Positions 1 to 64,000 of a DNA stretch of 64,000 nt are shown here, piece by piece (positions within the stretch are counted from its first letter, which is position 1; each line of letters begins with the position of its first letter). Source of the stretch: Tieghemostelium lacteum (lineage: Eukaryota); contig LODT01000035.1 in NCBI GenBank assembly GCA_001606155.1, positions 484,658-548,657 of the forward strand, read 5' to 3'. The notes under the pieces are model-generated. The model saw only the letters and a program-made list of their open reading frames with translations, was not told the DNA's origin and did no database searches. The position numbers were made by a program, and so were the translations under genes.

Positions 1-2
1 TT

Positions 3-1433
3 TTATCTGATCCATCACGTTCACAATTAGATTTCTCATCCATTTTTGAAAAATCTTTGACCATATTTTTGTTGATTGAAAATATTGTCTCTAATAGATC
101 ACCACTTCAACAACTGATTCAGAATCAAAAGCAACAACAATTTTCAAAGAATCAAGGTCTCTTTACAGATCCAAATAACTATCAACAACTTCAAACACTT
201 TTGGAATTCACATCAAAAATTGATATTACCAAACTATTTAACAACACCAACAATGGAACACCTTCTATTAATATTAATAGTGGCTCAGTTGTACCATCAT
301 CATCCACACCCACATCACCAACTGCCTCATCATCACCAGTTAACTTGTCAACTGATCTCCAAAATCAACTCTACGACGATGAATTTGAAGTTGTCAATAA
401 TCTGAATAATCTGAATAATTTGAATAATCTGAATAATAATATTCAGCAACAACCAATTGCAATGGCAACTGCTTCAACACCTGTATCTGCTAAAACTATT
501 AGCATTCAAAATACTTCAACTATTCAATTAAGTCAAATTAGAAATAATATGAACTCTAGCAATGTCACTCCTGTCTCAAATGTTGTCTCTGCTTCTTCTG
601 TTAATGATGAAACTAATGCACAAGGAAAGAGAAAGAGAAGACCAAGAGCTCCAGCACCATTTTTAGATACACTCTTTTGCCACTCCTGCGGTGAGACTCA
701 AACCAGTCAGTGGCGTCGTGGTCCAGATGGTTGTAAATCACTTTGCAATGCCTGTGGTATACGTTTTGCTAATATTGTAAACAAAGAAAAGGCATTATCT
801 GTCAAGGAGAAAAGTATTTCTATTAACATGCTTTTGAATGACTCTCCTTCTTCACAAGCACAAAATAATTTAACAACAGTAACCCCACTACCACCAAAAT
901 CAATTACCACTTTCCCAATTTTACCAATCGAAGGTATTCCCACCCAATCAAGTAATAATAGCGACAACAATTCAGATAAATCATCTTTAACTAGTGATGG
1001 TAAAGATCAACAAACACTGAATTCTAATAATAATAATAATAATTTTAATTCAAATAATAATAGTATTTCAACTACTCAACAACAGCAGCAGCAGAGTAAT
1101 AATTATATTTTAAATAGAAATAATTATAACCTGTACAATAATATCAGTGGATACACTCCACCACCCCCATCAACAACCTCAAGTATCAACAAGAGAAAGT
1201 TATCTCAAAATTCAAGTATCTCAACCAATAGCTATAATATTAACACCTCAACTAGCAACCAAATTAAGTCACTCAAGACCCTAGAACATTTCTTTTCACC
1301 ATCCACTCTGATTCAAACTAATCTCATTAGTGGGCAAATGCAACAACAACAACCACCAGTTGTTCCACAAAATTCCTATAATTTTATTCCAACTGGTGCT
1401 AGCTCTAATATTAATAATATTTTACACTCTTGA
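3..1433 (+). CDS. GATA-type zinc finger transcription factor; 5' end is outside the window or upstream (frame open to window start; the first codon at 57 is TTG, with no in-frame ATG until about aa 143)
   Basis: Carries the motif CHSCGETQTSQWRRGPDGCKSLCNACG (C-X2-C-X18-C-X2-C GATA finger) followed by a basic tail. The remainder is N/Q/S-rich low-complexity sequence typical of Dictyostelium. The frame is open from position 3. Confidence 0.8.
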   Translation, partial: LSDPSRSQLDFSSIFEKSLTIFLLIENIVSNRSPLQQLIQNQKQQQFSKNQGLFTDPNNYQQLQTLLEFTSKIDITKLFNNTNNGTPSININSGSVVPSSSTPTSPTASSSPVNLSTDLQNQLYDDEFEVVNNLNNLNNLNNLNNNIQQQPIAMATASTPVSAKTISIQNTSTIQLSQIRNNMNSSNVTPVSNVVSASSVNDETNAQGKRKRRPRAPAPFLDTLFCHSCGETQTSQWRRGPDGCKSLCNACGIRFANIVNKEKALSVKEKSISINMLLNDSPSSQAQNNLTTVTPLPPKSITTFPILPIEGIPTQSSNNSDNNSDKSSLTSDGKDQQTLNSNNNNNNFNSNNNSISTTQQQQQQSNNYILNRNNYNLYNNISGYTPPPPSTTSSINKRKLSQNSSISTNSYNINTSTSNQIKSLKTLEHFFSPSTLIQTNLISGQMQQQQPPVVPQNSYNFIPTGASSNINNILHS

Positions 1434-1507
1434 ATAAATATTTAACTTTATTAAATTGATAAACGTTTCATGTCAAATCTCTTAAAACTAGTTACTGTTT
1501 TTTTGAA

Positions 1508-2062
1508 TTATTGTTTAACAAGATGAGATTCTAAATGTCTAGTTAATTGTGGTGTAGTTTCAGTTGCCATATCTAATAGACAGGTAAGGGTATTGGTAGA
1601 ATTATCAAATTTAAATATTCTAAGTAAATCAGTGGTATGTGGTGCCTTAGCAGAATCAGTTCTCTGAATTGATTTCAATTTAAAAGTTAAAGTTGTGTTA
1701 TTATCAGTAATCTCACCACTATAGATATCTGCTATACCGGTTGGCTGTGAAATTATAAGTTCTGGAATACCATTTGGTGGACATCTTAAATATCCAGATT
1801 CTGCATGTAAAGGTAATCCATTTTCACCTAATGTCTTTTGACTTTAATATATTTATATTCAATTAGATTACATTTCTGTAGAAATCTAAACTATCCTCAA
1901 AGATATTTACACATAGAATAAAAATGGTTTACCATTTGAAGTGAATTCAATAGTCTCTTGATAGGTAAATGGTTTTATAGTTGGATAAATTCCATTTCCT
2001 TTACCTTTAAAAGTTCCAATCAACCACTGAAGTTTTGTAAGATTTGGGTGAACTGTTGCCAT
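1508..2062 (-). CDS. Nitrobindin / THAP4 C-terminal heme-binding beta-barrel domain protein (UPF0678 fatty-acid-binding-like); 2 exons complement(join(1508..1841,1911..2062))
   Basis: Translation MATVHPNLTKLQWLIGTFKGKGNGIYPTIKPFTYQETIEFTSNGKPFLFY / VQKTLGENGLPLHAESGYLR... matches the nitrobindin (DUF1794) signature. A 69-nt intron (1842..1910) has a GTAAAT donor and a TTAAAG acceptor. Without the intron the frame stops. Confidence 0.75.
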
Positions 2063-2148
2063 TCTCAACTTTTTTTGAAATTTGAAAAAATGAAATTTTT
2101 ATTTGTATTTTATCAAAGTGAAGGTGCCCACCCCATAATCATAAAAAA
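2063..2148. promoter_or_regulatory. Shared 86-bp divergent promoter between the nitrobindin-like gene (minus) and lsm4 (plus)
   Basis: The two start codons are at 2062 (minus) and 2149 (plus). The spacer is A/T-rich and ends in an AAAAAAATG context. Confidence 0.5.
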
Positions 2149-2813
2149 ATGGTAAATCATTCTAAAAATATACTATCGATATCAAATAATTACTAATATG
2201 ATAAATAGTTACCATTATCACTTTTAAGAACAGGACAAGGTCACCAAATTGTAAATACTATTTCCTATCAGTTTTTGAGGATTCTTAATTGATTTTAGAG
2301 ATTGAAAATAACTTATATTGATTTTTGTGTGTTATGTATATATATGTATATGACAATATATAGATGGTTGAATTAAAGAATGGTGAAACATATAACGGAG
2401 TATTAGTAAACTGTGATAATTGGATGAATATAAATTTAAAAAATGTAGTTAGAACATCAAAGGACTCAGATAAATTTTGGAAAGTTGAAACATGTTATAT
2501 AAGAGGAAATACAATTAAATATATATCTGTACCTGATGAAATTATAGATTTAGTAGTTGAGGAAGAACAGACATTTAAACCATATATACCAAAGACATAC
2601 GATAATAGCAGTAGTTCTAAAGATTCTTCTCCTAGAGGAAGAGGTAGAGGTGATTCTTCAAGAGGTAGAGGTGATTCTTCTAGAGGTAGAGGAGAGTCTA
2701 CTGAATACAGAGGTAGAGGTGGAACTAGAACTAGAGGTAGAGGTGATTCCTCAAGAGGTAGAGGAGAATCTTCTGAATACAGAGGTAGAGGAAGAGGTAG
2801 AGGAACTCAATAA
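2149..2813 (+). CDS. lsm4: U6 snRNA-associated Sm-like protein LSm4; 3 exons join(2149..2151,2209..2250,2364..2813). Exon 1 is the ATG alone.
   Basis: Exon 3 reads [28 protein letters not shown]...[17 protein letters not shown] plus a C-terminal RG/RGG repeat tail, matching human LSM4. Exon 2 encodes [14 protein letters not shown], matching human MLPLSLLKTAQNHP. ATG at 2149 is followed directly by a GTAAAT donor. Acceptors are ATAAATAG (2208) and TATATAG (2363). Confidence 0.85.
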
Positions 2814-2925
2814 ACCAATGTAGTAGTTAAATTCATTAAAAACAAAATCAAATCGACACCATAGTTGTAGAATATTCAAAAATACAAAATTGTTATTTTA
2901 GTGGGTGAGAAGAGATCCCCCAAAT

Positions 2926-4017
2926 TTATTTTTTAGATGAAGAAGAAGAAGAAATTAAACTTTTCATTTCCATCATAAAGGTGGCTAATTGGTACTCCAA
3001 TTCAGAGACTCTTTGAGTTAATTGACTTATAGAATGATCTTTTTCAATAGATTGTTGACGAAGTAATCTATTTTCCAATTCGATTGATTTCATTCTAGAT
3101 TCCATTTTTGCCTCTAGTACCAATAGTGGATCTTCACCAGTATGATACTGAGGACGATTAGATTCCACAACAACATTGTTTGTGGTATTGGTAGTCATTG
3201 GTTTGTTAGTTTGTTTAGTAGGAGTTTGTGGTCTCTGTACAAATGAATTCGAAGTAGTATTATTATATGATGATGTAGATGAAGATGTATTAGTTTGCTG
3301 ATTTCCAGGTATTGGTGATGCAGGTCTATTAGACATTAATTGTTTAGTTGGTGTTGGTGGTCTAACTTGTAGTTTAGATTGTGGATTATTATTTATCAAA
3401 GTACTATTTATAGTATTAGATTGTTCATTTATTACAGGTGGATTTAAATTACCAATTGATGACTTTCTCTTGGTAGGTGATGATGGAATCTTTGATAGAT
3501 TACTATTTTGTACTGGTATTGGTTGTACTTGAGGTTGAGGTTTAGTTACAATAACTTTTCTGGAATTATATTGATGATTCTGTTGAGACTGTTGAGATGG
3601 TGGTAACTCAGTTTTTAGTTTTTTTAGAGGTTGTTGTTGTTGATGTTGGAGTTGATGTTTAGGTGTAATGTTATCAGTTTGATTCTCTTTACCATTTTTA
3701 ATGTAATCTTTTAGACTTGGTAGATCATCTAGATCATCAGTACCTTTAGATTTATTATTTAAATGTTCTTTAAATTGATCAGGTTTCTCTTTAGGTGGAG
3801 ATAAACAAAAACTAAATCTTTCCTTTTCTTGAAAGAATACAGAATCTCTCATTGAATTTAAGTCATAGATACTGACTTTGGGATCAAATTTATTACGATG
3901 TGTTGGTTTACTTTTCATTAAATGATCATAGCCATCCCATTTCTCATCTTGTAGTTGTTCATTATAAGTTACTGTTTTCTTTGCCCCTCCTCCACCATTT
4001 GACTGTTGTGTTTTCAT
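2926..4017 (-). CDS. Hypothetical S/T/Q/N/P-rich protein with a C-terminal coiled coil (363 aa)
   Basis: Long ORF with Dictyostelium codon usage. C-terminal heptad-like segment LLVLEAKMESRMKSIELENRLLRQQSIEKDHSISQLTQRVSELEYQLATFMMEMKSL. No family recognised. Confidence 0.5.
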   Translation of the reverse strand: MKTQQSNGGGGAKKTVTYNEQLQDEKWDGYDHLMKSKPTHRNKFDPKVSIYDLNSMRDSVFFQEKERFSFCLSPPKEKPDQFKEHLNNKSKGTDDLDDLPSLKDYIKNGKENQTDNITPKHQLQHQQQQPLKKLKTELPPSQQSQQNHQYNSRKVIVTKPQPQVQPIPVQNSNLSKIPSSPTKRKSSIGNLNPPVINEQSNTINSTLINNNPQSKLQVRPPTPTKQLMSNRPASPIPGNQQTNTSSSTSSYNNTTSNSFVQRPQTPTKQTNKPMTTNTTNNVVVESNRPQYHTGEDPLLVLEAKMESRMKSIELENRLLRQQSIEKDHSISQLTQRVSELEYQLATFMMEMKSLISSSSSSKK

Positions 4018-4343
4018 TATTATAATAAATATTGAAAATTATTTAATCAATTCTAAAAAAAAATAATTTTGGCTCAATTTTTTAAATATTTATAACTGTA
4101 ATAAATCCGTTAAAAAAAGATAAATTTAAAAAATATTTATTATAACGAAATTTTAGATATTTTATTACTTTAGTTTAAACAATCATTTAAATAAAATTTA
4201 AATTTAATATATTATTACTTGAATTAAAAAATAAGTATTTGAAGTTCAATAAAAATATTTTTTTAAAAATTTTTTTTTTAATTTTTGTCATTTCACTTCT
4301 TTCAACGGAAAATTTTTTGAGAGAAAGATTAACAGTTTAGAAT

Positions 4344-6743
4344 ATGAGTATTTTCAAGTATTCAGAAGATGGAAATAAGGAACAAGTGGCACAACTTATT
4401 TTCAGTGGAATAGATGTTAATGAAATGGATTCTAAAAACAGATCAGCACTACATTATGCATCAATTGGAGGATTTAAAGATATTGTAGCAATGCTTTTGA
4501 AGGCTGGTGCCTCTGTTAATTCAACTACAGGTCATGGTGCAATTCCTCTTCATTATGCAGCTAGAAGTGGTCAACAGGATTGTCTACCATTATTGATTGA
4601 TGGTGGTGCTGATATCAATTGTAAAGATTCAAAAGGACATACAGCACTTTTGACTGCTATACTCTATGACCAAGCAACTACTGCATTGAATTTGATTAAT
4701 AACTATAATGTAGATGTTAATATTCCAAATGTTGAAGGAATTTATCCATTGCATTCATCAGTTCAGAAAGTCTATTTAAAAGTAGTAGAGTCTCTTATTG
4801 AGAAGGGTGCTGAATTGGATAAAAGAGATCCAAAAGGAAATACAGCATTTCATTATTTAAATTTAGTTAGTAAGTAATCTGCAGCATAGTAGTTTACATT
4901 TTAGATAAGGATAACTAACTAATGACATAAAGAACCTAAGGATGTGCCCAGTGTATTACCAGAGACAATGAATAACGATATCTCTAGATTATACATGTTA
5001 GACGATGAAATGGAAGTAGACACTACAGTGGGGAATGGACATGCTTTACAGGATAAGATTCAATCTAAAAAATACTATTCAGATTGTACATTTGTAGTTG
5101 AAGGTCAGAAAATACCAGCTCATAAATGTATAGTATCTGTAAGATGCCCTTCATTTATCTCTATTTTCAATCAATCCACTAGTTCAAATATCGAAATTGA
5201 TAATATCTCTACAGAAACCTTTACATCAATTATCGAATGGTCAGTAGTATTTAAAACTTACAATTTAAACAGGATTTTATAGATTAACCCTTTTTTTTGT
5301 GGTACAAATAGGATTTATAAAAATAAGATTTCAAAGCTATTGAATAACTCAAAAGATGTAAAATTCATTTTATCATTGTTGATGGCAAGTGAAAGATTCA
5401 ATTTGAAATCAATAATTAGTCAATGTGAATACTTTTTGATAAAATCATTAGATAGTACCAATATCACTCTGATTTGGGAGGAACTATTGAAATCGGAATA
5501 CATTAAATCTTATTGTCCACAGTTGATTAAACACTGTGCCTATATCATTCTAAAGAATTGGAATACACTTTCATCCATCAAAACATTTTCAGAGATGACA
5601 AATCAACAGGTGCTTGAGTTGTTCAAACTTTCAGAAATCTTACAAACTCCAGAAACTAAAAAACCAGCAGCAACAGAGCAATCAAAGAGATCAGCACCAA
5701 ATAGTACTACCAATGGTAAATCAGCACCTTCTACAAGATCAACTCAATCTCCTTCAAAAAGTAGTACAGCAACAACAACAACAACATCATCATCAACAAG
5801 CACATCAACAGCTCCATCTTCATCTAGTGATAACATCACAATGGATGAAAAGAATAAACAAATTTGCAGTGGAATGGTTACTGCATTGTTTAAGAGAAAG
5901 AATTCTTATCCATTCCAGAAACCAGTTGACCCTATTTTAGAAGGTATACCAGATTATCCAGATATTATTAAACACCCAATGGATTTGAGTACCATCAGAA
6001 CTAAATTGGGTGCAAATGTGTACAAAACCATTAGAGATTTTGCAGGTGATGTCAGATTAATGTTTCAAAATGCACTCACATATAATGATGATGCATCACA
6101 TGTCTTCAAATTAGCAAAACTTCATTTACAATACTTTGATGCTCAATTTGTAAAGTCTTATCCAAATGAAAAAATTCCAGTTTATAAACAATTACAACCA
6201 CCACCAACACCTCCAACAACAGCAGGTTCTACAACAACAACAACTTCAACAACAGCACAACCAGTATCATCAAGTAATAATACACCATCATCTGATAAGA
6301 AACGTAAGACACCAGATACACCAACAAATAACACAACAATTAAAACTGATTCAACACCAACTAAATCTGATAAAAAAGAAGAATATACAGAAACCAATAA
6401 TAATAATAACAATAATGATAATAATAATAATAATTTAAATACATCAGAACAAATTCAAGATACAACTGATAATAGTGTTACTCCAATGTCTACTGAATCT
6501 AATGCAACACCTGCTGCTGCATCCAATATTAGAAAGTATTCAGAGGAAGAAAGAAAAACAATTATGGAATCTATTTCTTCTTTGGAAGATGATCAAATTA
6601 AACATATTTTCACAATAGTCGATAAGTCTGCCATTAAACAAATTGGTGATAATTTAGAGCTCGATATCACTGAACTAAGTAATGACAATTTAGCTCAAAT
6701 TGAGGATTACATCAACTCTTGCCATAGAATTAGTATGTATTAA
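4344..6743 (+). CDS. Ankyrin repeat, BTB/POZ, bromodomain and ET(NET)-like domain protein; join(4344..4869,4933..5239,5312..6743)
   Basis: Ankyrin repeats (ALHYASIGGFKDIVAMLLKAGASVN... GHGAIPLHYAARSG...). BTB (SDCTFVVEGQKIPAHKCIVSVRCPSFISIF ... ASERFNLKSIISQCEYFLIKSL). Bromodomain (YPFQKPVDPILEGIPDYPDIIKHPMDLSTIRTKLGANVYKTIRDFAGDVRLMFQNALTYN). C-terminal ET-like (YSEEERKTIMESISSLEDDQIKHIFTIV...ELDITELSNDNLAQIEDYI). Introns are in frame: 63 nt (GTAAGT...ATAAAG) and 72 nt (GTCAGT...AAATAG). I recall a D. discoideum protein DDB_G0293800 described with this name. Confidence 0.8.
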
Positions 6744-7093
6744 CAAATTTATTTACTCATAATAATTACAACTATTAATATTTTATAATTCTTAGAAAAA
6801 ATGAAAATTGATGAATAATCTAACCAAATGAAATGAAACATGTTTAAATTAATTAAATAAAATTTTTATTAGAAGTCTAATAAAAGATCAACAGAAAGTG
6901 CAATGTTTTTGTTTGTTTTTGGATGTATAAATATATTAGGGAATGATTGATTCTTTTATTTTTCATTACTTTTTGTATTTCTGAAATATTACAACTGATT
7001 TTGTAATATATAGTTAATAGTTATAGGTTGATAAAAAATAAAAAATAAAAGTATTTTATAATAATAATAATAATAATAATTACACAAATTTGA

Positions 7094-7718
7094 TTAATCT
7101 ATTATCAAATATGGGAATAAAGAACAAAATGTACTATTCTTCTTATTGAAATCTGCTGATTTTGAAGCCAACAGTCTCTTTTCGTCATTTGTTGTATTTA
7201 TAGATCCTACAGTGGTTTCATTGTCAACCATAAATGACAAGAGACCAATTAAAATAGAAGATACTGACCACGAAGGTAACCACGATTCTGGATGATAGTC
7301 TGAAATTGATAAACATAACCGACGGTCACATTCAAATCTGCCATTAGGTGTATTCATCAAAATAGATGGTGGTGATAGTGGATAATTGTACTTGAATATC
7401 AATTGTCCAAAATAGATACCACCTTCGTATGGTGTGTTCTCTGGTCCTAAAATAACATAATACCACGATAATATATCTGATGGGTGTGGTGTAACCAGTA
7501 TATTGTCAACTGGATTCTTACTAATCTCTAAAAACTCTCTTTTTAATCTTTGCTGTAGTTATATTTAAATTTGTCTCTATGTTAGATTCAATGCTACTCT
7601 TCAATTTATAAAATTTTCACAGTTTTTTCATATTTTCTGACGAATCCCTCAGGCTTTTATATGTACTTACAATACACTCTTTGGTTGGTGGATGGACTAT
7701 ATCTGCAGAAGTTGACAT
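7094..7718 (-). CDS. Ubiquitin-conjugating enzyme E2 J2 / Ubc6-like; complement(join(7094..7552,7671..7718))
   Basis: MSTSADIVHPPTKECI / QRLKREFLEISKNPVDNILVTPHPSDILSWYYVILGPENTPYEGGIYFGQLIFKYNYPLSPPSILMNTPNGRFECDRRLCLSISDYHPESWLPSWSVSSILIGLLSFMVD... aligns closely to human UBE2J2, including the catalytic Cys in TPNGRF-C-xxRLCLSI. A 118-nt intron has a GTAAGT donor and a CTACAG acceptor. The protein ends about 35 aa after the UBC fold with no tail anchor. Confidence 0.85.
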
Positions 7719-7952
7719 TATTTGAATGTGGAAAAACTATATATAAACAAAAGGTTTATACAATTAAGAAAAATAGATTTATTTACAGATAACTAGGAAA
7801 TTAAAAATAAAAAGAAAAAAATACATAAAAAAAAATTTTAAAAACATTTAATAACTGCAAACTTGTGTTTTTTTAAGATATTTCATTGTGTTGTGTATGA
7901 CATTATATCACTAAGAGATTAACTATACATTTATAAAGTTAATGTAAAACCC

Positions 7953-8638
7953 ATGCTTAAAAATACATTTCAAATTGGAATATTATCACTATTCTATTCT
8001 TTGAATAATGATTCATTGGAATTATTTAGAACTAATGGAAATACCGATAAGGGAAATTGGATTGAAATGACAATTGATCAGGATATTCATTCTAAAGTTT
8101 TAGAGTTACGTTCAGAGAATATTTCAAATTGTTACATTACATCTCCTAGTGATCCTTTGAAAGCTCTCTCTATAAAATTACCAATACTATTGGTTATTTT
8201 AAAAAATGTAGGTTTCATTTAAAAGTGTGGTTGATTTTATCAAACTTTAGAATTTTAACACCCCACATTAATTTTATCATAAAATTATACCCACCACATA
8301 CAAAGATGGATAAGTATTTTTCATTTGAAATCCAGGTATTAGATGACAGAAATCAAAAGAGAAGAATTAGAATATCTAATTTCCAAGATCAAGTAGTTAA
8401 AACTGAGATGATATCAACCATCCCTATGGTTCTAGACCGAGGTTGGAATACCATACAACATAATCTACAGGATCTTGTACACCAACTATATGGCAGTAAT
8501 TTTGTTGAGGTTGAAAGAATTACATTTCATGCCAACACCCGATTAAGGAGAATTGCATTCACTGAAAAAATCTATACACTTCATGACATGCCAAATGAGT
8601 TCAAATTAAATCTTCCAATAGATTCACATTATAAATAA
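7953..8638 (+). CDS. Cilia- and flagella-associated protein 20 (CFAP20/Bug22) homolog; join(7953..8207,8306..8638)
   Basis: MLKNTFQIGILSLFYS...CYITSPSDPLKALSIKLPILLVILKN / MDKYFSFEIQVLDDRNQKRRIRISNFQ...TIPMVLDRGWNTIQHNLQDLVHQLYGSNFVEVERITFHANTRLRRIAF matches human CFAP20 (193 aa) along its whole length. The reconstructed protein is 195 aa. A 98-nt intron has a GTAGGT donor and a CAAAG acceptor. Confidence 0.9.
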
Positions 8639-8984
8639 TTTTCATTTTATAGTAAAAATAGTAGAATCACCTACCTTTTCGGCAAAATTGATGATTTCAT
8701 TGGATTGTCTAAAAAAAAAAGAAGATATTTTAAATTAAAACAAGAATTTCAAAAGAAGTTTATTTATTTGTCGTATAATTAAGAAAAGAAGAGAAGCTTT
8801 GATTAATTTTTTTTTTTTGGTATTTTTTCTAACTAACAAATATCATCTGAGATTTCTTTTTTTTTTTTTTATACCAATATTTCCTTTAGTATCACCAACC
8901 ACATTTATTTATTTTTTTATAATTTATAATAACACTACATATTTTTATAAATTCTGTAATAATAAAATCAGAAAAGGGAAAGAA

Positions 8985-10334
8985 ATGATTAATACAGTAA
9001 ATTCAGAATATGAAGATAGTTTAAATACATCAAGGGTTGAGAAATCACCATTGATAAGTGGGGCAGATAGGGGAACAGTTACAACAGAACAGACGTCACT
9101 TGTTAGTGGTAATACATTTTCACCAGTACCAGCATTTTGGAATACAGTAAAGGCATTTGCAGGAGCAGGTTCTTTTGCATTACCATGGGCAGTAATGAAC
9201 GCAGGTCTATGGATAGGGTCCATAGGTCTAGTTGCAATTGCAGCACTTTCAAATTACACAATGACACTTCTATTGGAATGCAGTGTTCAAATGAAAAAAG
9301 ATAGAGTAGGTCCTGAAAGACCCTCGTTTGCTGATATTGCAAAAAGAGCATTTGGAAGATACGGTGAGATGTTTGTATGTTTTATGAATTTTTTAGTGAC
9401 AATGTGTATATGTATCAGTTACCTCATCCTTATTGGTGTCAATTTCAGCGAGTTGGTTAATCATCATGCATGGACTCAAAATGTAATGATTTGGATAACC
9501 TTGCCAATGATTATGTGTTTGACATTTTTGACTGATATGAAATACCTGGGATTCACTAGTATCTTTGGTGCTTTATCATTGATATTGGCAATGTCCACTG
9601 TCATGGCTTATGGTTTTAAAGATTACTCTGTCTATCCACTAAAAGACTATAGTGTAAATTACAAAAATATTCCATTGTGGTTTGGAAATGCCGCTTTCTT
9701 TTTCTGTAACCACATTGTAGTCTTACCAATCAGTCATGCTTCTGGTGACCAAAAACGTTATATACGTGTACTAGACGGTGCAATGATTTTCATTACCGTT
9801 ATCAATACCATTTTTGCTGTGATTTGTTATCTCTACTACGACCATTTCCCAGGTGGTATTCCATCAGTTATTGTCTCTGTCCTACCTGACGGTGTATTTT
9901 CAGATATTGTCAGAATGTGTGTCGTTTTGGAACTTTCATGTTCATTCCCATTGGTATTTGGATCTGGTATTGCAGTAGTTGATTCAACTATTGACCTCTA
10001 TCACAAACATTTCAATCCATATCCAGCATCTGATGATAATCCCGAGGCTCCAAAACCATTCTTGAGTACCAACTGGAAATTCTACGTTATTCGTGTTATT
10101 TTAGTTTGCATTCTAGCTGCTGTTGCATCAACCATCAAGAATTTTGGTACCTATCTTTCATTGATTGGTTCATTAATGTTAGCTGTTGCTGGCTTCATTA
10201 TCCCACCTTTACTCTCACTAAAATTCTTCCCTAACCAATCACTAAAATTAAAAGTTATACATTATTCAATCATTGTATTTGGTGTCATTGCAACTATCAC
10301 TGGTACCATTTTATCAATAGAATCCATGGTATAA
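8985..10334 (+). CDS. Amino acid transporter, Aa_trans family (SLC36/AVT-like), 449 aa
   Basis: Transmembrane-rich ORF. N-terminal motif VKAFAGAGSFALPWAVMNAGLWIGSIGLVAIAALSNYTMTLLLEC is typical of eukaryotic vacuolar and lysosomal amino-acid transporters. The first ATG (8985) sits in an AAGAAATG context. The upstream part of ORF 8799 is poly-F junk. Confidence 0.75.
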   Translation: MINTVNSEYEDSLNTSRVEKSPLISGADRGTVTTEQTSLVSGNTFSPVPAFWNTVKAFAGAGSFALPWAVMNAGLWIGSIGLVAIAALSNYTMTLLLECSVQMKKDRVGPERPSFADIAKRAFGRYGEMFVCFMNFLVTMCICISYLILIGVNFSELVNHHAWTQNVMIWITLPMIMCLTFLTDMKYLGFTSIFGALSLILAMSTVMAYGFKDYSVYPLKDYSVNYKNIPLWFGNAAFFFCNHIVVLPISHASGDQKRYIRVLDGAMIFITVINTIFAVICYLYYDHFPGGIPSVIVSVLPDGVFSDIVRMCVVLELSCSFPLVFGSGIAVVDSTIDLYHKHFNPYPASDDNPEAPKPFLSTNWKFYVIRVILVCILAAVASTIKNFGTYLSLIGSLMLAVAGFIIPPLLSLKFFPNQSLKLKVIHYSIIVFGVIATITGTILSIESMV

Positions 10335-10428
10335 TCTTAACAACCTCCACCCCCAATTTTTAAAAAAACTATACATGTAATAATAAATTATAATATTGTT
10401 ACAACAAATAAATGTGTATGCATTTTAT

Positions 10429-11402
10429 TTACTTTGGAAGTTGAAATGCATAGTATTCTTCTTGAAATGGTTTATCATTAAAATTAAAATTCCATTCTGG
10501 AGTTGACCATTCTTTCTTGATTATATCGTATATATGAATAGTTGATCCAGCTACAAAATAGATTAAATCCTTGTCATTTACAATCTTGGAGTTATAACAG
10601 AAATTTGATGGCGCCTTTGGTAGAAGTGTAAGTCTATTCAATGGTAAGTAAAATTCATAGAAATCACTATTTTTAGTATATAAATAAAATAGATTTGAAG
10701 ATTCAACATAACAACCACCTCTCAATTCCTTTGGTTTCATTCCTTCGAAATCCGATACAAGGTTTCTAATTTCCTTGGTTTTAGTATTAAATAAATCAAT
10801 TCTTTGAAGATAATCATGATTATCACCACCCCATCCACTAATGATATAGATAAGGTCACCATGAGTTGACAATGACGACCAATAGGATTTAACTAAAAGT
10901 TTACCAACTTCCACTATGGATTTAGTGTGGATATTGAATTGAAATATCTTATCAGCTACACCAACATTATCATTATACCCTCCAATTAGATAGATATGAT
11001 CTCTGCCATCATAGACACACGAAAACACTCTAGTATTATTTACATTTTCAGGAAACTCTATTTTATCCCATTTTGGAACTGCTGGACGTGTATCCATATA
11101 AAAATAATGTTGTTTATAAAATATATATATTTCATCATTCACCACAGTATTTTGGTAAAAAAAGTAACCATCTCTTGTGTGTGGGGTTTCCATTAGAGTA
11201 GTGTATAAATTGAATGTGTGAAGATCAAATTTTTCAACTCCTTTATGATTAACTCTTATAATACATTTACTAGTAGGTTTCAGTGGGTTCACAACTGGAG
11301 TATTTAATGTTACATTTTGAATTTCATCATTAATCTTTTCTAATGCGTTTGGTGATAGAAATGATCTGATAAAACTAAAAGTTTCTGCTACTTCTTTTTG
11401 AC

Positions 11403-11480
<78 letters not shown>

Positions 11481-11997
11481 CATTACAATTTGATAGAGTG
11501 TTTTTATAGGAATTTATAAATTCTAGATTTTTCAATTTTGGTTGAGATTGTGGTCCAGAGTCTAAATGATTTTGTAAGAGTTGGTATTGTGAGATTTCAA
11601 ATTCAGCTTTTGACAATAGTTTAGTATAGGTTTCCGAGTTATCATCTTGATAGGATTTCAATTCTCTTTTTAGCTCTACTTCTTTAATATGTAACATATC
11701 GTGTAATTGTCTAAAATAGGAGTCTAGTGATTGGGTGGTTTTGGTACTTTCTGAAACTATGAAATTATATGATTCCTCTATTGAATTTTTCTCTCTGGTT
11801 TTTTGTTTTAGTCGATCTGATATTTGGGTTTGTGATTCTGTGGCCTTTTTGATGGTATCAATAAGGGTTTTCTTATAGTCTAAAATTGAATGTTTATTAT
11901 CTTTATGTAACTTTAAACATTGTTTACATAATAATAAATTACAATTTTCACAAATATATTTAATACTGTCATCTTTATGATCGTGTAGATAATCCAT
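10429..11997 (-). CDS. B-box zinc finger / coiled-coil / C-terminal kelch-like beta-propeller protein (TRIM-like without a RING), 522 aa
   Basis: N-terminal CENCNLLLCKQCLKLHKDNKHS (B-box). Long heptad-rich region. A poly-N tract is encoded by (ATT)n on the plus strand. C-terminal repeats read YLIGGYNDNVG...IFQF, GDLIYIISGWGGDNHDYLQRIDLF and DLIYFVAGSTIHIYDI (kelch/NHL-like blades). Confidence 0.6.
11404..11480. repeat. (ATT)n microsatellite, about 25 units, encoding poly-Asn on the minus strand inside the B-box gene
   Basis: Uninterrupted attattatt... run. Confidence 0.95.
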
Positions 11998-12203
11998 GGC
12001 TTAAATACTATCGATACAAAAAACCAAAAAACTAACTTGTTACCCCACTTGCGTAAAAATAGATATCTAAAATTGTAAAATATTGCGAAAAAGATTTTTT
12101 TTATTTTTTTTTTACAATAAAATTATATTTATTTATTCAACTTAAATATTGAAATTAAATTTTGTTGACAAATCAAAGTTAACTTTATACATTTCATTGT
12201 AAT

Positions 12204-13688
12204 ATGAAGAATCTAATTGATTCTAAAAATGAATTAATTGAGAGTTTAATTGATAGTGAACATATTCACTTGAACAATAGTCAAGATAGCGGAACTGACT
12301 CAGAAATTGACAATTATTCTCAATCAGCATCATCATCATTGTCTTCAAGACATTCCTCACCATCAACATCCCCAATAACAGTTATACCAAAAAAATTCTC
12401 AAAAAAAAAGAAATCCCACTACGAAGAGGAAGAGGATACCGAAACTATTCTACTTACAAAGATTCACCACCAACATCATGGTAGTACAGATCATGACAGT
12501 GATACCGAGCTTCTAATATTTGAAAAAAGTAAATTATTAGAATCTTCAACAAGCTCACTGTTGACAAAACGTAAATCCGAAGAAGACACTACTCTTCAAG
12601 ATGGCAATACCACAACAAATAACGCAATGAGCAGTGGTAATTCTGTACTTAATAGCAGTCACAAATCATCTTCTTCATTACTCTCGGAAGATACTACAGG
12701 TCTTTTAGATAGAAATGAACTAGAATCACATTTAGTAGGTGACAATAATGATACCTCACAAATTGATAATCCTTTAAATGAAGAGTACGCAGGTATAGAT
12801 AATAAGATAAAGAATACATTTGTCTTAACAGATTATCAAAATCTACCAAGTTACCTACAAGGAAATGAGTATATAACATCAGGATATCGTGTCAATTTCC
12901 CATTTAAACTATGTCTAATGTCACTATTCAAGATGCATAATGAAACTCTAAATATATGGACACATTTAATTGGTACTATTGGTTTCTTTTTCCTTATGAT
13001 CTACACACAATTAACAATATTAGTAGATGCCGAGCCAATGGATAAATTCATATTCACTATATTCTTTTTTGGAGCCATTAGTCAAATGTTATTTTCTACC
13101 ATGTTTCATCTATTTTGTTCAGTTTCTCCTAGTATGTGTTCAAACAAAAAAAAACAAAAAGAATGTTACTAATACTTTATTATAATAGCTACTTATCTGT
13201 GGTTTGCAAGATTAGATTATACAGGTATATCATTAATGATTGTTGGTAGTTATTTTCCAGTACTCTACTACATTTTCAAATGTTTACAACCATTGGCTAC
13301 ACTATATATAACTGGTATTTCATTTTTGGGAGTTGTTGGAGTTATTGTTGGTATGTTACCAATATTTCAAACACACCGATTCAGAACCTTCAGAGCTGTG
13401 TTTTTCATTATATTTGGATTCTATATTATCATTCCATTACCACATTTATGGGTGTTGAAAGGTTTCTCCTATTTTGCACCAGTACTTTGGAGACTAATGC
13501 TTATGGGATCTATCTACATTAGTGGTGCAACTATATACTCTACTCGTTGTCCTGAGTGTTGTTGTCCAGGTAAATTAGATTATGGTTGGAGTAGTCATCC
13601 AATATGGCATATATTTTGTATTGTTGCTGCTCTAACTCAATATTATGTTTGTATTTATTCTTATAACAATTATGGTCAAACATGTTAA
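12204..13688 (+). CDS. PAQR family receptor (adiponectin-receptor / hemolysin-III related) with a long Ser-rich N-terminal extension; join(12204..13131,13189..13688)
   Basis: YRVNFPFKLCLMSLFKMHNETLNIWTHLIG (the NETxNIWTHL motif of AdipoR/PAQR). STMFHLFCSVSP before the intron. Then RLDYTGISLMIVGSYFP... and STRCPECCCPGKLDYGWSSHPIWHIFCIVAA, matching the AdipoR C-terminal histidine motifs. A 57-nt intron has a GTATGT donor and a TATAATAG acceptor, phase 1. Confidence 0.8.
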
Positions 13689-14114
13689 ACCTTTAGTAAT
13701 AAATCCATTATTTATTACTTGGGACCAATATTTATTTGAAAATCATTATTATTTTTTTTTTAATATCTTTTATGTTAAAACATGTCAATTCATTTTATTG
13801 ACTTAAATGGTTTGATATTTATTTTTGCTAGTATAAATAGTTTAATTTATTTTTCATTTTATTCATTCAATTTAAATATCAATTATTTATTCAAAACATA
13901 CAAAAAATGATTTATCGTAAGTGTTTTCTAATTTAAAAAATAAATTTACTTTAAACTAATTATTTTTTATAGAATCCTTAGCTAATATGTCTCCAGTTTC
14001 TGGTCCAATTTTAAGAGGAACTCTCAATTCTTCTACCAATATTGGTGCTAAACAATCAAGAGATGAATTATCATGGTGGGGTGGAAGAAGAGGTTGTGGT
14101 AGAAGAAATGATGT

Positions 14115-14155
14115 CAATATTGATATTGATATTGACATTGATATTAACATTGGTA
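14115..14155. repeat. (GATATT)n-like short tandem repeat in an intergenic region
   Basis: caatattgatattgatattgacattgatattaacatt. Confidence 0.8.
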
Positions 14156-14249
14156 ATAATAGATGTTAAACACTACATTTATTTATAAAATAAATTAATT
14201 TTTATTTTATTTTAAAAAATCAAATATTTGTTTTTGAAAATTCATTTCA

Positions 14250-16637
14250 ATGAACATGAATTCAAATAATAATAGTTTAAATCAATCATTTAATACAGCA
14301 TCATTAACATCATCATTGGATTCAAATCATAGTGATTTACCACAATTTCCTACAAATGGACTTATAGGTAACAGATTTAGTATTAGTAGTAAAAATAGAG
14401 ATCTGACGACATCAGAAGAAGAAGATAATAACAATACATTAGAGTACAATACAGACTATGGATCAATAGTAACGGACGATAGACTAAGAATGGATATTGA
14501 TAAGTTAAAAGGTGAATTAGAACTAAAGTTTGATATTGATTTCACCAGTTCTCACCAATGGGAAGAGATAATGATGGGTGACGATATGGAAATGGAACTT
14601 AAACAATACGAAATGCAAGATAAGATCATAGAAGATGCACTTAGAAAAGGTATTGATATCACACAGTTTAGTGAAGAGGTTGACGACGCACTTAGACGCT
14701 ATTCAAATGAGATTTCAGAACTCTATCAACAAAGTATTCCAGACTATGTTTTAGAACGTGAGACTTTTGCAACAATGTATCAGACTATAAAATCAAGTGG
14801 GGAACTTTTAAATGGTTTCGAAGAGATGCTTCAAAAGTTTCATTCAGAATTGACAAATATCTCAAAAGAGATGAGATCTCTCCAGGAGTTGTCAATAACC
14901 CAACATGCAAAATGTTCTAATCGTAAACAAGTTGTAGAGAAACTCAATAAGATTATAGATGAAGTTAATATAGCCGATGATTTGGTTGTACTTTTAAGTC
15001 AAGGTGAGGTGAATGATCAGTATCTTCAGTACCTTTCATTGTTTAGTCGAAAACTAGGTAGTATAAGATCAATGAAATCAGGTAGTGTTTATGCAGCTAA
15101 AGAAGTTGAAGACTCAGCTGTTAGGCTTCTAAATAAGGTTCTAGAGAAAGTCTATAAATTCTTTATCACACAGTTTAATCATATTTCGAATTTTAATTGT
15201 TTACAATCTAAACAACAAGAACTGACATTGTATAGACAAGCCTTTATATTCATCTACAAAAACACTAGAAATATTGCAAGACAGTTATATGAACAGTACA
15301 AAGACATTACAGAACGTATCTACAGTAGTTATATTAAAAGCTATATAGTATTTCTTGAGAAACTACAAATGGAGGCTACCTCTAGAAATGATCTTATTGC
15401 AATTCCAGAGAGTAAGACAAAAGGTTTCTTCAGTAGCAAGAGTAATAAACTTCAAGTGAAAACCAGTATCTATACTGTTGAGTCTAGAATACAGATACTC
15501 TCTGAACTCGATTTACCAGCACTCAACCAACAGTCTCTCTCTAGTGGTACCTCTGCAGTTACCAATCAGATAAAGTACCCTTATGAGGTTATATTCAGAT
15601 CTTTGATATTCTTTATCATTGATCTCGTGGCTTTTGAAAATATGTTTGTAAAAGACTATTTTCTATCGAACCAAGATTCCTCTCCATTTACATTTGGAAA
15701 ATCTGAACAAATGTTCATTGAAAATCTTTCAAGCTATCTCGGCTCTACCTATGACCTAGTCGCCTTACTTTTAGTTGTATGCATAACTGGGAAATACAGA
15801 ATGAAAATGACAAGTAAGAGTATCATAGTTGTAGATAATATGTTTAAACAAGTGCTGGATCTGACAAATAGACGTATTCAAATGCTTTTTGATGAGAATT
15901 TAGAGTCTATTAGAAATGCAAGTATTAAGGATTTAGGTCCTATAGAAGAGAACAGAACTCACTATATAATAAGAAGATACTCTGAATTGATTGGGTCTAT
16001 ATCTATACTCTTTGAGTATATACCTGTAGAGACACAACCTATCATTATTGAATCTACTGCTATAATGAGAGTGGAGATGTCAAAACTTATCAACAAACTC
16101 TCTGAAGAGATTAAAGATAGAATTTGTAGATATATATTTCTACTCAATAACTATGACCTTATACTGACAATTCTAGTTGATAAACTTAATGTCTCTAACG
16201 ATGATAAAGACTTTTGGTTGGTTTTGTATGAAAAGGAGTCTGAGCAATATTCTATGGAACAGTTAATGTCATTCCCCTATTTCAAGAGAGTAATGATGAT
16301 TGTAAAGGAACTGTTCCCACTTATTAACCTCTACACACCTGAAGAAATCAATCATCCTCAGTTGAAAAAGGAGATTCATGAATCTATCTTAAAGGATTTC
16401 AGTCAAAACTGGAGATCGGGTATTGAAGAAATGAATGTAATAGTAACCCAACAATTTCCAAATTTCAAAAATGGTATGAAAATATTTCAGAGAATTCTTG
16501 ATCAACTATTTAACAATTACAAACAATTCACTCAAATTGTTCTAAAGTATTTTAAATCACTTAAAAACTCACAATACTTTATACCAGAAACTGAAATCTC
16601 TTATGAAATTAAAAAGTATTATGTTTCATTTGATTAA
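14250..16637 (+). CDS. vps52: Vacuolar protein sorting-associated protein 52 (GARP complex subunit) homolog, 795 aa
   Basis: Segment IPDYVLERETFATMYQTIKSSGELLNGFEEMLQKFHSELTNISKEMRSLQELSITQHAKCSNRKQVVEKLNKIIDEVNIADDLVVLL aligns with the conserved human VPS52 region IRDYIQESENIASLHNQITACDAVLERMEQMLGAFQSDLSSISSEIRTLQEQSGAMNIRLRNRQAV... It is a single long ORF. Confidence 0.75.
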   Translation: MNMNSNNNSLNQSFNTASLTSSLDSNHSDLPQFPTNGLIGNRFSISSKNRDLTTSEEEDNNNTLEYNTDYGSIVTDDRLRMDIDKLKGELELKFDIDFTSSHQWEEIMMGDDMEMELKQYEMQDKIIEDALRKGIDITQFSEEVDDALRRYSNEISELYQQSIPDYVLERETFATMYQTIKSSGELLNGFEEMLQKFHSELTNISKEMRSLQELSITQHAKCSNRKQVVEKLNKIIDEVNIADDLVVLLSQGEVNDQYLQYLSLFSRKLGSIRSMKSGSVYAAKEVEDSAVRLLNKVLEKVYKFFITQFNHISNFNCLQSKQQELTLYRQAFIFIYKNTRNIARQLYEQYKDITERIYSSYIKSYIVFLEKLQMEATSRNDLIAIPESKTKGFFSSKSNKLQVKTSIYTVESRIQILSELDLPALNQQSLSSGTSAVTNQIKYPYEVIFRSLIFFIIDLVAFENMFVKDYFLSNQDSSPFTFGKSEQMFIENLSSYLGSTYDLVALLLVVCITGKYRMKMTSKSIIVVDNMFKQVLDLTNRRIQMLFDENLESIRNASIKDLGPIEENRTHYIIRRYSELIGSISILFEYIPVETQPIIIESTAIMRVEMSKLINKLSEEIKDRICRYIFLLNNYDLILTILVDKLNVSNDDKDFWLVLYEKESEQYSMEQLMSFPYFKRVMMIVKELFPLINLYTPEEINHPQLKKEIHESILKDFSQNWRSGIEEMNVIVTQQFPNFKNGMKIFQRILDQLFNNYKQFTQIVLKYFKSLKNSQYFIPETEISYEIKKYYVSFD

Positions 16638-16773
16638 TTTAATTAAAATGTATTAGTCTATTCCTTTTTTTTTTTTTTGAGTATAGTATAAATTATAATT
16701 TTAATTTCGATTAGATAAATTGAAACTATTTTTATATTTGTTGATAAAAGTTCACAAAAGTATTTTTGTAAAT

Positions 16774-16804
<31 letters not shown>

Positions 16805-16850
16805 GATTTTTCATTTGTGATAATATAGTAATTTTAATAGGAACTAATTC

Positions 16851-19800
16851 ATGGATAACAAAACTAAGGAACTTGAATTATTATTAAATGAATTTTTTAC
16901 ACTTGAAGGAAATAACCCAAAAAGAACTGAATTAGGTAATGTTTAAATTGAGATTTAGTTTATGATATTTTTTATTGAGAGTTTAAATGAAGTACATTAG
17001 TTATTTTGAAGGATGATACTAACTGTTGGATTTTGGATCTATAGATAAATTCTTGACAAATTACAAATCACAAGCAGAATCATTTGAACATGCTAAATAC
17101 TATCTTGTACACTCGACCAACAACTATGTTCTATGGTTCTCACTATTGGTAATTGAACATAAAGTTTGTAAAGCATGGTATACAATGGCACCACAAGATC
17201 AGAACGATACAAAAACCTATCTCTATGAAACCTATCTCAAACCAAATAATCAATTTCCAACATTTATCAACGCAAAGTTGGGTCAAATTCTAGCAGATAT
17301 TGGACGAAATGAATTTTCACCAACCTCAGCAACAGAGTATATTTCTAATATAGCAAACCTCATAAGAGTCAGTATAATAGTTATCATATATACAGGTCTC
17401 ACTATACTCTTAAAAATAAGAGATGACTCCTCAAAAAACAAACAGTGTCAATTGTAATTGTATCCTCCCTCCCAAAAAAATTTTTCAAAAAATCTAAGGT
17501 GGAAAAAACCCCTAAACCTCTCACTCTGTAGAGGACCTAAATTACTTATTTTTAGAGCATAGTGAATAGTCAAATGATTATATTTTGATTTATTAGTACT
17601 AACACTCATTATTATATTTAGAATCCAGTTACTAGTTTAAGAGGTGTAAATTTATTACAATATATATCAGAGGAATTTCTGACAACTAAACACTTTTTAC
17701 CTCAACAGAAAAAGAATGAATTAAAGAAACTATTAATATTACAGGTTCCATTGGTCATATCAGTTCTCACAGAATATCTATCTAATCTTTTTGCTCAGAA
17801 TGCAGAAAAAAAACTACCATTTAAAAATAATAATAATAACCTATCTTCAATTGCACACTTTGCTGTTGGTTCACCAGATACCAATACCTATACAGGTTCA
17901 TTCTCAAATGAAACTAAACTTTTAACAAAAGCTGTTTTTGGTAGGTTTTATTCATATAAATATTTTTGATATTGAAAGGTAGAGTACTAACATTTTCAAT
18001 TAAATGATATATAGATGCATTAACAAGTTACTTTCAATGGATACCTTTGAATGAACTTTTAACACCAGTATTATTAGATGTATTATTTAAATATTTAAGA
18101 TTAGATAATAACAGTATACCAGCATTGATGTGTTTAAATGAAATATTATCAAAGAATTGTGTACCTAAGGAATTTGAAGAGTTTTTAATGAGAATATTTC
18201 ATCAGATATTCTCATTGATGACAGATATCATTGCCAACCCTAATCTATACAATAGTGATTTCCTAAACAAATTTACACAGTTTATCAATTTGTTTGTCAG
18301 TAATCATCTAAGACGTGTAGAGAATAATCCCAATTTCCCAATATCAGATTTCCTCTCCTTACTCTTTCAATACAGTTTCTTACAGCCTTCATCTGAATCT
18401 TTCCTCTCCTGTATTGAGATTTGGAATAAGTTTTTAGATTACCTAATCACACAGTCAACTGAAAAATCACAACCTGCACCAACCAAATATACAGATGGTC
18501 TATTACTATTCCAATCTGAACTAGTAAAAAGAACTCTATTTTCTTTTTCTAAAAATATTTTATCTCAAATAGATGATGAAGAAGAGGATATTGATGAAGA
18601 AGAAAATGTATGTAAAAATATTAAATAATTATCATCATCATCAATAGTCAACTAATTAAATTATAAACTATCACTATTCTAGGTTGAAACAAAATTTGAT
18701 AATTATATTAAACAATGTATTGAAGTAGTAGCAAAAATTACAGAATTATATCCAAACAAATCATTAGAAAATCTAGTATGTCATTATAAATTATAATTTT
18801 TTAAAATTTAGTATTAATTAATGTTTTTTGTTATATATAGTATCCATTATTTACAGAAAATGTAACATCATTTTTTGGTAAAACAGAAGAAACAATTAAA
18901 CAGGGATTAATAATGGATCAGAATGATGAAACTCTAAATAATTTGGTTAAAGATATTACTACTATATTGTTTTTGTTTAGTAGATTGGCAAATCAATTTG
19001 TATTGTCATTTGGTCCAACCTATATTGCAGCAAATTTTATATTTCAAAAACTACTGGATATGTGTTCATTCAGTAACCAAAATAAGACATTTAAATTTGG
19101 AGAGGATTGGGAGAAATTACAGTTACAGTTATTAAATACTATTAGGTCATTCAATTATTGGTTGTTAGAGTATGGCAATCAAGTTCGTACCGTACCATCA
19201 CAACAACCTGATTTTGATAATAGTATCAGTAAATTAATTACTGTAATTGGTCCACTGTTTTCATTGGGTATTCCTGAGGAGATTTCAATATGTGCAGGTA
19301 AACTTTTAATGACATTGGTTGTAGTCTCTAAACCTATAAATCTCCTACAGCTGATGGATAATATGATTGCAGGAATTCATCAAGTTTGTGGTCCATTGTC
19401 ACCTGGTGTTCAAAGTATAATATTCTCTGCTATTAGTTGTACTATTTTGATCCCACCTTCCAATGTCAATTTATCACATCAATGGGATGTCAGACGTCCA
19501 AAATACTCTCCATTTATCAAAGGTATCACAAGTGGTTATTTGGAACTCAAACAGATTCCTGGATTTATTGATGCAAAGATCTACGATAAACCAGAAGTGG
19601 TTCAGAGAGTACATAGAACACTAAAGATACTGAAAGGTATTATAAGATCAGTTCCAGATCTCTCAATGGCAAAAGGTATTCTACATGACGCAATTCAAGA
19701 TACACTTCCAATGACTTTGGAACTCGTAGGAATATATTCCAAACGTCCAGATGTTTTAGAAATCATTTTAGACTTTTTCTTGACACTCTTTGAACAATTG

Positions 19801-20565
19801 AAAACTCAAGTTGGTATTGTTTTCCTACAACAAACCATAGCACAGTTTATTGATGCAGTTGGTGGTGGAGATAATCTCAATCAAATGCTCATGAATTCTC
19901 AAACTAATCCAATGGGTTCCAATATGGTCAGTAAACTCTTGCAGATATTGGCATTTGCCATTCAAACCAGTGGAAATTCATTTGAAAGTCTATTGACAAA
20001 CACTGTTGATTTTGCAATGGATAAGATCTATCCATGTATTGTAAATTCAACCTCACCAGTTCTACCATACTTTTTCACCTTACTCCATTGCATTTTGGAT
20101 AATCAGTGGAAACATTTGAAAGCTAATCAAACTCAAAGGCTATTACTCACCTTCCAGAATTCTTTTTGTCATGAAACCAATGTAAATCTATTTAAACAAA
20201 ATCTCGATGCTTTTGAAAAACTCAAAACCAAAGTGAAACTCTATGACAAGATTGCTCAGATGGAACATATCTTTGGTTGTACTTTTATAACTGTCTTCTT
20301 TGACATTTTAATTGCTAACCAACAATCTGTTCAAAATGAAGATATCATCAATACCATCTATCATTTTGCATCTGTCAACTTTGATAAATTTTTCCAAGAG
20401 TTTCTCAATTCCTATCTCCTTTCAAAACAAATCACCAATGAACAAAAATCAAAACTTCTTTCAAATTTCACTATGGATAAAGATCAACCAACTTTCAATG
20501 CAAACATGAATCAATTTATAAATGATTACTGTTTTTATTCCTATTTAAATAATAATACTCAATAA
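16851..20565 (+). CDS. xpo6: Exportin-6 homolog; 6 exons join(16851..16935,17045..17367,17622..17940,18015..18607,18683..18775,18841..20565), about 1045 aa
   Basis: N-terminal importin-beta domain (ELELLLNEFF..., DKFLTNYKSQAESFEHAKYYLVHSTNNYVLWFSL). Mid-region ALMCLNEILSKNCVPKEFEEFLMRIF...FLNKFTQFINLFVSNHLRRVENNPNFPISDFLSLLFQYSFLQPSSESFLSCIEIWNKFLDYL is near-identical in pattern to human XPO6 AMSCINELMSKNCVPMEFEEYLLRMF...FLRLFVSVHLRRIESYSQFPVVEFLTLLFKYTFHQP...FSCLDIWTLFLDYL. The C-terminus (LLSNFTMDKDQPTFNANMNQFINDY) matches XPO6 (VLGRNFKMDRDLPSFTQNVHRLVNDL). Intron donors are GTAATG, GTCAGT, GTAGGT, GTATGT and GTATGT. All phases are consistent. Confidence 0.85.
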
Positions 20566-21000
20566 TAATAATAATAATAATAATACCTAATAATACAATA
20601 TATTTATAAATTTAAAATAACACAAAAATCACAACCTATTATATATATAACACCACAATAACAATAACAAATCAACAACACAAAACTAAAACATAACACC
20701 AATCACCATTTTCATCATCCTTTATAGTGAATATTTATAATAACATTAATAATAGTAATAAAATATAGCCCATCATTTTTGAGAGAGACATAAATCATCT
20801 TTCTAAACAAAAATGAATTCATAGTAATAAAATTAGATTAATAAAATAATATGACTTCAATTAATTTATGTTTCCAAGTTATCCTCTATTCCAGTCTCCC
20901 AAGTTTTTTGATTTTTTTAAAAATTTTCATTTTCCTTCACCCCGTATATCACCTATCGAACTTTGAATTTGTCTCATAACTATTTAGGTGATGATTATAT

Positions 21001-22683
21001 ATGAATATCAAACCAAAAACATTCTTAATTAAACATTCTGCTAAAACTAAACCGATCCATGTAAATAGAAATAATAGTTTTACAAATAGAAATGATTCTC
21101 AATCCGTGTACACCACCAATCTCAACAATAACAATAACAATAACAATAACAATAACAATAGTAACCAACGCAGTAATGATTTGATTGAGAAATACTTAAA
21201 TACAAATCTAAAGTATGAGATAAAAGGAAAAACCGACTCTGATATAGACTTAGATATAGATTCTGATAAGGAATATGATAGATCTCAACAAAAAAAGAAA
21301 AGAAGACATAGTAGATTGAGAACCTCACAAAGTAGTGCAACAAGTCCAAAAAGTAGTGATAGTGAATCTACCAAACTCACTCAAAAGAAATTTAAAAACA
21401 ATGATGATCCTGATCAATTTTGGAACTTTAGTGACGATAATAACAGTAATAGTGGATATATAAATAACAATAGTAATAACAATAATAGTGTTGCTAATAA
21501 CCTATTAAACCAAAACGATATATGTATGAACTTTGATATAAATGATTATATATCAATTTCAGAACCAGAATCATCACCTCCGTCATCAAATGATATTTTA
21601 ATAGATTCAAAATATAATAATATCAATTTACACAGTAAATCTGAACTGAATTTACTTTCAAATAACAATCCTTTAAAATATAATAGTAGTTCATTGAACT
21701 ATAAGAATAGTAGTAGTGATAGTGATAGTAGTAGCAGTAGTCAATCTAGTAGTGATGGTAGTTTAAGCGCGAGCAGTTGTAATGAAGATAATGATTACTT
21801 TCAACCATATGTATTTAAAACACCACCAAAACCAAAAGAAAAACATGAGGATAGTGAAGGATCATCAAATGAATATGACAGTTCATATGATGAAGGTTCT
21901 TTATATCCGAAAAATAATAATAATAATAATATAATTAATAATCGAGTAGAGAATGATGTACAATATTATAAAAGAGTGGCTGCTGAGATACCTAATTATC
22001 AAGGAAAATTCTACGATCCTAAAGAGGAAACTCATTATCCACCAACTCTCATTTACAATCCAAATATTCTAAGCCCAAACCAAACCAATAAATTCCTAAA
22101 GCAAGCAAAATCAAAATTACAAGGTTTCTCTCAGAGCCTTGTTCAAATTGGTTTACCACCAAAACCTGTAGATACCATCCCAGAAAGTTCATTATTAGAT
22201 ATACTCCATAGCTATGGTTACAATACTATAGAGGCTTTGAAATCAATTGATTTCTCTACACTACACTCTATTGACTCTACTCTGGAAAATCATATTGCTA
22301 CACATTGGACCAGTGAAGAACTACTCCTATTTGAAAAAGCATTTATTTACCTTGGTAAACAAAATCTAAGGTTGTTTCCTTTATATGTATGTATTTACTA
22401 ATTATCTATCTGTTGGAGATTTGATTTTAAGATCTAATCAAATATGTTTTAAAAAAAGATAAAAACTAAATCCATGGTTCAAATTGTAGAATATTACTAT
22501 TATTGGAAATTGAGTCCTGTCTATAAAAATATGAAAAGAAATTTCTTTATTTACCAAGGTCCTCGTTTGGATCCAGTACCACCTAATTTTTCAGATAATA
22601 TACCATCAAGTTCTGTTTTAATTGAACCATTTGATAAAGAAGCGATTAAAATAAAATTAAAAAGAAAAAAATCAATTAAATAA
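21001..22683 (+). CDS. ELM2- and SANT/Myb-domain protein (MIER/MTA-like chromatin co-repressor family); join(21001..22386,22459..22683)
   Basis: The low-complexity N-terminal half is poly-N encoded by (AACAAT)n. Then YYKRVAAEIPNYQGKFYDP... (ELM2-like). SANT domain WTSEELLLFEKAFIYLGKQNLRLFPLY / IKTKSMVQIVEYYYYWK spans a 72-nt GTATGT...AAAAAAAG intron. The 17-aa spacing between GK and IVEYYY.WK matches MTA1. Confidence 0.55.
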
Positions 22684-23021
22684 CTAGAACAAATAAAACC
22701 ATTGAACCCTTAATTAAGCTATAATACTAATTAAATAAAGATTACTTCTTTTTTGAGACATATAATTAGAAAAATAATTCTTTTGAAAATTATTTTATCA
22801 TAATTTATTATAAAAATGGGTATTTTTGTTTCTGAATATTTGTTGTTTGATAGAGGGATGTTGGTTTTGCATTATTATAGTAGTTATAAATATATATATT
22901 ATAATGTTTATATATTTTAAGTTTGGGGGTGGAGGGAGGAGTTTTTGGAAAAAAAAAAAGAGGTTGTATAACTAACAAATTGTTATTATGTTCTACTATT
23001 GTATATTATTTGGCACTACTA

Positions 23022-23941
23022 CTAAAATTTTTGTTTCTTTTCACTTTTATGGTCATCTAAAACTAATCTTACATCATCAACTTTTGTCATAACATCTAGT
23101 AGTGGTAACAGAGTTAATAGTTCCCTATCATTTTCATCATCAAACCAACTGTCGATTGGGAATGCATTTTCAGGGTGAAACATATAGGAACTTGGTGAAT
23201 TATCTACAATTATAGTCGATTTAAGGTCTCTTCCAATTCTAGAGAGATCTTTTACATAGTTGCCCTTGTGATTATGACAGGACTCTCTAAAAAGTCGATA
23301 GTGTACTACATGATAAATATCCAAAAAATTTAAAACTGGATCCGCATATTTTGCCAAACTTGCTGTGAATACTACTATTTCAAACTTGTCGCCAACAGCC
23401 TTCAAAAATTCATCGACACCTGGTCTCTTTACAACATAGACCTGATGTACTTCTCCTTCAATCTCTACTGGCACTATAAAATCGGCATTTTGAACTGGTT
23501 TAAATGATGAATGTACTAGTGTTTCATCAAGATCCAATACCAATGTCTTTTTACCAATGTGTTTAGATAGCATTGGTCCCAATAGATATTCTTGTCCTGT
23601 CGCAGATCCATTTACATGGGTCAATTCTTGTTTGTTGTTTAGTTTTTGATTATTCTTTTGTTGATTATTACTTGCTCCATCATCATCATTATTTCCTACT
23701 TTTGGTATAAAACAACATAATATTGAACTAAATATTCCCTTTTTTTTTAATTTATTACCTTTTAAGAAGAATCACATTAGTATTAGTAACTATATTATTA
23801 TGATGAGTATTTTAGTACAAACCTTTAACTGATTTATTAGGAAAATTATTTAAACTATTTTGTGATATTAATGATGTACTAGAGTGATTTAAATTATCTG
23901 ATGGTCTTTGAACCTGTGTGATGGGTGAATTATTGTCCATT
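23022..23941 (-). CDS. CTD small phosphatase (SCP/CTDSP, FCP1-homology domain); catalytic exon 23022..23738 plus N-terminal exon ending at about 23825-23831 and starting at 23941
   Basis: DLDETLVHSSFKPVQNADFIVPVEIEGEVHQVYVVKRPGVDEFL...FTASLAKYADPV...RLFRESCHNHKGNYVKDLSRIGRDL...IVDNSPSSYMFHPENAFPIDSWFDD is near-identical to human CTDSP1. Upstream exon MDNNSPITQVQRPSDNLNHSSTSLISQNSLNNFPNKSVK. Then GIFSSILCCF (compare human GILHSLFCCV). The exact junction is ambiguous (see findings). Confidence 0.85.
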
Positions 23942-24370
23942 ATAGCCTTGGTCTCTATGGGTGTGTGATTTATAAATAAATTATTTACTAATACAAATGT
24001 ATATATGATTACAAGTTTTGTTGTGGTTAGGATGTTTTTTGTGTTGTTTTTTTTTTTTGTTGATTGAAATAAACTTTTTGATTGATTTGAAATTAAACTA
24101 CTAAAGAAATTGATTAATTTGTAAGTAAATGGTTTTTTTTTTCTTGCTAAAAGTCGAGATTATATCATTATTCCAAATTCAACAATTGAAAAAATATATT
24201 ATATTATAAATAAATAAAATAAAAATTGAAATGAAATAAAAGATTATAACAGTTAACTTTAAAAATAAATCATAAAGATGTTTAAAAAGTAGCAGAAACC
24301 AAAAAAAAAGTTATAAATTTGGTTTTATATGAATGATAAAACAAAAATATGATAGATGTGTGAAATTTTG

Positions 24371-24444
24371 ATGTGTGAGTGTGTTTTGGTTTTGTTTTTT
24401 TTTTTTCCTCCTCTGTGGGCAGTGGGTGAGTGGGGTGGGGGATT
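24371..24444. promoter_or_regulatory. GT-rich / G-run element (tgtgtgagtgtgttttgg ... gggcagtgggtgagtggggtggggg) in the divergent CTDSP / Vps72 promoter region. Candidate G-box (GBF-type) site or G-quadruplex.
   Basis: Four G3-5 runs within 25 nt in an otherwise 85% A/T intergenic region. Confidence 0.3.
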
Positions 24445-25374
24445 AATAACTTTCATAACTGTCTTGACACAGATATAAAATGTTTTTAGTTGATTTTTGA
24501 TGTTAATAAATAGATAGCACCCAACCTCGCTAGAAAGTACCCAAAAATATAACACGTATTTTTGTTGATAGTAATTGTGTTCAGTGGGGAGGGTGGGTTT
24601 CTCTCAATAAAACTGAAATTGAATTGAAATCATTAAAATTAAATGAAGTTTTTGAATTGGTTGATATTATTGTTGTTGTTGAATAGTGATAGTGTTTTTT
24701 TAAATAAAAAAAAAAAAGAGTAGTTGGAGATGTACACATGAATCACTCTCCACTAGTACTATAAGTGTTTAGCTGATTTTGATTAATGTTTTAAATTTAT
24801 CAAAAATATATATGTTCAACGATAATGTGTACCCTTTGATGATGTATTATCTGAATAAAATAAATTATAAAATTAAGATACTTTACATTGTGTGTGGATT
24901 GGTGTTGTATAGTTAAGTGATCTTTTTGATATTGCCACTGATTGTTGTATTATTACAATTTTTTTAAAAATAGATTTTGTTTGTGTGTTAAAACTCTGTG
25001 ATTCTTTTACAGAGTAAGAAGCTAAATATAAATTAGAAATCTACTGGTTGTAAAACCAATGAATAAAATACACTCCTACAACTTAGTATAATCAACAAAA
25101 AAAAAAAAAAAAAAAAGGATATAAATAAAAAAAATTTTATAAAAAAAAAAAAAAAATTTTTTTTGATTATTTTTGATTTTTTTTTTGATCAACGGCTGAT
25201 CAATTGTATAAACACTCAAACTTAAATCTGATATTTTTTTAAAAGATACAAGTGATTCTCGATCTTTGTATAAAGATACTCAAAAAAGAAATAAAGTTAA
25301 AATTTTTAATTTTTTACCATTTTTATTTTTTTTAGTTTTTTGGAGGGAAACTTGATTTGTTTGTGTTCACAGAG

Positions 25375-26670
25375 ATGAAAGCTGGAACTAGAACTAGGAG
25401 ATCTACAGCTCTTACTGCAAAAGAATATATTCAAGAGGAAATCGTTATAGATGATGGAAATGAGGATGAAAATGAAAAAGACGAGGTAAATGATATAGAC
25501 GAAGAAGAAGATGACAGCCAAGATTCTGATCAAGACAGACCTAAAAAGAAATTTAAAGCATTTACTAATCAACAACTAAAGTCAATACCAAAAAAACAAC
25601 CAAGTAAAAAGAATAATAAAACAACTAATATAGATAGCGACGAAAAAGATGCTAGTAGTGGTAATAAAAGAAAGAGAAAAGATTCACCATCATCACCAAC
25701 ATCAGAACCAACATCACCAACTATTACAACAAGAAGAACTCTAAAAACCAATAATAACAATAATAAAACTACCAATTTAGATAGTATAAAAACCAAAACC
25801 CAAACAACTAAAAACACACCTTCAAAAACACCCCCACTACCACTAGCAACTAAATTAAATTCAAGTAATGGTAAAATTTCACCTAACAATTCAACACCAT
25901 CCAATTCAAATTCCTCTTCTAGTGTTACTTCACCATTGTTATCATCAACATCATCACCATTGAGCAATACCACAGTAGTACCACCAAAACCAACACTATC
26001 ACCAATACTACCCACAACAAGTATTTTAAAGAAACCAATGATTCAGATTGATTTGAAACTTCAAACAAAATTAATTGAAGAAACGAAGTTAACTGAGATT
26101 TTAAATAGAGAATCACTAAGTCAAAGAATAGAAAAACAAGAGGAACTTGACAGACTCTCAATGATAAAGAAAAAGTTAAATAGAATTACAGGACCTCGAA
26201 TAATATTTAGTTCCAATTCCAATTCAACTTGCATTACATTTTCTGAACCTATACAACAACAACAACTACTACAAATATCGGAATATTTTCAAGTGGCATC
26301 AGATGAATTTAAAAGGTCATCGCCATTGAGCACCCAACAACATTGTATCATTACTGGAGAGAAAGCAAAATATATTGATCCAAAGTCAAAACTACCTTTT
26401 GCCTCTTTGGAAGCTTATAGGCAATTAAGAGAAAAAGATAAAGATAAACAACAACTACAATCCCCTCCTGATCTCTCTTTACGTGATAGTTCAGTTATAA
26501 ATACAAACAGTGATAATAATAATAATAATAATTATAGTATTGAAAGTAAAAAGAAATATATTAATACCATTCATGGTAGTTTAAATCTTTCAACAAGTAA
26601 AAATAATTTAATTTCAAAAAAGAAGAAATCTATTCCTAATATATCAACTTCATATCTGTTAAATAAATAA
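25375..26670 (+). CDS. Vps72 / YL1 (SWR1-complex Swc2-like) homolog, 431 aa
   Basis: N-terminal MKAGTRTRRSTALTAKEY plus acidic stretch, as in YL1. Mid segment ETKLTEILNRESLSQRIEKQEELDRLSMIKKKLNRITGPRIIFSS matches human VPS72 EAKITEELNLRSLETYERLEADKKKQVHKKRKCPGPIITYHS. C-terminal HCIITGEKAKYIDPKSKLPFASLEAYRQLR is the YL1_C motif. ATG at 25375. Confidence 0.7.
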   Translation: MKAGTRTRRSTALTAKEYIQEEIVIDDGNEDENEKDEVNDIDEEEDDSQDSDQDRPKKKFKAFTNQQLKSIPKKQPSKKNNKTTNIDSDEKDASSGNKRKRKDSPSSPTSEPTSPTITTRRTLKTNNNNNKTTNLDSIKTKTQTTKNTPSKTPPLPLATKLNSSNGKISPNNSTPSNSNSSSSVTSPLLSSTSSPLSNTTVVPPKPTLSPILPTTSILKKPMIQIDLKLQTKLIEETKLTEILNRESLSQRIEKQEELDRLSMIKKKLNRITGPRIIFSSNSNSTCITFSEPIQQQQLLQISEYFQVASDEFKRSSPLSTQQHCIITGEKAKYIDPKSKLPFASLEAYRQLREKDKDKQQLQSPPDLSLRDSSVINTNSDNNNNNNYSIESKKKYINTIHGSLNLSTSKNNLISKKKKSIPNISTSYLLNK

Positions 26671-27762
26671 TTAAAAATAGATTATTGTGATAAAAAATAA
26701 TGTAAAAAACGACAAATGCTACAACAAGAAATAATATCCAACTAACATCACCTACAACCAATAACAGTTAAAATGACACGAATTGGTTAAACAGTCATTT
26801 ATATCTACCTTCATTATATCGCCATTATAACGAATCTACCGGATTGGAACCTACTCTATAAGAACCACAATTATTTAGATCATTAGTTGCTGGAAGAAAT
26901 ATTGTGGGACATGATCCAATACATAATCCAGTTGTTGTTGATGCAGGAAGATGTACAATATCAAACATACATTCAAACAGAGTATGCAGTATTAATTCAA
27001 GTAATCAACCATTTCAAGTGATGACTCATACATATACTTTTCAAACATCATAAATAAATGCAATGAAAACTATTTCCTTATCCATGTTGATGATACTTTG
27101 TTTATAAAGTATTTCTGCCGCCTAATCTTCCACAATCTCATCTAATTCTCCGAACAATACAATAGAAGATAATCTTTAAGTTATACCATTTTTGCATAAC
27201 TCTTTTTATTATTCATGTGTATAACCTAATTTGAAAAGTGGGTAATATTATAATCATAATTTATATAAAAATTTGAATTTATTTTTTATATAAAATTAAT
27301 TATTTATGATTTCTTATTGATTACTGCTTTCAGTAAGATTTCATCATTTAAATTATCAATTCTAGAACTTTCTTTAAAAATTATGAATATGGAGCTATCA
27401 ATTTGAATCACTAGGCACCTGATCCATAAATTAAATTCCCATTGTCACCATCACTGGAACTCAATAACTCCGAGTTATTTATTGATAAAAATAATACTAA
27501 TAAGACTATTAAAAAATTTGAATAGATAATAGTAGAATAAAATATTAAATATTAGATGAATTTGAAGTAGAAGATGAAGGAATTATATGTACCCTATAAA
27601 CAATATAGGGAGTTAAAGGGAAAATAAATAGAATGTAAAAGAAAAATAAGAAATTAAGGATAATGTAATTATTACTTAAATTTTAGAAAATACTTATATC
27701 TAGGTGGGTGCTACTAATTTATTTTGCGTTTGATAGAAAGTTTTAGGTTAGGTAAATTGATA

Positions 27763-28571
27763 ATGGATGGAAATATTGTCACAGGATATTCTGAAGGTAT
27801 TATAACACTTCCAAAATATAAATCTGTAATCGGTGTTACATGAATATGGTCATCATATATTATCCTTCATATACAGCTCCAGAGGGTTAGATGGACAAAG
27901 TTTAGGAGGATCGCATGCATTTTGTACGATGGAAACTCCAGATTTAGCGTGGGATGAAGGATATGCAGAAATATTCGGCATTTTGATGTCCAAGGAGTTG
28001 AAGATTTTTGATAATGGAGAGGGTAAAATAATTGGAGGATACGTGGGAAAGGAAAGTTTGATATATCAAACTGATGAAGATATTGAGGATTATTTGATAG
28101 ATGAGAATGGAGAATTTGACGGAGTATATGCATTGGTAAGTTTGATGGATGGGATAACCGAGAAGGATGAATGTAGAATATTATGGATGTAATATACGAA
28201 ACATATATCAAGATGAAGGGAGGATTATTGCAATGCTCTACGATCTGTACGATTTACACAATGATGATAATACCAAATCTATCATACCACGAATTTTAGG
28301 TCAATTCGATACCGCTAAAAATAGAGAATCATTCGGAAAATCTAATCATGGTGACAATAATAAGGAGGATGTACTAAGCATCAAACAAATTCTATTCGAA
28401 ATTCCCATGAACGCCGAAAGTGTTGGATTATCAGGATATATGTTAGCGGCAGAAAATCTCTTCCCCGATAAAGCTCGACAAATCTGTTTGATATTTATCT
28501 ACAATTATGGAGGTTCATCATCGAGTAAATGTGATACTTATGAAGATCGTGTAAGTATATGCCTCCTATAG
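27763..28571 (+). pseudogene. Gluzincin (HEXXH...E) metallopeptidase-like gene remnant spread over three reading frames (27763..27840 f1; 27830..28192 f2; 28167..28571 f0)
   Basis: Frame 2 reads VLHEYGHHILSFIYSSRGLDGQSLGGSHAFCTMETPDLAWDEGYAEIFG. It carries the zinc-binding HEYGH plus a downstream Glu in an EGYAEIF context, as in thermolysin-like and M3-like gluzincins. Upstream frame 1 (MDGNIVTGYSEGIITLPKYKSVIGVT) and downstream frame 0 continue the ORF only after +1 frame shifts. The first two frames have no ATG. The sequence holds many CG-containing codons (tcg, gcg, acg, cgt, ccg) that are rare in neighbouring genes. Confidence 0.5.
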
Positions 28572-28595
28572 AAAATCCCGCTTTTTAAAAATGTT

Positions 28596-29402
28596 TCATC
28601 TGAAGAAATTGTCCATACTATTTCTATTCCTTTTATGCATTCTCACATACAATTTTTCTTCACTTATATATGATAATGAATTATCTTCTGATAAGATTAC
28701 ATATCGATGATCGTGGCATTCCAATTGATCATCTTTAAAAAGCATGACCCAAATTGTAGTATCTTTATCAATATCTATCTCAGTATCAAATTCTATTTCT
28801 GACATGAATTTCTTATATGTACATTTTAGATTTGTAGTCTCTAAGATTGTTTCCGGTCCCGGCATAATTTCTCCATATCCTTTTCTCACTTCCAATCTTA
28901 TATCATCTCCTAAATATCTCGAAAATATCTTCACATCTAAGGTGGAGGATATTCTATTCCCATTTACTGTACAATTATAATAGTTGGCCATGATAATTAA
29001 CTTAGAAACATTTATGGGACATCTTTCCATAATATCACGATTTGTAATCTTGTCGTATCTTCCTAATATGAAAGAATTATTGGTAAAGATTATATACTTT
29101 TCGTCACATATCCGAAAAGATCTTGATTGTATGTCACATATTTTTATGACAGTATCATACCATATTGTAGCTTCGAAGACTACTCTGATAACTTTTCTAT
29201 ATATAGCATTCTTCGTACGTATTCTCGAAATGAGAGTAGATTTACTAAATTCGATTCTTCTTCCTACTCTAACTTCTAAACATCGTTCCTCAATCTTTCT
29301 GAGAGATACTATCTCGATATCGAATGTTCCCTCAATATACATGCCCTCAATCTTAGTCAAAAATAAAGTATCTTCAGAAATAGAAGCTCTAAAATCGTCC
29401 AT
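28596..29402 (-). CDS. Unidentifiable 269-aa ORF convergent on the metallopeptidase remnant (MDDFRASISEDTLFLTKIEGMYIEGTFDIEIVSLRKIEERCLEVRVGRRIEF...)
   Basis: Uninterrupted ORF from the ATG at 29402. The listed ORF extension to 29645 is a minisatellite read-through. CpG-enriched (ccggtcccggc, tcgatatcgaatg, ttcgtacgt). No recognisable domain. Confidence 0.4.
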   Translation of the reverse strand: MDDFRASISEDTLFLTKIEGMYIEGTFDIEIVSLRKIEERCLEVRVGRRIEFSKSTLISRIRTKNAIYRKVIRVVFEATIWYDTVIKICDIQSRSFRICDEKYIIFTNNSFILGRYDKITNRDIMERCPINVSKLIIMANYYNCTVNGNRISSTLDVKIFSRYLGDDIRLEVRKGYGEIMPGPETILETTNLKCTYKKFMSEIEFDTEIDIDKDTTIWVMLFKDDQLECHDHRYVILSEDNSLSYISEEKLYVRMHKRNRNSMDNFFR

Positions 29403-29700
29403 TGATGAATAATGATAGATAAATATTGAATAATGATAGATAAATATGTGATAATGATATATAAATATTTTGAATAAAGATAAAGATTGATAAACAATGA
29501 TGTTCACTACAGATAAATATTTAAATAATGATAAAGTTGATGAATAATGATAATGATAGATTAATATTGAATAATGATAGATAAATATTAAATAATGATA
29601 AAGTTTGATGAATAATGATAAAGATTGATAAACAATGATGTTCACTACAGATAAATATTTAAATAATGATAAAGTTGATGAATAATGATAAAGATTGATA
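29403..29700. repeat. Minisatellite of degenerate 21-22 bp units (aataatgatagataaatattg) including a duplicated unit of about 75 bp (29479..29552 and 29617..29690)
   Basis: Direct visual repeat. It lies immediately 5' of the 269-aa minus-strand ORF. Confidence 0.85.
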
Positions 29701-30532
29701 AATTATATTTTTTTTTATTTTTTTTTAAAAAAAGACATTAATATTTTTTTTTCTACAATTCAAATTTGATGAGTATGATGAATATGATGAATATGATTAA
29801 TATTGATAAAAATTAGTAAATTTTAAAAAAAAAATATATTGATAAAAAATGAAAAATTATATGATATCACACCTAACCAAAATATAGACTCTTTAATTCA
29901 CTTATCCAAAATGAGTGTCTCACCAGCCCCATTTCTTAAAGATCTTTCTTTTAACCCATGGAAAATATTAATGCTCCTCAAACGTTTGCTCGAAAATGTT
30001 GGTTTGAGATGACAGGAAAAAGTGGGTGCATGTTTGATGAAATTTATTTGAGATGACGTGTGTTTGTTCGAAATATATCAGACTTCGATAAACAAACAAA
30101 CGTTCGAAAAAAAAAACAAAAGTAGGAGCATTTAGAAAATAACCCAATATCACAACAAAATCCAAACAATAATTGTAATTTATAGTGCTGATTAAAGATA
30201 ATGATTATATACATATAATGAAGTAAAGAATTAAAGAGTTGTAATGTAATTAAGATTGTATAATATATAAGATTATAGTTCCTATTAAAACATGTATTAG
30301 AATTGTTTAGTATTTATAGTTTTCTTAGAGATTATAGATATTCTATAAATGGAAGTACTATTACTAATTACTATTAGATTATAGTAAGCATAATTGTTTA
30401 CTTATATAGTAATCATCGATATAGTAATTCAATATATCACAATAACACCCTCCACTCCGGCCCTTATATACTGTCTTGGTAAAAAAGATGGTACATAACA
30501 ATGGTGCCAAAGATAAAAAAACAAGTTTTTTT

Positions 30533-30631
30533 CTGCATGTCAATGTGGTCATCCAAAAGACAATCATCCAGGACAAACACAAACCATATACTGTATAGAA
30601 TTGTCTTTTGGATGACCACATTGACATGTAG
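30533..30631. repeat. 99-bp palindromic element: 32-bp inverted repeat (ctgcatgtcaatgtggtcatccaaaagacaat / attgtcttttggatgaccacattgacatgtag, 31 of 32 complementary) around a 35-nt loop
   Basis: Read directly. It generates mirrored ORFs on both strands (MSMWSSKRQ...). Confidence 0.9.
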
Positions 30632-30810
30632 AAAATGTATTTACAGTAAATTTCTTTTTAAAATTTTAGTACTACTTTTTCTTTGATCCAACAGTTGTGC
30701 AGTATAATAATTATAATATTAAATAAACACCTTTTAATATTGTTACAATTTGTTAATTTTATTATAAATAGATACTATTATTGTTATTATTTTAATTTTC
30801 TTCTTCTTGA

Positions 30811-31974
30811 TTATTCTGTATTTTCATGTAATTCTACATCTTGTTCTTGTTGTTTTTCTTCTTCAGAGTGTTCATTAGCTTTTATATAATTATATTTTTG
30901 AATATAATAGTTTAAGATTAATTTTATAATTTGCTTATCTTGTGATTGACCTTTTAAGATTTCAGAGAAATTTTCTTGTGATATTGCTAGTTTTGTTTTA
31001 AATACAGTTGGTGTTATTATTGTTGTTAAATTATCTATACCTATTTTTGTGATTTCTATATTATCAGGTTGAAGTAACTCTGCATAAAATAGGAAAATGC
31101 TATCTAAAACATCATAAAATACAGGTGGTTGAATTGATTTTAATAGATTACTGAGAATAGGTTGTGTTTTTTCTGGATCTTCTATATCATTGTCATTATC
31201 AGTAGTTGTTATAGTAGATTCAGATTCAATTTGTGATAGCTGTTCAGAAATTTGTAAATGTACATTATCAGGTATCAGAGGTTCAGGTAATTCTCTAATC
31301 CATTTCTTTAACAATGATGCCCAAGTGTGAACCTCATATTGATTAATTTCATCACCATATGGATCAAATCCATTATTCGCTAATAATTCTACATCTTTAA
31401 TATTACCATTTATTCTAAAAATACCTTCAGTTTGAAACCCATTCATCTCTTTAATCCTATTCATCAAAAAATCTAAAATCATTGGTATTTTATCTCTATC
31501 TTCGTCATCCTCATCACCCTGTAATTTCATAATTTCCTCTAGAGATACACCAAACATTTTAATTTCTTCTTCTTCTTCTTCTTCTTCTTGTTCTTGTTCT
31601 TGTTCTTGTTCTTCATCTTCATCATCTTCTTCTTCCTCCTCTTTTTCTTGTTCATTTTCATTTTCTGATCCATCATTACCTTGATCACTTTGATCTTCCT
31701 CTTCCTCTTTTTCTTCTTCCTTTTCTTCCTCTTCAGTCTCTTTTTCACTATTGGTCTCTTTTTGACCTTTTTGATCATTTAATGGTGTTTCATTTTTAGA
31801 TTTATCTGTATCTACTGTAGTGAAAAATGATTGTTTTTTATTATCATTTTTATTGTTGTTATTATTATTATTATTATTTCCATCACTTTCATCAGAAGGT
31901 GATTGTGCCATGGAGGCCGCTGCTACATATAAAATGGAAATTAAACAAAACAAAAACACAGAGATTTTGTTCAT
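30811..31974 (-). CDS. RhoGAP domain protein with an N-terminal signal-peptide-like segment, poly-N and an extremely acidic (E/D) tract, 387 aa
   Basis: MNKISVFLFCLISILYVAAASMAQ... then the RhoGAP core GIFRINGNIKDVELL...WASLLKKWIRELPEPLIP...NLTTIITPTVF. The arginine finger lies in GIFRING. Start taken at the AAAATG at 31974. The listed ORF extends to 32046 via a non-ATG start. Confidence 0.75.
   Translation of the reverse strand: MNKISVFLFCLISILYVAAASMAQSPSDESDGNNNNNNNNNKNDNKKQSFFTTVDTDKSKNETPLNDQKGQKETNSEKETEEEEKEEEKEEEEDQSDQGNDGSENENEQEKEEEEEDDEDEEQEQEQEQEEEEEEEEIKMFGVSLEEIMKLQGDEDDEDRDKIPMILDFLMNRIKEMNGFQTEGIFRINGNIKDVELLANNGFDPYGDEINQYEVHTWASLLKKWIRELPEPLIPDNVHLQISEQLSQIESESTITTTDNDNDIEDPEKTQPILSNLLKSIQPPVFYDVLDSIFLFYAELLQPDNIEITKIGIDNLTTIITPTVFKTKLAISQENFSEILKGQSQDKQIIKLILNYYIQKYNYIKANEHSEEEKQQEQDVELHENTE
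31565..31650. repeat. (TTC)n/(CTT)n imperfect microsatellite encoding poly-Glu on the minus strand within the RhoGAP gene
   Basis: ttcttcttcttcttcttcttcttgttcttgttcttg... Confidence 0.9.
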
Positions 31975-32140
31975 TTTATAATAAATAAAAAATCCAAATT
32001 TAAAAAAAAAAAAATTAATCTCCACATTTTGCAAAAAAACTGTCAAATAAGCTTCATTTTAAATTTAGCTTGGGATGGGAAATATTAGTCGTAATAATTA
32101 GATTTTTTAATTTTTTTCTTTTCTTCAAAAGAATGATTGA

Positions 32141-32629
32141 TTGTGGACAATGTCAAAAACTCAAAGGATAATGTCAATTTTAATTAAAGAAATTAAATAT
32201 CAAGATGCCATTCCAATTAGAAAAGTTGTAATGTATCCTTTAGATAGTGATAATAGAAATGTTTGTTTAGAGGAAGATCCTAGTGGTACACATTTTGGAT
32301 TGTTTGTTAAAGAGAGTGGAGATAACAATAGTGAAAAGTTAGTTTCTATTGTGTCACTGTTCCTCTACAAGGATCCATTGAAAAGTAACTCAACTGTAGC
32401 TCAATTTAGAAAATTTGCAACTCTACAACAATACCAAAACCAAGGATATGGTAGTAAGCTACTTGATTATATGATTAAACATTCTCAAGAGAATTCTGTT
32501 GACTTGTTATGGTGTAATGCAAGAACCTCTGCACTAAGTATCTACTCAAAATTCTCTTTACAACCATGCGACAAACCTTACATTAAAAATAATATTGAAT
32601 TTGTAAGATTAGAAAGAAAACTTAAATAA
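32141..32629 (+). CDS. GNAT-family N-acetyltransferase, 162 aa
   Basis: Acetyl-CoA-binding motif region QFRKFATLQQYQNQGYGSKLLDYMIKHSQENSVDLLWCNAR (Q/RxxGxG/A pattern). Confidence 0.65.
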   Translation: MWTMSKTQRIMSILIKEIKYQDAIPIRKVVMYPLDSDNRNVCLEEDPSGTHFGLFVKESGDNNSEKLVSIVSLFLYKDPLKSNSTVAQFRKFATLQQYQNQGYGSKLLDYMIKHSQENSVDLLWCNARTSALSIYSKFSLQPCDKPYIKNNIEFVRLERKLK

Positions 32630-32830
32630 ATGAGTACCCCTAGTTTATTATTATTATAAAAACAATGTTGTATTTTATTTAAATTAATAAACAAAAAACT
32701 TACAAAAATTGTTGTTTTGTAATAATGTATATATCATGTATCGAAATCATCCTCAACATCGCTAACTTCATTAGGTTTTAAATTTTCACTTTTAAATCTT
32801 TTTGTACTATGAGAATTCACTTCAGTATCA

Positions 32831-35800
32831 TCATTTTTTTTCATCTCGTTTGATTTTAGGTGGTACTTTACTGCTGACTTTAGAAAAGGATTGTGGTGGT
32901 GTCTTTGGAGCTCTATTGGTTGGTTTGGTAACTTTTTTAATTTTAGATTTTTCAACTTCAGAGTCTTCAGATGAGTCTTCTGATGAACTCTCAGATTCAG
33001 AGGAAGAAGTAGGATGATTTGGTGTTAATTTTCTTTTGAGTGTTGGTTTTATAGGTCTAGTTATAATTGGATTCTTTTGATCTCTAATAGCAGTGGTGGT
33101 AGTTGTTTTTCTATTTTTACTATTTTTTATAGATGGTATACCAAATTCAGATTCATTAGATTCATCATCTGTTAACAGTATTGGGGGTGTTAATTTTTTT
33201 TTGGGTATAGTTGGAATTGACTTTATATTATTCATTGTTGATTTCTTATTATTATTTTTACTATTTTTGGTTGATGAGTCAGAACTAGAATCAGTCTTTA
33301 GAATATCTTTCTTTTTCTCTGTAATCTTGTGTCCTTTTGAATTGAATTTTGATTTATCAAATGGTGTTTCATAAACATTTAAACCATCATCAGAACCACT
33401 TTCAATAATATTTTCTTTTGGTGATGTGGATTTAGGTTTAGATGTTTGTGATGTTACAATAACATCATCAGTGGTTGGAACATCAGTCATTGTGATATCA
33501 ATATCTTGGTTATCTTGAAATGCTTGATTTAACAAATCCCTTTCCTCTTTTAACATTTCCTCTCTTGTGAGACTCTTTTCTCCATCAGAGCTACCTGAAT
33601 TCATTATAGGTGATTTCTGTTTCTGTGAAGTAGATGATTTCTGAGAAGATGGAGGTGATGAAGTACTATTATTTGTAATATTTTGATGTGAGTTAATTAT
33701 TCTACTTAATTCCAAATCCTCTTGTTGTTGTTGTTCACTTGTTAATGACGATGATATATGACCATTCGGATTCTCAACAATTTCCAAACTACTAGTATCA
33801 AATGAGGTTGAGAGTCTATGTTCAGTCTCTACAAACTCCAATTCATAAGTCTTTTCATCTTCTTCAGTTAACTGACTAGGATCATGTTTCTTTCTTAGTG
33901 TATATATAAGTGATCTGATAACATCTCTTTTTGCATCAGTTTGTGATGTTGGAAACCATGCTGGTCTTTGAAACTGAATAAAACCAATTAATTAGTATCA
34001 CAATCTTGAAATAAAGGAAAATGATGGGAGTTTACTTACTGCACAATTTTTTGGGAATTTCTTTTCAGGATTTTTACAAAATAGTTCAATATAATGAAGT
34101 AAAAATATACCACAATCTGAGTAGTTTTGTTGCATTGGTACATGTCCTGTAAAGATTGGGAATTTCTTAGGATCTTGAAATGACCTTTCACCATGTTGTG
34201 ATCTTTTATGTTTCCATTCCAAAGTCAAGTATTTACGTAAATGTGATACAATTGAATTTGGTTTCTTATAGAGTGAATCCAAATATATCATACAAGGTCG
34301 AATAGAATCACTGGCATTATCCTGATCGTGACCTGGAAAACATATAATTACAAGTGACCAATGTGACTCCTTATTAATAGGAACAAATACAAAATCCTTT
34401 TGAAAAATGTCAGCTCCCAATGTCCATTTCTTAATCTCCGAATATGAAGATTCCATATTACTCAAATTAGTCAGTTTTTTAAAGAAAAAACTATTAAAAA
34501 AGAAAAATCTATCTTTGTTCTCTTCTGATATATATTCATCTATAATATACCTATTTACATTAATTAGTATGGAAAGAGTTTATAGTGTAGTATCTATATA
34601 GAATGAAAATACAAACTTTGTATAGAATTCTATAATAGAATCATTTAGGAATTCACCCTTATCCAGTCTTCTCATGTCACTCCTATATATGGTAACTTGT
34701 GGTATTATTTTATTATCTTTATCTACATTGGATTTTGGGTACTGAATCATAATGTCATCTTGTGTTACTTTTAATTTTGGTTTGGAAGGTTTTGGTCTAT
34801 TTATAGGTGTTGTAAAAGAGGATGTAGTGGAGGATATTGATGAGTAGGTAGTTGATGATGGTGTTGTTGTTGTTGGTTTTGTTGAATAAGATGATGATGA
34901 TGGTGGTGAGTGTATAGTATGAATATTACTCCCACTAATTTTGTTTTTAAGTTTTTGAGTGTGTTCTGTGATGCTTACAGAATATTTACTAGGCTGAGGT
35001 TTTTGAATTTGTGAAGTAGTAGAACTAAATGCGTTGGTAAATGTGTTTTTGGTGTTGGATTTTGAAGGTGCTACTCTATCATCTTCAGGACTACTACTGC
35101 TATCAATATCTTCAGTACCTACAAATTTGAGAATACCAATATTTCCAAAACTAGATTTATAGTCAAATTTATCGGATATACCACAGAGTGTAACTGGTGT
35201 ATGAACATACTCTTTAGTTTGTTTACCAGAGGTACTTATAAGTCTGTTCATATTAAACTGAATAACATCATTTCCAATGATAATCTTGGAAATATCCTTG
35301 TATTCCAATACAAATGTCACATCAATTTGGTGACATGGTATTCTCAATTGTCGCTTACCAAATGATACCTTTCCAACTTTAAATTCAGCAGGTCCCGAGG
35401 ATCTATCCTTTATAACACTCTGTATAATAACTTTAGTTGCATCAATTTCAAATTTTGTTGGATCTGGTATATGAATTGAAATTGAAGATACTGATCTATC
35501 ATCTACACTACTGTTATGTTCTAGTTCTTCCTCATCACTTGAGTTATCAAATATAGGTTCTGGTGGTTGAGGTTCATAGGAACTAGAGAATCCATTGTCA
35601 ATCTCTAAACCCTCTCTTGTCCTACTTTTATTTGGTGATTCCTGTTTGTGTTGATGTTTTTGTCTATTCTGATTCCCTATCTCTTTAAAAATCTTATTAA
35701 AGGAATCATTGGCATTTGGTACCTTACTAGCAAGTTTAAATGTAGATGTTTTCACTATAGGTTTTTCTTTTTCAAACGCTAAATAGTCAAGTTGGAGAGG

Positions 35801-35836
35801 TTCTCCTGGTTCTGAAAATTTTTTATTATAACTCAT
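32831..35836 (-). CDS. SUMO/sentrin-specific protease (Ulp1/SENP, peptidase C48); complement(join(32831..33973,34040..34550,34617..35836)), about 957 aa
   Basis: C48 catalytic domain is split across three exons: ...EFLNDSIIEFYTK / YIIDEYISEENKDRFFFFNSFFFKKL...SYSEIKKWTLGADIFQKDFVFVPINKESHWSLVIICF...QQNYSDCGIFLLHYIELFCKNPEKKFPKNCA / FQRPAWFPTSQTDAKRDVIRSLIY. The His...Asp...Gln...Cys order is as in Ulp1 (HWSLVII, D, QQNYSDCGIF). Introns are 66 nt each, in frame: GTTTGT...AAATAG and GTAAGT...TATTCAG. A long S/T-rich N-terminal region precedes the domain. Confidence 0.8.
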
Positions 35837-36228
35837 TATACGTGTATATACATTGAAGTAATTGAACTATAATCTTGAAATAGATAGTCGAAGTGGGTGT
35901 TTTTACAAATAAAAACTAATTCATAAAAATTCAAATTTTCAATTTTTAATTTATTAAAAAACTGAATAATTTTATTTTTAATGAACATTATAGATTAATC
36001 ATTGTGGAAATAGATATATACAAAACCAAAAATAACAAATCAAATTTGAATTTGAAGAATTTTAATTTAACAAAGATTTTATAGATATCGTATTTTTTTT
36101 CATTTTTTTTGCTAATCAAATTGCGAAAATTAACTAAAATCTTCAACAATAGCATGTTATAAATATTAGTTTTTTTACTCTCTATTTTTTTTTTAAGATT
36201 AAACAACATTTCTTATTTATTAATAGTA

Positions 36229-37923
36229 ATGGATAATAATAATATTAAATATATACCAATAACAACAATAAAAGAAGGGCAGACATTTGATAAGGATTAT
36301 TATCAACAAAAGGCAACACCAGATACACAGTCACCTAAAGATGGATACTATCATGTAAATGTTGGTGTTCAAGTTGTTGATGAACTAAAGAGTGCAACTA
36401 CTATTCGTGTATCAGAGATGGAGAAGAAACTCTTTCAATTGTTAATGACAGTGGTCAGAGAGAGTGGATGTGGATCAACATTGAGAGTTGCAGGTGGATG
36501 GGTTAGAGATAAATTACGTGGTGACAATTCACATGATATTGATATTGCATTGGATAACATGATGGGTGCTACATTTGCTGAATTGGTTAATAAACATTTA
36601 GAAGAAACTCATCAAGAGGTACATAGAATCGGAGTTATTCAGTCTAACCCTGACCAATCGAAACACTTGGAGACTGCAACTGTTAAAGTCTATGACATGT
36701 GGATTGATTTTGTAAATTTAAGATCAGAGACCTATACAGAAGGCTCGAGAATACCTACTATTGATATCGGAACACCTCTAGAAGACGCACTAAGACGTGA
36801 TTTGACAATTAACTCACTGTTTTTTAATATCAATGAAAATTTGATACAGGATTATATTGGCACTGCTATAAAGGATTTGCAGTTGGGTATCATTAGAACA
36901 CCTCTACCTCCATTAACTACATTTCTAGATGACCCTCTACGTGTATTCAGATCTATTAGATTTGCAACTAGAATGTATTTTGCAATTGATAAATATTTGA
37001 TGGAAGCTGCTTCAAATCAACAAGTAAAAGATGCAATTCATACAAAGATTAGTCACCAGAGAATTGCAAAAGAGTTTGATGGAATGGTTACTGGTCCCAG
37101 ACCGGATTTGGCAATACATTTAATTCAACAACTTGGGCTATACCAATACCTCTTTGCATTGCCACCCGGATATAACGAATTGTCAAAAATCAATTATATC
37201 GATGCTTCATGTAACTATATAAACCAAATGATGAGATTAGCTCATTGGGGTGAAAACAGTGAGGAGTTGTCAACTAAACGTGTTAGACTTCTCTCAGCTC
37301 TCATGATACCTTTCCACACACTAACCTATAAAAATCCGCAAAATAAGAATCGTATTCAAACACTTATTCAATATATTCTATTGGACCATTTGAAACTCTC
37401 AAATAAGGACTATGATGATGTAATACTGATTTTAGATTGTGCAAAAATGTTCTTACCTCTTATAACACAGTTTCAAACAAACAATACATTTAATAGAAAA
37501 CTAGTTGGATTGGCAATGGCTAAAGCAGGTGTACTGTGGAGAGCATCTCTATCCATTGCAATGGTCATTGAATTACCAGATCACCAATTTAACTTCACAT
37601 TCCCTATGCATGACAGTGAAGAGACCCCAAAGATCTTTAATCATCATACTCACACACATCCACACCATCAACCAATGTGTGACCAATCCAAAAACATTTG
37701 TCTACTGTATGACCAATTTTGTGCAACTATTGATACTCATGGTCTCATTGGATGTTGGTCTATCAAAAGACTTTTAGATGGTAACCAAGTAAAAGAAATT
37801 CTACAAAAAGCACCTGGATCTTGGTTAGCACCTGTCATTCAAGCAATCTTTGAATGGCAATTAGAAAATCCAACAAAAACAGTTGATCAATGTAAAGAAT
37901 GGTTAATTGCAACCTATAAATAA
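36229..37923 (+). CDS. CCA tRNA nucleotidyltransferase (TRNT1-like CCA-adding enzyme), 564 aa
   Basis: Pol-beta-like nucleotidyltransferase head LRVAGGWVRDKLRGDNSHDIDIALDN (GGxVRD...DxD). Then RRDLTINSLFFN (the RRD motif) and the tRNA-NT body LDDPLRVFRSIRFATRM. Confidence 0.85.
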   Translation: MDNNNIKYIPITTIKEGQTFDKDYYQQKATPDTQSPKDGYYHVNVGVQVVDELKSATTIRVSEMEKKLFQLLMTVVRESGCGSTLRVAGGWVRDKLRGDNSHDIDIALDNMMGATFAELVNKHLEETHQEVHRIGVIQSNPDQSKHLETATVKVYDMWIDFVNLRSETYTEGSRIPTIDIGTPLEDALRRDLTINSLFFNINENLIQDYIGTAIKDLQLGIIRTPLPPLTTFLDDPLRVFRSIRFATRMYFAIDKYLMEAASNQQVKDAIHTKISHQRIAKEFDGMVTGPRPDLAIHLIQQLGLYQYLFALPPGYNELSKINYIDASCNYINQMMRLAHWGENSEELSTKRVRLLSALMIPFHTLTYKNPQNKNRIQTLIQYILLDHLKLSNKDYDDVILILDCAKMFLPLITQFQTNNTFNRKLVGLAMAKAGVLWRASLSIAMVIELPDHQFNFTFPMHDSEETPKIFNHHTHTHPHHQPMCDQSKNICLLYDQFCATIDTHGLIGCWSIKRLLDGNQVKEILQKAPGSWLAPVIQAIFEWQLENPTKTVDQCKEWLIATYK

Positions 37924-38165
37924 ACCAATTCATTTATAATATCCATTTTTTTTTTCATTGCTTGAAATCTATCATTTTTCTAAATTGAAAACATATATTA
38001 TACAATAATTAAAACAATACTAATTTCAATAATATTCGTCGTCAGGAAATTTAAGTAACACTTTTTTCGAAATTAAATTCAAAAAAAATAAAATTTTGAA
38101 TCAAGGAAAAAACTTTTTTTTTTGCTTATCTTTGACCTTTTTGTTTGACACAGAGACTATACACC

Positions 38166-38850
38166 ATGGCCCCAAAAAGTAGGTGGAAATAACATAGGAA
38201 TAGAGGATATGAATTATACACAACAGGATGACATTATCTAACATCTATCTATAACAGCCAACCAATTGAAGCAAGATCTTTCAGTTAAAAAGAACGCCAT
38301 CAGCATTAAATCCCCAGCTGCTGCTCAAAAAGTTAAAGCTACTACCGCAGCCACCGCTGTCAAGAAGGGTATTGCTAAAACTTCAAACCGTAAGATCAGA
38401 ACCTCAATTGTCTTCAGGTAATTATACTATACACACACATACCCACCAAAACATGAGTTTAGGCAAAAGAAAGATAAACACAGGGAATTGGATATTAATT
38501 GATATAATTAAAATAATAGACGTCCAAAGACCTTATGTCTCCCAAAAAATCCAGCTTACCCAAGATCATCTGTAAAGAAAGTATCTAAAATGGACAAATT
38601 CAGAATCTTGAAATCTCCATTGACCACTGAATCTTGCACTAAAAAGATTGAAAAGTTCAACACCATCACTTTTATGGTTGATATGTTCGCCAACAAATCT
38701 CAAATTGCTCAAGCTGTCAGCAAAATGTACGATGTTAAAGTCAAGAGAGTCAACACTTTGATTACCCCAAGAGGTGAAAAGAAAGCTTTTGTTAAACTTA
38801 CCCCAGAATTTGAAGCTGCTGATGTTGCCAACAGAATCGGTTTAATTTAA
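38166..38850 (+). CDS. rpl23a: 60S ribosomal protein L23a (uL23); join(38166..38178,38258..38417,38520..38850), 167 aa
   Basis: MAPK / TNQLKQDLSVKK...KIRTSIVFR / RPKTLCLPKNPAYPRSSVKKVSKMDKFRILKSPLTTESCTKKIEKFNTITFMVDMFANKSQIAQAVSKMYDVKVKRVNTLITPRGEKKAFVKLTPEFEAADVANRIGLI matches human RPL23A (KIRTSPTFRRPKTL...[78 protein letters not shown]). Intron donors are GTAGGT and GTAATT. Confidence 0.9.
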
Positions 38851-39170
38851 ACTATTATTGTCAATTTAAATAAAACCTATTCATTTTTATATAAAAAGCA
38901 AAAAGAATCCTCTACATCAAAAATACACATATAACAAATCAACATATGGTTTCCCTCCTATTGCCAACCTCTCCTTTTTGTTTATTTACAAATAAAATTA
39001 TGAAAGAGTAATTAATTTAAATGAATTTTGATCGATTAAAACCACTCCCCTATCTCTTTATAAAAATTAAATTTAATTTTCAACCATTTTCGGAAAACCG
39101 AATCAATCGAGTGTTTATTTGTAATTTTAAAACAAATTTTTATTTTTATTTAAACAACAAATAGATAGCA

Positions 39171-40091
39171 ATGGATTTGAGTAAATTTGAAGGATGGATG
39201 ATTGCTAGTGGTTGGCAAAAGGGTAAAGGTTTAGGTAAAAACGAAGATGGTATCACTAAAGCAATCCACGTAGAGAAAAAGTCTAATACAACTGGTATTG
39301 GATCTACAGGATTCAAATGGGATAATCAATGGTGGGAGGACGTATACAGTCACAAACCAATACAAATAGGTTCAGAAGATCAACAAGATCTCATTGAAAC
39401 TCGTACCAAAACCCCTAAAACATCAACAATTGTAAATAAGTTAAATAGTAAAAATAGTAATAGTAAGACTTTATCTCAAAATGAGAGTGAAGATACTCAA
39501 AAAGTAGAGATTGACAGAACTAAATTAGTTTTTGGTAATTTCCAAAAATCAACAGTTATGTTATCAGATTTTGATGAGACAGTAAATGTACAATCAGAAG
39601 CTATTAAAGAAAGTGTGGTTGTTGATATATCATCATCCTCTTCTTCTGTTAATATAATCACTGCTGATGAAGAATTCAGTGCTTGTAAAGGTAGATTTTT
39701 AAGAAAATATGCACCAACTGGTAAATTACAAAGATTAAAAGATATAGATGAGGGTAAATTGGTAATCGAACCTAAACAACCTACATCTAAGAATAAAAGA
39801 AAATTAGATCAAGAAAATGAAGAAATTCAATCAACCACCACTGATGAAAAAGATATTAAAAAGATTAAAGTTGACAATAATAGTAGTATAGATAAAAGTG
39901 AAAAGAAAGTTAAAAAGGAAAAGAAAGAAAAGAAAGAGAAAAAGGATAAAAAAGAAAAGAAATCATCTAAAAAGGATAAAAAAGAAACAAAAGAAGAAGA
40001 AGTAAATGAAGAAAAGAAAGATAAAAAAGTTAAAAAGGAAAAGAAATCATCTAAAAAGGATAAAAAAGATAAAAAGAAAAATGATGATTAG
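39171..40091 (+). CDS. G-patch domain nucleolar protein (PinX1/Gno1-like) with a K/E-rich tail, 306 aa
   Basis: N-terminal FEGWMIASGWQKGKGLGKNEDGITKAIHVEKKSNTTGIG is the G-patch consensus (compare PinX1 MLEKMGWSKGKGLGAQEQGATDHIKVQVKNNHLGLG). The C-terminus is (KKEKKEKK)n. Confidence 0.55.
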   Translation: MDLSKFEGWMIASGWQKGKGLGKNEDGITKAIHVEKKSNTTGIGSTGFKWDNQWWEDVYSHKPIQIGSEDQQDLIETRTKTPKTSTIVNKLNSKNSNSKTLSQNESEDTQKVEIDRTKLVFGNFQKSTVMLSDFDETVNVQSEAIKESVVVDISSSSSSVNIITADEEFSACKGRFLRKYAPTGKLQRLKDIDEGKLVIEPKQPTSKNKRKLDQENEEIQSTTTDEKDIKKIKVDNNSSIDKSEKKVKKEKKEKKEKKDKKEKKSSKKDKKETKEEEVNEEKKDKKVKKEKKSSKKDKKDKKKNDD

Positions 40092-40158
40092 ATTGAATCA
40101 TTTTGAATATTGCTTTTAAAAAACTATATCTATATATTCTATATCATACAACAATTAT

Positions 40159-41478
40159 TTATTTGAATTTTTGAATTAAAAGTGCATTTAGTAGACCAGC
40201 ATCTTTTAGAGTTGTTTTTGGATCAGTTGTAATTGGTTTTTGTGGGAAACCAGTTAGAATATCAAATGGTCTATAACTGCTGCTACTATTGGCATTGATA
40301 TAACTAATTACATCTGAAATAGTATGATCTTGATTGAATGTAGTTGAAAGTTTACTACCATCTGCTAAACGAATTTGAACAGTTGTTGTTGGTTTACTAC
40401 TATCAACTTTAACTGTACTACTATTATTATTACCACCACTTGATGATGAGGATGTAGAGGAAGAGGATGTAGAGGTTGTTGAGGTGGTAGTTGATGTACT
40501 TGTAGTAGTAGATGATGCACTACCTAATGAATGACCACCACCAGAGAATGCTACATATTTTGGTTTTGGTGGTTCAGTCCATTCTTTATTTCTTTGATCT
40601 ACCAAAACAATAGGTACACCATTTTTACCTGATCTACTGACAAGTTCTTGAGGTACAACAGAATGTTTAATATCCTCTAAAAATTCTCTATTGGCTGGAT
40701 TGTCATAGGCACGAATTGGACCTTCATCAACAGTGAAACCGTTTGACCAAAATGTGATTTTTACATCTTTTTCAGGTTCCTGTTTCTGTTGTGGTTGTGA
40801 AACAATTTTTGCAGATTGTTGACCAAGTGAGTTACCTAATTGGTATGCGGTACCATCAAATGTTGGTTGTTGTACAACTTGTGGTTTCTTTTCTGAGGCT
40901 GGTACAGCACCTTGTGATTTTGCACCTTCAAATACATTATCTACAACTTCATCTTTATTGGCTTCCTTCTTTTTAGGAGCACTTTGTACCATAAGACCAC
41001 TCTTTTCTCCTCCTGTAAAGTAATTTTGAGTTTTATCATCATCATCACCATCATCATCATGATCATGGTCTTCATCATCGTCATTATTAAAATCTGATAA
41101 AGTCTTTATTCCACCTCTACTTCCACTACTGCTACTAGTAGTTTTCTTAGTACTTTGTGAAGATGCAACTGATTTTGAATATTGAGAAGTTGCTTGTGAA
41201 ACATGATGTTGTTGTGGTTGTTGTGGTTGTGGTACTACTGGCTGAGGTTGATGACTACTTGGTTGTACATGACCACCAACATTTGTCTCTAAATAAGATA
41301 ATACTGCTGCCTTTATATATCAAAGAGAATAATCAATATTCAATTTCATTATTATTATAATTTATGATTACAATTAACCTACCTCAACATCACCACCATG
41401 ACTTTCTATATAAAATGCACTTTCTTGATCGTTTGCACCTGTAATAGATTGAAACTGTTTAACTAATTCTTCACTCAT
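40159..41478 (-). CDS. NSFL1 cofactor p47 (UBA-like - SEP - UBX) homolog; complement(join(40159..41310,41383..41478)), about 415 aa
   Basis: Exon 1 reads MSEELVKQFQSITGANDQESAFYIESHGGDVE (p47 UBA-like N-terminus). Exon 2 carries the acidic linker, the SEP domain (ITFWSNGFTVDEGPIRAYDNPANREFLEDIKHSVVPQEL) and the UBX domain (TTVQIRLADGSKLSTTFNQDHTISDVISYI...FPQKPI). Together these align with human p47. A 72-nt intron has a GTAGGT donor and a TATAAAG acceptor. Confidence 0.85.
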
Positions 41479-41596
41479 TTCTAAAAAATTATAATTTAAT
41501 AAATTGTAAAATAAAAAAAATAAAAAAAATAAAAAAAAAAAAGAAAATTAAATTAAATTTTTTGATGATCACAATTTTGAAACACATGGTGTAACG

Positions 41597-42995
41597 TTAT
41601 GATTTGGATTCTTTATTTTCATTTTCTTTTAATTGTTTCTTGTAATTGATTTGTGGTGGTTTATCTTGATTTTGCTTTTTTTCAATAAATTTTGATTTAT
41701 TAAAACCTGTAATTTTGAGAATGGTATGTCTGATCTCATCAATACCAGTCTTATCAACTGAACTACTTTGAATGATATAAGGTAGACAACAAACTAAATC
41801 TCTAAGTTGAATTTTAATGTCATTATAGATTTTCTTTAGAGTGGATGGAGTTGATTTATCCGCTTTGGTAAGAACCATTTGAAATGGTACTTTATGTTCC
41901 TCCAACATTTTCATCACCTCTATATCATTCTTTTTCAAACCAATTCTACTATCAACCAATAAAAATACTTTAAATATCTTACTGGTCAGTAGATACTCTG
42001 AAATACTTTCACCCCAGACTGTAGATTTATTTTTTGAGACCTTTGCATAACCGTATCCAGGTAAATCAACTAAATATAATTTCTCCCACATTTGATAGAA
42101 ATTTACAGTTTTTGTGGTGCCCTATACATTTAAATTTGTAAGTGATATCATTCTTCGTCTACAGAAGTCTCCACCCTACTTTAATACATACAGGTGTTTT
42201 TGAGGTAAATGCCAATTCAGACTTATTCACAAGTGAATTGAGTAAAGAAGATTTACCAACATTTGATTTTCCTAAAAATGCAACTTGTGGATAAGGTTTT
42301 GAAGGAAAATCTGATGACTTAATTGCCATCTTTTCCAACACAACAGGTTTTGAAAAGAAGAGATCAGAAAATCTTTTATCTTCTAAATTCATTGGTTCAG
42401 GGCCTTCAGAAGTTGCCAATTCCACTAGTTCATTTGGAATTCTAACTTTTGAGATCTCCATAGTACCTTGTTCAATCATTAGCTTTTTAAAACGAATTTC
42501 AAATTCAATTTCATTTGCACTACTGTTTTCGTCTGTAAAGAGTCTAGTTGAATTAAGACTATCAATTTCCTCTTGAGTTAGCGGTATTTTGATCTTTGGT
42601 TTTATAGTACTTGATTTAGGTGTCTGTACAGGTTGATCTATAATCTCATTGGTATCCATTTCCATGTCACCATCATTTATATCAAGATTACTATTTACAG
42701 AGTTCATTTGTAGTACTCTGTCTTCAAATGTTATATTTTGATTTAATTGTTTACGTTTTTTAACAATTTCTTCATGAGTAAATTTTATATAGGATTGTTT
42801 CATTCCTTTGTTACTTGGAGTTTGTGGAGATGATTTTCCACCTTTTTTATATTTTCCTTGAAAGTATGATCTAGTGATAAAAAGTGAATTATTGCATCCT
42901 ATTGAATTTTTCAACGAATCTTTAAATAAATTTCCTATACTGTTTAACCATTGATTTGTTGTTAAATGCCTTTGAGATTTGATCAAAAAATTCAT
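41597..42995 (-). CDS. EngB/YihA-type ribosome-biogenesis GTPase (GTPBP8-like), probably organellar; complement(join(41597..42121,42192..42995))
   Basis: G1 motif [17 protein letters not shown]. ...AFTSKTP / [32 protein letters not shown] (G3 DLPGYG). ...LTKADK (G4). A 70-nt intron has a GTATGT donor and a GTATAG acceptor. Basic N-terminal extension. Confidence 0.75.
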
Positions 42996-43924
42996 TTGAT
43001 AAAACGATCGAATTTTTAATTAAATTCAAAAAAAAAATTTTTTTCTCATTTTTAAGAAAAGTGTATCAAAAGATTTGTTATTATAAAAATTATTATTATT
43101 TTAATTTTTAATTTCTATATAATATAGTATTTACAATAACACCCAATACCTCTTTCTTTAAAATCAAACTTTTATTGTTTATCATTTAACTTTTAAAGTA
43201 AAGTTAAATATTATAATTTTAAAATTGTTATATTTAAAAATATTAGTGATTGATGGGGGTTAATGTAAAATAAAGATTAATAACTCAATTTTAATCGAAT
43301 CTCATTGACACAAACATTGATTGATAATGTTTAGATATAAAATAAGAATAGTGATATAAAACATTGTTATTATAATCAAACAAACAATTTGTTTTTAAAA
43401 TCAAAAACACACCTTTCTAATATATATGTATTATAATATTTAATCGCATTTTTATTTTAAAAAATGTGTTAACATAAAAATTGATTATAAAGTTTTGTAG
43501 TCAGTTGTTGTTGAATGAATAAAATATTAAATACACTAATATTAATATAGATAAAAAGTGTGTTTTATTAGTGGTTTATTTGTTGTTATTGATAATGTCA
43601 GCTGAAAAAAATACTGTTTGTTATTGTTAAAAAGTAATTGTAGTATTATCACAGTGACACATTCAAACTACTACTACTAAAAAACCACAAATTTTATTTT
43701 CAAGATTCACTACTATTACCACCGGTAACAGTATATTAATATCAATCGACTTTTAAAATTTTGAGATTTACTAAACACATAAATACACTACCACACCATT
43801 AATAAAAACAAATTTAAATCCAATCAAATGAATTTAAATATATTTAGAGTATACATTGGTATTTTGGACTCCAATGAAAAACGAAATTGATACTATATAT
43901 GTATATATTTTTTTATAACAACAA

Positions 43925-43988
43925 AACACACCACACACATCAAAAAAAAAAAAATATTTATATAAAACAACACACCCACACTCACAAC
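43925..43988. promoter_or_regulatory. CA-rich elements (acacaccacacacatc ... caacacacccacactcacaac) in the 3.1-kb intergenic region
   Basis: C/A-rich tracts (GT-rich on the other strand) resemble Dictyostelium CAE / G-box promoter elements. Confidence 0.3.
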
Positions 43989-44250
43989 TATACATTTTCA
44001 TGTTTGTCTTTTAAATAAATCTATAGTGTCAGAGTGAAAAATAGTGCTTTAATTATGTGTAAAGTAAAATATGTATTAATTTTATAATTAATAAAATGTT
44101 TAAACATTGTTTTTATAAAATTTTGATGTACTTTGTTGTTATTTATTTTCTATCCCCAGTGAGAGTGTAGTAAATACTAACAGTTATTTGGATAGGGAAT
44201 GAGAGTGTGTGGTATTTGTTTTATTAAACACTCGAAATGTATCTGAAAAT

Positions 44251-44286
44251 ACACACCCACACCCCACAAAAACACCCCCACACATA
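44251..44286. promoter_or_regulatory. CA-rich element acacacccacaccccacaaaaacacccccacacat
   Basis: As above. Complement is GTGTGGGGG...GGTGTGGGTGTGT, a G-box-like motif. Confidence 0.3.
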
Positions 44287-45230
44287 ATCTTACCATGTAT
44301 TATAAAATTTTTTGGTCAAATTAAATAGTAATCGTAGTACACCCAAATTAAAATTTGTATATTGGATCAAATATTGTTGTTATTGTATTTATCACAATTG
44401 GTTTTGTATTATATTGAAACTCTAAATTTAAATATCAATTTTCTTATTATTATTATTTTTTTTTTAATATTATAATATTACATTTTGTTGCTGCTGTTTT
44501 ATAAATTTTATTTGAATTCTTCCAAATATATATAAATCTATTAAAAGATATATTTCATATATTTTAAATCATTTTATTATTTTTTTTTTTTAAAATTAAC
44601 ATTACAAAATATCTTCCACATATATAAATTCACAATACAACCATAGTTTTTGTATCCCCCTACCAAATATATTCATCTAAAATATTTTAGTTTTTACATT
44701 TTACATTTTTGGATCTTTTTTTTCCATATTTTCAAAGGTAAGAGAAAAACAACAAATTTCAATCAATCAATCAATATTATATTGTTTTTTTATTACAATT
44801 TATTTCATGTTATCCAAATTAATTTTTATCATTTAAAATATGAAACAAGAACCTAAGAAATAGTAGGCAAATCTGCAAATTAATTAAATTAACAAAAAAA
44901 AAACCCACACATATTACACAATTGGATTTGGTGTTTACATCTGTAATTTATTTTAAAAGTAATTTTTGTTTTCCACTTTTTTTACTTATTTTTGGTACTT
45001 ATTATAAAATATATATACTTTAAAATTTTCTATCTCTCTTTCTGTCTATTGTCTTTTCATTTTAACAAAAATTTAGAAAAATAACTGTTTGTTTCATTGC
45101 CTACTGTGTTAGTAAATAGATAAAACAACAATAAGAAATGTAAAAATTTAAAAAAAACTTTCCATCTTTGTCTAATTTAATATAGTTTTCCAATTGTCAC
45201 CATTTATCCAATCATAGATTAGTTTTGGTT

Positions 45231-45379
45231 TATATGTGTGTGTGTTTGTGTGTGTGGGTAAAAAATATTTATGTGTGTGGTTTGATATTTAAGATTTACT
45301 TTATGTTGATGGTGATGATGTTGGTGTCTGTCTATTCTATTTATATAGACCCAATTTTTGTGTGGGTGTGTGTTTTATG
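45231..45379. promoter_or_regulatory. GT-rich / TGTGGGTGTGTG G-box-like elements (45231..45259 and 45356..45379) about 0.8 kb upstream of the homeobox gene
   Basis: tatatgtgtgtgtgtttgtgtgtgtggg and tttttgtgtgggtgtgtgttttatg. Confidence 0.35.
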
Positions 45380-46079
45380 TAAATGGGATGATACTCTATT
45401 TACTCATATTTTTAAAATCTATATAATATATGTTTATATGGGTTTTTTTTTTAATGGAGATATCAATCTATCAAAAAAAATCACCCATTCTTTTGTTTTT
45501 TTTCCAATGGGGAAGAATGGGAGTATTTACTTATTATAGATTAAAAAGTATCAGAATAATATTAATAATGGTGTCCAATACCACACCCACAAAAATACAC
45601 TGTAAAGATATCTCAACTAAAACTTGTTATTTCAATCTTTACCTTTATTAATTGTTAAAAATCAACTAAACAAACTATTGTTTTTTAATTAAATCTGTTT
45701 TTATTTAGATATTTAAAACTGTGTTATAAAGATCTTATCTCACTCTCTTTGATATTTTGAAAAGATAATTATTGTTCTATCTATCTATGCTTTTGTTATT
45801 GCAAACACTTGTTGTCATCTAACTAGAATTTTAAGAAAAAAAAAATTCAATATTACCAACAAACATCAAATAATTCTCATCTTTTGACTTTAACACACAT
45901 ACCGCTTGTTGTTGTTGTTGTTGTTAGTTTAATTAATTAAAAATTTCACTTTATTTAGTTTTTTTCAAATATTTATATATTTATAGAATTTATTTAATAT
46001 TAATAGAAAATATTTATATATTAATATAATTTATTTATTATTATTTTAAAATTATTATTGTTATTATAATTGGTTAATA

Positions 46080-48734
46080 ATGATTAGAGACAGGATGCTT
46101 GACATTAGAAGTCTAGGAAATAAATTAAATTCTCCATCACCAACACCTTCAAAGAGTAAAGTGAATTCATTGATTAATGAAGTAGAACTTCAACAAAATC
46201 GTCTAGCAACCTTTGGTGTTAGATCACATGATTTTAACAATAGTGGAAGCCTTTCACATAGTGATGATCAATCTGTTCTAACCATGTCCAATGAGCATCC
46301 TCACCAATTTCATAGCGAGCAATCACTCTACAACGATGACTCTGATGATAGCGAAGACGAAGAAGATGATGAAATCACAGTACACAATATGTTAAATATA
46401 CTCTCTAAATCAGCTTCAGTCGTTCGTACCAATGAAAAACTTCAATCTAATAACACCAAGCCTCTCAATCAATCTCAATTAATTCCAAATTCCAAATCTT
46501 TATCAAAAATTTTACATCCTCAAAGTTCATCACATTCTTTGATTCCTAGTCATATAAATACCAATACCAATACAAATAATAATAACAATAGTACCAACCA
46601 AAATAGAAGTCAATCGAATTCCTCACCACATCCAGATGATGCTGCTGAGGCACCTTCATTATCATCACCTTCAAGTGAAGATGAACTAAGTGATATGGAT
46701 GAAGATGAATCATCAAGTCCTATTCAAGGTCAAGGTCAAAAGTTCTCATCATTGACTATAAACTCTCCAAAAACAAATAAGATGTCTTTGGGAGGAGGTC
46801 AAGGCATGGGACACCAGGGATCATCTTCTCAGGCTAATATCATGCGAAATGTCCCAAAGAACTGTTCTTACAGCCAATGCTGTATATGTAATTATGGACC
46901 ACCCCCATCATTCTTTACTAGTGCTCCAACATGGGCTGATATATGTTATATTGGTCTGTATTGTTTGACTATTAGTAAACCTGAAATCAAGTATTTTCAC
47001 ATTAAAAAGGATATTTGCACCTTTATTGATGCACATTATGAAACTATATGCATGAGAAAGAGAACTTCAATATGGAGACAAACAGTCAATATGACTTTAT
47101 CACATCCACAGTATTTTGAAATGTTCCAACAAGAGTCTGCTTTGGAAAATGGTAGAAAAGGGTACTATGGTCTAAAACAAATTCATGATCCATATGAACA
47201 TACTGCACTTAATAAACGATCGAGAAGAAAGAGAAGACACGAACAAAAACTCATTCAAGAGGAGATGAAAAGGAATGGTCAATATTCAAGTTTACTCTTG
47301 AATTCACCAACACCTCAAACTCCAATCTCTGCAATAATCTCTGCAACTACATCTCCAATTCAAAATCAATCTCAAAATACAACTCCATCACACCCACCTC
47401 AACAAATGTCTTCACCTACTAGTTCAAATTTACATCACTCCAATAACAACAATAACAATAATAGTAGTAATAGTCAAAAATCACCATTTCTTCGTATTGA
47501 TATTCAACAAGCTCCACCATCACTATTGGCAAATACATCATCATCCAATAGTAATGAGTGTAGTAAAAAAATTAAATTGAATAACGATAGATCTATCATT
47601 TTACCTCTACCTACTAAATCATCAAGTTCATCTAAAGGTAGTTTTGATGATATTCTAAATGCACATAATTCACAAAATGATGATTTGGATTTCCATTCAT
47701 TTAAATATGCAAAGAATATTTTACCAAAATTAGAAGACGAAGATGATGATACCCTACAATCAAATGTTTTTGATAGTGAAAGAGAAGTCCCAAGATTAAA
47801 TAGTTCTGGTAGTAGATCAACAACTCCTCTGAATAAATTACTTTTAGAGAGTAAAATTTCAAACAATAATAATAATAATAATTTAATATGTAATAGTAGA
47901 TCAAATTCACCATTTCCACATGTTCAACAACAACCTCCACAACAAGCACCACAACAATTACAACAACTTCAGCAGTCACCACAAACTAGTAGATCATCCT
48001 CACCATCTAATAGTAGTCCAAATAATAATAATAGTATTAATAATATGTCGAATGTATCTCTTAGTAATTCTGGTTCTGGCACCTGTTGGAGTGGTGTTAG
48101 TGGAATAAGTTTATCATCAAGTGGTAATAATAATAACAATAATAATAATAACTTGGATGATGATATGGAATTGGATGACGATGATGATGACGATGATGAT
48201 GAATCACCAAAGAAACGTATGAGAAAGACTACAAGACCAGAGGAAAAATCAATGTTGGAGAAATATTATCAGATACATTACTGTTCCAATGCTAAACATT
48301 GTAAAGAGGAATTACAGATTCTCTCTCAAACCTTAGGCTGGAAAGTTAATAGAATACAACGTTGGTTAGATAATAGAAGAACTAAAGATAAATTAAAGAA
48401 TCTTCGTAGTCAGGATAGAAATTCATCAACATTGTATAATAGTAACCCAAATAGCTCATCTTCCTCTTCGAATTTAACTAGTTTTTCAATATCAAGTTCA
48501 CCCATTTTACCAATTAGTAGTTTTCCAACTTCCTCATCATCTTCAAATCCTCTAGTTCCGAATAACAGTAACAGTAGCACCAAAACAAGACAATCACCAA
48601 TACATTTCTCTCAACCTAAACAACAACAACAATTTATAATTTCCAATCATCAACAACAATCAAATAACAATGGAGGTTTTAGAAACAATCTTCCAGTGAT
48701 ATCTTCATCAAATATAAACAGTCTACTAAACTGA
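46080..48734 (+). CDS. Homeobox-domain transcription factor, 884 aa, with an upstream Cys/His-rich region of unknown type
   Basis: Homeodomain KKRMRKTTRPEEKSMLEKYYQIHYCSNAKHCKEELQILSQTLGWKVNRIQRWLDNRRTKDK (helix 3 WxxNRR). It is preceded by an acidic D-run. The rest is low complexity, poly-N/Q/S. Confidence 0.75.
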   Translation: MIRDRMLDIRSLGNKLNSPSPTPSKSKVNSLINEVELQQNRLATFGVRSHDFNNSGSLSHSDDQSVLTMSNEHPHQFHSEQSLYNDDSDDSEDEEDDEITVHNMLNILSKSASVVRTNEKLQSNNTKPLNQSQLIPNSKSLSKILHPQSSSHSLIPSHINTNTNTNNNNNSTNQNRSQSNSSPHPDDAAEAPSLSSPSSEDELSDMDEDESSSPIQGQGQKFSSLTINSPKTNKMSLGGGQGMGHQGSSSQANIMRNVPKNCSYSQCCICNYGPPPSFFTSAPTWADICYIGLYCLTISKPEIKYFHIKKDICTFIDAHYETICMRKRTSIWRQTVNMTLSHPQYFEMFQQESALENGRKGYYGLKQIHDPYEHTALNKRSRRKRRHEQKLIQEEMKRNGQYSSLLLNSPTPQTPISAIISATTSPIQNQSQNTTPSHPPQQMSSPTSSNLHHSNNNNNNNSSNSQKSPFLRIDIQQAPPSLLANTSSSNSNECSKKIKLNNDRSIILPLPTKSSSSSKGSFDDILNAHNSQNDDLDFHSFKYAKNILPKLEDEDDDTLQSNVFDSEREVPRLNSSGSRSTTPLNKLLLESKISNNNNNNNLICNSRSNSPFPHVQQQPPQQAPQQLQQLQQSPQTSRSSSPSNSSPNNNNSINNMSNVSLSNSGSGTCWSGVSGISLSSSGNNNNNNNNNLDDDMELDDDDDDDDDESPKKRMRKTTRPEEKSMLEKYYQIHYCSNAKHCKEELQILSQTLGWKVNRIQRWLDNRRTKDKLKNLRSQDRNSSTLYNSNPNSSSSSSNLTSFSISSSPILPISSFPTSSSSSNPLVPNNSNSSTKTRQSPIHFSQPKQQQQFIISNHQQQSNNNGGFRNNLPVISSSNINSLLN

Positions 48735-49082
48735 GAGTGGTGAAAATCAGAAATAAAAATTATTCATATTTTTACCAAAAAATAATATCTTGGATCATCT
48801 TTAGATATTTTTGTTTTGAAATTTTTTTTTTTTAGACAAATAGTTTTTTTTAACTTATCTCATTGTAATTGTCTTTTGATTGTCTCTTATTGTGTACAAT
48901 ATATTCTACACCTTTACATCTATATTTAAATATTTTATTTTGATTGAGATATATTTATCAAACGATAAAAAATATCAAAAAACAAATTCTTTTTTTTTTT
49001 TTTTAATTTTTTTTCATCCAACTTGTTATTAGACAGATCTGTTTTAGAACATTGTTTCTATTAATTAAAAACAATATAAACA

Positions 49083-51493
49083 ATGTCAAGTAGTAATTTA
49101 TCAAATCAAGGAGCCGCAATGGGCTCTGATTTATTTGATGTAATCACACAACAAGATCAAGTGAAAGGTGACGTTTTGGCAAAAAGTTTGTATAGAAGAT
49201 TTAGGAAATCTCAATATAGTGTCTACACACATTTTTCTCAATAGTTTTTTAGCTAACATTTTAAATTAAACAATTAGACCAAAAGTTACTTTTTGATTTA
49301 AAGAGAGAGATATCACTTTCAAGTAAAAACAACTTTACATTGGATAGAGATGTAAAGATTATTGATAAAAAGATTGCATTGTTGGTAAAGAATAGAATAT
49401 CTTTAGAGGATGTTCTTCAGTCTGGTGAAGCACTGGACTTGAATTCCAAGACGACAACAATCAAGGATAAGTCAAAACGTGAATTTTACGGACAATTGTT
49501 TTACCTTTTACAAAACAATACACATTACATTGCACAGCTTGCAAAGTTGGTAAAGGTCGGTGAGATTGATAATCTACTGCAATGTGTAATGTTTACACTC
49601 TACGGTAACCAGTATGAGGAGAAAGAGGAACATTTACTATTGTCAATGTTTCAGAAGGTACTTCAAGAGGAGTTCAAAGAGGCAACTTCTATAGGGTCAC
49701 TATTGAGAGCTAATACAGCTTTGACTAGAATGATGACTACCTATACTCGTAGGGGTCCTGGTCAACAGTACCTCAAACAGAGTCTCATTAAACCTCTACA
49801 GAATATCACCAATGAAAGAGACATGAATCTTGAAGTCAATCCCTCAACAGTCTACGAAGCCTATATAAATGATTATGAGACTAAAACTGGAAAACCCTCA
49901 CCTCTAAAGAGAAAAGTCTCACCTGAAGAGTGTGCACAGAATCCTCAAGTTAAGGAGATCATTGCTCCTCGAATTGAAAAACTCATCTCTCTAGGAGACG
50001 CATTTCTCGATTCTATCATAGGGTCTCTCGACTCTGTACCCTATGGAATCCGTTGGATCTGCAAACAAATCAAGGAACTAGTTGAAAAGAAATTTGCACC
50101 AAATGTCACCCAATCTCAAACCTGTGGTCTTATTGGTGGTTTCTTTTTACTCCGTTACATTAACCCTGCTATCGTTACACCAACAGCCTTCATGTTGGTT
50201 GAAAACATTCTTCCAAACTCCAAGAAAAACCTCACCTACCCAGCCAAGATGCTTCAGAATCTAGCTAACAATGTAATGTTTGGTGGAGTTAAAGAGTTTT
50301 TTATGGAGCCTTTGAATGTCTTTCTCAACAAGAACAGAGATCGTCTAAATGATTTCCTAGAAAAACTCACCAAAGTCGAGAATTTAGATGAGAATCTCAA
50401 CATGGACCAATATGTAGCACTGGGTAAATCCACAGAGACTAATATCACTATTACTCTCAATGAAATGTATTTTGTACATTCTCTACTGGAGCAACATATT
50501 AATGTATTGGCACCTAATCCTGATGATCCTTTGAGACTTATTCTATCTGATTTGGGTCCTGCCGCACCACAATTATCTCGTGCTGAGAATGCCAATGTCG
50601 AATTGAAACTCATTAATAGATTTGCAGATCAACAGGCAGAGTCGTCGAACCCCGACCAAATCTACACTGAAACTAAACATCTTCTCTTTAATGTACTCAG
50701 AGAGATGGCAACCTACAACAAACAGGTACCACAAAGTCAACAGATTACTAGTTTTGCTGCAATGTTTCAAGTGGCTGCCAATGCAAAGAATCTGGAATTG
50801 CAAGACAATCTCAAGAAGATTGTGGTTAATATGAAGATTCTCATTCAGAAACATAACTATGCTCACAATGATCAGGATATGATTGGCAAGATGAAGAAGG
50901 ATTTGGTAAATGAGTTTTTTAATTTTGATGCTCATATTCAAAAGTCAAATAGTGATTTGGAAAAACTCAAACAGGTCTTGGCAGCCATACAAGAACACAA
51001 TGTATTTCTACAACAACAAATCAAAGTCTACGAAGAGTATCTTAATAATGTGAAGGCTAGTTATGATACTGCTGATTCTTCAAAGAAAAAAGATAAGAAA
51101 AAAGATAAAAAGGACAAGGATTCAAAGACTACTACTACTACCACCAGTGGTAGTTCATCTCCTAAATCCTCTAAAAAGGGTCCATTTAAATTTGCATACT
51201 CTCAATTGGAGAAGGATGGAATGATCATAGAATCAGAGGTACCTAATGACAAGAGATCTATGATATTTTTTAATTTTACCTCTGAACAACCTGGTATTTT
51301 TGATGTAGTTTTAATGTATAGAAATGTAAGCGTAACTGAAATACGTCTACAATTGGATGAATTATTAGAAATGCAATCCGTCGGAAAAGTTGAATATGAA
51401 ACTGATTTTATTAAATTAAATGTTAATCTATTAATATTTTTATTAAATAAAACTTTTGTCACTGGTGATAATCCAGTTGACAAAAAAAAATAA
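49083..51493 (+). CDS. IQGAP-related RasGAP-domain protein (DGAP1/GAPA family); join(49083..49185,49278..51493), about 772 aa
   Basis: GAP-related domain hallmarks LLRANTALTRMMTTYTRRGPGQQYLKQSL and GLIGGFFLLRYINPAIVTP (the FLR...NPAIVSP motif of IQGAPs), followed by a RasGAP_C region. N-terminal exon MSSSNLSNQGAAMGSDLFDVITQQDQVKGDVLAK. A 92-nt intron has a GTTTGT donor and an AATTAG acceptor. Confidence 0.75.
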
Positions 51494-51673
51494 TAATTAA
51501 TAATAATAATAAAACAACAATAAAATATTTTACAATTAAGTTTAACTACTATTTTAGAATGACTTTTTTTTTTGGAAGTTAAGTTCTTAATGAATATAAT
51601 TTAAATATCAATTATTTTCTGAAATAATATTTTATTTTTTTTTTTTTTTTTTTTAAATTTCTTCATTTGAAAC

Positions 51674-54600
51674 ATGTATGGCTTATCTCAAGATCTTGGT
51701 AACTTAGGCCTTAACAAAAAAAAGAATGATTTTGATGAGAATTTAAATACTCTCAATTCAAATAATTTGGTATTTCAGGATAATGATAATTCACAAACTC
51801 AAAATAATATGGAGTTCGAAGACGACTCTGAGGATTCACAGGATGATGATAACGTAGATGATGATGATTACGAATTTGAAGATGAACCTAGTAATAGTAA
51901 TAGTCAAATGGATAATTCTCAGTCACAAAACAACAATGCCTATGGATATTTAGCAAATAACAATAATCCATATAATAGTCTATTCAATTCACAACAACAG
52001 GACCCATCTTTTGCAAATTCACGTCTAAACTTTGAGGAGCCGGACGAAATTAATGAATCCCTAAATATTAATTTACCACCACACGCTTGCACGTATGTAT
52101 TCTAACGTTTTTTATCTTCAACAACCTTATATACTAATAACGAATAATGTTCTACAGATATTGTGGAAATCATGATTTATTAACAGTTGTTCAATGTAAA
52201 CATATGAATTGTGGTAAATGGTTTTGTAATGGTAATGGTAAAACCAGTTCATCACATATTGTTACACATTTGGTAAAATCAAAGCACAGAGAGATTGCAT
52301 TACATCCAGAATCACCTTTTGGTGATACTATTCTAGAGTGTTACAACTGCGGTTGTAAAAATATATTTCTTTTAGGATTTATAACTGCAAAGACTGAATC
52401 TGTTGTAATTCTACTCTGTAGAGAACCATGTGCAACTTCTCCTACTAATGTAGGTACATGGGATATTGCCAATTGGAAACCACTAATTAGTGGTTCTGAT
52501 AGATCATTCTTACCATGGTTGGTCAAAGTACCTTCCTCTCAAGACCAAGAACGTGCACGTCAAATTACACTCAAACAAATTCTCAAACTTGAGGATTTTT
52601 GGAAATCAGATCCAACTGCATCTATAGAGGATGTTGAAAAACCTGGTAATGACGAAACACCAAATCCTACACTACTAACCTATGTAGATGCCTACCAATA
52701 CCAAGATACACTATTACCTTTAATAACATTGGAATCTCTTCATGAGAAACAACTTAGAGAGTCTCTATCCATGGATGGAATCTCAGTGGTTTGGGAACAG
52801 GGTTTAAATAGACGTTGGGCTGCAACATTTAATTTCTCTCGTGCAGATTCAGAATTTAAAATCATTGCAGGTGATGAACTAAAAATTCTCTGTAAGGAAA
52901 TTGATTGGGAGGAAACAGGTAGAGTCACAAAGATTGAAAATGAATGTGACATTTTCTTACAGGTTCCTAAAATTCCACCACAACTTACAGACTCACCAAC
53001 TCACCTAAAGTATCGTGTTGAGATGGTTTGGCGTTCAACTTCATTTGAAAGAATGAGCGCTGCTTTGAAATCTTTTGCAATGAAAAAACAATCATTGTCA
53101 TCTTATCTCTATCATGCATTATTAGGTCACGATTTACAACCACCTCCTCAAAATGTAGAGTTACCTCAATCCTACAGTCTTAACAATCTACCAATATTGA
53201 ATCAATCTCAAATTGAGGCTGCTAATAATGTATTAAGATCACCATTGTCTTTGATCCAGGGTCCTCCAGGTACTGGTAAAACTGTAATCTCTGCTTTCAT
53301 TGTAAATCAATTTGTAAAGAAAATTCAACAACGTGAGAAGGTTTTGGTTTGTACTCCTTCTAATGTTGCTATTGATCAATTGACTGGTCAGTTACATCGT
53401 ATTGGTTTGAAAGTTGTTAGATTATGCTCTAAACTTCGTGAGGAGTTTGATTCACCTGTTGAATATCTGACTTTACATCATCAGACTTATAAACTAGATA
53501 AAGCTGGTAATAGTGAACTTTCAAAATTACAAAGATTGAAGCAAGAAACCTCACATTTAGATGACAAGGATGAAAGACGTTATCTTCACCTAAAAAGAGG
53601 TATTGAGCAAGAGATTTTAAGAAAAGCCGATGTTATTTGTACAACTTGTGTTGGTGCTGGTGATCCTAGACTCAGCGCATTTAAATTCCCTTACGTACTT
53701 ATTGATGAGGCTACCCAAGCTTGTGAACCTGAATGTCTAATTCCATTGGTTATGGGTGCTAAACAAGTTGTTCTTGTAGGTGATCATTGTCAATTAGGTC
53801 CAGTTTTGTTCAGTAGAAAAGTAATTGAAGCTGGTTTATCTAATACTCTTTTTGAGAGACTTATTAGATTAGGACACCATCCACAACGTCTTAAAACTCA
53901 ATATCGTATGCATCAATCACTCTCAGAGTTTCCTTCCAATACATTATACGATGGTCAATTGGTTAGTGGTTTATCTGTGGATGATAGAAGTGACTCTACT
54001 AAATTCCCATGGCCACAACCTAAACATCCAATGTTCTTCTACAATTGCACAGGTTCAGAGGAAATATCATCAAGTGGTACTTCATTTGTTAATATTCTCG
54101 AAGCATCTACTTGTGAAAAGATTGTAACTAAATTTTTGGAATTGGGTGCTAAACCATCTCAAATTGGTATTATTACTCCATATGAAGGTCAAAGAGCTTT
54201 CATTACTACCAATATGACAAAGACTGGTAAACTCTCTGCTGATCTCTATCGTGAGATTGAAGTTGCCTCTGTTGATTCTTTCCAAGGTAGAGAAAAGGAT
54301 TATATTATCCTATCTTGTGTACGTTCAAATGACTATCAAGGTATTGGTTTCCTTCAAGATCCTCGTAGACTTAACGTCGCCTTAACTCGTGCTCGTTATG
54401 GTCTTATTATTCTAGGTAACGCAAGGGTACTCAGTAAGAATCAACTATGGAACAATCTAATTAACCACTTTAAATCCAAAAAGGTTTTAGTTGAAGGCTC
54501 ACTTGCCAATCTAAAAGAATCTAATATTCAATTGGAAAAACCAAAGAAATTGTTTGGACAAGGTAGACTTCCAATTCCAGGACAAAACTCCAGTAACACC

Positions 54601-55020
54601 CCAAGTTTGAACCCAAGTAACATTGGTTTCTATGATGGATACAATAATGTTGATCCAAACTATGGACAATCTATGATCTATGGTTCCAGTCAACGTTTCT
54701 CTCAGAACATTAACACCTACCCTGGAAACATGGGTGGAAAATATCCAATTGCTCCAATTTCCAGTCAACAATATAGTCAACAGTACAATAACTCTCAACA
54801 GTACTATAACAGTTCTCAACAAGGACGTCAAGGTGGAAATGGAAATAACAATCAAAACAATAGATACTACGATAATTCTCAACCAACCTCCAATGGTTTC
54901 AGTCAACAATCTCAACCATCATCACAAGCCTCCTCTCAAAATGGTGATTATCATCTAAGTATCCCAATGTCACAATCTTTTAATTCCAGTTTAAATTCAC
55001 AAGATTCTTATAAAAAATAA
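51674..55020 (+). CDS. upf1: Regulator of nonsense transcripts 1 (UPF1) RNA helicase; join(51674..52092,52158..55020), about 1093 aa
   Basis: CH zinc-knuckle domain LPPHACT / YCGNHDLLTVVQCKHMNCGKWFCNGNGKTSSSHIVTHLVKSKHREIALHPESPFGDTILECYNCGCKNIFLLGFI is near-identical to human UPF1. Helicase motifs: GPPGTGKT, VLVCTPSNVAIDQL, DEATQACEPE, QYRMH, FQGREKD, LNVALTRAR. Q/N/S-rich C-terminus. A 65-nt intron has a GTATGT donor and a TCTACAG acceptor. Confidence 0.9.
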
Positions 55021-55348
55021 GATCAAAATGTTCAGGTCATCATACAATCATAGCACATTACCTCGGATCCAAACAAAATCAAATTCCTTCTCCCTTCTTA
55101 TTCAAGTCAACTATAATATATCTCTAGAGTATTGAATATCTAGAGAGATTTTGATTGTTTATAAACCATCAAACTTTTCAATACTTTTAAAGGGATAGAA
55201 GACTAAATCTTCACGATGTCTCCAGATATATATATAATATTTTAAATGAAATAAAATTACTATAATGATAATAATAATTCTATCCTTTGCTGTTGTTGTT
55301 GTTTTTACTACTATTAAATTTATTTTCCCTATAATCTACCTATATAAT

Positions 55349-55791
55349 CTATTTATTTAACCATGGTCTTCTGGTTTTTGATTCTTTATAATTTTGATAA
55401 TCACCAGAAATATGATTTAATTCTGATGTATTGTCATTTAAAACATTTGAATGCAATAGAGCTTGAAACTTTTGCATTGATTCTTTTGATAATTGTTCAG
55501 TTGCGATCTTATTTTGATTTGCTGTCAATACAACATCAAAACATTGCTCCTCTAATTTCAAATCAGAGTATTTACTTAATAAATCGCTATAAATGGCAAC
55601 ATCTTGGGTTTTATTCTCTTTGACTCTTTTTAGTATAGAATCCAATGAATCTCTGTTGACTGATGTAATTCTGTGATGGTTTAATGTTAGAATTGATCTT
55701 CTATGATTAAAGTGACAGATAACTCATACTTGGTAGAAGTTGTATATTGTCTGGTGAAATTTAATGATCTGATTAATGTTCTAGGATACAT
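55349..55791 (-). CDS. Small hypothetical protein (about 127 aa) with a basic, mitochondrial-presequence-like N-terminal exon; complement(join(55349..55670,55730..55791))
   Basis: Exon 1 reads MYPRTLIRSLNFTRQYTTST(K). Exon 2 reads ITSVNRDSLDSILKRVKENKTQDVAIYSDLLSKYSDLKLEEQCFDVVLTANQNKIATEQLSKESMQKFQALL... A 59-nt intron has a GTATGA donor and a CATCACAG acceptor. No family assigned. Confidence 0.4.
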
Positions 55792-56065
55792 GGTTTATTA
55801 ATTGATATTATCTACAAAACTAAATAAAAAACAAAAAAAAATCAATTTTTTTGCAGTAATTATGCTTCGTATCTTGTTTGAAAATCATTGAAATTCGGAA
55901 AATTTTGATGAAATTTCACTATTTGTTTATCTTTTACATTTTAACTTTAATTAAAATGACATCAAGTAAAGATAATAAATTTTATAATTTAAAGATAATT
56001 GATGACGATGCATTATAATAAATTTTTATTTTTTAATATGAAATTTTTTTTTATGAAAATCAAAC

Positions 56066-57167
56066 ATGAGCAACGGTGTAACTCACCAACCCAACAGAAA
56101 ATCGGAGGATAACCACAAGAAGAAAAATGAAATATCCATTTGGGTCAAATATGAATCAGAGGCTCTATTTATATTTTGTGTAGTTGGTATATATATATTT
56201 TATTTATATTATGGTAAAGCTCAAGAGCAATTGTATGAATTCATCTTCGGACATTTAGTTTCATATTTTTTATTAGGTTATTAACACAATGCATTTTGAA
56301 TACAGAAATGCCATTTCGTATGGTGAAGAAAAAAAGAAATTTGGATTCACAGGTTTTTTACTATTTTCGCAATGTGTATTCAATGTTTTATCAGCATGGA
56401 TAGTATCGTTAATAGTTGGAGGTAAAAAAGATAGTACACCATTTTTAAAATATGGATTCGTTTCAACATTATTAGTTATTTCGACTTACTTAAGTAATCA
56501 CTCTATAAGATATATCAGTTACCCAAGTCAAGTACTAGCAAAATCATGTAAACCAGTACCTGTATTGATTATGGGTGTACTGTTCTTTAAGAGAAAATAT
56601 AATTTACTCAAATATTTCATTGTGGTTATTGTATGTATTGGTATAGCAATTTTTATGTACCCTCGTCGTTCAAAGAGTAATATTACCAATGAGGGTTACG
56701 ATCATATAACTGGCTATATTCTACTATTCAGTTCATTGATGATGGATGGCATAATGGGACCATTTCAAGATAAAATGGTGAGAACTTACAGACCTTCAGC
56801 TACTCATATGATGTTAAATACCAATATTTGGAATTGCATGTTATTTGCAATAATTACATTTTTAACAGGTGAATTTAAACCAGCTTTTGATTTCATTTTC
56901 CAATATCCAGAGGTTATACCAACTATTTTGGTATTTTGTATCACAAGTGCTATTGGCCAACAATTCATCTTTCTAACAACTAACAAACTTGGTTCACTAA
57001 ATTGCTCAACCATTACAACCACTAGAAAATTCTTTTCCATATTGGCTAGTATATTTTGGTTTGGCCACAAGATAAATAGTCAACAATGGTTTGCAATAGG
57101 TTTAGTATTTTTTGGTTTAGGTTTAGATGTAGTACAAAGTTATGCATCCAAACCAAAAATTAACTAA
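56066..57167 (+). CDS. Nucleotide-sugar transporter, SLC35B family (UAA/UGTrel-type); join(56066..56232,56306..57167), about 342 aa
   Basis: ...IFCVVGIYIFYLYYGKAQEQ(L) / NAISYGEEKKKFGFTGFLLFSQCVFNVL...YPSQVLAKSCKPVPVLIMGVLFFKRKY...[26 protein letters not shown] aligns with human SLC35B1 ([20 protein letters not shown]...[22 protein letters not shown]). A 73-nt intron has a GTATGA donor and an ATACAG acceptor. Confidence 0.8.
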
Positions 57168-57273
57168 AATAAATCGGCACATATCCAAAATTGCGATAAT
57201 TAATCATATAGATATTAATAAATTGATTGTTTCTAATTATTTTATTATTTTAAACTTTAGTATGTATAGAAGT

Positions 57274-60054
57274 TTAGTTTAGAGATATTGTCCAGTCTGA
57301 GTTTACAGATACCAATGGTTTTCTAATTGTTAATTTTTGAGTTGATTGATCATATTCAAATGATAAGGTATCCTTGTTACTTGTTTCAATTTTGGATGGT
57401 TTATTCTCTAGACCAAGTATGACAACCTTTTCAACAGTGTTTTCAAAGTTGTATTTACCTTTGGATTGTGGGACATCTTTGTAGGTTAATTTACCGTTTT
57501 CAAAGGTCAATTGTTTGTACAAGTATTCATTCGATCTATGATGGTTGAATGAATGTTCGTCATCAATGTACAGTTGACCAGAGGCCTTTTGGTTTTTATC
57601 TAAGGCAATAACTAAAGTGTATGGATCTTCTCTCATTTGACTACTAGATCTACGTACTCTCTCTTTCTTTGGAACGATTGTACCACCTCTTTGGAATACT
57701 GGAATCTTTTCCAAAGGAGTAGAAATCTCAACAGTTTGACCTCCTTGGAATTTCTTCAAAGTGTCGACTTCAAACCATAGCTGAGATTCACCACCTGGTA
57801 AAATTACATTGGTACTGGTTTGACCTTGTTGTACAACTGGTTTAACCAAAAGACTATCTGCAACCATAACATGATCTTCAACAGCAAACAGTGCAGATTC
57901 TTGTGGGAATTCAACCCAAAGTGGTCTGAGAACAGGCATACCAGTTTGATTATTTTGGTAGAATGCAGTGTACCATAATGGTAAATAACTGTAACGAGCT
58001 TGAATAGCTTGACGAATGACAGTTGTATATGGTTCACCAAATAACCATGGTTCACGACGTCTTGCGTCCAAGTGTGCATGACCTCTAAAGAATGGTTGGA
58101 AAGCAGCAGCTTGATACCAACGTGCTACCAATTCAGCATCTGGATTTCCAAAGAAACCACCAACATCAGCACCAGAGAATGTAATACCAGCCAAACCCAA
58201 TGATAAGAGCATTGGATTTGAAATTGCCAAATGATCCCATTTAGCTGCATTATCACCAGTCCAGATGGCACCAATTCTTTGTGTACCCGCAAAGAATGCT
58301 CTAGACAATACAAATGGTCTATCATTGTGATCTGGGTTTCTTTGAATGAGACCTTGTGCAGTAGCCATATGGTAATAGTAACCGTAGAGATTGTGAACAT
58401 CTCTGTGTTCATAGTCACCATAGTGAATGTTATCCTTGTGCATTGAGACTTCTGGACCACCAAAAACTGATGGTTCGTTCATATCATTCCAAATATAGAG
58501 ATTCTTGGCTGATCCTTTGTACTTGTCGTAAGCAAATTGAGATGACCACCAATCACGAATGACTGGATTAGTGAAATCCAAGTACGATGAGGTACCAGGC
58601 CAACACCAACCTTCAAAGTCATTTCTATCTTTATTCTTTACATAGTAACCTTTTTCAGAGGCTTCAGAGTAAATATAGTAATTTGAATCCTTTTTAATGT
58701 GTGGATCTACAATGGTTACTAATTTTCTAGATTTTTTGTCTAGTTCAGCTAGCATATTCTCTGGAGTTGGGAAGTTAGATCTGTCCCAGGTAAAGTAACG
58801 TTTACCATCTGTGTGTTCAATATCCAACCAAATGACATCATAAGGAATGGAGTTGTCATCGAAAGCTTGATCTACTTGTCTGACATCTTCTTCAGATTTA
58901 TAGTTCCAACGTGATTGATGATAGGCAATAGAGAACATTTGTGGGAGAGCTGTAGTACCAGTAAGAGTAGCATATTGTACAAAGAACTCTTTTGGTGATG
59001 GACCAGTTAGGATGAAAACATCCATAATACCTGACTCAGATATCCAGTGAGTGTCTTTACTTGGTTGTTCAGTTTTACTGTCTTCAATATCAATATAAGT
59101 CTCTGCAGCGTTTAACCAAAATACACCAACAGTCTTTTCAGTGTCATGAGACAACATCAAAGGTACAGCACCATAGAGAGCCATAGTTTTATCGAGTTCG
59201 TATTCAAAGACATCGAGATTGTACAAACGGTATGGGTGTTCACCTTTAGTGTTCTTCAATGCCATAGTAGATGCATGTTCAGGTATACCATAGACAAATT
59301 GTGATCCAACAAATTTGAAATCCATTCCAATGGAGGTTGGACCATTTGGTTTGGAATCGTGATGAGAATGGAATTTCTCTTCCCATAAACCTTCTAGAGA
59401 TTCTCTGAATTTCTTTTCCTCTTCATTTTGTTCATTATTGTTTTGTTCCTCACCTTCTACTGGTGGTTTTGGTGGTGCCAATTGAAGAGTTGGTTTCTCT
59501 TTCATTTGTTCAAAGTGCATGTAACCTCTGTTATTTGCACTGACAGCGACTTTACCATTAACCAAAACATCTACACGGAAAGGGTTCATATTGACTGTTG
59601 CTAGATTATGATTGGATCCAAATTCAATAGTGAATTGGTTATTTTGTGGTTTAGATTTCCACTGAATGGATCTGTCAATTTGAATAGTTGGTAAAAGGAC
59701 ATCTTGTACTTGGTATCTCTTTTTACCTTGTAATAGGTTCTTCTCTTTGATACGGAATCTCAACATGTTATCTTGATATGCCATTAATTCCAATGCCAAT
59801 ACATCTTGTGGTACACCATCTTCAATAATATCAGCTGTAATTACTCCGTCTACCAACTGAATGGTATTTTCAAGTAATTTATAGATTTTAGTAGTGTCAC
59901 TAGCTGAGCTTTGTTCTGTTCTTCCTTTCATATTTCTTTTACAAAAGTGTGAATCCTCACAAGTTCGAAATTGATTTTGATCTACAGATTCAATTTTAAT
60001 TATATTAATTATTAAAATAATTAAAGTAATTAAAATTAGTTTAGAGATGTTCAT
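57274..60054 (-). CDS. modA: Neutral alpha-glucosidase AB (glucosidase II alpha subunit, GH31), 926 aa, with a signal peptide
   Basis: GH31 signatures GIWNDMNEPSVFGGPE (catalytic WxDMNE), DGKRYFTWD and FFRGHAHLDARRREPW. Global similarity to GANAB. N-terminal MNISKLILITLIILIINIIKIESV signal. The modA symbol is recalled from Dictyostelium literature, not verified. Confidence 0.85.
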   Translation of the reverse strand: MNISKLILITLIILIINIIKIESVDQNQFRTCEDSHFCKRNMKGRTEQSSASDTTKIYKLLENTIQLVDGVITADIIEDGVPQDVLALELMAYQDNMLRFRIKEKNLLQGKKRYQVQDVLLPTIQIDRSIQWKSKPQNNQFTIEFGSNHNLATVNMNPFRVDVLVNGKVAVSANNRGYMHFEQMKEKPTLQLAPPKPPVEGEEQNNNEQNEEEKKFRESLEGLWEEKFHSHHDSKPNGPTSIGMDFKFVGSQFVYGIPEHASTMALKNTKGEHPYRLYNLDVFEYELDKTMALYGAVPLMLSHDTEKTVGVFWLNAAETYIDIEDSKTEQPSKDTHWISESGIMDVFILTGPSPKEFFVQYATLTGTTALPQMFSIAYHQSRWNYKSEEDVRQVDQAFDDNSIPYDVIWLDIEHTDGKRYFTWDRSNFPTPENMLAELDKKSRKLVTIVDPHIKKDSNYYIYSEASEKGYYVKNKDRNDFEGWCWPGTSSYLDFTNPVIRDWWSSQFAYDKYKGSAKNLYIWNDMNEPSVFGGPEVSMHKDNIHYGDYEHRDVHNLYGYYYHMATAQGLIQRNPDHNDRPFVLSRAFFAGTQRIGAIWTGDNAAKWDHLAISNPMLLSLGLAGITFSGADVGGFFGNPDAELVARWYQAAAFQPFFRGHAHLDARRREPWLFGEPYTTVIRQAIQARYSYLPLWYTAFYQNNQTGMPVLRPLWVEFPQESALFAVEDHVMVADSLLVKPVVQQGQTSTNVILPGGESQLWFEVDTLKKFQGGQTVEISTPLEKIPVFQRGGTIVPKKERVRRSSSQMREDPYTLVIALDKNQKASGQLYIDDEHSFNHHRSNEYLYKQLTFENGKLTYKDVPQSKGKYNFENTVEKVVILGLENKPSKIETSNKDTLSFEYDQSTQKLTIRKPLVSVNSDWTISLN

Positions 60055-60299
60055 TTCTCTCTGAATCACTATTTTATAAAAATAAAAAAAAAAAAAAAAA
60101 AATACTGGTTTATGTAATGTAAGTTAGATCGTACATTTGAATGTTTTTATTATCAAAATTAAATCTCCAAATATAACCGATAATACGAAATAAATAATTA
60201 AAATAATAATGAAAATTGAAGATATGTAATATGATTATTTAAATAAAATTGTTTTTTTTTTTTAATTTTTGAAATGCAAAACTAATCAAGGAAAGTCAA

Positions 60300-60660
60300 A
60301 TGTTTAGTTCGTCACTGAATCAAACACCACCATCCTTAAATGCTGGTTTTAATAGTAGTAATACATTTGGAAGAACAAGGGAGTTAAATACAGAATTGTT
60401 AGAGAAACTAACATCAACACCAGTACCAATAATCTTGCCACCTTCTCTTAAACCTGAAGCTAAATATGAAAAATATGTAAATCAATTAGTTGGAAAGGCA
60501 ATAATGTCAGCTGCCATCATTTCAAAGACACCTGGTAAGAAATTAAAAAATATGTTGTAAGTTTAAAAACATACCCAATTAAATAGTTTTTAGAATTACA
60601 ATAATAACAATATCTCTTCTAAAGATTAACTCAAAAAGGTTTATTAATAAAAGGAAATGA
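60300..60660 (+). CDS. Hypothetical small protein (about 107 aa) with a hydrophobic C-terminal segment; join(60300..60556,60594..60660)
   Basis: ORF MFSSSLNQTPPSLNAGFNSS...GKAIMSAAIISKTPGKKLKNM. A canonical GTAAGT donor at 60557 overlaps the in-frame stop, and a TAGTTTTTAG acceptor at 60593 adds LITIITISLLKINSKRFINKRK. No homology recognised. Confidence 0.3.
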
Positions 60661-61240
60661 AATCTTACAATTAATAGATTACATTTCCAAAGGAACATTA
60701 CAATCTGAATTAATAAGCATTTCAGGAACCAAATGTAAATAGACAATAATAGAATAGAAAATTAATTATATTATAACATTATATTAATAGTGTAATTGGA
60801 TAAATAGATATTATTACCACTGTAAAGGAAAGATCATATTATGGTTCAAATACCAATTTAAATATTGGTGGTGGTATTATTATTGTAGTATTAGATAAAG
60901 TTATTTTAGTAGCATTATACCCAAACTCAGTACCAATGTCTGAATCTGTACCTTACCTAGAGAAGTTTGTATTAGATACTGTTTTAAATTAATGAACTAT
61001 TACATTTCTAGAACATCAAACAATGGCACTTTATAGTGGTTTCACCATTTTAAAAACCCAATAGTAGTAATTTAGATAGAATATAGAATATCACAAACTA
61101 TGTAATAATTTCATAATTCTGATAAGGAAAATAATCGAATGTACAATCAAGATTAAATTAGTCTATTTAAAGGATAGAAGTTCAGAGATAACATCAATAA
61201 AATGTCTTTGATAATTTAATTTTTTTTTAAATTTTGATGA

Positions 61241-61711
61241 ATGCAACACTCGACTGATGCATTAATATTTAATAGAGAAAATCAATTGAATCAATTGAAA
61301 ACAAAGTATCTTGCTAAAAACTTTTCATTAGGAGATATATATCTTTGTTATCAAACTTATCAAGATTTAATAATTGTAAAGAAATGGGATAAAGTTGAAT
61401 TCAATAACACTGATGACTTTATTTATATAATGGCTTCACATAGCACTTTACCAGAGACGAGTATAATTATACCTTGTAAATCTTTTACAGATTGGTCAAT
61501 TTCAAAGTATTTATAATAGCAATAATATCCAAAGTACCAATATCTAACCACACTTTTTTAAATCAGGATAAAAACCTATTTTAATGAATTATCAAATTCT
61601 TACAAAAATGATAACATAAATATAAAAGATCCCAGATCATTTGTTTTGGCAATACAAGATGAAGATTCATCGATTGTATACTATCAACTATCAGAGGAGA
61701 TCTCAATTTAA
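61241..61711 (+). CDS. tRNA-splicing endonuclease subunit Sen15 (TSEN15) homolog; join(61241..61506,61567..61711), about 136 aa
   Basis: LGDIYLCYQTYQDLIIVKKWDKVEF aligns with human TSEN15 [25 protein letters not shown]. Exon 2 RSFVLAIQDEDSSIVYYQLSEEISI aligns with [25 protein letters not shown]. A 60-nt intron has a GTATTT donor and an AAATCAG acceptor. Confidence 0.6.
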
Positions 61712-61858
61712 GATAAACTCAATGATTGATTAAACAAATAAAAGTAAGTCTGATACTCAAAAGATTTTGTGTAAATAACTGTATCAATTATATTATATCG
61801 AGAAATTTTAAAAAAATTATTTATTCTATTATATTGTAAAGTAAAAGTTTATGCTAAA

Positions 61859-63864
61859 CTAATTATCTAGAGCAGCTTGTAGAATTCTCATTAATTCTGA
61901 AAATCGATTGGCATAACTTGGATGATTTTGAATGGCAATATTCATTAATTCAATACCACCAGATCTAGCAATCACTAATTTATTTTTTGCTATAAATAGG
62001 AAAATGTTAGTTATTTGATATGAAATTTTGATGATATATTGATTATATTATACATACGATTACAAGATAGATTTTTTAATGCACCACGACCTTGCATTTG
62101 AACACCAGAATGGAAAGGATGATTTTTCATTGCTTTTAGAATAAGATTAACACCACCTTCTTGAGCAATAGTTTCTTCATTGGTTTCATCTTGATAGGCT
62201 AAATTGATGAGAGCGGCACAACCTTCATCTTGTACGTCTGGGTCATCTTGATGATTAGTCATAGCTTGTAAAACCAATTGAATACCGCCTTGTTTAGATA
62301 TCATATTTTTATTATCCTCATTTCTAGCTAAATTTCTTAGAGCACCACAACCATTTAATTGTAAATCTGGGTGGGAACTAAAGATTTTCATTGCTTTAAG
62401 AATTAGAGAGATACCTCCTTCTCTAGCTGACAAGATCTTATTAGAATCATTGCAACCGAGGTTTCTCAAGGCACCGCATCCTTGAGTTTGAATACCAATA
62501 TGATTTGGATGATTTCTCATTGCTGTTGCAATTGCTTGAATACCACCTTCTTGTGCTACACGACTCTCTGAAACATCATTTCTAGCCAAATTTCTAAGAA
62601 CAAAACTAGTATTATACTGAACTCCTGGATTGTATAAATGATTTTTCATGGCTTGTAGAATCAATTGAATTCCACCTTGTTCAACTACCTCGAGATAATT
62701 GTTATTAGAGTAGACACCTAGGTTATTAGGACTGTCACAAGTGAGATTTCCAAGTGCACCACATGCATCTTCTTGTACACCTGAATCGTATGGATGAGTT
62801 TTCATAGTCTGAAGAATCAGTTTAATACCCCCATAACGTGCAATTAGTGATTCATGTTCATCTTCTTTTCTCTGTCTGTAGGATAGTCTTTTTAAAACAT
62901 AACATGTTTCACGTAAAATGGAAGGGTATTGAAGATGTTCTTTCATTACACCAATAACCTTCTTTATTTGACCATTTTCATCGTTTGGATCAAAGTTCTG
63001 GTAATACTCCTGTGGTAGACTATCAATGTAACATAATATCATTTTTGCTTGGTGTGGTGTTGGTGAAGTCCAACGACTGTTGAATTGCATTGCAAAGTAT
63101 ATTCTAGGACATGTCTTTTCAAAGAGTAATTCCCAGAATTTAAATACATCAATCATATACCATATTCTCTTACAGGTTAATGATATTCTCCAAAGATCTT
63201 TAGCAGAGAGAAACCCAAGTAAATGTACCAACATTTCAGTGGGTATGGAAAATATATCAAATTGTGTATTTTCAACAGCTTGACTATTGGTACCTATGGA
63301 ATTATATATTTTATTTGAACTGACTTTCATGCTGTTATTTGAATTTTGAATTAATTGATTATTATAATATTTTTGTTGATTTAGTAACTGTTGTTGTTGT
63401 TGTGTTGTACTATCAGGTGGTGACAATATAGAAAGATTAAATTGTGATATAAATGTTTTACTAACTGATGGAATTAGTGTATTTGGTGATGAATAATTTG
63501 AAATTGATTTGGTTGACATTGTAAATGTTATTTGTATTTGGGGATGTGAATTATTTAAATCTGGTAGATTTTCAACCTCTTGTTGCTGTAGTTCTTCCTC
63601 TTCTGATAAAATTGATGAATTATCCTCTTCTTCTTTTATATTGCGCCCAAAGAATAATTCTAGAGTCTCTGGTGTACAATTACGACAATAATTAGTGTAA
63701 TCTTGACTTATTATAGGGATTCTATTAATATTAATATAACTAATATTATTATTATTATTTAAGTTATTGTTATTGTTATTATTTAGGTTTGTTGATGACT
63801 TGGATGATTTATTAAATGGAGTTACTTTGAATAACTTATTTAAAATCGATTCATAATTTAACAT
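61859..63864 (-). CDS. F-box-like / armadillo-repeat protein; complement(join(61859..61989,62058..63864)), about 645 aa
   Basis: F-box-like IPTEMLVHLLGFLSAKDLWRISLTCKRIWYMID. At least seven ARM repeats with the recurring GGIQLILQAMKNH...VQ..GCGALRNLA pattern. The final repeat continues across a 68-nt GTATGT...TATTTATAG intron (...KNLSCN / PKNKLVIARSGGIELMNIAIQNHP). Confidence 0.7.
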
Positions 63865-64000
63865 TTTGTATTGTTTGGGATATTTCTCACAGCTGAAACA
63901 GCACTCTGAGACTGTGAATGATTACTATGATTTACTTTTTTAAAAATTAATAATTTAATTTTTAAATAGTGAATAAGTTTGTTATAATTCTTAGTCTGCT

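What the first reader, a model, noticed from the sequence alone, without database searches (positions are those of the whole stretch)
27760..29702. CpG-enriched island: a frameshifted gluzincin metallopeptidase-like gene converges on an unknown 269-aa ORF. Candidate foreign (horizontally acquired) or mobile-element-derived DNA.
About 1.9 kb of sequence behaves differently from the surrounding Dictyostelium-type genes. (1) The plus-strand reading frame carries an unmistakable zinc-site HEYGH plus a downstream Glu in EGYAEIFG (the HEXXH...E gluzincin arrangement). It is broken into three frames by two +1 shifts, and its first two frames have no ATG. That pattern fits a decaying gene or one needing programmed frameshifts. 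(2) Both this ORF and the convergent minus-strand ORF (MDDFRASISEDTLFL...) use CG-containing codons at several-fold the density of neighbouring genes (about 25 CpG per 750 bp versus about 7 in an exportin exon). That skew suggests a non-dictyostelid origin. (3) Neither protein resembles the housekeeping families seen elsewhere in the window. I could not place the minus ORF in any family at all. (4) The block is bordered by a 21-22 bp minisatellite on one side and by atypically complex, ORF-free DNA on the other. Nearby there is also a perfect 32-bp inverted repeat.
Basis: partly seen in the sequence, partly recalled or inferred. Interest (0 to 1): 0.85.

Follow-up and report, generated by a model that had tools for sequence, protein, structure and literature searches.

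The report
CpG-normal islet with two orphan genes
A 1.7-kb stretch of the social amoeba Tieghemostelium lacteum has a base composition unlike the rest of the genome and holds a transcribed but broken protease-like gene facing an intact, unannotated gene of a species-restricted family; it may be recently acquired DNA, but no donor or mobile-element feature was found.

Summary
The window comes from Tieghemostelium (Dictyostelium) lacteum, not D. discoideum. Positions 27760-29402 have CpG observed/expected 0.95, against 0.33 for the rest of the window (P about 1e-9 to 1e-11), and they lack the host's TpG/CpA excess.

The plus strand carries HEYGH plus WDEGYAEIFG, split by two +1 frameshifts. RNA-seq-like contigs from two independent runs match positions 27704-28716/29064 at 100% without gaps. 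The shifts are therefore real, the locus is transcribed and no intron rescues it. It is best read as an expressed pseudogene. Only its tail is annotated, as DLAC_07937. The gluzincin reading rests on the motif alone: Pfam, NCBIfam and PDB gave nothing, and the AlphaFold model was unusable.

The minus ORF (28596-29402, 268 aa) is intact and unannotated. A full HMMER scan of 1.84 billion proteins found only three relatives, all from T. lacteum. The ORF models as two tandem, internally duplicated Ig-like beta-sandwich domains.

No tRNA, terminal repeat, transposase or outside homologue supports transfer or mobility. A foreign or young origin is plausible from composition only. The plus ORF has not had a sensitive nr-scale search. 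Interest is modest.

The parts
27704..28716 (+). Unspliced transcript across the broken metallopeptidase-like locus. Two assemblies share the 5' end at 27704/27706. L004 ends at 28716 and L003 runs on to 29064.
   Evidence: Logan contigs L003 (ERR3252994) and L004 (ERR3252995) match the window at 100% with no gaps. That these runs are T. lacteum RNA-seq is inferred from L002 and PMC6873476.
27763..27840 (+). Frame A: ATG followed by 25 codons (MDGNIVTGYSEGIITLPKYKSVIGVT*). This is the putative original start of the gene.
   Evidence: Translation. The ATG lies 59 nt downstream of the contig 5' ends.
27827..28192 (+). Frame B: carries HEYGH (27839-27853) and WDEGYAEIFG (27950-27979). It has no ATG before the motif. 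The first +1 shift falls within 27827-27840.
   Evidence: The joint motif appeared in 0 of 200 Markov simulations of the window, but the pattern was defined after seeing the sequence.
28155..28571 (+). Frame C: the C-terminal part. The second +1 shift falls within 28155-28192. Positions 28233-28571 are annotated as DLAC_07937 (KYQ91036.1, 112 aa).
28596..29402 (-). Intact, unannotated 268-aa gene. The product has two tandem, internally duplicated Ig-like beta-sandwich domains (residues 1-117 and 134-247) plus a C-terminal helix. It is a member of a family found only in T. lacteum.
29406..29703 (.). AT-rich minisatellite (21-bp unit; 70- and 138-bp higher-order repeats) immediately upstream of the minus-ORF ATG. 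It contains no CpG.
27830..29400 (.). Extent of the CpG-normal composition: CpG o/e about 1, TpG/CpA about 1.0, GGA- and ATA-rich codon usage.

Best explanation
A compositionally young islet of about 1.7 kb sits in the largest gap between long ORFs in this T. lacteum window (26671-30810). It holds two convergent genes restricted to this lineage.

(1) The plus strand gives an unspliced transcript (27704 to about 28716). It runs across a reading frame with a thermolysin-type zinc-site motif (HEXXH, then EGYAE 35 residues on). Two genuine +1 frameshifts have broken that frame. Only 25 codons precede the HEXXH, and the catalytic frame has no start codon. I read it as an expressed pseudogene, probably a 5'-truncated relic, that makes no active protease.

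(2) The minus strand holds an intact 268-aa gene with no signal peptide-like N-terminus. Its product is a tandem duplication of a roughly 110-residue Ig-like beta-sandwich domain with a conserved C-terminal tail. It belongs to a small, fast-diverging family seen only in T. lacteum, and it most likely acts as a binding or adaptor protein. That function is inferred from the fold only.

The two 3' ends overlap, because ORF ends are 24 bp apart and the plus transcript covers the last ~40 codons of the minus ORF.

The block lacks the host's genome-wide CpG depletion and TpG/CpA excess. This means the DNA has not been exposed for long to the host's CpG-decay regime. The likeliest reason is recent arrival or recent copying from an unsampled source (import, or a resident selfish or viral lineage). 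This last step is inference from composition only.
For: - Organism: four window ORFs are exact T. lacteum proteins.
- Composition: CpG o/e 0.95 against 0.33, P 3e-9 to 6e-12; TG/CA 1.0 against 1.24. Both ORFs lie outside the range of 19 host ORFs for CpG (0.92-0.95, host maximum 0.46) and in dinucleotide distance to the window (0.22-0.26, host 0.04-0.15). Gly codon GGA is 62-78% against 26% in the host.
- CpG depletion with TpG excess is described as a genome-wide Dictyostelium trait (bioRxiv 10.64898/2026.03.01.708701).
- Frameshifts and transcription: L003 and L004 are 100% identical and ungapped, with a shared 5' end. No GT..AG solution was found by inspecting the sequence.
- The three frame segments contain no in-frame stop codons, which points to recent inactivation.
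- Minus ORF family.
- Fold and internal duplication.
- The minus ORF is unannotated: there is no self-hit in the full scan and no exact record.
Against: - The minus ORF's only homologues are paralogues in the same genome at 24-28% identity. That fits an old resident family better than a fresh import. One paralogue transcript (L001) has intermediate CpG (o/e 0.73).
- No donor homologue turned up in bacteria, archaea, metagenomes, viruses, plasmids or phages.
- No integration or mobility signature was found.
- Part of the non-CpG dinucleotide and codon deviation could reflect the Ile/Asp/Glu-rich amino-acid composition and low expression.
- The metallopeptidase identity is motif-level only.
- Minus-gene transcription is only suggested, by the L003 extension to 29064.
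Confidence: 0.55

Rival explanations
1. This is a native, fast-evolving T. lacteum gene pair with no foreign input. On this reading the odd composition comes from amino-acid content, weak codon adaptation in poorly expressed genes and local mutational or repair heterogeneity. The plus gene simply died in place.
For: The family is confined to T. lacteum, with deep paralogues. There is a host-like AT-rich promoter/5' region and a defined transcript start. GGA and ATA preference overlaps the upper range of host genes: host per-gene GGA reaches 0.57 and ATA 0.45. No mobility signature or donor was found.
Against: CpG o/e near 1 together with loss of the TpG/CpA excess is hard to obtain in DNA long resident in a genome where both long-ORF DNA (0.31) and other DNA (0.36) are depleted. 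No other 800-bp window exceeds 14 CpG, against 24 here.
Confidence: 0.25
2. The block is a fragment of a resident mobile element or endogenous virus whose multi-copy ORFan families diverge quickly. On this reading the block is a dead partial copy.
For: The composition is distinct and shared by both ORFs, and partly shared by a paralogue. One paralogue (DLAC_05339) sits on a 12-kb unplaced contig. There is a pseudogene next to an intact ORF, and the block is bordered by a minisatellite.
Against: The 4.1-kb gap holds no transposase, reverse transcriptase, integrase or capsid ORF. There are no terminal or flanking repeats. IMG/VR, BFVD and PHROGs gave only nonspecific hits. Paralogues are only about 25% identical, unlike recent transposon copies.
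Confidence: 0.15
3. The plus locus is a working metallopeptidase gene that is decoded through two programmed +1 ribosomal frameshifts.
For: Both shifts are +1. The transcript retains them. No segment contains an in-frame stop.
Against: Neither site has a recognisable +1 slippery motif (inspection). Programmed +1 shifting is not known as a dictyostelid trait (own knowledge). Only 25 residues precede HEXXH. There is no family-level homology.
Confidence: 0.03
4. The block is an assembly artefact or contaminant DNA.
For: The composition is aberrant and the ORFs are orphans.
Against: The block is embedded in a 1.54-Mb scaffold between exact T. lacteum genes. Independent read sets reproduce it, including the junction with AT-rich host-type upstream DNA. 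The paralogues are T. lacteum proteins.
Confidence: 0.02

Closest known systems
Gluzincin metallopeptidases (MEROPS clan MA(E): thermolysin-like M4/M36/M9, M1, M61, Pfam Peptidase_MA_2)
   Same: An HEXXH is followed about 35 residues later by an EG[aromatic]AE segment that could supply the third zinc ligand. The sequence is HEYGHH...WDEGYAEIFG. The resemblance to M9, M36 and M61 motifs is recalled from memory and is only a lead.
   Different: No Pfam, NCBIfam or PDB sequence hit even at E <= 1-10. No usable structure model (pLDDT 33). Only 25 residues precede the motif. The frame is broken twice.
T. lacteum hypothetical proteins DLAC_11744 (KYQ90153.1) and DLAC_05339 (KYQ93553.1), plus an unannotated transcribed paralogue (Logan ERR3252990 contig, P0002)
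   Same: Full-length similarity of 24-28% identity. Same length class, same two-domain layout, and conserved RVG..EFSKS, T[IL]W and C-terminal EEER..RLF...D.FF[RA] motifs.
   Different: Very divergent. The function of all members is unknown. The window copy is unannotated and sits in CpG-normal DNA, whereas the one paralogue with DNA available has intermediate CpG (o/e 0.73).
Tandem Ig-like/FnIII beta-sandwich modules (Ig-like domain pairs of GH2 glycosidases, Vibrio RbmA, transglutaminase C-terminal barrels, ASF1-type sandwich)
   Different: Sequence identity is 5-13%. The matches are generic for the fold and scattered over unrelated functions. No secretion signal or catalytic partner domain is present.
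Horizontally acquired genes in Dictyostelia (for example diguanylate cyclase dgcA, PMC10559540)
   Same: A lineage-restricted gene in an amoeba that feeds on bacteria, marked by a compositional anomaly.
   Different: Known cases have clear prokaryotic homologues. Here no donor homologue exists for either ORF.

Membership tests
Gluzincin metallopeptidase (clan MA(E)) | HEXXH zinc-binding motif | tested here: met
   HEYGH at 27839-27853. HEXXH alone is expected about 3.7 times by chance in the six frames of this window.
Gluzincin metallopeptidase (clan MA(E)) | Glu third ligand about 18-40 residues downstream, in a conserved E-containing helix motif | tested here: met
   WDEGYAEIFG lies 35 residues after the second His. 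The joint motif appeared in 0 of 200 simulations, with a post hoc pattern. This is motif level only; ligand geometry is untested.
Gluzincin metallopeptidase (clan MA(E)) | Significant profile or sequence similarity to a peptidase family | tested here: not met
   Pfam: 0 hits at E <= 1. NCBIfam: only an irrelevant hit at E 0.006. PDB phmmer: only dUTPase at E 2.2. No robust nr-scale search was possible.
Gluzincin metallopeptidase (clan MA(E)) | Zincin alpha/beta fold | tested here: inconclusive
   Single-sequence AF2 gave pLDDT 32.8 and pTM 0.21.
Gluzincin metallopeptidase (clan MA(E)) | Continuous ORF with a start codon | tested here: not met
   Two +1 shifts are present in the genome and in two independent transcript-like contigs.
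DLAC_11744/DLAC_05339 family (uncharacterised, T. lacteum) | Significant full-length sequence similarity | tested here: met
   E 1.6e-8, 1.6e-4 and 3.9e-4 against 1.84e9 proteins. Reverse tblastn of the three proteins hits only 28599-29366 in the window.
DLAC_11744/DLAC_05339 family (uncharacterised, T. lacteum) | Two homologous beta-sandwich domains plus a conserved C-terminal tail | tested here: met
   Alignment A1, AF2 model, hhalign of the N half against the C half at 95.7%.
Horizontally transferred island | Composition deviating from the host | tested here: met
Horizontally transferred island | Closest homologues in a donor lineage outside the host clade | tested here: not met
   Minus ORF: only T. 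lacteum hits in the full scan. Plus ORF: nothing in pattern or tblastn scans, but those scans have low sensitivity.
Horizontally transferred island | Absence from the syntenic site in relatives | not testable with these tools
   No dictyostelid genome DNA was accessible. T. lacteum genes are not in the contig index.
Transposable element or integrated virus | Terminal repeats or target duplication, a transposase/RT/integrase/capsid gene, multiple similar copies | tested here: not met
Programmed +1 frameshift gene | Conserved slippery or stall site and a trans-frame protein | not testable with these tools
   No known motif was seen by inspection. No proteomic or ribosome-profiling data were available.

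The most novel reading that the evidence does not exclude
The islet may be the remnant of a recent integration from an unsampled AT-rich donor that is not CpG-depleted, for example a virus or selfish element of dictyostelids. To my knowledge no virus has been described for this group. On this reading the tandem beta-sandwich family would be one of the donor's fast-diverging multi-copy ORFan families. The convergent zinc-protease-like gene and beta-sandwich gene might originally have formed a functional pair such as a protease and its binder or inhibitor.
Probability: 0.1. Interest if true: 0.7.

Novelty: new member of a known kind. Interest (0 to 1): 0.35.

Why it matters
Three things follow if the reading holds.

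- It adds an unannotated, probably functional gene to the T. lacteum gene set. It also corrects DLAC_07937, which is the tail of a frameshifted, transcribed pseudogene and not a 112-aa gene.
- It defines a species-restricted family of tandem-duplicated Ig-like proteins.
- The sharp CpG-normal block in a CpG-depleted genome is a cheap marker. Scanned genome-wide, it could show whether dictyostelid genomes carry a class of recently arrived DNA. That bears on gene transfer, and on hidden viruses or selfish elements, in bacterivorous social amoebae.

On present evidence this is a modest curiosity and not a demonstrated transfer.

Tried and rejected
- **Introns as the cause of the frame changes.** The only GT..AG options near shift 1 delete HEYGH and run into a stop. 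The GTAAGT at 28136 has no acceptor that gives frame C. The transcript-like contigs are collinear with the genome.
- **Sequencing error.** Rejected: two independent runs reproduce both shifts, and there is no homopolymer at either site.
- **Word-indexed protein searches** returned nothing or almost nothing. They also missed identical or known members (P0008-P0010, P0001, P0002), so I treat them as uninformative.
- **Pattern scans** of IMG/VR, metagenomes and bacterial/archaeal genomes, run with single proteins and with alignment A1. Pattern matches occurred, but none was confirmed by tblastn.
- **tblastn of the plus ORF** against plasmids and phages: no match.
- **PHROGs, PADLOC, Pfam on A1, and a PDB profile search:** nothing significant.
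- **Rfam** on 26.5-31 kb: only a sub-threshold miRNA-like hit on the hairpin.
- **Flanking repeats** between 26.6-27.8 kb and 29.4-30.8 kb: only chance 9-13-mers.
- **Exact look-ups** of the minus ORF (268-aa and 349-aa versions) and of T. lacteum paralogues in the contig index: not on record. I therefore could not obtain the paralogues' genomic context.
- **AF2 of the joined plus ORF:** unusable.
- **afdb50 fold library:** unavailable.
Full report
**Origin of the window.** Four long ORFs of the window are exact matches to annotated proteins of Tieghemostelium (Dictyostelium) lacteum on a 1.54-Mb scaffold: KYQ91024, KYQ91031 (Vps52), KYQ91040 (tRNA nucleotidyltransferase) and KYQ91045. The window has 29.5% G+C and a CpG observed/expected ratio of 0.35.

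**Composition.**
- Positions 27760-29402 contain 42 CpG in 1643 bp (o/e 0.95). The rest of the window has 444 in 62,357 bp (o/e 0.33).
- Poisson P is 6e-12 from host density and 3e-9 after allowing for the block's own C and G content.
- The seven 800-bp windows richest in CpG all overlap the block (16-24 CpG). The maximum elsewhere is 14 and the median is 5.
- At 300-bp resolution the CpG-normal stretch runs from about 27830 to 29400 and stops at the CpG-free minisatellite. A small second cluster lies at 29983-30105.
- Host depletion affects long-ORF DNA (0.31) and other DNA (0.36) alike. It comes with a TpG/CpA excess of 1.24-1.25, which the block lacks (1.01-1.03).
- CpG depletion with TpG enrichment is described as a general Dictyostelium genome trait (bioRxiv 10.64898/2026.03.01.708701).
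- Both ORF regions lie outside the range of 19 host ORFs. CpG is 0.92-0.95 against a host maximum of 0.46, and ApT is 1.24-1.43 against a host maximum of 1.06. Mean dinucleotide distance to the window is 0.22-0.26, against 0.04-0.15 for host ORFs.
- Codon usage differs too. GGA makes up 62-78% of Gly codons against 26% in the host (Fisher P 3e-4 and 2e-3). CpG-containing codons are 3.7-4.2% against 1.3%.
- Part of the non-CpG deviation may reflect the Ile/Asp/Glu-rich proteins and weak codon adaptation. The CpG/TpG signal cannot be explained that way.

**Plus strand.** Three reading-frame segments follow each other:
- Frame A, 27763-27840 (ATG, MDGNIV...).
- Frame B, 27827-28192 (SVLHEYGHH...WDEGYAEIFG...).
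- Frame C, 28155-28571.

Each change of frame is +1. HEXXH alone is expected about 3.7 times by chance in the six frames of the window. HEXXH followed within 10-70 residues, without a stop, by E[GA][aromatic/aliphatic][AST][acidic/polar] occurred in 0 of 200 Markov simulations. That pattern was written after seeing the sequence.

Nothing beyond the motif supports a peptidase:
- Pfam gave no hit at E <= 1.
- NCBIfam gave only an irrelevant marginal hit.
- PDB phmmer gave only dUTPase at E 2.2.
- PHROGs and PADLOC gave nothing.
- A single-sequence AlphaFold model was unusable, with pLDDT 33.

The similarity of HEYGHH...WDEGYAEIFG to the zinc sites of M9, M36 and M61 is my recollection and only a lead. 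Only 25 residues precede HEXXH, fewer than a zincin N-terminal subdomain normally needs. From this I infer that the gene is also 5'-truncated.

**Are the frameshifts real, and is the locus expressed?** Exact look-ups of ORF B and ORF C found both together on two short Logan contigs from different runs: L003 from ERR3252994 and L004 from ERR3252995. These align to window 27704-29064 and 27706-28716 at 100% identity with no gaps.

A sister run, ERR3252990, carries a 1790-bp contig (L002). It covers the T. lacteum tRNA-nucleotidyltransferase ORF plus about 63 and 31 nt of flank. Contig sizes, the tight flanks and the shared 5' end at 27704/27706 indicate transcript assemblies. A 2019 paper describes stranded poly(A)+ RNA-seq of T. 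lacteum vegetative, spore and stalk cells, deposited as E-MTAB-7824 (PMC6873476). The link between those run numbers and that study is my inference.

Three conclusions follow:
- Both frameshifts are present in independent reads.
- The transcript is unspliced. No GT..AG combination rescues the frame by inspection.
- The locus is transcribed.

The three segments contain no internal stop codons, so inactivation looks recent. The genome annotation calls only the last 112 codons (28233-28571) as the hypothetical protein DLAC_07937.

**Minus strand.** ORF 28596-29402 (268 aa) is intact. A full HMMER scan of 1.84 billion representative proteins gave three hits and no self-hit: P0001 (E 1.6e-8), P0002 (1.6e-4) and P0003 (3.9e-4). 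The ORF is therefore unannotated.
- P0001 and P0003 are T. lacteum DLAC_11744 and DLAC_05339.
- P0002 is encoded on a 977-bp transcript-like contig of ERR3252990, the same run that yields the exact T. lacteum housekeeping transcript. It is a fourth, expressed T. lacteum paralogue.
- Reverse tblastn of the three proteins hits only this ORF in the window.
- The four proteins align end to end at 23-25% identity. They share RVG..EFSKS and T[IL]W motifs, and three of the four share a C-terminal EEER..RLF...D.FF[RA] tail.
- With this shallow alignment AlphaFold gives pLDDT 77 and pTM 0.71. The model has two beta-sandwich domains (1-117 and 134-247), a disordered linker and a C-terminal helix.
- The two halves are homologous to each other: BLASTP E 0.005, and hhalign probability 95.7% with E 8.6e-9.
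- Profile and pattern scans found no relative in PDB, Pfam, bacterial/archaeal genomes, metagenomes or IMG/VR.
- The paralogue transcript L001 has intermediate composition: CpG o/e 0.73, and GGA at 71% of only seven Gly codons.

**Surroundings.**
- The islet lies in the largest gap between ORFs of at least 250 aa in the window, 26671-30810.
- The 21-bp minisatellite at 29406-29703 abuts the minus-ORF start codon.
- The window has no tRNA genes, no second copy of the block and no flanking direct or inverted repeats.
- The gap holds no transposase-, RT- or capsid-like ORF.
It lies near the 3' end of the neighbouring minus-strand gene and shows no visible link to the islet.

**Interpretation.** The descriptive part is well supported. 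The locus holds an expressed, twice-frameshifted relic with a gluzincin-type zinc motif. It converges on, and overlaps at its 3' end, an intact unannotated member of a T. lacteum-only family of internally duplicated Ig-like proteins.

The origin is less clear. CpG o/e near 1 without a TpG/CpA excess argues that this DNA has not long experienced the host's CpG-decay regime. That favours recent arrival or recent copying from a compartment with a different regime. Against a simple transfer:
- The only homologues are deep paralogues in the same genome.
- No donor is detectable.
- There is no integration signature.
- The transcript has a normal host-type start.

I put about 0.55 on 'young, lineage-restricted islet, donor unknown, with an expressed pseudogene plus an intact orphan gene'. 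I put 0.25 on a purely native fast-evolving pair, 0.15 on a fragment of a resident element or endogenous virus, and a few percent on programmed frameshifting or artefact.

**Limits.**
- The word-indexed protein search failed to return even identical sequences (against 85). Its negatives carry little weight.
The plus ORF has therefore had no sensitive nr-scale search.
Synteny, presence/absence and genome-wide CpG surveys remain to be done.
- Transcription of the minus gene is only suggested, by L003 extending 348 nt beyond L004 into its coding region.

Noticed in passing
window 30529-30635: A strong hairpin with 36-nt arms, one mismatch and a 35-nt loop. RNA fold is -60.1 kcal/mol with z -11. 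Rfam gives only a sub-threshold mir-142-like hit (25 bits, gathering score 57). It lies about 175 bp from the stop-codon end (30811) of the minus-strand ORF 30811-32046.
   Followed up: partly
window 29983-30105: A second small CpG cluster (7 CpG in about 125 bp) in ORF-poor DNA beyond the minisatellite. It contains repeated GTTCGAAA and TTTGAGATGAC motifs. It could be a further remnant of the same block or a regulatory element.
   Followed up: no
window 28596-29645 (minus strand): The minus ORF's frame stays open for 81 more codons upstream of the ATG, straight through the minisatellite (YHY/IFI-rich low-complexity translation). The mechanical ORF is therefore 349 aa from a GTG. Neither the 268-aa nor the 349-aa version is on record as a called gene.
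   Followed up: partly
window 28233-28571: The annotated gene DLAC_07937 (KYQ91036.1, 112 aa) is only the last part of frame C of the frameshifted locus. The annotation looks like a mis-called pseudogene fragment.
   Followed up: yes
window 42800-46000: A very AT-rich stretch (G+C 20-23%). It has the largest dinucleotide deviation in the window apart from the islet, with CpG o/e 0.06-0.5, GpC about 0.3 and TpG about 1.4. It is probably low-complexity intergenic DNA.
   Followed up: no
window 26710-26840: A minor cluster of 5 CpG in 130 bp just downstream of the ORF that ends at 26670. No ORF or repeat is associated with it.
   Followed up: no
L002 against window 36166-37954: The transcript-like contig of the tRNA nucleotidyltransferase differs from the genome by a single 1-nt gap (99.94% identity). 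The contig's called gene still translates exactly to the window ORF. This is an RNA/DNA or assembly indel.
   Followed up: no
tool behaviour (against 26, 85): The word-indexed homology search missed sequences that are in its own collection and identical to parts of the query (P0008, P0009, P0010). It also missed two of the three family members used to build the query profile. Its negatives should not be read as absence.
   Followed up: yes
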